A stretch of 63,454 nt of DNA, the filler included, from Octopus bimaculoides (lineage: Eukaryota): the NCBI RefSeq assembly GCF_001194135.2. It is 6 parts of 6 records of this genome, joined end to end, with 100 filler letters (N's around TTAATTAATTAA, not from the genome) between each part and the next. Parts side by side here need not be neighbours in the genome. Positions count along the whole stretch, not along the records: positions 1 to 12,106 come from NC_069000.1; 5 more parts are not named here. The stretch is one strand, 5' to 3'. The translations under genes were made by a program, and so were the position numbers. Positions 1 through 63,454 of this stretch are shown here, piece by piece. The notes under the pieces are model-generated. The model was not told where the DNA came from and did not search any database. It saw only the letters and a program-made list of their open reading frames with translations. Within the stretch, counting starts at the first letter, position 1. The number at the start of each line of letters is the position of its first letter.

Positions 1-30
<30 letters not shown>

Positions 31-34
<4 letters not shown>

Positions 35-180
35 AGAATTCACAAAATAAAACAACAGACGAAGACAGGTGGTGTAGAAAACAAACAGATGTATTATTAT
101 AACGCTCGGGAATTGAAAAAGCGTTTAACGTTTCGAGCCTAAGCTCTTCCACAGAAAGGAACACAGAAAGAAAGAAGGAG
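31..180 (-). repeat. Dispersed repeat with a GAGC-N4-GCTC-GAAACGT hairpin head (partner 49151-49245, +)
   Basis: The reverse complement aligns with 49157-49245 (TCCCGAGCGTT...TAATACATCTGTTTGTTTTCTACACCACCTG). Confidence 0.7.
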
Positions 181-482
181 AGAAAAAAATGTGTGTAATG
201 GTCAGCGATCTATCATTGCGATACATATATATATATATATATATACAACATGGTGCTTTCATTTCCCGTCAACTAAATTCACTCACAAACTTCTGGTCAG
301 CCCTAACTACAGTCATGGACACCTGGTGGACAACATGCCGCGCAGTGAGACTGAACCCGAAACCATGTGACTGGAAAACAAGCTTCTTACCTCATACAGC
401 CATTCCTGTTTGTTTTGTTAGTCATATCATATTTTGTCTGTTGTACCACGATCATAGGATAGCAAGTGTCGATGGAAAATTC

Positions 483-757
483 TATGGAGCCCACAATAAA
501 GGCTTTGAAAGGGAAAAAAAACACTTGAAATTGGATTTAAACTGTGCCATCCTCGACGAGTGTGTCACCTCTTTTTATTTCTGACTAATATGTTCACAAA
601 ATATCCCATTTCTCTCTCCCTCTCCCTCCCTCTCTCTCTCACTCTCTCTATCTCCTCCTCACTCTCTCTCTCTCTCTTTATCTATCGTTATCTCTCTCTC
701 TTTATCTATCTATCTACCTACCTACCTACCTATCTAACTATCTACCTACCTACCTAC

Positions 758-797
<40 letters not shown>

Positions 798-1055
798 ATC
801 TATCTATCTTTATCTCTCTCTCTCTTTCTCTCTTTATCTATCTATCTATCTGTCTATCTGTTTCTTTCTTTGTGTCTTTCTTCTTTACACCCTTCTCACT
901 TTCTCTCTCTCTCTCTCTTTGTGTCTCTATGGAGCCCACAGTAAAGGTTTTGAAAGGAAAAAAAACATTTGAAATTGGATTTAAACTGTGCCATCCTCGA
1001 CGAGTGTGTCACCTTTTTTATTTCTGACTAATACGTTCTCAAAATATCCCATCTC
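483..1055 (+). repeat. About 130-bp direct repeat (483-615 and 927-1055) around a CT/ATCT microsatellite block
   Basis: Both copies read CTATGGAGCCCACA...TGTGCCATCCTCGACGAGTGTGTCACCT...AAAATATCCCAT, with a few substitutions. Confidence 0.85.
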
Positions 1056-1472
1056 TCTCTCTCTCTCTCACTCTCTCTCTCTTCTTCACTCTCTCAATCT
1101 CTTCTTCACTCTCTCTATCTCTTCTTCACTCTCTCTATCTCTTCTTCACTCTCTCTATCTCTTCTTCACTCTCTCTATCTCTTCTTCACTCTCTTTCTCT
1201 TTCTCTATCTGTCTATCTGTTTCTTTCTCTGTGTCTCTCTTCCTCTCTCCCTTCTCTCTCTCTCTCTCTCTCTATCTCTTCTTCACTCTCTCTCTATCTG
1301 TTTCTTTCTCTGTGTCTCTCTTCCTCTCTCCCCTCTCTCCCTTCTCTCTCTCTCTCTATCTTATCTTCACTCTCTCTATCTCTTCTTCACTCTCTCTATC
1401 TCTTCTTCACGCTCTCTCTCTCTTTCTCTATCTGTCTACCTGTTTCTTTCTCTGTGTCTCTCTTTCTCTCTC

Positions 1473-1565
<93 letters not shown>
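1056..1565. repeat. Compound CT-rich tandem repeats (CTCTTCTTCACTCTCTCTAT-type units) ending in a pure (CT)n run
   Basis: Direct inspection. Source of the spurious Leu/Ser ORFs. Confidence 0.9.
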
Positions 1566-1566
<1 letters not shown>

Positions 1567-1734
1567 CACTTCTACTTTTTCTTTGTCTCACTCTTGTCGG
1601 TCTCTCATTATTCACAATCAAACTGTCAGTTTCCTTTCGATATTACTCATCAACAATTTCTATTTTGTTTCTAATTTAAGTAATTTTCGTCCTCATTCCC
1701 GTTTCACTCGACCTCTAGCTCTTCCTATTACGGC

Positions 1735-1825
<91 letters not shown>

Positions 1826-2694
1826 ATGTTTATCTCTATCACTCACTCAAACCAAACCACTCTCTCTTTCACTCAATCCCCTCCTCTCTCATTAGTTCTT
1901 AGTCTTTCTTTTCGACGTATAATTTCTCTCGCGAAACTCGACCCTTTTATTTCCTTGTCTGATGAATCAAACCAGGATATGCAATTACAATCATTCTTTT
2001 TTTCTTCATATTTTTACTCCTGGCCCGTTTGTTCGAATCAAACCCTTCTATGTGTGTGTGTGTGTGTAGATTTATACAATTCTAAATATGCATTTATCGG
2101 ATTCAAATGAAATGATTCTAAACAGTTAAACCTGGATATCGCTATTATCACGTAACTATGAGTTGTCTGTGTTAATTGTTACATATACAACAACTTCACT
2201 TCATAACGTTCACACTTATATTCCTGTCGGTTTTGGATTTGTACATATCTGTTAATTAATTGANNNNNNNNNNNNNNNNNNNNNNNNNNNNNNNNNNNNN
2301 NNNNNNNNNNNNNNNNNNNNNNNNNNNNNNNNNNNNNNNNNNNNNNNNNNNNNNNNNNNNNNNNNNNNNNNNNNNNNNNNNNNNNNNNNNNNNNNNNNNN
2401 NNNNNNNNNNNNNNNNNNNNNNNNNNNNNNNNNNNNNNNNNNNNNNNNNNNNNNNNNNNNNNNNNNNNNNNNNNNNNNNNNNNNNNNNNNNNNNNNNNNN
2501 NNNNNNNNNNNNNNNNNNNNNNNNNNNNNNNNNNNNNNNNNNNNNNNNNNNNNNNNNNCACACTTATATTCCTGTCGGTTTTGGATTTGTACATATCTGT
2601 TAATTAATTGACTTCATTATATCACGAATAAGCTAATTGGTTGCGAAGAATTAATAGAAAGTTCTCAAGCATTTATATTTTATTCGGATCAAAC

Positions 2695-2818
2695 ATGACG
2701 TCTCGTGGTTATATTACTGTTGGTGGAGGGTCGTCTTGGCGTTCTTCAGGTTTGCCTAACAGACTGTTGATGTCGATGATGTTGATGATAATGATTACGT
2801 TTTCTTACACACAAGACT
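2695..2818 (+). CDS. IgSF gene, putative first coding exon (leader/signal peptide): MTSRGYITVGGGSSWRSSGLPNRLLMSMMLMIMITFSYTQD
   Basis: AAACATG start at 2695, hydrophobic stretch LLMSMMLMIMITFSY at the exon end, and a strong phase-1 donor T|GTAAGT at 2818/2819. The phase matches the acceptors of both V-like exons. Confidence 0.65.
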
Positions 2819-2865
2819 GTAAGTGAAAGACAATACATTTATTTTCTCAGCTCTTACCTCTCATC

Positions 2866-2924
<59 letters not shown>

Positions 2925-4189
2925 GTGGACACTGTATTTTGGGGTCCTTAATGTTAGTCGAGTCGATCCCTCTCCAAAAGTGACTCGGCTGATTTCTTCC
3001 AGAAAGGAAGGAGAGACTAATCGATCCAGTACGGGACTGGTATATTATTTATCTACTGCACAAGATAAATCTAAACTCAAAAGGACTTAAATTTAAAGGG
3101 CAGAACTCCATCTCCCCTATTCCCAGAATAAATGCCTCTAAAGACTCCACCAATTCGTAATTCCCATCTCAGGTTAATATATTGTTATATTGTCACCCAG
3201 TAAGTGAGAGATGCGGGGTTCAATTTCTATCACTTAACTTCTACTCCTTGTCCTTTTGCTTTATATATATTTCCATTTTCCTTATTTTACTAAGTTTATT
3301 TTTTTCTTTCCTGTCAACTCACCAACGGTTTCTCTTTGTATATATTGAAGTGAAGATAAGCGTCTGTAGTATGTTTTAGATATTACTTCAACATCTACAA
3401 CGACAATATTTGTTTTATTTTAGTTGTTTCAATTTCAAGTCATCTTTAACTCTCATCGTTCACTAGAATCGCCATTCTTTCATTACGGATTGTGTAACAT
3501 GGTGAACAAAGAAACGAAAGATCTGAGAAATCGAACGCATTTGATAATCGATGACAGCCAGTAATATTTCTGTAATAACGCAAAACTGAACTAAAAGATA
3601 TTTTTTCTATTCTATAATAATCTGTTACAAAATAAGATGAAAGGTCATTTCTGGACTGTTAATGTATTGAAGACTCGGTGTTGTAACTTCGAACTGTGAA
3701 TGCCCTAAATCTAACCCTACATTTTTATGTTTCAAACATCATGATTTATGATAACCAAAAACTGTTTCAATATTTTAATTTTTCACCCATTCTACTATTT
3801 AAAATTTCCTCAAATAAACTTTTCCAAAAGTTCAAATTTTTCTACACCAAATCTGGAAATTTTACGGTTTAAACTTTGTTACTTCCTAGGTTTGTTTTAG
3901 GGGATTTTATTTTGAAAATTTGGCCAATACTACGATTGACCCTAATATAGAATGTCTCAATATGTATTTTGTCTCTTCCTTTTCAATAATGTCACAGCAA
4001 CCCAAACAATCGTGATGTGCGGAAACCTCCGGATTTTATGCAACACCGTTGATCATAATGCATGACACTCACAGATGGCAAACCACACACACTCGCACAC
4101 ACATATATTCGATGCTGGAACGTAAAGTATGATCTTCAGTGAGATGCAGGTGTGGTGTACCTGGAAGAATAAATTTGTCGGTCTCACAT

Positions 4190-5171
4190 ACGACAGTCGA
4201 AGCAAGATGAGGAGGACATTAGTCCAGATGTGTATACAAGAACGGTAACTCTTGGTCTCTAAAATTCAGACAAAATTTCTTTCTTCTTGTTTGCTGTTTG
4301 CTGTAATTAAGATCCCTTTTCTTCCTTCTTTCCCATCATTTTCGGTATTCTCTTCTTTTCCAATTCTTCTTTTCCCTTTTCTTCTTTATCTCCAGCTAAT
4401 CCTTTCTTCTTCTTTTTCTCCATTTATATGTAATTTTCTAATAAATTCTCTCTCTTCCATTTTCATTCCTTTATAGCTATTGAAATGACCAGCCTGACAC
4501 CTGCTGATGGTTTCACAATTGGAGGAGGAAATACAATGAATATTACATGTTCATATAATATGAGAAATTTCCTTAAGTTCAAGGTAGTCAAAAACAACAG
4601 CACCGTTGTAGAGATGCAATACAGCATAAGTAATATGGTCTTTCAAATCGTGCAAACAAGAGGTTTCGATTGTACTTTCCCAGGAACTGGAACATCTGAT
4701 TTGGTTAATTGCTGGAAAAGTAACCTCACTTGCGATGATGTGGCATCATACACATGTTCGACAAACACAGTCACTTCCTCTCCAAAGTCTCTAAAAGGTC
4801 AGTTCACCATCTAAGTCATTGGTTTTCCTTATTCCACATTATTACTTTCAGAATTCAAACCGTTACAAAATTTATTACTATTATTATTATCATTACTATT
4901 ATTGAGTGAGAGAGCAGTGCATGCCATCAAAGTGATACTGGGGTAAAATATACGAACCCCATTATACCCATCATGACTACACGTCTGATAAGGGTACACC
5001 AGGCACATCCATCACAACCATATGTCCGCGACATGGCGATCTCATATCAAGATAAACAGCGCACGACCTCGCAGGTGGGGCTCAGTTAGAATTTTCTTCA
5101 GGTCGAGTAGCCCATCACGCTCAAAAGGTCCCTGAATAAGGTTTGTTTAAGGATCCTCTTCAACATCATCA

Positions 5172-5226
<55 letters not shown>

Positions 5227-5356
5227 CATATAGATTACACCTGCATGTTTCTTACAATCACGAATATCTTCATATAAAACAACGCAGAAATTTTAATGGA
5301 TGGGGTTTTTCTAAGGATGTGGGCAGTACTTGTCAGCACAGTCTTTTGGATTTCTC
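4190..5356 (+). repeat. Segmental duplication, copy 1 (partner about 7456-9035)
   Basis: Homology seen directly: 4190-4871 vs 7456-8158, and 5270-5356 vs 8942-9034. Boundaries approximate. Confidence 0.85.
4477..4797 (+). CDS. IgSF gene, V-like Ig domain exon, copy 1 (321 nt, phase 1-1)
   Basis: Long polypyrimidine tract ending TTATAG| at 4476 and donor AAG|GTCAGT at 4797/4798. The open frame has a B-strand ITC and an F-strand D-x-A-x-Y-x-C motif (CDDVASYTC). Confidence 0.85.
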
Positions 5357-5690
5357 AGGGATATTCCTCACTTGGGATGTTATCTAGATGTTTCTGGCAA
5401 CCCATTTTTATCATACCTAGGGCATGTACAATAATGGAAACAGTTCTCACTTTAAGATGCCGCATCTTTTGTATTTCAATCTCCAAGTCCTTATAATTAC
5501 TTTATTTGTCAAATTCCTTGGCATATATATTTTTATCAGTGGGAACACTTATATCTATAAGTCTACGAGTATATTCTTCCTTGTCTTTAATGACTATGTC
5601 TGGTCGATTAGCCTTGATCGTTCTGTCAGTGTTGGCTTGAAAATCTCAGAGGATAGTGACATTCTTACCTTCAACGACTGGTCCATGATA
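5290..5690 (-). mobile_element. Non-LTR retrotransposon remnant, restriction-like endonuclease C-terminus (R4/Dong-like)
   Basis: Minus-strand translation includes TIL*DFQANTDRTIKANRPDIVIKDK...LIDISVPTDKNIYAKEFDK...YKDLEIEIQKM...ALG, the RPD...D...E-x-x-K pattern of RLE elements. Disrupted. Confidence 0.75.
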
Positions 5691-5912
5691 ATGTCCATAC
5701 CAATAAGAAGGTGTGCTGGTTTTTCGTAATGTTTATATATTTTCCAATACAAAAACTGTCCTACACTGTCGTGTCAATTTTTGTATTCATTTGGTGTCAA
5801 CCCATGACATCCCGAGACGAGAGGTGAACAACATTTTAGGTTTGTATCATCACTATCAATGCATCCATGCAATATATTGTAATGTCATTATTGTTCTCAC
5901 ATTTCTTTTCAG

Positions 5913-6212
5913 TGAAATCTTCTATTAAGAACATGACACGCGTTGACTCTCACTAGGATGGAAACAAGATATCTACATTCAAGTGTACAGCAAATGTTGC
6001 ATTACCATCTACAGCTCCTGTTAAATTTCAATGGAAAATACAACTCGATAATCGTCAAGATCCGATTTATGAAGACAAAGAGGCCATCGTTCCAAATTCT
6101 ACAGAGTGTTATGTTGTAGCTTCTTCACAATATCGGCATAACGATACGTTCGGTGGCCTCGAAAAGATTTCATGTACAGTATTTGGCCAAACATTAGATC
6201 TCTCGTATACAA
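5913..6212 (+). pseudogene. IgSF gene, C2/C-like Ig domain exon (300 nt, phase 1-1) with one in-frame TAG at 5954-5956
   Basis: Acceptor TTTCTTTTCAG| and donor A|GTAAGC. Translation: (V)KSSIKNMTRVDSH*DGNKISTFKCTANVALPSTAPVKFQWKIQLDNRQDPIYEDKEAIVPNSTECYVVASSQYRHNDTFGGLEKISCTVFGQTLDLSYT. It shows the Ig C...W...C spacing. Not in the ORF track. Confidence 0.75.
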
Positions 6213-7234
6213 GTAAGCAAATATTTTTGATCTTGCACTGCTTAATCTATTTATATTTTTTCTTCATATATGGTGAAATTTGTTGTAGGCCTGGTGTTGT
6301 GTTACTAGAAATAGATCGCTGCAGTTTATCTCCTCGTTGACAGAAAACATTGTTGCATTTCTAAATGTTTATGGTTGAGCGGTTAAGTATTGAATGTTTT
6401 TATAAAAGTCTTAACCTCAAACCCAAACAGAAAAATATGTCATAAATTTATGATGGCCCATCCTAACATTACGGCAGACTACTTCTTTCAATAACAATAT
6501 AAATTACTTACAGCTTTTAGCTAATCTCGAAAACAAGTCACGATTTTTTGAGGTCACCCTCCTAGAATTAACAATATTCGTGTGGTTCGTAGGTTTAATG
6601 TTTCTATTCGTAATCTGGCATTTGTTTCTGTGAATATGAAGGCGAAACTCAGCGCCATTAGAATGCACTGCTGCTTTGTTAGTCCGAAAGATGAGGAATG
6701 GTTGATCATTTTATGCAGGAAGATGGAAGATATCAATCGGTGTAGAACAAAGCAAGGAGAATGAATTGGGAGCAAACAAGAAGTACAGACGACAGAAAAT
6801 AATCAGTACATATTCAGAGTTTACATAAGCTTCTCAGTAGGCTTAGCATAGCGATGAACGCCTTATGGCAGTCTTTCATGTAAAACAAAGATCAAGGGAA
6901 AAAAGTACAATAACAGCACGACCACATCCTCTACCTCATTTATCCACAGTACAATGAAATAATGAAAAGAGGCAGTAACAGTAAAGTGTAGTATTATAGC
7001 TAGTGGATATGAGTTCAATTCCTGAGTTAGTCAAGCTTATATAACAGTTCTGGTTAAAGCTTTGTAAACAAGACCAAAATTAATAAAGACCCTAATTAAT
7101 AATGAGAAAATCCCTGATTCATGTGCAAGACAGAACGAGGATGATCTAACTAAATGGTAGGTTACCAGTCTCTTGAAATGTTATTTAATGGGAGAGGTAC
7201 CTGGAGATCTCCAGAGGATACAACAGCTGGAACA

Positions 7235-7455
7235 TTCTTTTCTTTTCTATTCGAGGCACAAGCCCGAAATTTTGGTAGGAGGTGGCCATTCGATTAGATC
7301 GACCTCAGTATGCAACTGGTACTTAATTTATCGACTCCGAAAGTATGAAAAGCAAAGTCGACCTCGGCGGAATTTGAACTGAGAACGTAAAGACGGACGA
7401 AATACCGCTAAGCATTTCGCCCAGCGTGTTAAACTTTCTGCCAGCCCGTCGCCTT
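7235..7455 (-). mobile_element. SINE family B (…TTCTGAGTTCAAATTCCGCCGAGGTCGACTTTG…GGTCGATAAATTAAGTACCAGTT…)
   Basis: Reverse complement of the family seen at 21460-21672. Lies immediately upstream of duplication copy 2. Confidence 0.85.
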
Positions 7456-8165
7456 ACGACAGCCGAAGCATTGCGACTATAATGAGCAAGATGAGGAGGA
7501 AATTAGTCCAGATATGTATACACGAACAGTAACTCTTGGTCTCTGAAATTCAGATAAAATTTGTTTCTTCTTGTTTGCTGTTTGCTGTAATTAAGATCCC
7601 TTTTCTTCCTTCTTTCCCATCATTTTCGGTATTCTCTTCTTTTCCAATTCTTCTTTTCCCTTTTCTTCCTCTTTATCTCCAACTAATCCTTTCTTCTTCT
7701 TTTTCTCCATTTATATGTAATTTTCTAATAAATTATCTCTCTTCCATTTTCATTCCTTTATAGTTATTGAAATGACCAGCCTGACACCTGCTGATGGTTT
7801 CACAATTGGAGGAAGAAATACAATGACTATTACATGTTCATATAATATGATGAATTTCCGTACGTTCAACATCATAAAAAACAACAGCACCGTTGTAGAG
7901 ATTCAAAAGTACGTACCTTATGATATACTTGGAATCATGCAAACCGGACGTTTCGATTGTACATTACAAAGAACTGGAACACCTGGTTTGGTTAAATGTT
8001 CGAAAAGTAACCTCACTTGCTATGATGTGGCATCATACACATGTTCGACAAACACAGTCACTTCCTCTCCAAAGTCTCTAAAAGGTCAGTTCACCATCTA
8101 AGTCATTGGTTTTCCTTATTCCACATTATTACTTTCAGAATTCAAACCGTTACAAAATATATTAC

Positions 8166-8227
<62 letters not shown>

Positions 8228-8743
8228 NNNNNNNNNNNNNNNNNNNNNNNNNNNNNNNNNNNNNNNNNNNNNNNNNNNNNNNNNNNNNNNNNNNNNNNNN
8301 NNNNNNNNNNNNNNNNNNNNNNNNNNNNNNNNNNNNNNNNNNNNNNNNNNNNNNNNNNNNNNNNNNNNNNNNNNNNNNNNNNNNNNNNNNNNNNNNNNNN
8401 NNNNNNNNNNNNNNNNNNNNNNNNNNNNNNNNNNNNNNNNNNNNNNNNNNNNNNNNNNNNNNNNNNNNNNNNNNNNNNNNNNNNNNNNNNNNNNNNNNNN
8501 NNNNNNNNNNNNNNNNNNNNNNNNNNNNNNNNNNNNNNNNNNNNNNNNNNNNNNNNNNNNNNNNNNNNNNNNNNNNNNNNNNNNNNNNNNNNNNNNNNNN
8601 NNNNNNNNNNNNNNNNNNNNNNNNNNNNNNNNNNNNNNNNNNNNNNNNNNNNNNNNNNNNNNNNNNNNNNNNNNNNNNNNNNNNNNNNNNNNNNNNNNNN
8701 NAAAGCATTTTTTTCTTTCATGATCTTTGACAACTACATTATT

Positions 8744-8790
<47 letters not shown>

Positions 8791-9034
8791 TTTTATTATT
8801 ATTATTATTATTATAGATTTAGCCTGCAGTTTCCTTACAATTACTTGCCGAGACACACCCACCATTCTAGGGCGAGTGAAGGATAGGGGACGTTGCAGTG
8901 TCATTGAAAGTTTGGGGAGGGGGAATGTCAGGGACAGTAGCGAATATTTTCATATAAAACAACACAGAAATTTTAATGGATGGGGTTTTTCTAAGGATGT
9001 GGGCAGTACTTGTCAACACAGTCTTTTGGATTTC

Positions 9035-9035
<1 letters not shown>
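7456..9035 (+). repeat. Segmental duplication, copy 2 (includes N gap 8228-8701)
   Basis: Begins right after a SINE tail (ACGACAGCCGAAGCA...) and ends at ...TTGGATTTCT followed by (GT)n. Confidence 0.8.
7764..8084 (+). CDS. IgSF gene, V-like Ig domain exon, copy 2 (321 nt, phase 1-1)
   Basis: Paralog of 4477-4797 with the same length and splice sites (TTATAG|, AAG|GTCAGT). Open frame, all five Cys conserved. Confidence 0.85.
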
Positions 9036-9072
<37 letters not shown>

Positions 9073-10620
9073 TGTGTGTGTGCGTGCGTGCGTGCTGATT
9101 GTTTAGACCGACCTATTTTATGTAGGAATGAATTCGATTTGCAAAAAAATATGTTAAGTAATTCAAAGTCGGTGCTCCAGCATGGCCACTGTCAAATGAG
9201 TGAAACAGATAAAAGAGTAATTCTTAACTATTAGCTTCGATTTAATGAAATCTATCTCAATGACCATATTCTTTAAGCAAAACTTCAAAAAGCAGACTGA
9301 TTTTCAAATGCATTTATCTATAATAATTTTACATTGGTTTACATATAAAATACATATATATATATATAATACAGTCTCTTAATATATTTCCTGTAACAAT
9401 AATGTCTTTTAAGCAATGTTAAATCTCTGAACGAGGTATTAAAATGTTTTTTAACTTTTAAATCAAAACATTTTTGATGTAGTTCTTAACTAATTTTACT
9501 TTTAACTCTTTTATTAACTTAACAAAAGTCCACTTTAACCTGATGAAACTATGTCAACATATTCAGACTGCCTCTATATAATACTGTAACTCCAAATGTG
9601 GAATTGTTGATATTGTATTTCTGCAGTTAGTGGCTAACAGGAGTTATAATTAACAAGCTTGATATCTAAAAATTTATAAGCATCTTGTAAAATCTTGTAC
9701 GGGTGAAAATTCATTTCAATCGCTTGTCGATACCAAATTCAGTAAACGGAAGTATAAATCTGGAAATATAAATAATAAATAAATATATGAGAAATCATTT
9801 GAATGGGGATAAGACAACTAAGTAGTGTCGGTGGGTGGAACCTAAATCTAAGAGGGATAAACAGAACGATAAAAGAAAGATCACAGGAGAACACACCAAC
9901 AGGGGAAGTAACCAACATTTCGACTAGGACGAGACTCGGGTTTGAGAGAAGTAACACCAAAGAATATATAAATATACAGAGATGTATTGATATGTATTTA
10001 GGCTCAATGTAAAACTAGGCCCACGAGGGTATTTTGTGTTGCTGACGATGTGTATAGGCTTCTTGTGTGTTTGTGTGAACTGAGAGACTTGATCGAAGAG
10101 TTTGGTGAATAAACTGGAGTATTCAAGGTTATCAATAGTACTTTGGTTCATCTCCAGTAAGAACAAATTCCAACAAAAGCAAAATGCGAACCAGATGAAC
10201 GGGAGGTGGGTATGTGCGGGTCCTAATATTGTATTCACCGAGATGCACGCGAAATTCCAGTTGTCTCTGATGGTCGTAGCGAGGTAAGGAGTGAAGATTA
10301 TATCTTGCAAATCCAATTTCATTTTTACCTAAGGTGCAATACTAACGCTTACATCGATGTGTTGGTCACAATGGTCAAGCCTTAACTGGACGGGTGCGAC
10401 CAAGAAAACACTTGCATGTATTCTAGCATGACTTTGTTCTCACCCACGTCGTTCTTGGTTCTCGAGCAGCTGTTGATCGTGAAATTTCGTTATCTTTTTT
10501 GCCCTTAGATGAAGTCTCGTAGACTACAGATGCCAAACCAAGACGTTTTCCCCTTTTTAAGATGGATTTTATTGCAGCATTCAACATATATACATACATA
10601 TATGTCTATGTATGTGGGAT

Positions 10621-10957
10621 GACACCCTTCGGTCATGAATGACCCTGGGATTGCACCTAGGAAGTTACCCTCACAGGTACAAGTCCGGACAAGGTTGTTT
10701 GTGGAAGACCAGCAGTCGCCCATGCACACCGGCCTCCCCTCTCTACGCCACCAGTGTTATCCAAGAGAAAGGCAAAGGGGCCGATACAGCTCGGCACCAG
10801 TGACGTCGCAACTCATTTCCACAGCTGAGTTAACTGGAGCAATGTGAAATAAAGTGTCTTACTCAAGGACACAACACCCAGCCTGGTCCGCGAATCGAAC
10901 TCACAACCTCACGATCGTAAGCTCAGCGCTCTAACCACTGAACCACGCGCCTTCACT
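10621..10957 (-). mobile_element. tRNA-derived SINE, family C
   Basis: Reverse-complement homolog of 28321-28660, with a tRNA-like head at the 10957 end. Confidence 0.85.
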
Positions 10958-11099
10958 AAAAGAAAGACCTCGATATTAGGTAAATAGAGGATTATTAATA
11001 TATCTGTAATTTAGGACAAACTGTTTGTCCTAAATTATATAGGGTGACCCTATATGTATGTATGCATGCATGCATGTATGTATGCATGTATTCATTTAT

Positions 11100-11460
11100 A
11101 TCGTTGTCCAGTTTTATTTCGAAATTTCTTACCAATAGAGAAAGAACTGGTTTCTAACCTAGATCCAAGGCTCCTTCATTGGAATTTCAACATCAACAAC
11201 AGGGTATTCTTGTTTGTGTGTATATATGTATGTATGCATGCATGCATGTATGTATGTATGTATGTATGTATGTATGTGTGTGTATGTATGTATTATGTAT
11301 GTATGTATGTGTGTATGTATGTATGTATGTATGTATGCAGATTTGCACATGCACTGTTTTATGTATATATTCTCATGCATATAGCTGCATATCTAGACAT
11401 GCTCATATATATTTAAATGATAAACTTCTGGAAACTTTCACAGAGCTTTTACAGTTCCAG
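11100..11460 (+). repeat. Dispersed repeat with internal (TATG)n; inverted homolog at about 23905-24115
   Basis: Shared TTTCTAACCTA(G)ATCCAAGG.TCCTTCATTGGAATTTCAACA and GCATATCTAGA.ATGCTCATATAT segments. Confidence 0.75.
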
Positions 11461-12106
11461 TGATGGCTTAGGTCTGTAGTCTTCGAATTAGCTTTTTCCT
11501 TTTTGGTTTTGAGGCGCCTAATTTCTCAAGATTGGTATTTAGGCAATATGTTACATATCCCAGGGCCACAATAATTAAAGTTATAAATCTTAACTCGTAA
11601 TCGGGATAGAGTAACTGCAGATTTCTCAATAGTTCGGCGTATGTATGTATTTAATTCAACATGTGAAACTGCTAATCAAGATACGTTTGCTCTCTTACCG
11701 ATTTCTTTTCCTTCTCCATTGATTTCTTTATTCGTTCCTTTTTGCCAAAGAACATAGACATGACACCTTGTTTGTTGTTACCTCTCCTGTCACAGTCTTT
11801 TTTTTCTTCATTTTATTTTTCGTACAATTAAGAAAACTAGGGAGCGGAGACATAAGAAGGGAAATGAAAAATAAAACGAAATAGAAAGTAATTTATTTTT
11901 ACAAACCTTCGTTATCAACTCTGTGCAAAACGGAATGTTGCTAACGAGAAATTGCAACAACCAGAAGCGGAAGAATGAGATTGACAGTTAGAATCCATTT
12001 AGAATACAATATACCAGAACGAGCGCCGCTAGCAACTGTAAGATAAAAAAATGTTTGTGTCAAGGAAAGTGTTTGATCTGAATATTTGAATGAAAATTTA
12101 CGGCCA

Positions 12107-12206
12107 NNNNNNNNNNNNNNNNNNNNNNNNNNNNNNNNNNNNNNNNNNNNTTAATTAATTAANNNNNNNNNNNNNNNNNNNNNNNNNNNNNNNNNNNNNN
12201 NNNNNN
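12107..12206. other. Artificial assembly linker (44N-TTAATTAATTAA-44N)
   Basis: Exactly 100 nt. The palindromic core gives stop codons in all six frames. Confidence 0.95.
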
Positions 12207-13095
12207 CCCCCCGCTGAATGGTCATCTTTGGCAAGTTACTTGGTGACTGTAGTGTTGCTGGTGCCTCATAAAAAGCATCCAGTACACCTTGTGGTTGGCA
12301 ATTTCCAGCTCTGTGGGAACCATGCTAAAGTAGATAACAGGCCTTAGGGCAGTCTTCTAACTTGCCACTTCCTGTCAAATTGTCCTACGCATGCCAGCAT
12401 GAAAACAGATGTTAAGTAGTGATGATCTCTCACACACACTTGATGGGAAAACAGAGATCAAGTGAGCTTTTGCCTTTTTGCTCAACATGTGGTCTCCATC
12501 CACACTGAGCTTACTTTGGGACACCTGCATTACCATTTGACAGATGTAACACCCCAGTCAATCTCCTCAACCAACACTGTTCTCGACTGAGGGTCATGCA
12601 TCAGCTGCATTGGCACCTATCAAGGCGCTTGGCATGCACCATGCACCATGCACTTCACACCAGATATCAGAAGAGGAGCAGCCCATTTCACCCATTCCAG
12701 GTTCAAGAGTGGATATCGAGGCCATCAAGAATATGACGGAGATCATTCAGTAGATGTACAATAATGATGGTAGTGTTAGTAGGGGTGGAAGAGTGGTTAA
12801 GGTGGTAGTGGTAGCAACTATAGAACTCAGCGCTTTTATCATTGTAGAATTATATCTGAGCTGGAAATTCTATCCATCGATCTACCTATTATATCTCTGT
12901 AGTGTGCCATAACCATTTGTTATTTCTGTCTGTTTGTCATTTCTGCAATTACACCAATCCATTTGTCCATCAATATATCTATTTATTACACCTGCTGATT
13001 CTTCGCTTCTACCAATCTATTATCTCTAATTGTTCATCAACTTTTCCTTTCTCTTCTGATCTCCTACTATCTTTTGTTTTCCTTCTTCCCTGCAG

Positions 13096-13210
13096 GGCAA
13101 GCTTGGTGAGCTGCTTCTCTCGCTTTGCTACCAACCAGCAGTGGGTCGACTCATTATTGAAGTGAAGAAGGCTAAAGATCTCAAAGCTAAAGATATCACT
13201 GGAACCTCAG
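13096..13210 (+). CDS. SYT7: Synaptotagmin (Syt7-like) exon, start of the C2B domain: GKLGELLLSLCYQPAVGRLIIEVKKAKDLKAKDITGTS(D)
   Basis: Acceptor CTTCCCTGCAG| and donor CAG|GTAAGA, phase 0-1. Matches the GELLLSLCY.P......V...KA..LKA.DI.GTSD pattern of Syt7 C2B, recalled from memory. Family is secure, paralog less so. Not in the ORF track. Confidence 0.85.
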
Positions 13211-13384
13211 GTAAGAAACAATAAAAATAATCACTATTGGAAAGGTTACAAGATGCAACAAAAGTTTCAGAAAAAATAAATAAGTAAATGAGTGGAAATC
13301 GAACCAGTGAGTGTGTTACATACGTAATAAGGCACTAAAAGAGAATGACCCTCCCCGGACACAATAAAGTAATAATAATCTTTT

Positions 13385-13545
13385 CCACTAAAGGCACAAG
13401 GCCTGAAATTTTGGTGGGAGGGGGCTTGTCGATCAAATCAACCCCAGTGTTTTACTGGTACTTAATTTATCGACCCTGAAAGAATGAAAGGTAAAATCAA
13501 CGTTGGCAGAATTGAACTCAGAACATAAAGACAGATGAAATACTG
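13385..13545 (-). mobile_element. SINE family B copy
   Basis: Shared core sequence. Confidence 0.75.
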
Positions 13546-14654
13546 TTCTATATTTAAGAGATGAGGAATTATGTACNNNNNNNNNNNNNNNNNNNNNNNN
13601 NNNNNNNNNNNNNNNNNNNNNNNNNNNNNNNNNNNNNNNNNNNNNNNNNNNNNNNNNNNNNNNNNNNNNNNNNNNNNNNNNNNNNNNNNNNNNNNNNNNN
13701 NNNNNNNNNNNNNNNNNNNNNNNNNNNNNNNNNNNNNNNNNNNNNNNNNNNNNNNNNNNNNNNNNNNNNNNNNNNNNNNNNNNNNNNNNNNNNNNNNNNN
13801 NNNNNNNNNNNNNNNNNNNNNNNNNNNNNNNNNNNNNNNNNNNNNNNNNNNNTATATATATACCCATGAGCATATGGTGTAGTGGTTAAGAGCACAGGCT
13901 ACTAACCCCAAGATTCCAAGTTCGATTCCAGACGGTGATCTGAATAATAATAATAATAATAATGATAATAATAATGGTTTCAAATTTTGGCTCAAGGCCA
14001 ACAATTTCAGGGCTGGGTAAATTGATTACATCAACTTCAGAGCTCAACTGGTACTATTTTATCAATCCCAAGAGGATGGAAGGCAAAATTATCCCCAGCG
14101 GTAGTATTATTAAAATAGCATTTTGTGTATCTTACTTGAATATATATATTCTGAGGAAAGCCACACGGCAGTGATATTCATCTCAAGAAAGCTTCACATA
14201 TAGATGCATAGTGCTGAGGAGCACAGAAACACAGTGGAAACTGGCAAGAAGTTTCCTCACTACTGCTGGACAATTCTCATCTGCTGATGATACGCTTCTG
14301 TACTTTTTAGCACGACACATGACTATGAGAAGCTTAATTACTACAATTAGAACACATCACCTGAAATATGATGTAGGAATATTCTAAATACCATAGATAT
14401 TGATGAAGCCCTGGTTGCGTTTTCGCAATGCAAAACCTGCTCCTACTTGTTTGGACTTGAACTAGCCAGGAAGCATCTGATTGAGCATATGAAATGCTCA
14501 GTAGGTAGTCGAAACCTGTAGCTAACAGTTGCATACTGTCCTTCTCTTCCAGATTGTGAAAGCTTACCATAACGTTTAATTTAAATACAGTGAAATTTTA
14601 AGACTTCATTTTTTTATGGGCATATATGGGTTAAAACAATGATAATAATAATCC

Positions 14655-14850
14655 TTTTTACTAAAGGCAGTAGGCCTGAAATTTTGGGGGAGGGGATAAG
14701 TTGATTACAGGTACTTATTTTATTGATCCTTGAAGAGATAAAAGGCAAAATCAACCTCTGCGGGATTTGAACTCAGAATGTAAAGATGGATGTAATGGAT
14801 GAAGCATTTTGCCCTGCATGCTCATGATTTGGCCAGCTTGCCATCTTAAA
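14655..14850 (-). mobile_element. SINE family B copy (diverged)
   Basis: Shared core sequence. Confidence 0.7.
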
Positions 14851-15599
14851 CTGGTGCATTCAAACAAAGTCCTTAGCAGTATTTGTTCCACCCAAGTTGG
14901 AAACATGATCTAAAACAAAATAAGTAAATAAACATTGAACCGAGATGGGGTTCCATTTGTGTGGGATGCTGAGTTGAAGGAGCTAGCCTCATAGCTGCAA
15001 GCGAATGGCTAATGATTTTGTGAAGATAAAATGATAAATTAGCAGGAACTAATTTGAAAAGATAACATGACAGGTGTTCTGTATTGGAATTGGTAAGTCA
15101 GTCACCCAGTAAATACTAGATATATTGTTCAAATCTCACCAGTTTCTCGTCTCTGTCTCAAAATTGGGTTTATAATGTTTTGAGAGATAACTCCTATTTT
15201 TGATGCCAAAATGTTTGGCTAGATCAACTGGACAGAGAACTTAAAATGTCAATATCCAGCTGGAATAATTATGATGAACTCTCAGTCAATTCTAGCTCTA
15301 TTTTTTAGTGTGAAGCTGTGCAGTTTTTCTAATCTCAACCAAGAAGAGCAAGCCATCAGAATCATTTTTGCTTTGGACAAAATGTTTAGTGGCATTTCAT
15401 CTGGATTTAATGTTCTCAGTTCAAATACCACTGAGATCAACTTTGCCTTTCATCCTTTTGGGGGTCAATAAAATAAGAACCAGTTGAGCAATGGTAAGTC
15501 CTGGGTTTGATACAATTAACGAAGTCCTGGTCTACAGATTTCAGGCCTTGTGCTTATCATAGAAAGTGGAAGGAATTATGAAAGCCTCTTCTTCTTCTC

Positions 15600-15930
15600 A
15601 TCATCATCATTTAACGTCCATTGTCCATGCTGGCATGGGTTGGACGGTTTGACTACTGCTGGAAGGCTGCACCAGACTCCAGTCTGATTTGGCATGGTTT
15701 CTATGGCTGGATGCCCTTCCTAATGCCAACCACTCCGTGAGTGTAATGGGTGTTTTTATGTACCACTGGCATGGCTGCCATTTGTGTGACACCAGTATCT
15801 GCCATGACTACGGTTTCATTAGGCTTGATGGGTCTTCTTCTCTAGCACAGCATAATGCCAAAGGTCTCGGTCATTTGACGTTGCCTCCATGAGGCCCAAC
15901 ACTCGAAAGGTGCTTTTTACACACCACCAG
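15600..15930. mobile_element. Dispersed repeat family D with a (CAT)n end (…CCATGCTGGCATGGGTTGGACGGTTTGAC…GGATGCCCTTCCTAATGCCAACCAC…), probably LINE-tail derived
   Basis: Homologous copies at about 39478-39615, 61280-61590 and 62580-62775, and more weakly at 12230-12420 and 18150-18260. Confidence 0.7.
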
Positions 15931-16589
15931 CATCAACCAAAAAATTGCTAACACCATCCTTGATACAGAAATAACATCAATGGATTTGATTTAACGTTCA
16001 CCCCCAGCTCTGTAGTAGATGCTGATGAGATTTAATCCACTGATATTGCTACCAATATGGATTTCCTGGACATCCTTTCAATGTCATCAGATCACAATCA
16101 ATGTTTGGTCACTTCTCTGACTATGATTATGTTCTTGTCATGACATTTTCATGTGAAAACACAAAAGTGATTCCCTGCTGTTGCAGTCCTTTGGGTACCT
16201 TTTACAAGATATTCTTTGTCTGCTAGATAGACAAAGTGTGTGGTAAGAAGTTTGCTTCCCAACCACATAGTTCTTTGTTTGGTCATTCCTCTATGTGGCA
16301 CCGTCAGTCAATGTCTTCTGCTATAACATCCTGGACCAACTAAAGCCTTGTGAGGAGATTTGGTAAACAGAAACTGAAAGAGGTTTACTTTGCCTTTCAT
16401 TCTTTTGGGGTCGATAAATTAAGTACCAGTTACACACTGGGGTCGATGTAATCGACTTAATCCCTTGTTTGTCCCCTCTATGTATAGCCCTTATGTTTAG
16501 AACCAGACACTCCCCTAATCTGTGTCTGGTTCTTTTAAGATATGAAATCCATGCCATATTAACTGACACGTTTCCGAAACGGCCCGTAG

Positions 16590-17228
16590 ATGAAACTAGT
16601 GGATCCATTGAACATTGTCTCTAATTTGAGTATGTCCGTTTAATGCTGTAAAATGTCTCACTTTCCACTTTCCACTCGCATTGTGTTGTAACTTGAAATC
16701 TTTAGTCCTTATAACACATCCTATGAACTTATAATTTACTATATCCTATTTCATATCAACGTATTCTATTTTGAAATGCCTATGTATTCATAAATGTTCT
16801 TATATATTTTTAAATATCTAAGTGTTTTAAATATTCTACGTGCTTGTATTCTGACCTCTAAATTCTAATTCCTCTATAGTATATCGTGTGAATTTATAAC
16901 TCACTATGTCTTATATAATATCGACCTTTTTGTATCTTATGTTTATATTTTGTACTTATTTTACTTATATATTTTTTAAAATGCCTTTGTATTTATAAAT
17001 GTTTTAAAATATTTTTGGATATTTCCGGGCTTATAAAAATATGTATATGTCTATATGCTTGTATCTTATTAATACTTCTGTTATGTTGAGCTGTATGCCG
17101 CTTTAATAATGTCGAAGTGTGCATATATATTGAATATTCTGCTGAGTCATGTTCCTCTAGTTTCCACTCGTATTGCCTCCACTCGAATTATAAATTGGAA
17201 CTTAGCTCAATTTGAGCACTTCGAGTCT
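16590..17228. mobile_element. AT-rich dispersed repeat, possibly derived from a Penelope-like 3' region (homolog at about 30700-31020)
   Basis: Shared ATGTTCCTCTAGTTTCC.CT.GTATTGCCTCCA.T...ATTA.....GGAA..TAGCTCA.TT.GAGCA between 17150-17220 and 30930-31000. The classification is inference. Confidence 0.45.
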
Positions 17229-18279
17229 NNNNNNNNNNNNNNNNNNNNNNNNNNNNNNNNNNNNNNNNNNNNNNNNNNNNNNNNNNNNNNNNNNNNNNNN
17301 NNNNNNNNNNNNNNNNNNNNNNNNNNNNNNNNNNNNNNNNNNNNNNNNNNNNNNNNNNNNNNNNNNNNNNNNNNNNNNNNNNNNNNNNNNNNNNNNNNNN
17401 NNNNNNNNNNNNNNNNNNNNNNNNNNNNNNNNNNNNNNNNNNNNNNNNNNNNNNNNNNNNNNNNNNNNNNNNNNNNNNNNNNNNNNNNNNNNNNNNNNNN
17501 NNNNNNNNNNNNNNNNNNNNNNNNNNNNNNNNNNNNNNNNNNNNNNNNNNNNNNNNNNNNNNNNNNNNNNNNNNNNNNNNNNNNNNNNNNNNNNNNNNNN
17601 NNNNNNNNNNNNNNNNNNNNNNNNNNNNNNNNNNNNNNNNNNNNNNNNNNNNNNNNNNNNNNNNNNNNNNNNNNNNNNNATATATATATATATATATATA
17701 TATACATACATACATACATATAAAAATAATAAATAAAGAGATTCAATTGACAATTCAATAATTTATTCATATTATAATATACTATGAATATGATAAAGAT
17801 AACAAAAAATATAGGTAAATCAAAAATCAAAAACAAAAACAGGAAAAACAGCAAAAATCAAAAAGGACATACACAGTGAATCTATTAGGTTAATGCTTAG
17901 AGCAAGATTAAGGTGGAAAAAGGAGGGAGTGTGATGTTTCAGGCATGGCTCTTTGTCAGGAAGAGGAAAGCTCCAGGAAGAGGAAAGCTCCAGGAAGAAG
18001 GAAAAGAATAGTCTGAGGAATACACGTGAGCATGCATGAGTGTGTGTGTTTGTGTCTCCTTGTCTTGACATCACATTATAGTCATTAATGAGTGTCACTT
18101 TTCATACAGGCAGTATCATTTATGTCCAATATTTTGTGAGACTATGTCTTCCTTGGAAAGAGGTAAGGGTTGGCAACAGGAAAGCATCCAGCTAAAGAAA
18201 ACCTGCCTTGATAACCACCATCAAACCCATGCAAGCATGGAAAAGTGGAAGTTAAATGATAATTATTTTAAATTTTTGC

Positions 18280-18478
18280 CATAAGGGCAGCCTGGGAGGT
18301 GGGGATGAATCGATTACATCGACCCCAGTGTTCAACTGGTACTTATTTTATTGACCCTGAAAGGATGAAAGGCAAAGTCAACCTTGGCGAAATTTGAACT
18401 CTGAACATAGCAATGGGTGAAGTACCACTAAGCATTTCGTCCAGCATACTAACAACTCTGCCAGCTCATCACCTTTAG
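18280..18478 (-). mobile_element. SINE family B copy
   Basis: Shared core sequence. Confidence 0.75.
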
Positions 18479-20868
18479 AAGTTAAATTATAATGATGATG
18501 AAAGAAAAGTAGACAGACAGACAGACAAGCACACCACATCTGCCTGGGTCCAGAAAATGAAAAGAGCTCAAAGAACAAACCGTTTTGTCAAATGCTCTAA
18601 CAATCCTGCTTGTTCATTAACTTGGATTGATAATTCATTTTAATGCCTGGAAGGGGAAAAATAAAGTTAACCTCAACAACATTGAACTCAGAATGCAAAA
18701 ACCCAAAATAAATACCATAAGGCATCAACTAATTTACCCACCTCATTTTACCCCTGCCCCTCCAAAATATAGGGAGCAGTCACATGACCAGCAAACTTTC
18801 AAGAAGCAACTCATTACAGCCATTGACCCTTCTGTTACCATATTTCTGCTGATATGTTCTGTCTTTGTTTTGGTTAATTTTGAAAATATTGAAGAATTTA
18901 GTAAAATAANNNNNNNNNNNNNNNNNNNNNNNNNNNNNNNNNNNNNNNNNNNNNNNNNNNNNNNNNNNNNNNNNNNNNNNNNNNNNNNNNNNNNNNNNNN
19001 NNNNNNNNNNNNNNNNNNNNNNNNNNNNNNNNNNNNNNNNNNNNNNNNNNNNNNNNNNNNNNNNNNNNNNNNNNNNNNNNNNNNNNNNNNNNNNNNNNNN
19101 NNNNNNNNNNNNNNNNNNNNNNNNNNNNNNNNNNNNNNNNNNNNNNNNNNNNNNNNNNNNNNNNNNNNNNNNNNNNNNNNNNNNNNNNNNNNNNNNNNNN
19201 NNNNNNNNNNNNNNNNNNNNNNNNNNNNNNNNNNNNNNNNNNNNNNNNNNNNNNNNNNNNNNNNNNNNNNNNNNNNNNNNNNNNNNNNNNNNNNNNNNNN
19301 NNNNNNNNNNNNNNNNNNNNNNNNNNNNNNNNNNNNNNNTGTAATCAATTTAACCCCTCCCCCAAAATGTCAGGCCTTGTGCCTATATTAGAAAGGATTA
19401 TTAATCTGGTGTTTTTAAAACATAAATTAACAGGAAATGTTAATGAAGGGTTTTAAACTGACTGGCACTCTGTCGGTTAGAATGGTAAGGGTTCCAGTTG
19501 AATTGATCAATGGAACAGCCTCCTCATGAAATGAACGTGTAAGCGGCTGGCCACTCTACAGACACACATACCCTTAACATGGCTCTTGGAGATTGAGCGT
19601 GACACAGGATGTGTCAAGGCTGACCCTTTGAATTACAGGAGCTACTCGTTTTTGCCGGCTCTTGCTTTAATTAGTTTTGAAAATAATAAAGAATTCATTA
19701 AAATAACTCTGTCGTTATCAATTTAGTGTTTGCAACATAAATTAGTGTGAAATTTTGATGGAAGGTTTTAATTTGGAACATTTTAAAACAGGGAAGTCTA
19801 TATCACGGAACCAGGGGTTCAATCTCAGGTGACTTGGGGTCAAAACAGTTAATCCATACCCTTCTATTTTGCAACACATCAGCATTACCAGTGGTGATTG
19901 ATGTTGGGGGTGGGGGTGGTGATTGTGGTAGGCATGGCAATGATGGCGGTCATGATGACAATTGCAATGATATTTATGATGATGATGATGTTGATGATGA
20001 TGATGATGAGAAAAGTCACTGTTAGGATGATGATAGTGATCATGATAGTTTGCAATGATAGTGATGACGATGACGCTAGTGTCAAAGATGACGTTATCAG
20101 TTCTGTACCGGTATTCCATGATTTTATATGCTGGTGATGATATCTCAGTTATCAAATTATCAATATTACTCCGGCTGCATGCTCATTATGATATCCTATA
20201 TATCAGTGAACATGGCATGTAAAACGGCATACAATGATGACAATGACATATCAATTAAGTTATAGATTATTTTATGCCTGATATAACAATTATCTGCTGT
20301 TGTTTATTTAAATAATAAATCATGTTTCTGTAATAATCTTCAATTTATCAATGACACCAAATTGGTAGAGTTGTTAGAGCCTTGCTTCATGGTATTCATT
20401 GTGAATCTCTACACCACGAGTTCAAACCCTAGTGATGTCACCTTTGTCGTTTGTTCTTTATAAAGTTGATAAAAAGGTACTGTGGATTGGTAGAACTGTT
20501 AGATAGTTGGGTAAGATGCCTTGTGGTATTTCTTCTGGTTCTTTACATTCTGACAACAATGGTATTTATGACACAAATTTCGATCTCTCTTGGCCCAAGT
20601 CCGTAGTCTTTCTCTTGGATAAACATCAGTTATGTGGATAAGACAAAGTTGTCTGCATGGGGTAGTAGCCAACTTACCTCAACGCTTGTCCAGGTTTGCA
20701 CATATATGTGCAGATGCAAGTTCAATCTTGACCAATGGAGGCCCTGGGTAGCTATCTAAATATCTATTTGTCTCTCTGTCTATCTATCTATCTATCCATC
20801 CATCTATCTATCTGTCTGTCTATTTATTTATCTATCCATCTATCCATCCATTCATCCATCCATCTCTA

Positions 20869-20959
<91 letters not shown>

Positions 20960-20967
20960 GCACATAT

Positions 20968-21127
20968 ACAAGTGTTGCTGAGTGCTAAGAAGCTTGCTTT
21001 CCTTCCACATGGTTCTGGGTTCAGTCCCACTGCATGGTACCTTGGGCAAGTGTCTTCTACTATAGCCCCAGGCCAACTAAAGCCTTGTAAATGTATTTGG
21101 TAGATGGAAACTGAAAGAAGCCCACTC

Positions 21128-21164
<37 letters not shown>

Positions 21165-21381
21165 TTGTGTCTATGCTTGTTGACCCCACCACTACTTGAC
21201 AACTAGTATTGGTATGTTTACATCCCCATAACTTAGCAGTTCGGCAAGAGAGACGAATAGAATAAGTACCAGACTTAACAAAGAATAAGTACTGGGGTTG
21301 ATTCATTCAGCTAAAAATTCTTCAAGGAGGTGCCCCAGCATGGCCACACTTCAGTGACTGAAACAAGTAAAACATAAAAGA
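20968..21381 (+). mobile_element. SINE family A copy
   Basis: Homologous to 22686-23082. Confidence 0.8.
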
Positions 21382-21459
21382 TAAATACATCCATATGTAT
21401 ACATACATACATACATAAATACATGCGTACATTTATTGTCTATTATTACTATACTTGTA

Positions 21460-21672
21460 AGGCAGCGAGCTGGCAGAATCATTAGCACGCTGGGCGAAAT
21501 GCTTAACAGTATTTCGTCTGTCTTTACATTCTGAGTTCAAATTCCACACAGGTCGACTTTGCCTTTCATCCTTCCGGGGTCAATAAATTAAGTACCAGTT
21601 GCATACTGGATCGATCTCATCAACTGGCCCCCTACCCCAAAATTTCAGGCCTTGTGCCTAGAGTAGAAAAGA
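21460..21672 (+). mobile_element. SINE family B, near full length
   Basis: AGGCAGCGAGCTGGCAGAATC head, B-box-like GAGTTCAAATT, and tail GGCCTTGTGCCTAGAGTAGAAAAG. Confidence 0.85.
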
Positions 21673-22685
21673 TTATTACTGGGCCCTATAATTTCACTCT
21701 ACTAGAACTTAGTAAAAAAAGTCTTTTTATTTTTCTTATTTTTGTATTTCTTATTCATCTATTCCCAATGAGCATTCACTGACTAACACTACAAATTTTA
21801 AAATTCTAATTAGTGTTATTGGCATCTATTTCTAGCACCACTGTCTAAATTTCCCCTCACCTCTCTGTACTTAGGGCTATAATTTGAGAACTTCATTATC
21901 TTTTACAGCTATTTATTACTATCTTAACCCTCACTCCCATTCTTATGAGTATATAAACAGTTTGGCTAGTTGTTTCTCTGGAGGCTGTCAGAATGATGTG
22001 GACACCTCTGACCAGAACCCAATATGGTTCGAGAATCAATTAAGGTTGTTCGTTGTTTTTCAGTATATGGAGAAATGGCTAAAATGTGCCGTTTATAATT
22101 ATACCATAGGTTACTTCTCTAATGACTCTAGCCAACCCCCAGTGGTCAATCTTGAAATGAAAGTATCTGACATCTGCTGTTTTCCATCTCATATTTTTCT
22201 GTCTGTGTGTGTGTATATATCTCCTAACCTCTTTCGCCAAACACAGCCTCGCTATACTGACCAGTCTCTATCTCCTCTCATGCATCTACCATTCTATCTT
22301 TCTTTCACACTGTATCATATTATTCCTACTCAATCCTAATTCACTCTCTAGTCAAAAATGGAACTGGTAACTTCCATTATCCTTTGCCATGGATTATCAT
22401 TAAATATTCACCTTTGAAACTGCTAATGGACCTTACACATAACTTTATCATTTATTCAACCATGGAATGCATCTATTTTTCATTCTGATTCTAACTTCAT
22501 TTTTCAACAAACTTCAAAGTACTGATATCCACAACTGGGGATATTCTTCATTTTGATACTCTCTGACTTCTCTACCTCTGATGACAGAATACTTACCTCA
22601 TATATCCTGACTCAGTGTCATGATCTGCATGCTTACCTATTCTAGAAACAGCTTTAAGAGATTCTATAAGTTTATATTCTCTATA

Positions 22686-23082
22686 GGCGCAGGAGTGACT
22701 GTGTGGTAAGTAGCTTGCTTACCAACTACATGGTTCCAGGTTCAGTCCCACTGTGTGGCACCTTGGGCAAGTGTCTTCTATAGCTTCGGGCCGACCAAAG
22801 CCTTGTGAGTGGATTTGGTAGGCGGAAACTGAAAGAATCACGTCGTATATATGTATATGTATATATGTGTGTGTTTGTGTGTCTGTGTTTGTCCCTCCAA
22901 CATCGCTTGACAACTGAAGCTGGTGTGTTTACGTCCTAGTAACTTAGCGGTTCGGCAAAAGAGACTGATAGAATAAGTACTAGGCATCCAAAGAATAAGT
23001 CCTGGGGTCGATTTGCCTGACTAAAGGTGATGCTCCAGCATGGCCACAGTCAAATGACTGAAACAAGTAAAAGAGTAAAAGA
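22686..23082 (+). mobile_element. tRNA-derived SINE, family A, near full length, with an internal microsatellite
   Basis: Head GGCGCAGGAGTGACTGTGTGGTAAG...GGTTCAGTCCCACTG and tail GCTCCAGCATGGCCACAGTCAAATGACTGAAACAAGTAAAAGAG. Many copies in the window. Confidence 0.85.
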
Positions 23083-23843
23083 ATCTATCTAAATTAAATA
23101 TTTACAAGTACCAATTTGTCCTCTGTGTACTCTCTTTCTCTATTGTCTCTCTCTGTCTCTCACTCCCTCCTTCCTCTCTCTCCCCTTCCCCTCTCTCCAC
23201 ACCCTCAATTAATCTTATATTTCCGCAAGCATATCTTTACACACACACATGAAAATCATCCACACGAAATTATATTGTCTTGTGGTTTGGTATGCCATCG
23301 TGTATCACCTGAGGTGTGGGCCTTCAACCAGAGCTCCAGTGAACACCAGTCTTTCTGGGTAGACAGAAACTGCACAAAATCCTGTCAGAAAGAAAGTACC
23401 TGGTTTTGGGGATGGCCAGGGAGGATCTGTAAGTTGTTCCATTTTTCTCGCACCACAAAACGGTAAGCTGCAGAATCAAAAGCTCACCAGACAAAATGCT
23501 TAGTGATATTCCTTTCAATTCTGGTTTCAAACACAACCATAGTCATCTTTGCCTTTCATCATTTCAAGGTCAATAAAATGAATACCAATCAAGCAAAGGG
23601 GTCAATGTAGACATCTAGCCTCCTCCCCTAAATTTCAAGGTCTTGTACCTATAGTAGGAATAATTTATCTACCACATGTGACTCGCACTTCACTCTGGTG
23701 CAAGACATTCCATTGCAAGTATTTGGATAAAATCTCCATTTGCTAACAAAGGAATAATTCTATGTGAGCATGTGTGTGTATATACATACATACATACATA
23801 CATAGAGAGAGCTAGATAGATAGATAGATACATACATACATAC

Positions 23844-23882
<39 letters not shown>

Positions 23883-24139
23883 GAGAGATACATACATACA
23901 TACATAAAAAACTTTCTAGAAGTTTATCATTGAAATACATATATGAGCATATCTAGATATGCAACTAAATGCTTGATAATACATACATAAAACATACAAA
24001 TCTGCACATATGTACATACATACCCTGTTGAAATTCCAATGAAGGAACCTTGGATTAGGTTAGAAACTAGCTCTTTGTCTATAGGCAAGAAATCTTGAAA
24101 TAAACTGAATAATGACATACATACATACATATATATATA

Positions 24140-24435
24140 TATGAACTAAAAGGTGGTCTATATAGAGATGATGCTTTATTCATCATCCCTAGTAATAGCA
24201 ACTCATTCATTGAGAGAATAAGAAAGAAAATCAGAAAATTTTTTAAAAGTTTTAACTTAGACATTACTTATGAATATGGTAATAAAATTGTAAATTTCTT
24301 AGATACCACTCTCAACATAGAAACTAGATTATACCACCCATATAGAAAAGAAAATGAAACTACTAGATATGTAAGTAGATTATCCAATCATCCACCTAAT
24401 GTATTAAATTCTTTAGTTAATAATATTTCTGAAAG
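24140..24435 (+). mobile_element. Penelope-like element reverse transcriptase fragment (stop-free, cut by a linker)
   Basis: Frame reads YELKGGLYRDDALFII...KIVNFLDTTLNIETRLYHPYRKENETTRYVSRLSNHPPNVLNSLVNNISE. GLYRDD, FLD and SNHPP motifs typify PLE RTs. Absent from the ORF track. Confidence 0.85.
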
Positions 24436-24535
24436 NNNNNNNNNNNNNNNNNNNNNNNNNNNNNNNNNNNNNNNNNNNNTTAATTAATTAANNNNNNNNN
24501 NNNNNNNNNNNNNNNNNNNNNNNNNNNNNNNNNNN
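24436..24535. other. Artificial assembly linker
   Basis: Same 44N-TTAATTAATTAA-44N structure. Confidence 0.95.
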
Positions 24536-24570
<35 letters not shown>

Positions 24571-24702
24571 TAATAATAATAATAATAATAATTTCGAAAT
24601 TTCAAGTTATTAAGCAATGACTTCGAAAGAAAACACGATGGCTTCTCTGGTCAAATTCTTTTTCACTATATCAATGATTGTCAGTAACAGAAACTCACAA
24701 AC

Positions 24703-24789
24703 CTTTTTATTTGCCCATGGACAGAGACTGCCAAAAAGGATCAATCCTGTTAAAGGACCTGAAAAGGAGGAAACCAAACTGTCTCCAAT
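24703..24789 (-). CDS. SLC5 symporter exon (6th of 6 seen): IGDSLVSSFSGPLTGLILFGSLCPWANKK
   Basis: Acceptor TTTACCAG| and donor AAG|GTTTGT, phase 0-0. GP..G...G...P.AN motif. Confidence 0.9.
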
Positions 24790-26374
24790 CTGGTAAACAT
24801 AGAGGGAAGAAGAATAAATGCAAAATGAATTAGACAAATATAATGTCATGTGTGAAACACAAATTTGTGAGTATTTCATAAATAATTATTTTAATTTAAT
24901 TAACTAATTGATTTCAATCGTTGCTTATCAATCAAGATAAATTCTCAATATTCTGAAAACAGTACGCGTTATTTCAGGACAAATACCACAGTAACTGGCC
25001 TGTCGACAGTGTATATATATTAAGTATGATATATAGGTGGCAATTTTAATTAAATACTGCCTCAATTGCATGTTCTGGATTTTTAATCATCTGGACAGCT
25101 TTTCGCAACATCAGAGGATATTACATTCACATCTTACTATATCAGAAACGATGAGTTCTTGTCAAAGCAAGTGGTTGGCTGCAAGTACACACCATTAAAG
25201 AGGCTCAAAACGGTCGAAATGCATATGCCATTCTCGCGGGCCGCTGCTGGGATGAATTTTTGTCTCTCTTATATTTATTGTATTTTTAACACCACAAGTC
25301 CGTATAAGATGTCATTTCTGTACAAATCCCATAGTAACTGGCCTATCAGCCGTGTGTGTGCGTTGAGTATGATACATAAATAGCTATCTCTTTCTTATGA
25401 CCGGGGGTTTATCTGATGCTGAAGATAATCCATGCTTTTCAGCTGTATTGTGATACAAGCCACTCCTAACACATAGTTTTCAGTTAAATTGACAAGAATA
25501 ATTGAATAAGAGCAAGAATAACGAGAATGGTAATACAGTATTAATTACAATCCGCTTAACAGCATATTGCATCGTTTATATTTGACTTGCCACCTAGTTT
25601 AACACCTCCATCAGGTCTCTGAGAGTCTTTCGTGGAGCGCACTCTGTTGCAAGCATTCGGACCGGGTCATTTTCCACCAACCATGACGATAGGAGACCTG
25701 GATAACATCCTCCAACCAGCAACGGAGATTCTAAAAATGTTATGGGCACCGCTTATCCTTCCTTTCTTGGCTAAGGCATTAAAATGATTAGGGTGTGAGA
25801 GAAGAAAGTTTTGATATTGATACCTTTGCGATCGCCATTATCAACACATACTGGCACTCCGTCGGTTTCCACGAAGAGTTGTTCTAGTTGACCCGATCAG
25901 CGAAACAGCCTGCTCGTGAAATTGATGTGCAAGTAAATGGCTTAGCATTCACCAGACACGCGAATTCTTAACGTAGTTCTTAGGGGGATTCTGTGCGACA
26001 CAGAATGTAACAAGGCTGGCCCTTTGAAATGCATATACAACTCAACTCGTTTTTGCCAACTGAGTGAACTGGAAAAACGTGAAATAAAGTGTCTTGTTCG
26101 CTAGATTCGAATACACGACGTTCTGATCGTTAACTGAATATCTTAACCGCTAAGCCACGCGCCTTCTCAACGTCATAAACTGCATATAGCAGCAGCAGCG
26201 AGGAAACAGTAAAAGCTAGTTTATTTTAATATATAAAAAAAACATGGAGGGCAAAGTGAACTCTGAAAATAAAGGGATTAAATTAAATAACGGAATGTAT
26301 TTTGACAGATGCGATTCTGAAAATGCCAAGCCGCCTCCCTCGACGGTTGAAAATTATCTATTGATTTCACTTAC

Positions 26375-26445
26375 TTGTGTGAGAGTTCCACCAATATTAG
26401 AAACCAATGCTGCTACTCCTAGCGACATCAAACCGTAGATAACCA
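26375..26445 (-). CDS. SLC5 symporter exon (5th): (V)VIYGLMSLGVAALVSNIGGTLTQ
   Basis: Acceptor GGTTTTAG| and donor CAA|GTAAGT, phase 1-0. Not in the ORF track. Confidence 0.88.
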
Positions 26446-26504
26446 CTAAAACCGACAAAAGAGATATTTAGAAAAAAAGGTATCTTATCTTTAATATTCG
26501 TTTC

Positions 26505-26628
26505 TACTTTAGGCACAAGGCTCGAAATTTTGCGGGAGGTCGGCGTAGTCGATTAGGTCGACCCCAGTAGACAACTGGTACTTAATTTATCGACCCCGAA
26601 AGAATGAAAGGCAAAGCCGACTTCGGCG
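26505..26628 (-). mobile_element. SINE family B copy (partial, runs into a gap)
   Basis: Shared core sequence. Confidence 0.75.
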
Positions 26629-27127
26629 NNNNNNNNNNNNNNNNNNNNNNNNNNNNNNNNNNNNNNNNNNNNNNNNNNNNNNNNNNNNNNNNNNNNNNNN
26701 NNNNNNNNNNNNNNNNNNNNNNNNNNNNNNNNNNNNNNNNNNNNNNNNNNNNNNNNNNNNNNNNNNNNNNNNNNNNNNNNNNNNNNNNNNNNNNNNNNNN
26801 NNNNNNNNNNNNNNNNNNNNNNNNNNNNNNNNNNNNNNNNNNNNNNNNNNNNNNNNNNNNNNNNNNNNNNNNNNNNNNNNNNNNNNNNNNNNNNNNNNNN
26901 NNNNNNNNNNNNNNNNNNNNNNNNNNNNNNNNNNNNNNNNNNNNNNNNNNNNNNNNNNNNNNNNNNNNNNNNNNNNNNNNNNNNNNNNNNNNNNNNNNNN
27001 NNTGAAGAGCAATCTTCAGCTGCACGAAAAAATGTAGAAAAAAGACATATTACAAATGTGGCAACATATTAAAACCAAGTGGGAGAGAGCAGAGGAAGAA
27101 TATATAAGTCCATCTTGACATAGCAGG

Positions 27128-27161
<34 letters not shown>

Positions 27162-27233
27162 GCATACACATGCATACATATAAACATGCATGTATACTAT
27201 TATATATGCACATAGAAATATAGACAGACAAGC

Positions 27234-27234
<1 letters not shown>

Positions 27235-27312
<78 letters not shown>
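27235..27312. repeat. (ATAG)n microsatellite, about 35 nt into the SLC5 intron
   Basis: Direct inspection. One of dozens of microsatellites in the window: AT, CT, GT, ATT, CAT, TAG, ATAG, ATCC, TATG. Confidence 0.95.
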
Positions 27313-27314
<2 letters not shown>

Positions 27315-27348
27315 TTGGTATTGTCTATTGGAAAATAAACGAGTTTAC

Positions 27349-27461
27349 CTGAAGCTTTGCATACGAAGGTGGCTTTTGTCTCAGATGCTGATTTTAACAT
27401 CGGTTTAAAAATATCTACCCATGTGATTGTAGAAAGACTACTAAGACCAGACGACATAGTA
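27349..27461 (-). CDS. SLC5 symporter exon (4th): (S)TMSSGLSSLSTITWVDIFKPMLKSASETKATFVCKAS
   Basis: Acceptor TTTTTTCAG| and donor G|GTAAAC, phase 2-1. ST.SSG Na2-site motif. Confidence 0.9.
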
Positions 27462-27539
27462 CTGAAAAAAAAATGAATATAAAAATATCAAAGACGAAAT
27501 GGAATCTGTGAATGAGGGTTGGTAATAAACATCACTATT

Positions 27540-28006
27540 CTTTCATTCTTTTACTTGTTATATATATATATATATATATATATATTCTTTTACTTGTTTC
27601 AGTCATTTGACTGCGGTCATGCTAGAGCACCGCCTTTAGTCGAACAAATCGACCCCAGGACTTATTCGTTGTAAGCCTTGTACTTATTTTATCGGTTTCT
27701 TTTGACGAACCGCTAAGATACGGGTACGTCAACACACCAACATCGGTTGTCAAGCGATGGTGGGGGGATAAACACAGACACACNNNNNNNNNNNNNNNNN
27801 NNNNNNNNNNNNNNNNNNNNNNNNNNNNNNNNNNNNNNNNNNNNNNNNNNNNNNNNNNNNNNNNNNNNNNNNNNNNNNNNNNNNNNNNNNNNNNNNNNNN
27901 NNNNNNNNNNNNNNNNNNNNNNNNNNNNNNNNNNNNNNNNNNNNNNNNNNNNNNNNNNNNNNNNNNNNNNNNNNNNNNNNNNNNNNNNNNNNNNNNNNNN
28001 NNNNNN

Positions 28007-28040
<34 letters not shown>

Positions 28041-28202
28041 CGATTGACTTCTTTTAGTTTCCGTATGCCAAATCCGCTCACAAGGCTTTGGTCGGTTCGA
28101 AGCTATAGTAGAAGACACTTGCCTAAGGTGCCACACAGTGGGACTGAACCCAGAATCATGTGGTTGGAAAACAAGTTTCTTACCATACAGCTACTCCGGC
28201 GC
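27540..28202 (-). mobile_element. SINE family A copy, interrupted by an N gap
   Basis: Tail at 27590-27780 and head at 28060-28202, reverse-complement homologous to 22686-23082. Confidence 0.75.
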
Positions 28203-28320
28203 CTAAAGTATATTTAGAGTAATACTAATATTAAACGCGTTATTTCTGTTATTCCATTAAAACCTTGTGAGTGGATTTGGTCGATGGAAATCCATCGTAT
28301 ATATGTATGTGTGTGTGCGT

Positions 28321-28660
28321 GTGGTGAAGGCGCATGGCTCAGTGGTTAGACCGTCGAGCTTACGATCGTGAGGATGTGAGTTCGAATCCTTGATCGGGCT
28401 GCGTGTTGTGTTCTTGAGCAAGACACTTTATTTCACGTTGCTCCAGTTCACTCAGCTGTAGAAATGAGTTGAGACGTCACAAGTGCCAAGTTGTATCGGC
28501 CCCTTTGCCTTTCCCTTGGATAACATCGGTGGCATGGAGAAGAGAGGCCAGTATGCATGGGCGACTGCTGGTCTTCCATAAACAACCTTGCCCGGACTTG
28601 TACCTGGGAGGGTAACTTCCTAGGTACAACCCCATGGTCAGTCATGACCGAAGGGGGTCT
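28321..28660 (+). mobile_element. tRNA-derived SINE, family C, near full length
   Basis: A-box-like TGGCTCAGTGG and B-box GTTCGAATCC, then a non-tRNA body ending in simple repeats. Confidence 0.85.
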
Positions 28661-28704
28661 CAGCAGTGTGCGTGTGTGTGTGTGTGCGTGTGTGTGTGCG
28701 TGTG

Positions 28705-28747
<43 letters not shown>

Positions 28748-29554
28748 GGGTGTGTGTGTGTGTGTGTGTGTGTGTNNNNNNNNNNNNNNNNNNNNNNNNN
28801 NNNNNNNNNNNNNNNNNNNNNNNNNNNNNNNNNNNNNNNNNNNNNNNNNNNNNNNNNNNNNNNNNNNNNNNNNNNNNNNNNNNNNNNNNNNNNNNNNNNN
28901 NNNNNNNNNNNNNNNNNNNNNNNNNNNNNNNNNNNNNNNNNNNNNNNNNNNNNNNNNNNNNNNNNNNNNNNNNNNNNNNNNNNNNNNNNNNNNNNNNNNN
29001 NNNNNNNNNNNNNNNNNNNNNNNNNNNNNNNNNNNNNNNNNNNNNNNNNNNNNNNNNNNNNNNNNNNNNNNNNNNNNNNNNNNNNNNNNNNNNNNNNNNN
29101 NNNNNNNNNNNNNNNNNNNNNNNNNNNNNNNNNNNNNNNNNNNNNNNNNNNNNNNNNNNNNNNNNNNNNNNNNNNNNNNNNNNNNNNNNNNNNNNNNNNN
29201 NNNNNNNNNNNNNNNNNNNNNNNNNNNNNNNNNNNNNNNNNNNNNNNNNNNNNNNNNNNNNNNNNNNNNNNNNNNNNNNNNNNNNNNNNNNNNNNNNNNN
29301 NNNNNNNNNNNNNNNNNNNNNNNNNNNNNNNNNNNNNNNNNNNNNNNNNNNNNNNNNTATATATGAAGTTTCAAGCTCCAATAGTACAGTAACCGTTTGA
29401 TTACTGTACCATAAGCGCGAAACTTATAGCGAATTATATTTAAATCCTGATCTTTTTTTTAAATGATGTTTATCTCTGGATGGATAACTTCTCTGTCGAT
29501 GCTACCATAATGGAACTGTACACTATATGTGCGTGTGTATCTCTGTGCGTTGCG

Positions 29555-29564
<10 letters not shown>

Positions 29565-29609
<45 letters not shown>

Positions 29610-29630
29610 TAGTAGTAGTAGTAGTAGTAT

Positions 29631-29665
<35 letters not shown>

Positions 29666-29667
29666 AT
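29565..29667. repeat. Compound (GT)n-(TAG)n microsatellite; second (TAG)n at about 30020-30087
   Basis: Direct inspection. Confidence 0.95.
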
Positions 29668-30018
29668 AAAAAGCGCAGAAAACATAATTGGTATTTTTAA
29701 ACCTCTCATAGCTTAAGCGCGTTTCCCCAGACGACTAGTAATGCTGTGCAAACCGACTGGTCGCTTTTCTCGGTATTAGCAGCAAAAAAAAACCCCTACA
29801 ATATCTTGTGTACTGTATGCTTTTATATACCCCATTTATGTTAAATGGGATAATGTAAGTAATGTGGTATAGCGGAATAGAAGTTGATAGAAGGAGAAAT
29901 GAAGGGATAAAGTTAAGAGAAGGAAAATAAAAAGGTAAAGTGAGGAAAGGAGTAATGAGTATGTAGACCCATTCAGAGATATTGGAGGAAAATGGAGAAA
30001 GTGAGGTTTACTAGCCGT

Positions 30019-30087
<69 letters not shown>

Positions 30088-30340
30088 ACTAAGGTCACTT
30101 GCATATATCAAGATGTGAGAATAAGAGTATAGACTTGTCTGTATGGACTTTTTCATTGTATTTGGGTCCACTGAGGTCCGATTTGGCAGACACAGCATTT
30201 AGCTATTGTCTATATAAACAGGTGTGTAAAACATTTTCATTCTCATGGTGCCCAACCAAGCGGATACATACAGGAGAAGCTGAATGGGAATCTATTTTTC
30301 AAGTGTTAATATTAGAGTCATACAAGAAATACTGTCCTAC

Positions 30341-30429
30341 CTCAGACATGCACTGAATAATGCTGCCACGAATAATCCGGGCATTCCTCTCCAGTTTTGG
30401 AAAAGCATTAACATATAATAAGGCATGAT
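30341..30429 (-). CDS. SLC5 symporter exon (3rd): IMPYYMLMLFQNWRGMPGLFVAALFSACL(S)
   Basis: Acceptor TTTTGTAG| and donor AG|GTAGGA, phase 0-2. G.PGLF.A..FSA.LS motif. Not in the ORF track. Confidence 0.9.
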
Positions 30430-30620
30430 CTACAAAACAAAAACAACACAACACATATGACGAGTTTGAATTAACAGTTTATTGTTGTATTTGGCGGTAA
30501 ACAAGCAAACGATGGAATATCTACGGGATTAATTTGAAATGCTAGAAGTAGCTACCAATTCTTTTGTCTCATCCCAGCTTAGTGTCCGAAACATACACAC
30601 ACACACACACACATACACAC

Positions 30621-30674
<54 letters not shown>

Positions 30675-31082
30675 GTAGATGGAATTTTTTAATTCTTGTA
30701 TTATTTTCGTGGTATTTTTGTACGTCCTTTTAATACTTTATCATCTCAAATTTTTCTTACACCAATATATTATGACTTTTAAATGTAAATTCACTCTGTT
30801 TTATGTATCACATCGATAATTATCTATTTATGTGTAACTTTATATTTACATACTTGGAATTTTTATTTCCGTTTTATAAATGTAGAAGAATATATATATG
30901 TATTTGATTTTCGAATGTGGCTACTAATTATGTTCCTCTAGTTTCCGCTTGTATTGCCTCCATTGAAATTAAGTGGAATATAGCTCACTTGGAGCAATAC
31001 ATCTCCAGTCTGTATTTTATTTGCGTGTTTTGTTAACACTAGCAAACTCAAAATAAAGCGGTGTATATATATATATATATGA

Positions 31083-31348
31083 AAGAAAATAAGAAAATAG
31101 AGAGATAATTAAATTAATAATTATTTATTAATTATAAAATAGGAACCACACACGCAACACACTGGATCATGAAAATCTTAAAGGTATATCTTTAGCCACC
31201 TCCGATGATATTCAGCTTTAAAATCTTTTTAATTATGCTAATTAATTTCTAAAAGTCTTGAATCGAAACAGCTGTCAGCGATGATGTCCTGTTTTATAAT
31301 TAATAAATAATTATTAATTTAATTATCTCTCTATTTTCTTATTTTCTT
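31083..31348. mobile_element. MITE-like element with about 62-bp terminal inverted repeats
   Basis: The first 57 nt of the left arm are the exact reverse complement of 31292-31348. TA-rich flanks, no ORF. Confidence 0.85.
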
Positions 31349-32414
31349 AAAGATATATATAAACCCTGGTTTACACAGTTATCTTAAAGTTGAATATTGA
31401 TTTTAATATTCAATACTTCTTGTAATAAGTAATAAACCAGTATATTCATTGGATTTTATTATCCCTTAATGAGGTTTGTAACCTTTGAACTTATATATAT
31501 ATATATATATATATATNNNNNNNNNNNNNNNNNNNNNNNNNNNNNNNNNNNNNNNNNNNNNNNNNNNNNNNNNNNNNNNNNNNNNNNNNNNNNNNNNNNN
31601 NNNNNNNNNNNNNNNNNNNNNNNNNNNNNNNNNNNNNNNNNNNNNNNNNNNNNNNNNNNNNNNNNNNNNNNNNNNNNNNNNNNNNNNNNNNNNNNNNNNN
31701 NNNNNNNATATAAAGTGATTAATGAGTCTGTATAGGAAGAAGTTATTCTTTCTTATGGATATGTTATTCAAGCGTAAACCAGTTTTTCACTAATATCGAT
31801 TAACGATACTGGAAATATGTGTATATGAACTATTGTTTATTGTTGATTCTTCTTCAAGATTAGTACTTTATTCCTCTGAAATTCCAATTCTCGCTATGGG
31901 GATTTCGATCATTTTCAATATAAGAGAAAAAAGGTTAAAATTCAAAGAAAACGGAGAATACATACATAGAATAATCAATTTATCATCATCGTCTAATCAA
32001 ATTAATTGGTTCAGTCATATTACCTACACTGCGTTTCGGTTGATTGCTATCATTCATATTTACACTTTTAAAGTGCATTATAAAGTTGTAAAAAACAAAA
32101 AGCCTCCTCGGGGAATGATTGACTGATATTCTTTACGTCCTAACGGAAGGAAAGTTTATTTCAATGGAACTGTAGCATGTACGTCTTTGATTCTGTTCTA
32201 AAAATAGCTAAAACTTGATTTTTAAAAACTTATTGGGCTAGGGATAAGCATAGTTCAGGTCGTGTCACTATTCTACTCTTTTGGTAGTACCGATTAACTG
32301 TTTATAAGCTTGCCATAACATTTCATCTTATTCAGTATGCCCATAACACATTCTTCTGCGTCCTTATTCCACCCATTTGGTAAAATGACACAAGCCTTCA
32401 TAAAAATCGTTCTA

Positions 32415-33490
32415 AAAATAATATATGGTTCATAATACCTTTCACAAAGCAAATTAGCACTAATATAGTGAAATTATTCTACAAAGCCGTCTCTGAGCAT
32501 TTTTCAGGAAAAAATAAAGACTATAAAATAATAAATAACAAATAATAAATCGCACAAATTGAGGTCCGGTTTTTGCATGTCAAAAAAACAAATTATTGCT
32601 GCACAAAATGTGAAAAGATTAAATGATTTCTACAATAATAGGAGTAAGGAAAATGAAAATAAATTATTAAATGACCAAAATGGCGAGAAAATCAACGATA
32701 TTATGAGTTACACGATAAACGAAGGAAGGAAAATAACTCTAAGAGACTCCCCGCTATCATCTAAAGATATAAACATACTATCTATAAAAGAAAGAAGCAA
32801 TAAGCATAATATTTACAACAAAATTGATGATATAAATATAATTATTGATAATATAGATATAAGTACAAATACTAACAGTAGCAACAACAAACATAAAAGA
32901 GAAAACAATAAAAAGTATTGGGATAAGCAAATAAAACATTGACAAAGAAGATAGTAACGAAAGTAGTAAACAAACTAACGTAATTTAATCTTCTGTTGAT
33001 GGTAAAGACTCCAAACATAGAAAATAAATATAATGAGGATAACTCTGAAGGCATAGAATACAAGTACAACATTATTAGTAAAGAAACAGGGAGCACTATT
33101 AAAAATAAAACTTGCGGTTGTGCTGAAAGAAAACGATGTCCATTGAATTCTTTTTGTAGGGTAAAAGGAGTTATTTATGGGTGTAAGGTTATATCTTAGG
33201 GACAGGATTACTACTATATAGGTTCTACGGAAAATTATATAAAAAGAAGGATAACTAATCATGAAATCGATTTTAGGGGTAGACAATAAGAGGCTAGCAC
33301 CAGTCTAAGTAAACTAATTTGGTCGATTAAAGATAAAAATAATGACTATAAACTTACGTTGGAAATAACTAACCGAGCAAAATCTTAGAGCATTGGGGAA
33401 AAAAAGCTGTGAAGTTTGTGTTGAAGAAATTTACCAGATTCTTAAATCAAAATGCAAATTAATCAACAAGAGGGAAAGAGGACTCAGTTG
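32415..33490 (+). mobile_element. Penelope-like element 3' part (RT thumb, Asn-rich linker, GIY-YIG endonuclease), decayed
   Basis: NIWFIIPFTKQISTNIVKLF...HF, then CGC...CPLNSFCRVKGVIYGCKV...YYYIGSTENYIKRRITNH...TSLSKLIWSIK. This is the PLE GIY-YIG pattern, with stops and frameshifts. Confidence 0.85.
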
Positions 33491-33761
33491 GGTTCATAAA
33501 GTTAAATATACATTCAATAAATTTAAATAGATACGGTTAAAATAAATAATACCTATGAATCGTGCATCTATACTATGAATTAAATAGACCAATATATATG
33601 TATGAACCCAACCTATCAACTAATATATTTGAATAAATAATTATGTTTGCTTGTAACTAATTTAAATTTTACAAAAGAATAAGTATATAATAGTGTGGAT
33701 ATGAAGTAAACAAATAAAGTAACAATTAGGTACAAACCTAGATTTATTTTATCAATAAAGC

Positions 33762-33920
33762 GCAAGAGTGGCTGTGTGGTAAGAAGCTTGCTTCCCAATC
33801 ACATGGTTCCGGATTCAGTCCCACTGCGTGGGACCTTAGGTAAGTGTCTTCTACTATACCCTCGGGCCGACCAAAGCTTTGTGAGTGGATTTGGTAGATG
33901 GAAACTGAAAGTAGCCCATC

Positions 33921-33968
<48 letters not shown>

Positions 33969-34020
33969 GTATTTGTGCAACTGTGTTTGTCTACCCACCA
34001 TCGCTTGACAACCGATGTTG
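33762..34020 (+). mobile_element. SINE family A copy (5' part, runs into a gap; another partial head at 34725-34832)
   Basis: Homologous to 22686-22920. Confidence 0.8.
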
Positions 34021-34689
34021 NNNNNNNNNNNNNNNNNNNNNNNNNNNNNNNNNNNNNNNNNNNNNNNNNNNNNNNNNNNNNNNNNNNNNNNNNNNNNNNN
34101 NNNNNNNNNNNNNNNNNNNNNNNNNNNNNNNNNNNNNNNNNNNNNNNNNNNNNNNNNNNNNNNNNNNNNNNNNNNNNNNNNNNNNNNNNNNNNNNNNNNN
34201 NNNNNNNNNNNNNNNNNNNNNNNNNNNNNNNNNNNNNNNNNNNNNNNNNNNNNNNNNNNNNNNNNNNNNNNNNNNNNNNNNNNNNNNNNNNNNNNNNNNN
34301 NNNNNNNNNNNNNNNNNNNNNNNNNNNNNNNNNNNNNNNNNNNNNNNNNNNNNNNNNNNNNNNNNNNNNNNNNNNNNNNNNNNNNNNNNNNNNNNNNNNN
34401 NNNNNNNNNNNNNNNNNNNNNNNNNNNNNNNNNNNNNNNNNNNNNNNNNNNNNNNNNNNNNNNNNNNNNNNNNNNNNNNNNNNNNNNNNNNNNNNNNNNN
34501 NNNNNNNNNNNNNNNNNNNNNNNNNNNNNNNNNNNNNNNNNNNNNNNNNNNNNNNNNNNNNNNNNNNNNNNNNNNNNNNNNNNNNNNNNNNNNNNNNNNN
34601 NNNNNNNNNNNNNNNNNNNNNNNNNNNNNNNNNNNNNNNNNNNNNNNNNNNNNNNNNNNNNNNNNNNNNNNNNNNNNNNNNNNNNNNNN

Positions 34690-34721
<32 letters not shown>

Positions 34722-34849
34722 CTTGGGCGCAGGAGTGGCTGCGTGACAACTTAGGTAAGTGTTTTCTACTATAGCCTCGGGCCGACTAAAGCCTTGTGAG
34801 TGGATTTGGTAGAAGGAAACTGAAAGAAGTGCCTATATACATATAGGCA

Positions 34850-35490
34850 CTAGACAAGTGCTTGTGGAACGATCTCGTCGCTCTACGCGCATCTCGGACA
34901 GGCTTGGATGAGGGCACTTTCGAACCTATAGAGTTTGTTTCAAGTTGGTAATGTCCCGTGATAGCACTTCTTGTCCAAGGATTTCTGGAAGTTATCCATG
35001 GGCCCCAGATCGAAAGTCGTACAAAACCAAACACCTCGTTCATTCTCAGCGACTCCCAGAATATTACCGTGAATATTTTCTCTCCATTAGCCCTCTATAC
35101 AATGCAAATGTGGAATTTCCGCCGACTGCATTGCTCTAATGGTGGAGGACTGTGAGCAACTGCCGATATTTTACATACCAATCGTTTTGTTTTGGTCTTC
35201 GCTTGGCTCAGAACTGCAGTTCCGTCAAATAGACGAGATGCAGAAAAACTAGCCAGATAACCAGTGACCACATCTAGTCACCATCCAGGATTCGCTGAGG
35301 ATGTCGCAATCTCAGCGCATATTTCAACATTATCAATAAGTTATCACCCAGTCATGCACGCAGCGGGTGTTGACAGCCGATTGGACCCTCTAAACGGTAG
35401 AACACATTCCTACCACAAAAAGTGGCAGAGAAGCCGCCCCAGTCTGACCAGGCGTGAATTGAAGCAAAGCTTGGTGATAAGACGGTAAAA
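34850..35490 (-). mobile_element. L1/Tx1-like LINE ORF2 3' remnant (zinc-binding region)
   Basis: Minus frame reads TFDLGPMDNFQKSLDKKCYHGTLPT*NKLYRFESALIQACPRCA*SDEIVPQALV, resembling LPT...L......CPRC....ET..H of zf-RVT. Higher GC than flanks. Confidence 0.6.
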
Positions 35491-35509
35491 GATTATGGAG
35501 GCAACGTCG

Positions 35510-35705
35510 TCAGAATCGCTACCGTGCAGGGAAATATTTAACGGCATTTCGTCCGATTTTATGTTCTGAGTTCAAATTCCTCCGGGTCGACTTTATCTTT
35601 CATCATTTTGGGGTCGGTAAAATATGCGCCAGTTGAGTACTGGCGTCGATTTAGTAGGCTTACCACCTCCCTCAAAATTGCTGGCCTTGTGCTAAAATCT
35701 GAGAC
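35510..35705 (+). mobile_element. SINE family B copy
   Basis: Shared core sequence. Confidence 0.7.
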
Positions 35706-36344
35706 CAATGTAGGCGTTCTCTACCTCTGTCCAATCCTTCAGGGATAGCTTCCTCTTCCGTATTTTAGTGGGTGTTTTCAGCCTTTCGCAACAATGTTTG
35801 TAGCTGGCTTTTGATGGAGATATTAAAACACTGTAGGCAATATGATCAGCCACTCGTCCTGAATAGTCAAACGAAATGCCGTTGTTGTTGTTGTTGCACA
35901 TATCTGCTCCAGATCAAGTAATATGCGCTCATCATTGTCCGCCAAAGACCGAACTGTGTCCCATCTAATAGCTTTTGTTCTTTCCAGTCTTAGAACGACT
36001 GCTTTAAAGCACGAAAGAGCTCTATCAATGTAGTTTTCATGCTTCGCATTGAAGAGATGATCGAGGGTCAATGTTGTGCATCTTCAAGGTTTGAAGTCTC
36101 GTGTTTCAGAAATCCTGATTTCGGTGACAGCATACCACTGTTCTTCTCTCTCTTTGCTCTGGGGTCAACTGTGGTACCGTGAGTGTGTTAATGCGTTTCA
36201 CTACTACTTGTTCCAGATGGTTTTTGTCCAATGTTTTTTTGTCCTATTCTTTCGTCCAATGATAAAAAAATGAAATGCTTCCACAGTACTGGCAAAGGAG
36301 CCACTTTTTGTAATACTTCCGATACACTGCGTTTTTAGCATGCT

Positions 36345-36525
36345 GGGGAACTGCTTAGCGATAATTCGTCTGTCTTTACGTTCTGAGTTCAAATTCCGCC
36401 GAGGTCGACTTTGTCTTTCATCCTTTCGGGGTCGATAAATTAATTTACCAGTTGCGTACTGGGGTCGATCTAATCGACTGGCCCCCTTCCCCAAAATTTC
36501 GGGCCTTGTGCCTAGAATAGAAAAG
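36345..36525 (+). mobile_element. SINE family B copy
   Basis: Shared core sequence. Confidence 0.8.
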
Positions 36526-36675
36526 TATATACAAGCGTGTGTATCTGGCGCGGTTTGGTAGGAGAGACAATAAATAGTTCGTGGAAAAGAAAAAGAAAGA
36601 AGAAAAATAGTTAAAATCATTCTTTTACTAACACTTGTCGAGGAGAGGCTGGAAGAGGTTATTCAAGCTTATAAA

Positions 36676-36883
36676 CTCTTTTACTCTTTTACATGTTTCA
36701 GTCATTGGACTGCGGCCATGCTCGAGCACCGCCTTTTTAGTCGAGCAAATCGATCCCGGGACTTATTCTTTGTAAGCCTAGTACTTATTCTATCGGTCTT
36801 TATTGCCGAACCGCTAGGTGACGGGGACATAAATACACCAGCATCGGTTGTCAAGCAATGCTAGGGAGACAAACACAGATACA

Positions 36884-36930
<47 letters not shown>

Positions 36931-37006
36931 GTGTATATATATATATATACGTATATACGACGGTCTTCTTTCAGTATACGTCTACCAAATCCACTCACAA
37001 GGCTTT
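36676..37006 (-). mobile_element. SINE family A copy (3' part)
   Basis: Reverse-complement homology to 22790-23082. Confidence 0.8.
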
Positions 37007-37421
37007 NNNNNNNNNNNNNNNNNNNNNNNNNNNNNNNNNNNNNNNNNNNNNNNNNNNNNNNNNNNNNNNNNNNNNNNNNNNNNNNNNNNNNNNNNNNNNN
37101 NNNNNNTATATATATAATGGAATCTCTCGTTGAAGACGACATATGAGCGTTCAGCTGATACCAGATGACTTGCACAGATGATTTGTTTATAGTGATCAGG
37201 TGTATGTGCTCTGCTTGTTAGCTCACTTTCTGCATCAAATCGATGTTGTTTGAACAGGTTTTCGGTATGTCACGCCTCAGGTGTCGAAGTGATCTCAGAG
37301 CAATGTGAATTGGAGTGTTTTTGCTCAAGAAAAACACAACTCACCGCCTAGCAACTGAAACCACGATCTCGCTATCGTGAGTGCAGCACCCTAACCACTA
37401 GGCTATGCGCCCTTATACAAA

Positions 37422-37648
37422 AGGCAGTGAGCTGGCAGAAACATTAGCACGCCGGGCGAAATGCTTAGCGGTACTTCGTCTGCCGTTACGTTCTGAGTTC
37501 AAATTCCGCCGGGGTTGATTTTGCTTTTCATCCTTTCGGGGTCGATAAATTAAGTACCAGTTACGCCCTGGGGTCGATGCAATCGACTTAATCCCTTTGT
37601 CTGTCCTTGTTTGTCCCCTCTGTGTTTAGCCCCTTGTGGGCAATAAAT
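37422..37648 (+). mobile_element. SINE family B copy (alternative tail CCCTTTGTCTGTCC)
   Basis: Shared core. The same tail variant occurs at about 16385-16500. Confidence 0.8.
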
Positions 37649-63322: not shown

Positions 63323-63454
63323 TAGCAGAGCCACCCGGCGTTGCCTGGGAATGAAATTGTTGCTTATTGGTACTTACTCTTTTACTCTTTTACTTGTTTC
63401 AGTCATTTGACTGCGGCCATGCTGGAGCACCGCCTTTAGTCGAGCAAATCAACC

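What the first reader, a model, noticed from the sequence alone, without database searches (positions are those of the whole stretch)
2695..8084. One leader feeding symmetric phase-1 cassettes (L-V1-C-V2): possible alternative V-exon usage
Seen: the leader donor and all three Ig exons are phase 1, so any exon can be skipped or swapped in frame. I found no second leader between 6212 and 7764 and no second C exon between 9035 and the linker at 12107. The duplication therefore copied the V exon and its introns, not the whole gene. Established: Dscam1 generates receptor diversity through arrays of duplicated, mutually exclusive Ig exons. Inference: L-V1-C and L-V2-(downstream exons) could be alternative products, a minimal switchable-V system. 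A tandem V-C-V-(C) multidomain protein is the alternative reading.
Basis: partly seen in the sequence, partly recalled or inferred. Interest (0 to 1): 0.7.

Follow-up and report, generated by a model that had tools for sequence, protein, structure and literature searches.

The report
Rearranged octopus Ig-like gene, no V switch
This is LOC106878954, a rearranged member of an octopus-only family of small two-domain immunoglobulin-like surface proteins; its two V exons are spliced one after the other into the same RNA rather than used as alternatives, and the reference copy carries a premature stop codon.

Summary
The four exons are real. L is 2695-2818, V1 4477-4797, C 5913-6212 and V2 7764-8084. 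All are AG/GT-bounded and phase 1.

RNA from 8 assembled runs and 3 raw-read runs shows only the serial junctions L>V1, V1>C and C>V2. No L>V2, V1>V2 or L>C junction was seen.

NCBI accordingly annotates a 162-aa product, XP_014783817.1 of Octopus bimaculoides. The codon is polymorphic: TAG, TAT and TTG occur in different animals. TAT carriers still join C to V2, which leaves an open V-C-V reading frame.

DNA depth shows V1, C and V2 are each single copy, so this is not a haplotype artefact. Intron homology to neighbouring paralogues indicates V2 is the remnant of a second tandem gene fused to the first. It is not a simple V-exon copy.

V1 and V2 are about 97% identical in their introns and exon ends but only 80% in the exon centre.

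The family is restricted to Octopus and is normally L-V-C-tail. AlphaFold and Foldseek confirm an Ig fold although Pfam gives no hit.

Verdict: an ordinary, rearranged, structurally polymorphic member of a tandem Ig-like cluster.

The parts
2695..2818 (+). Exon 1: start codon plus leader (41 codons + 1 base; long n-region then the hydrophobic stretch LLMSMMLMIMITF). Phase-1 GT donor at 2819. The 5'UTR extends upstream of 2560.
   Evidence: translation, splice sites. Junction 2818>4477 in 8 RNA runs. Homologous to the leaders of P0001 and P0002. NCBI CDS start is here.
4477..4797 (+). V1 exon, 321 nt, phase 1-1. V-set Ig-like domain with the motif L.C.DVASYTC.
   Evidence: 44-50% identity to paralogue V domains. 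AF2 model of P0018 has pLDDT 85-94 over the domain. Foldseek top hits are antibody VH and nanobody domains, TM about 0.65-0.71.
5598..5710 (+). Cryptic exon inside a high-copy repeat in intron 2. Its donor at 5710|GT is spliced to the C exon in some transcripts. The 5' end is approximate.
   Evidence: X43 loose end before 5911 reads TGGTCCATGATAATGTCCATACCAATAAGA, 113 nt. X28 contig covers 5624-5708. DNA depth is 1,500-17,000x over 5395-5772.
5913..6212 (+). C exon, 300 nt, phase 1-1. C-like Ig domain (TFKC...FQW...ISCTVF).
   Evidence: 36-42% identity to paralogue C domains. Junctions 4797>5913 and 6212>7764.
5954..5956 (+). In-frame TAG in the linker before the C domain. It is polymorphic: TAG, TAT (Tyr) and TTG (Leu).
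   Evidence: TAG: the reference, DNA X6 and X3, RNA X19, X13, X28, X43, X39. TAT: DNA X1 and X9, RNA X25 and X38 (5/5 raw reads). TTG: RNA X26, X27, X30.
6213..6412 (+). 5' part of intron 3, homologous to the C-to-tail intron of the paralogues. This is the gene-A side of the inferred fusion.
   Evidence: BLAST matches 5855-6412 to L002 12833-13405 and 6244-6412 to L001 14585-14740.
6447..7763 (+). 3' part of intron 3, homologous to the inner and 3' part of intron 1 (leader-to-V) of the paralogues, interrupted by a SINE-like repeat at about 7240-7473. This is the gene-B side of the inferred fusion.
   Evidence: BLAST matches 6447-7236 to L001 11594-12406 (87%) and 7023-8178 to L002 10688-11849. 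DNA depth exceeds 10^6 at 7285-7473.
7764..8084 (+). V2 exon, 321 nt, phase 1-1. It is always found downstream of C in RNA.
   Evidence: A single-copy V2-specific DNA unitig is present in 4 individuals.
4201..4903 (+). Duplicated block, copy 1 (copy 2 is 7485-8190). Introns and exon ends are about 97% identical (14 differences in 495 nt). The exon centre 4527-4734 is 79.8% identical (42 differences in 208 nt).
   Evidence: Fisher p = 2.7e-13. In the centre dN is 0.245 and dS 0.18.
7485..8190 (+). Duplicated block, copy 2.
8228..8701 (.). Assembly gap directly after V2. It is flanked by sequence homologous to the V1-C intron (8085-8190 and 8941-9035). The exon that follows V2 in RNA is not in the assembled sequence.
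   Evidence: The X43 loose end behind 8084 reads TCATTAGACTGCGGCCATGCGTTGAAGAAT, 197 nt. It is absent from the window and from L001-L004.
11941..12042 (-). Tail exon (…ASGARSGILYSKWILTVNLILPLLVVAISR*) of a convergent family gene. It has a cttacag acceptor, a TAG stop and a downstream AATAAA. It does not belong to the + strand gene.
   Evidence: tblastn gives 70% identity to P0002 residues 254-286. The matching minus-strand C exon (13963-13655) and V exon (15126-14767) lie beyond the window in L004.

Best explanation
The window holds LOC106878954 of Octopus bimaculoides (chromosome CM046620.1, about 43.41 Mb). It belongs to an Octopus-restricted, tandemly arrayed family whose normal gene is four exons: leader, V-like Ig, C-like Ig, and a hydrophobic tail that is GPI-signal-like or transmembrane.

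Inferred history. This copy is a fusion of two neighbouring family genes. Gene A kept its leader, V1, C and the first 200 nt or so of its C-to-tail intron. Gene B kept the last 1.3 kb or so of its leader-to-V intron, V2, and part of its V-to-C intron. The tail of A and the leader of B were lost. The flanks of V1 and V2 were later homogenised by gene conversion while the exon centres stayed diverged.

Shown. All exons are phase 1-1, and the C donor splices to the V2 acceptor. The unit is transcribed from one promoter and spliced serially as L-V1-C-V2-(a further exon missing from the assembly). It is not spliced alternatively.

Consequences by allele.
- In the reference allele, a TAG before the C domain ends translation at 162 aa. 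The product would be a leader plus a single V domain, and the mRNA would carry a long multi-exon 3'UTR.
- In TAT and TTG alleles the frame stays open through C and V2.
- In one further structural allele (X26/X27), C splices to a Thr-rich stalk-like exon instead of V2.

Overall this is a rearranged, structurally polymorphic and probably dispensable cluster member. It is not a V-switching device.
For: Identity and location:
- The window is 100% identical to GCA_001194135.2, directly downstream of LOC106878948.
- The product is XP_014783817.1.

Serial splicing:
- Junctions 2818>4477, 4797>5913 and 6212>7764 are seen.
- In the runs checked at each junction, each junction class is represented by a single contig type. 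Leader 3' end plus C-first-base goes to V. C 3' end plus T-first-base goes to V. V 3' end goes to C, or in X43 the cryptic repeat exon does.

Not an assembly artefact:
- V1-specific, C and V2-specific DNA unitigs have equal depth. X1: 65.6/54.9/55.1. X3: 54.9/75.6/55. X6: 21.8/25.4/25.2. X9: 9/14.5/14.

Stop codon:
- The stop and its alleles are documented.
- X38, a TAT carrier (5/5 reads), still shows 6212>7764 and V2 coverage.

Fusion:
- Intron homologies are, read against the paralogue exon maps.
- Canonical paralogues have one V, one C and a tail.
- There is no + strand tail in the window. The only tail exon is on the minus strand and belongs to a convergent gene.

Mosaic identity of V1 and V2.

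Ig fold.
Against: - RNA evidence is mostly from assembled contigs, which drop minor variants. Isoforms below roughly a quarter of the main form could be missed. In the raw-read call the junction table was crowded by microsatellite joints, so the absence of 2818>7764 there is not quantified.
- X43 shows V2 and C but no V1-specific contig, although a leader-to-V junction contig is present. This is not fully explained. Most of its signal seems to come from repeat-exon>C>V2 transcripts.
- The fusion history is inferred from homology with only two paralogue loci. Insertion of a V-containing fragment into the C-to-tail intron would give a similar picture.
- Exons downstream of V2, and downstream of the X26 C allele, are not in the assembly. 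The 3' end of the gene is therefore unknown.
Confidence: 0.72

Rival explanations
1. V1 and V2 are alternative cassettes fed by one leader (L-V1-C versus L-V2-…), forming a minimal switchable-V system analogous to Dscam mutually exclusive exons.
For: All exons are phase 1-1, so skipping would stay in frame. There is only one leader. The V centres are strongly diverged. Some runs hold only V1-specific or only V2-specific contigs: X25, X26 and X27 versus X43.
Against: - No L>V2, V1>V2 or L>C junction contig was found in any run examined. Leader junctions always carry the V1-type first base and C junctions always carry the V2-type first base.
- C lies between the two V exons and is joined to both.
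- The V1-only runs differ genetically, with other C alleles and a different exon after C. The difference is allelic, not a splicing choice.
- In the reference allele translation stops before V2.
Confidence: 0.05
2. The V-C-V unit is a selected, functional new architecture: a three- or four-Ig receptor in animals with TAT or TTG. The TAG is then just a null allele, and the locus is not decaying.
For: - The frame is open through L-V1-C-V2 in the TAT and TTG alleles, and at least 10 codons into the next exon for the TAT reconstruction.
- TAT carrier X38 expresses the C>V2 junction.
- Multi-domain gene models exist in O. vulgaris relatives: P0008 (five V-C repeats), P0011, P0015 (C-V order) and P0010 (V-C-C).
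- dN/dS is about 1.3 in the V centre.
Against: - The nonsense allele is common: 2 of 4 DNA runs and 5 of 10 RNA runs.
- No membrane anchor or tail exon follows V2 on the + strand. The exon that does follow is not family-like: it reads VIRLRPCVEE… and is absent from the assembly.
- The O. vulgaris multi-domain models may themselves be merged tandem genes.
- dS in the centre is also high (0.18), so the pattern need not reflect positive selection.
Confidence: 0.2
3. Assembly artefact. V1 and V2 are two alleles of one V exon, stacked in tandem in a gap-ridden scaffold.
For: Ns flank the region (2264-2558, 8228-8701). The flanks are near-identical. The gap at 2264-2558 is itself bordered by an identical 53-nt overlap.
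Against: Both V-specific unitigs have the same depth as single-copy C in four individuals. Raw RNA reads cross 6212>7764 with up to 62 nt on the shorter side. V2's upstream intron differs in content from V1's.
Confidence: 0.03

Closest known systems
Octopus LOC106878948 / LOC106882738 / LOC106878953 family (uncharacterised 'Ig-like domain-containing' proteins of O. bimaculoides, O. sinensis and O. vulgaris)
   Same: The leader is homologous (MTSRGYITVG…). The V domain is 44-50% identical and the C domain 36-42% identical. It shares the phase 1-1 exon plan, lies in the same chromosomal cluster, and sits immediately downstream of LOC106878948.
   Different: Canonical members have one V, one C and a hydrophobic tail exon on the same strand. 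This gene has V-C-V, no assembled tail, and a nonsense codon in the reference allele.
Dscam1-type mutually exclusive alternative Ig exon arrays
   Same: Duplicated Ig-coding exons of equal length and phase lie within one transcription unit.
   Different: Here a constitutive exon (C) separates the two copies, both copies are included serially, and no transcript with only the downstream copy was seen. Docking and selector RNA elements were not looked for.
Structurally polymorphic Ig-like receptor clusters such as KIR and LILR (own knowledge: tandem genes, fusion genes from unequal crossing-over, common null alleles, gene conversion)
   Same: It shares a tandem cluster, an apparent gene fusion, a common nonsense allele, several structural alleles, and a mosaic identity pattern suggestive of gene conversion.
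   Different: There is no sequence relationship beyond the Ig fold. Function, ligand and expression pattern are unknown. An immune role is purely conjectural.
Variable-cassette plus shared constant exon loci (clustered protocadherins, UGT1A)
   Same: In the neighbouring gene LOC106878953, NCBI isoforms X1 and X2 use two different L-V-C cassettes joined to one tail exon. A tail-less cassette splicing into what lies downstream is also what happens in the window.
   Different: In the window the C donor lands on the next V exon rather than on a shared tail, so a serial rather than alternative product results. The LOC106878953 models were not checked against reads here.

Membership tests
Immunoglobulin superfamily (V-set-like plus C-like tandem domains) | Beta-sandwich Ig fold | tested here: met
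   The AF2 model of the window's own 162-aa product has domain pLDDT 85-94. Its Foldseek PDB top hits are VH and nanobody domains (E about 1e-4, prob 1.0, TM about 0.65-0.71). The paralogue P0002 model matches two-domain Fab, TCR and CD4 chains at E about 1e-7.
Immunoglobulin superfamily (V-set-like plus C-like tandem domains) | B-strand and F-strand cysteines, and a D-x-A/G-x-Y-x-C motif before the F-strand Cys | tested here: met
   ITC…DVASYTC is present in V1 and V2, and TFKC…FQW…ISCTVF in C. These columns are invariant in the family alignment.
Immunoglobulin superfamily (V-set-like plus C-like tandem domains) | Match to curated Ig profile HMMs (Pfam ig, V-set, I-set, C2-set) | tested here: not met
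   There are 0 Pfam hits at E<=10 for V1, V2 and C. A family profile against PDB sequences gives only weak titin, FcγR and PD-L1 matches, best E 0.0016. The family is too diverged for sequence models.
Immunoglobulin superfamily (V-set-like plus C-like tandem domains) | One domain per exon with phase 1-1 boundaries | tested here: met
   Boundaries are verified by RNA junctions.
Octopus L-V-C-tail family (LOC106878948-like) | Homologous leader, V and C exons in that order | tested here: met
   The profile search returns the window product P0018 at E = 3e-51.
Octopus L-V-C-tail family (LOC106878948-like) | Single V and single C followed by a hydrophobic tail exon on the same strand | tested here: not met
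   A second V follows C. There is no + strand tail between 8085 and 12106 or in the assembled sequence out to window coordinate 15322. The only tail exon is on the minus strand. One allele (X26/X27) does continue from C into a non-V, Thr-rich exon.
Mutually exclusive alternative exon array (Dscam-like) | Each mature transcript contains exactly one of the duplicated exons | tested here: not met
   L>V1, V1>C and C>V2 occur in the same runs. No L>V2, V1>V2 or L>C junction was found. Sensitivity is limited to contigs and a few raw reads.
Mutually exclusive alternative exon array (Dscam-like) | Duplicated exons adjacent, with competing RNA pairing (docking and selector sites) | not tested
   The exons are separated by the constitutive C exon. 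RNA pairing elements were not searched for.

The most novel reading that the evidence does not exclude
The Octopus-only L-V-C cluster on this chromosome might be a rapidly diversifying, structurally polymorphic recognition-receptor cluster. In this reading, V-domain centres are kept different while their flanks are homogenised by gene conversion. Cassettes that lack their own tail are expressed by splicing into downstream cassettes or a shared tail exon, as NCBI models for LOC106878953. Null and open alleles would segregate, as with TAG/TAT/TTG here. That would make it a cephalopod counterpart, by convergence, of KIR/LILR-like or protocadherin-like organisation.
Probability: 0.15. Interest if true: 0.65.

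Novelty: new member of a known kind. Interest (0 to 1): 0.27.

Why it matters
As submitted, a minimal switchable-V system in a mollusc would have been notable. The data show ordinary serial splicing of a fused tandem duplicate, so that claim falls.

What remains is of modest value.
- It documents an uncharacterised, Octopus-restricted two-Ig family whose Ig nature is visible only by fold.
- It corrects the reading of LOC106878954: the 162-aa model is one allele of a polymorphic nonsense site.
- It flags the cluster as structurally and allelically very variable. That matters for anyone studying cephalopod cell-surface recognition, or using this gap-rich assembly for expression or editing analyses.

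Tried and rejected
1. RNA editing rescuing the stop (UAG>UGG): no A>G at 5955 was flagged among 15 raw reads in TAG carrier X39. The other alleles are A>T and G>T DNA variants. Rejected.

2. A second C exon hidden downstream: tblastn finds none on the + strand, and DNA depth of C equals that of each V. Rejected for identical copies. A diverged copy inside the 8228-8701 gap cannot be excluded.

3. Haplotype-stacking artefact: rejected by DNA depth and by raw reads spanning the junction.

4. Locating the exons that follow V2 (TCATTAGACTG…) and the X26 C allele (CTCCTACAAT…): neither is in the window or in L001-L004, even allowing up to 6 mismatches.

5. Recent conversion of a V centre from P0002, P0001 or the convergent gene's V: the centres are only 54-70% identical to those. 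Rejected for these donors.

It succeeded later through P0018.

8. tRNA and Rfam scans of the window found nothing.

9. Literature searches by LOC identifiers returned nothing.

10. A V2>C junction (back-splice or exon repetition) was considered because in X13 and X30 the shared V 3' unitig runs unbranched into C. V1 and V2 share their last 63 nt, and contig building clips tips, so this cannot be phased. It is left open.

Full report
WHAT THE SEQUENCE IS

The window is 100% identical to Octopus bimaculoides assembly GCA_001194135.2, chromosome CM046620.1. It starts about 5.4 kb downstream of LOC106878948. The gene that starts at 2695 is LOC106878954, whose annotated product is XP_014783817.1, 162 aa. 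The piece contains true assembly gaps at 2264-2558 and 8228-8701.

CHECK OF THE OBSERVATION

- L, 2695-2818, 124 nt;
- V1, 4477-4797, 321 nt;
- C, 5913-6212, 300 nt;
- V2, 7764-8084, 321 nt.

All have AG/GT borders and phase 1. They are expressed and spliced. Junctions 2818>4477, 4797>5913 and 6212>7764 appear in RNA contigs of eight runs. Junction 6212>7764 also appears in raw reads of three further runs, with 6, 19 and 6 reads and up to 62 nt on the shorter side. No second leader and no + strand C or tail exon exist elsewhere in the piece.

This is why NCBI's product stops at 162 aa.

IS IT Ig?

Pfam finds nothing, even at E<=10. A family profile gives only weak PDB sequence matches to titin, FcγR and PD-L1 Ig domains.

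Three lines nevertheless support an Ig fold:
- The classical B/F cysteines and the DVASYTC motif are present and invariant in the family.
- The AlphaFold model of the window's own product folds confidently as a V-type sandwich, and its best PDB matches are VH and nanobody domains.
- The complete paralogue P0002 folds as V-like plus C-like domains plus a C-terminal helix, matching Fab, TCR and CD4 chains.

THE FAMILY

A profile search of 1.84 billion representatives gives 41 proteins at E<1e-10. Every one that was looked up comes from O. bimaculoides, O. sinensis or O. vulgaris, mostly in tandem on one chromosome. Beyond that level only generic Ig proteins appear.

Canonical members are 270-300 aa and have four exons: leader, V, C, and a hydrophobic tail. 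One type has a transmembrane segment plus a cytoplasmic tail instead. None is functionally characterised, and the literature search was empty.

TEST OF THE SWITCH HYPOTHESIS

V1 and V2 differ at their very first base (C versus T), so junction contigs can be assigned to one or the other.
- In the runs checked at this junction, the leader 3' end is joined to the C-type (V1) start (X26; X43, X13, X30, X19).
- In the reference-type runs, the C-exon 3' end is joined to the T-type (V2) start.
- What precedes C is either the V 3' end or, in X43, a cryptic repeat-derived exon. It is never the leader.

No L>V2, V1>V2 or L>C junction was seen.

Sensitivity is limited. Logan contigs drop minor paths, and the raw-read junction table was crowded by microsatellite joints.

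NOT AN ARTEFACT

The unitigs compared are V1-specific (4497-4764), C (5652-6192) and V2-specific (7784-8051). In DNA contigs of four animals they have matching depth:

| Run | V1 | C | V2 |
|---|---|---|---|
| X1 | 65.6 | 54.9 | 55.1 |
| X3 | 54.9 | 75.6 | 55 |
| X6 | 21.8 | 25.4 | 25.2 |
| X9 | 9 | 14.5 | 14 |

V1, C and V2 are therefore each single-copy tandem elements. They are not stacked alleles, and there is no second identical C.

THE STOP CODON IS POLYMORPHIC

| Codon | DNA runs | RNA runs |
|---|---|---|
| TAG | X6, X3 | X19, X13, X28, X43, X39 (0/15 alternative reads) |
| TAT (Tyr) | X1, X9 | X25, X38 (5/5 reads) |
| TTG (Leu) | none seen | X26, X27, X30 |

 The variants are DNA changes, not A-to-I editing. 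X38, a TAT carrier, still shows the C>V2 junction and V2 coverage. In such animals the mRNA has an open L-V1-C-V2 frame.

The TTG haplotype carries six further substitutions in C, four of them non-synonymous. In X26 and X27 it also carries an in-frame 12-nt insertion, and a different next exon follows C. That exon reads GCTCCTACAATAAAAACTACG…, translating to APTIKTTTGR, which is Thr-rich and stalk-like. No V2 contig was recovered in those runs. The same 12-nt variant is present in DNA of X6. The locus therefore has several structural alleles.

ORIGIN OF V2

The near-identical duplication covers only 4201-4903/7485-8190 and 5261-5355/8941-9035. Comparison with the introns of P0001 and P0002 shows more:
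- 6213-6412 is C-to-tail-intron sequence.
- 6447-7236 and 7023-7763 are leader-to-V-intron sequence, part of which V1's own upstream intron lacks.

The simplest reading is two tandem family genes fused by a deletion. The deletion removed the tail of the first and the leader of the second. This is inferred, not shown.

Downstream of V2 the V-to-C-intron homology ends at 9035. From about 9240 onward the sequence is the inverted 3' flank of a convergent family gene. That gene's tail exon is at 12042-11941 (-), and its C and V exons lie beyond the window. V2 thus has no family-type partner exons on its strand in the assembly.

In X43 (and, by a branch one base after 8084, in X19), V2 continues into an exon reading TCATTAGACTGCGG…. 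That exon is not in the assembled sequence.

MOSAIC DIVERGENCE OF V1 AND V2

- Flanking introns and exon ends differ at 14 of 495 positions (97.2% identity).
- The exon centre differs at 42 of 208 positions (79.8% identity). Fisher p = 2.7e-13.
- In the centre dN is 0.245 and dS 0.18.
- The differences run from the B-C loop through strand E, with nine consecutive replaced residues at the C'-C'' region. Strands F and G are identical.
- The centres are still closer to each other than to other paralogues, which are 54-70% identical.

Synonymous divergence is also high. The pattern therefore fits older duplicates whose flanks were homogenised by gene conversion at least as well as it fits positive selection. 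I cannot separate the two.

HOW IT MOST LIKELY WORKS

There is one promoter and leader. Exons are spliced serially because every donor and acceptor is phase 1 and the C donor has lost its own tail acceptor. The outcome depends on the allele:
- a truncated secreted single-V product, or an NMD substrate (inference), from TAG;
- a V-C-V product with an unknown C-terminus from TAT and TTG;
- a canonical-looking V-C-stalk product from the X26/X27 allele.

Nothing indicates regulated choice between V1 and V2.

UNRESOLVED

(a) X43 lacks V1-specific contigs although it has a leader junction.

(b) In X13 and X30 the shared V 3' unitig continues only into C, so the graph has no visible exit after V2. 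A V2>C back-splice or tip clipping could explain this.

(c) X25 (TAT) and X13/X28 (TAG) belong to one study. If that study is the single-animal tissue series mentioned in 10.1101/2022.06.24.497555, the alleles would be expressed tissue-specifically. The run identities are coded, so this is unverified.

VERDICT

The object is an ordinary, rearranged and polymorphic member of an uncharacterised Octopus Ig-like tandem family.

Noticed in passing
window 5954-5956: Three alleles occur at one codon (TAG, TAT, TTG) in different animals. TAG is one step from each of the other two, so the nonsense allele may be an evolutionary intermediate or may have arisen more than once.
   Followed up: partly
window 2211-2263 and 2559-2611: The N gap at 2264-2558 is bordered by an identical 53-nt sequence on both sides. 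The two contig ends probably overlap and the gap is spurious. The X26 RNA contig extends 268 nt upstream of 2560.
   Followed up: partly
window 5598-5710 (and 5624-5940): A high-copy repeat in intron 2 supplies a cryptic exon spliced to C (X43, X28). In X13 and X19 unspliced contigs run from the intron into C. Some C-V2 RNA therefore lacks the leader and V1.
   Followed up: partly
window 12042-11941 (-); L004 20955-22444 (window coordinates 13649-15138, -): A convergent family gene (V, C and an intact tail exon with stop and AATAAA) lies on the minus strand. It is not among the called genes of the locus.
   Followed up: partly
L003 378-713, 1988-2317, 10001-11751, 12536-12640: NCBI isoforms X1 and X2 of the upstream neighbour LOC106878953 use two different L-V-C cassettes joined to the same tail exon. 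The upstream cassette has no tail of its own and skips about 10 kb. This resembles a variable-cassette plus shared-constant-exon layout. It was not checked against reads.
   Followed up: partly
window 8084 onward; 6212 onward in the X26/X27 allele: Two expressed downstream exons are absent from the assembly. TCATTAGACTGCGGCCATGCGTTGAAGAAT… follows V2, and CTCCTACAATAAAAACTACGACTGGAAGA… follows the variant C. They probably lie in gaps or in haplotype-specific sequence.
   Followed up: yes
window 8022-8084 to 5913: In X13 and X30 the unitig for the V 3' end shared by V1 and V2 has a depth of about V1 plus V2 and continues unbranched into C. This could reflect a V2>C back-splice (a 621-nt C-V2 circle) or be a contig-building effect.
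   Followed up: partly
window 6163-7006: DNA of X6 holds a second version of the C 3' end plus intron. It has 17 substitutions and a 12-nt in-frame insertion after 6188. At 6305-6941 only the non-reference version is seen. The reference here may be a mosaic of haplotypes.
   Followed up: partly
window 481-916 and 926-1357: A roughly 440-bp tandem duplication (79% identity) lies in the CT-rich, microsatellite-laden upstream region. A related copy lies upstream of LOC106878948.
   Followed up: no
window about 10620-10950 (-): A SINE-like element has a tRNA-like head when read by eye, but ARAGORN and Rfam report nothing. Related copies are present in L001.
   Followed up: partly
runs X25 versus X13/X28 (same study): One study yields only the TAT allele in one sample and only the TAG allele in others. 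If the samples are tissues of one animal, this would be allele-specific expression. The identity of the coded study could not be verified.
   Followed up: no

Follow-up and report, generated by a model that had tools for sequence, protein, structure and literature searches.

Two V-like immunoglobulin exons with a divergent core between near-identical flanks in a tandem gene family of Octopus bimaculoides: a candidate mosaic

Introduction

How can two neighbouring exons be almost identical at both ends and in the introns beside them, and differ at nearly a quarter of the nucleotides in between? Such a pair, called here A1 and A2, is found in the Octopus bimaculoides window (the whole stretch of DNA that was analysed, 63,454 nt). 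A1 belongs to the gene LOC106878954 of chromosome CM046620.1, whose annotated product is P0001. A first-pass annotation had read the pair as two exons of a hypervariable recognition receptor, and had proposed positive selection or segmental gene conversion as the driving mechanism. We know of no variable immune-type receptor family in cephalopods, and most octopus-specific gene expansions are, to our knowledge, without known function.

Results

Layout of the locus and divergence of the two exons

The features of the locus are listed below.

2695..2818, + strand: exon 1 of LOC106878954, with the start codon, a hydrophobic signal-peptide-like segment, a phase 1 end and a donor GT at 2819-2820
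4201..4476, + strand: last 276 nt of intron 1, common to the A2 copy (96.7%) and to the upstream paralogue G1 (82%)
4477..4797, + strand: exon A1, V-like Ig domain, 321 nt, phase 1/1, included in P0001
4564..4734, + strand: the core in which A1 diverges from A2, at exon nt 88-258 (strands C to E)
4798..4903, + strand: start of intron 2, about 106 nt, 96% identical to the A2 copy, 81% to G1 and 74% to G3
5254..5355, + strand: further intron-2 block, 94-97% identical to the A2 copy, the final homology before the A2 cassette ends
5913..6212, + strand: exon B, C-like Ig domain, 300 nt, phase 1/1, with an in-frame TAG at 5954-5956
6478..7763, + strand: intron-1-like DNA upstream of A2, homologous to G1 intron 1
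7764..8084, + strand: exon A2, the second V-like exon, 321 nt, phase 1/1, splice signals intact, frame open
8085..9035, + strand: intron-2-like DNA after A2, matching the A1 copy in two blocks (8085-8190 and 8934-9035)
11944..12045, - strand: hydrophobic C-terminal tail exon of the convergent neighbour G3 (P0020 gene), not part of the + strand gene

Residues 1-41 of P0001 matched exon 1 (2695..2818) with 100% identity by tblastn, and signal-peptide exons homologous to it were present in three neighbouring paralogues.

As had been stated, the AG and GT splice signals were intact and the reading frame was open in both 321-nt exons. The two differed at 43 of 321 nt, the number claimed, with no indels and with all five cysteines kept in both. 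In the core, 40 of 171 nt differed (23.4%), against 13 of 507 nt (2.6%) in the flanks (Fisher test, p=1.2e-15), a contrast far beyond chance. The 225 nt upstream of the exon contained the five mismatches and the single 3-nt indel reported earlier, and the full shared block (4201-4476) had 9 mismatches in 276 nt. On the 3' side, the identical stretch comprised the 74 nt of intron that had been given, and 63 rather than 61 nt of exon, for a total of 137 nt; the longest identical run between A1 and A2 was of this length, versus a permutation mean of 55 nt (p=0.00015).

The count of 30 replacement to 3 silent codons was recovered (29 complete codons and the first, split one, against 3 that were purely silent), but its value as evidence had been overstated, since replacement sites make up about 78% of the total and codons hit several times hide silent changes. 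Most of the replacements (26 of 29) fell in residues 29-79, which are residues 27-77 in the first-pass numbering, and the example YSISNMVFQ versus KYVPYDILG was reproduced. The placement of this region between the B-C loop and the E strand agrees with the strands predicted by the AlphaFold model.

Domain class of exons A and B

The assignment of A1 and A2 to the V-like Ig domains held. The AlphaFold2 model of the V-like domain, built on a 33-sequence family alignment (pLDDT 92.2, pTM 0.84), predicts a two-sheet beta sandwich that includes C' and C'' (strands A 2-7, B 19-27, C 33-38, C' 41-49, C'' 54-59, D 63-65, E 73-81 and F 90-95). All 50 Foldseek matches listed from the PDB were VHH, VH or VL domains (TM 0.51-0.71, probability 1.00). 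C24 and C93 are 69 residues apart, within the 65-75 or so expected between the B- and F-strand cysteines, and C93 closes the motif D87-V-A-S-Y91-T-C93. D87, Y91 and C93 are the same in all 33 family sequences, and C24 in at least 90% of them. The invariant strand-C tryptophan of Ig domains, which packs on the disulfide, is missing from the V-like domain, where a conserved phenylalanine (F34) is found instead, and the sole conserved tryptophan, W79, belongs to a CWK motif of strand E.

Profile searches gave weak matches. Neither A1 nor A2 matched Pfam, with its curated V-set, ig, Ig_2 and I-set profiles, even at E<=10, and the best Pfam match on paralogues was Ig_2, below the cut-off (E=0.017-0.039). 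A PDB profile search with the A domain returned TCR V-alpha (E=0.0036), and the PD-L1 V domain was also matched weakly. Some members are labelled "Ig-like" or "Immunoglobulin subtype domain-containing" in UniProt; these are names only. For exon B, C24, W40 and C87 were invariant in 19 family B domains. All 50 matches of the B-domain profile search were weak matches to antibody light chains (E 0.28-9, none significant), and the matched residues (about 130-226) would correspond to the constant half of the chain.

Damage and rearrangement at the locus

That A1 and A2 are two exons of a working receptor was not borne out. The annotated protein P0001 ends at the TAG of exon B, after which the frame is open for 85 more codons; paralogues carry a hydrophobic residue at this position (Leu in P0010). 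No tail exon for the + strand gene was found within the window, nor any signal-peptide exon ahead of the intron-1-like DNA upstream of A2. A2 is absent from all annotated products, and is without several family-consensus residues (Y48K, F55L, G62R, W79S, L32R, P68Q).

The DNA upstream of A2 was related to G1: 7023-7763 matched intron 1 of O. bimaculoides G1 (79% over 765 nt), a match that extends past the boundary of A1/A2 homology, and 6478-7060 and 7010-7406 matched intron 1 of O. vulgaris G1. A high-copy SINE-like repeat lies at about 7241-7456, inside this intron-1-like DNA. The left junction, with the intron that follows B, is at about 6421-6478. On the other side, homology to the A1 intron stops at 9035, and from 9047 the sequence is orthologous to the flank of G3 in O. 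vulgaris, which places the right rearrangement junction at 9035-9047. A2 is a fragment of a former gene copy between two rearrangement junctions, and it would lie outside any present working receptor.

Selection tests

The first of the two mechanisms proposed, a recent duplication (about 3% divergence) followed by an adaptive burst of amino-acid changes in the stretch of the V domain from strand C to strand E alone, is rather unlikely to have produced the pair. It is favoured by the clustering of the 29-30 replacement codons and by the retention of frame, splice sites and five cysteines (p=0.034 for frame and cysteines under 40 random core substitutions). The region in which A1 and A2 differ is also the most variable of the family (mean column entropy 2.29 versus 1.97 elsewhere). 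Between orthologues, the dN/dS of the V exon was 1.2-1.4 family-wide (G1 1.43, G3 1.16, pooled p=0.18), and its pN exceeded the divergence of the flanking introns (p=1e-5).

The tests on the pair itself, however, speak against such a burst. By the NG86 method, dN/dS was 1.54 overall (one-sided p=0.25) and 1.23 in the core, neither of which is significant, and the core differences were spread evenly over the three codon positions (17:10:13). Silent divergence was raised in the core, where Sd was 6.7 on 31 silent sites (pS 0.21), about eight times the flank divergence, compared with 0 on 38 in the exon ends. Six silent core changes are unavoidable (codons 60, 66 and 78, and the V<->I codons 36, 37 and 54). 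At least six changes, versus 0.8 expected at the flank rate (Poisson p about 2e-4), are an excess that selection on amino acids would not leave, and the core is therefore older than, or foreign to, its flanks. In addition, four residues that hardly vary across the family (Y48, F55, G62 and W79) have been replaced in A2, which is also missing from the annotated products.

The hypervariable recognition face that had been suggested did not emerge either. In the predicted structure the differences map to strands C, C', C'' and E and to loops, on both sheets, and they were not biased away from the hydrophobic core (6 of 14 hydrophobic-core positions changed, versus 20 of 39 others). Diversifying selection, understood as dN significantly above dS at a functional surface, was not found for A1/A2. 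Of the two mechanisms put forward, segmental gene conversion or mosaicism fits the data, whereas positive selection was not sustained for this pair.

Ancestry of the core

The best explanation of A1/A2, to which we give a probability of about one half, is that they derive from tandem gene copies, now in a composite and damaged locus, and form a mosaic of two ancestries. A1 and A2 would be V-like exons from two tandem copies of one gene. Their flanks (introns and both exon ends) would have a recent common origin, through a recent duplication or because gene conversion homogenised the two copies, which lie 3.3 kb apart. A much older or foreign ancestry would apply to the 171-nt core, which would either have escaped conversion or have been patched in from another paralogue. 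Rearrangements would have left a composite locus, in which copy 1 consists of the signal-peptide exon, A1 and B, B being interrupted by a nonsense TAG and the tail exon missing, and copy 2 is reduced to A2 and the adjoining parts of intron 1 (its 3' side) and intron 2 (its 5' side).

Comparison with G1 revealed different depths for the segments. Polarised in this way, the core had 9 changes unique to A1 and 19 unique to A2, and the 276-nt intron block had 4 in each. Taken as a fraction of the distance to G1, the A1-A2 distance rose from about 0.15 in the flanks to about 0.6 in the core. Orthologues show no more than about a 1.5-fold faster rate in the core than in the exon ends, so that a constant hotspot fails to account for the roughly 10-fold contrast between A1 and A2. 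The hallmarks of a recombinant mosaic were thus present: divergence was heterogeneous along the sequence, silent sites included, and segment depths differed with respect to the outgroup. We infer that non-reciprocal exchange (gene conversion) between tandem paralogues made the mosaic.

Several points count against this mosaic origin. Homogenisation of the flanks must have reached all alignable flanking sequence on either side, three intron blocks of about 480 nt in total, and left out the core alone, which requires selection, or tract termination triggered by mismatches. A clustered burst of multi-nucleotide mutations looks the same as an old core when two sequences and one outgroup are compared. 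Searches of 59 kb of the cluster and of 15 billion predicted proteins yielded no sequence that could have donated the A2 core. Finally, A2 has kept its frame, splice sites and five cysteines, and may therefore have, or have had, a function.

Decay of A2, and possibly of the whole locus, as a pseudogene would combine relaxed constraint with clustered mutation (multi-nucleotide, template-switch or in a hypermutable segment); we consider it quite unlikely. The TAG in exon B, the missing tail exon, and the position of A2 between two rearrangement junctions with no signal-peptide exon agree with decay, as do a dN/dS of about 1, the even change of codon positions, the twofold number of unique core changes in A2 relative to A1, and the loss of conserved framework residues. 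At exon nt 140-169, 19 of 30 consecutive nt differ, and transversions exceed transitions between A1 and A2 (26:17). The neighbour G3 carries an in-frame TAA in its own B exon, fitting birth-and-death turnover. However, the core is about nine times more diverged than the adjacent introns, and neutral decay is capped at the intron rate. A1, which is annotated and has kept the consensus residues, also has 9 unique core changes, versus about 2.5 expected. Moreover, no local template for a patch in A2 was found, and its reading frame and cysteines are preserved.

Use of A1 and A2 as alternative cassette exons of one gene, giving mutually exclusive or optional receptor isoforms as in arthropod Dscam, is very improbable. 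Equal length and phase (321 nt, 1/1), the same splice signals and nearly identical adjoining intron ends, which preserve the signals for splicing, are in its favour, a splice from B (phase 1/1) to A2 would keep the frame, and A-B units are repeated in the O. vulgaris family members P0003 (5 units) and P0004; but exon B lies between the copies, unlike in exon arrays, there are two copies only, the sole annotated product stops before A2, the searched collections held no A2-containing protein except the window's own ORF, and the A2 flanks point to a separate gene copy.

Joining of two haplotypes or unrelated loci in tandem by the assembly, a gapped short-read scaffold with N gaps at 2264-2558 and 8228-8701 (474 N, directly 3' of A2) and an exact 53-nt duplicate around one of them (2211-2263 = 2559-2611), typical of gap artefacts, is hardly credible: no N interrupts 4477-8227, which takes in A1, exon B and A2 and ends 143 nt beyond A2, the 740 nt upstream of A2 are a diverged (79%) paralogous intron copy missing from the A1 intron, so that A2 is not an allele of A1, and an allelic divergence of 23% over 171 nt within 97%-identical flanks would itself be extraordinary.

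The gene family

The earlier claim of a rapidly evolving IgSF family without prior description was supported: 31 clusters were obtained at 50% identity, all of them from Octopus, and no published description of this A/B family was found in the literature. The usual gene has four exons, encoding a signal peptide, the V-like A domain, the C-like B domain and a hydrophobic tail, and the genes form tandem clusters. Tail exons of paralogues end, for example, in ...SSAPAGILYSKWILVVNLILLLVAVAISR, which by eye resembles a GPI signal; the hydrophobic tail is probably such a signal, and the family proteins probably membrane-anchored.

Syntenic O. bimaculoides and O. vulgaris orthologues share only 52% of V-domain residues, and the introns beside the V exon are 72-90% identical between the two species. 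A family dN/dS of about 1 or above, together with a conserved cysteine framework, is compatible with diversifying selection at some sites. This fast divergence of the V domain between orthologues is a more interesting lead than the A1/A2 pair. The family shows tandem birth-and-death turnover, fusions into domain arrays and, as we read A1/A2, segmental exchange.

Discussion

The closest parallel for the divergence profile may be sought among known systems with variable exons. In MHC class I and II genes, antigen-binding exons of old lineages lie inside introns homogenised by recombination. A1/A2 resemble them in that divergence in the exon core greatly exceeds that of the adjacent introns, silent sites are raised too, and the mosaic would stem from segmental exchange. 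In contrast to MHC, A1 and A2 are tandem paralogous exons and not alleles, their dN/dS is not significantly above 1, their changes are not limited to a binding surface, one of the two belongs to a gene fragment, and the fold is Ig V-like rather than a groove.

Amphioxus VCBPs have two N-terminal V domains and a chitin-binding domain, and gastropod FREPs have one or more IgSF domains with a C-terminal fibrinogen domain and undergo somatic diversification. The octopus family shares with both the V-type Ig domains and the character of a lineage-specific, tandemly expanded and fast-evolving invertebrate family. Neither a chitin-binding nor a fibrinogen domain was found in any of the 31 family representatives; for the chitin-binding domain this covers the 10 members scanned and every sequence read. 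Identity with VCBPs was rejected on the architecture (V-like, C-like, hydrophobic tail), and identity with FREPs on the missing fibrinogen domain.

Among vertebrates, V-C2 surface proteins include the CD2/CD48/CD58/SLAM and B7/PD-L1 families, some of them GPI-anchored. They and the octopus genes have in common a signal peptide, a V-like domain, a C-like domain and a short membrane anchor (probable in the octopus family), as well as tandem birth-and-death evolution. The A domain gave a weak profile match to the PD-L1 V domain, and the B domain weak, non-significant ones to the Ig light-chain constant domain. Sequence homology was not significant, however (E 0.001-1 only), and the octopus V domain differs by three extra conserved cysteines and by the lack of the C-strand tryptophan.

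Arthropod Dscam1 likewise has Ig-domain exons that were duplicated in tandem and agree in length and phase, whereas the two octopus copies are split by a constitutive-type exon and the second comes from a separate, truncated gene copy. A Dscam-type array, in which exactly one of several adjacent alternative exons enters the mRNA, does not fit this layout, given exon B between A1 and A2, the mere two copies, and an annotated product that uses A1 and ends before A2.

Within molluscs, the cone snail conotoxin superfamilies combine conserved introns and signal exon with a hypervariable mature-toxin exon (PMC3862624). The octopus family is similarly a molluscan multigene family with conserved introns, including the ends that adjoin the exon, one fast exon, and a cysteine framework in the variable region. 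It differs in that its products have an Ig fold and are probably membrane-anchored, whereas conotoxins are small secreted venom peptides, and in that the acceleration between octopus orthologues is less extreme (about 1.5-2 fold over introns).

We may speculate, with a good deal of doubt, that the A/B genes encode V-C surface receptors and form a repertoire specific to Octopus, in which selection, together with germline exchange of exon cores between tandem copies, keeps the V domain diverse. Cephalopods would then have their own equivalent of the variable families that serve recognition (immune, allorecognition, gamete or chemotactile), the A1/A2 mosaic would be a snapshot of exchange, and orphan exons such as A2 would serve as donor cassettes.

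Positive selection on A1/A2 is not established, and the pattern looks like patchwork exchange between fast-evolving neighbouring copies. The locus brings to light an unnamed two-Ig-domain family, probably membrane-anchored and so far found in Octopus only. Should data on expression and polymorphism reveal selection for diversity, this family would be a new invertebrate recognition system. Otherwise, the pair would be a case of gene conversion between young duplicates that mimics a "hypervariable exon", in which counts of replacement and silent codons alone mislead.

Organization of the gene and its family

The 12,106-nt piece corresponds to CM046620.1:43,406,953-43,419,058 of GCA_001194135.2 (100% identity), a short-read scaffold assembly with N gaps at window positions 2264-2558 and 8228-8701. 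A 53-nt exact direct repeat on either side of the 295-N gap (2211-2263 and 2559-2611) looks like a scaffolding or gap artefact rather than biology. The sole product annotated in this piece is 'uncharacterized protein LOC106878954' (P0001, 162 aa), and the exons of its gene are as follows.

Exons of the window gene
2695-2818, + strand: signal peptide (SP) exon, used by P0001
4477-4797, + strand: V-like Ig exon A1, following the SP exon in P0001
5913-6212, + strand: putative C-like Ig exon B, 300 nt, phase 1/1

P0001 consists of the SP exon, A1 and 14 codons of the third exon, stopping at a TAG (5954-5956). Past this stop, the frame of exon B stays open and encodes the second Ig-like domain, B (FKCTANVALP...FQWK...ISCTVF), whose Cys-Trp-Cys framework is invariant. 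The weak matches of the B domain are to antibody light chains and fall in what we take to be the constant domain. Since paralogues have a hydrophobic residue at the TAG site (Leu in P0010), a TTG to TAG change is likely; the TAG may reflect a sequencing error, a polymorphism or a genuine nonsense mutation. Reading of the UAG at 5954 as Trp by A-to-I RNA editing was without support; the equivalent stop of the neighbouring gene is TAA.

Joining three loci gave a 59-kb map of the cluster, with four family genes.

Family genes of the 59-kb cluster
G1 (LOC106878948), + strand: four canonical exons
Window gene (LOC106878954), + strand: SP, A1, B with the TAG, then the second V-like exon, A2 (7764-8084); no tail exon found
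G3 (gene of P0020; tail exon at window 11944-12045), - strand: B exon with an in-frame stop, TAA
G4 (LOC106878952), - strand: canonical

In G3, the TAA is the fourth codon of the B exon (20961-21272, minus strand, of the cluster locus L001, ~1.5 kb past the right end of the piece), the remainder of the exon is open, and the tail exon lies downstream. Together with the TAG in the window gene, two adjacent genes are thus cut to 'signal peptide + V domain only' products.

A typical family member is ~285 aa long and comprises a signal peptide, A, B and a hydrophobic C-terminal tail which, judged by its sequence, looks like a GPI signal. In a few members the tail is transmembrane, or A and B form tandem (A-B)n arrays. 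In O. vulgaris, P0003 (1202 aa) has five and P0004 (726 aa) three such units, so that family growth also proceeds through duplication of internal units or fusion of genes; the near-identical units of P0003 are separated by Thr/Pro-rich mucin-like linkers. Named members all belong to O. bimaculoides, O. vulgaris or O. sinensis, without a functional name for any of them. A literature search on the LOC identifiers and on IgSF expansions in octopus returned nothing relevant and no paper on the family, which appears undescribed.

Several repeats were recorded. Upstream of the gene, positions 587-1800 hold more than 1 kb of CT/TC-rich and TATC microsatellite/minisatellite arrays, with a 77-nt direct repeat (91%) at 499-575 and 943-1019. 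Interspersed repeats are found at 4903-5160, 7241-7456 and 9241-10483; ARAGORN detected no tRNA-like part in them, and Rfam and tRNA scans of the piece gave no match. An interspersed element of ~165-215 nt has more than 15 copies (80-88% identity) in O. vulgaris loci, a SINE-like insert 3' of A1 has a copy (88% identity) in L006, the O. vulgaris locus syntenic to G1, and an element of ~1.2 kb has several copies within the cluster.

Exon A is predicted to fold as a V-like domain

Neither A1 nor A2 matched Pfam at an E value of 10 or less. HMMER, run exhaustively over 1.84 billion representative proteins, yielded 31 true relatives, and a second search with the family alignment returned three proteins, of which the only addition was P0033, a Logan contig member. 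An AlphaFold model from the two window sequences alone had a pLDDT of 36 and was discarded. Rerun on the 33-sequence family alignment, AlphaFold gave a nine-strand sandwich with C' and C'' strands (pLDDT 92, pTM 0.84), whose top Foldseek matches in the PDB were all antibody V domains (TM 0.51-0.71). The family profile weakly matches TCR V-alpha, CEA and the V domain of PD-L1. The domain has the canonical B-F Cys pair (C24, C93) and the D-x-A-x-Y-x-C motif, Phe replaces the C-strand Trp, and three additional Cys are conserved. The V-like Ig identity proposed from sequence is therefore supported by the predicted structure, not by curated sequence profiles. With hhalign, no relationship was detectable between the A and B profiles.

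A probable separate history of the A1/A2 core

Both V-like exons are 321 nt long, are preceded by ...tttatag and followed by gtcagt, and have an open phase-1 frame. Between them, 43 nt differ, with no indels, and the five Cys are retained. Amino acids change in 29 full codons and in the split first codon, and three codons differ silently only. The common upstream intron block (4201-4476 for A1) has nine mismatches and one 3-nt indel, the two copies are identical over a 137-nt run (permutation p=0.00015) made up of the final 63 nt of the exon plus 74 nt of the intron that follows, and an additional block is shared at 94-97% (5254-5355 and 8934-9035). In the core (exon nt 88-258), 40 of 171 positions differ, versus 13 of 507 in the flanks (Fisher p=1.2e-15). 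The hypervariable core within near-identical flanks, first noticed by eye, is thus real. A simple frameshift or indel was discarded as the cause of the saturated patch (exon nt 140-169), as the gapped alignment, read by eye, showed no shifted register that regained identity.

Downstream of the V-like exon, the intron opens with 75-90 nt (GTCAGTTCACCATC..., window 4798-4890) that are conserved across paralogues: compared with the A1 copy, identity is 100% for A2 (8085-8177), 81% for G1 and 74% for G3. In G3 this intron start is better conserved than the V-like exon, which is barely alignable as DNA. Rfam gave no match for it; such conservation may mark a splicing or regulatory element.

Positive selection on the pair, one of two mechanisms put forward by the first-pass annotation, was not borne out. 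By Nei-Gojobori (NG86), dN/dS was 1.54 over the whole exon (one-sided p=0.25) and 1.23 over the core, where differences at codon positions 1, 2 and 3 were 17:10:13. Silent divergence was itself raised: pS was 0.21 in the core, compared with 0 at the exon ends and a divergence of 2.6% over all flanks. A minimum of six silent changes is required in the core (codons 60, 66 and 78, and the V/I codons 36, 37 and 54), versus 0.8 expected at the flank rate (p ~2e-4). A recognition surface, for which the variable residues had been expected on one face, was not supported either; by predicted strand they are scattered over strands C, C', C'' and E and the loops, on both sheets, with 6 of 14 hydrophobic-core positions changed versus 20 of 39 others.

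Because selection on amino acids cannot lift silent divergence, and neutral decay cannot outpace the adjacent introns, the history of the core must differ from that of the flanks. Relative to the split from G1, the A1-A2 depth is ~0.6 for the core and ~0.15 for the flanks. Both lineages carry an excess of core change: unique changes polarised with G1 number 9 in A1 and 19 in A2 for the core, and four in each for the intron. A fixed hotspot is insufficient to account for this contrast, since between orthologues the core evolves at only ~1.5 times the rate of the exon ends.

For this pair, a gene-conversion mosaic within a partly degenerate locus is the best reading; adaptive hypervariability is not demonstrated. 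Non-reciprocal exchange between tandem paralogues would give such a mosaic in either of two ways: an older core would have been left between flanks that were homogenised or recently duplicated, or the core would have been patched in. No donor for the core was found in the 59 kb of the cluster or in protein collections. A2 keeps its frame and all five Cys (p=0.034 under random substitution), which suggests that the core diverged mostly while framework constraint still acted on the exon.

A2 is a remnant of a second gene copy

The boundary of A1/A2 homology (4201/7485) is not the edge of the duplication. Upstream of A2, positions 7023-7763 are 79% identical to G1 intron 1 over 765 nt, and the match to intron 1 of the O. 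vulgaris G1 orthologue begins at 6478; A1's own intron 1 retains only the last 276 nt of this DNA. At the left edge of the A2 segment (~6421-6478), intron-1-like DNA abuts the post-B intron, without a signal-peptide exon. At the right edge, homology to A1 intron 2 stops at 9035, and the DNA from 9047 onward has its orthologous counterpart (85-88%) in the flank of the O. vulgaris orthologue of G3. As the O. vulgaris orthologues of G1 and G3 lie 1.9 Mb apart on one chromosome, a rearrangement breakpoint is placed at 9035-9047. Synteny with O. vulgaris G3 (window 18816 down to 9047) ends at a (TG)n microsatellite, within ~12 nt of where the A2 cassette stops on the right.

The intron-1-like DNA and the two junctions thus identify A2 as the V exon that once belonged to a second gene copy, now reduced to part of intron 1, A2 and part of intron 2, between two rearrangement junctions. 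No orthologue of this second gene was found within 7.5-9.5 kb of the O. vulgaris orthologues of both neighbours. P0009, an O. vulgaris protein with A-B-A order, was rejected as an orthologue proving an old A1-B-A2 gene, because its locus (L007) has no intron homology to the piece and 27 kb separate its two A exons.

At positions where the exons differ, A1 mostly keeps the family consensus (summed matches 179, versus 88 for A2); changes in A2 include Y48K, F55L, G62R, W79S, L32R and P68Q. A2 was found in none of the protein collections searched, other than as the window's own ORF. Looking up the read-through ORFs of A1 and A2 as exact proteins gave no contig on record, hence no transcript evidence by that route.

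Divergence across the family and its meaning

A like tendency is seen outside the pair: A1 and G1 share 81-82% identity in the flanking introns and 71-72% in the exon. For the two syntenic orthologue pairs of O. bimaculoides and O. vulgaris (G1/L006 and G3/L008), amino-acid identity of the V-like domain was 52% in both, with dN/dS of 1.43 and 1.16, respectively; for exon B of the G1 pair, dN/dS was 0.86. Pooled over the pairs, pN was 0.270 and pS 0.222 (p=0.18), and this pN exceeded the flanking-intron divergence of 0.167 (p=1e-5). A family dN/dS near or above 1, together with an invariant Cys framework, suggests that some sites have ratios above 1.

Each of VCBP, FREP and a Dscam-type array was rejected as a match, since defining features of each were tested and not found. 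In architecture, small V-C surface proteins are closest. In pattern, the closest are jointly MHC, with exons inside homogenised introns, and the conotoxin genes, in which introns are conserved and one exon is hypervariable (PMC3862624). The lead to follow is the family as a whole, more than the A1/A2 pair.
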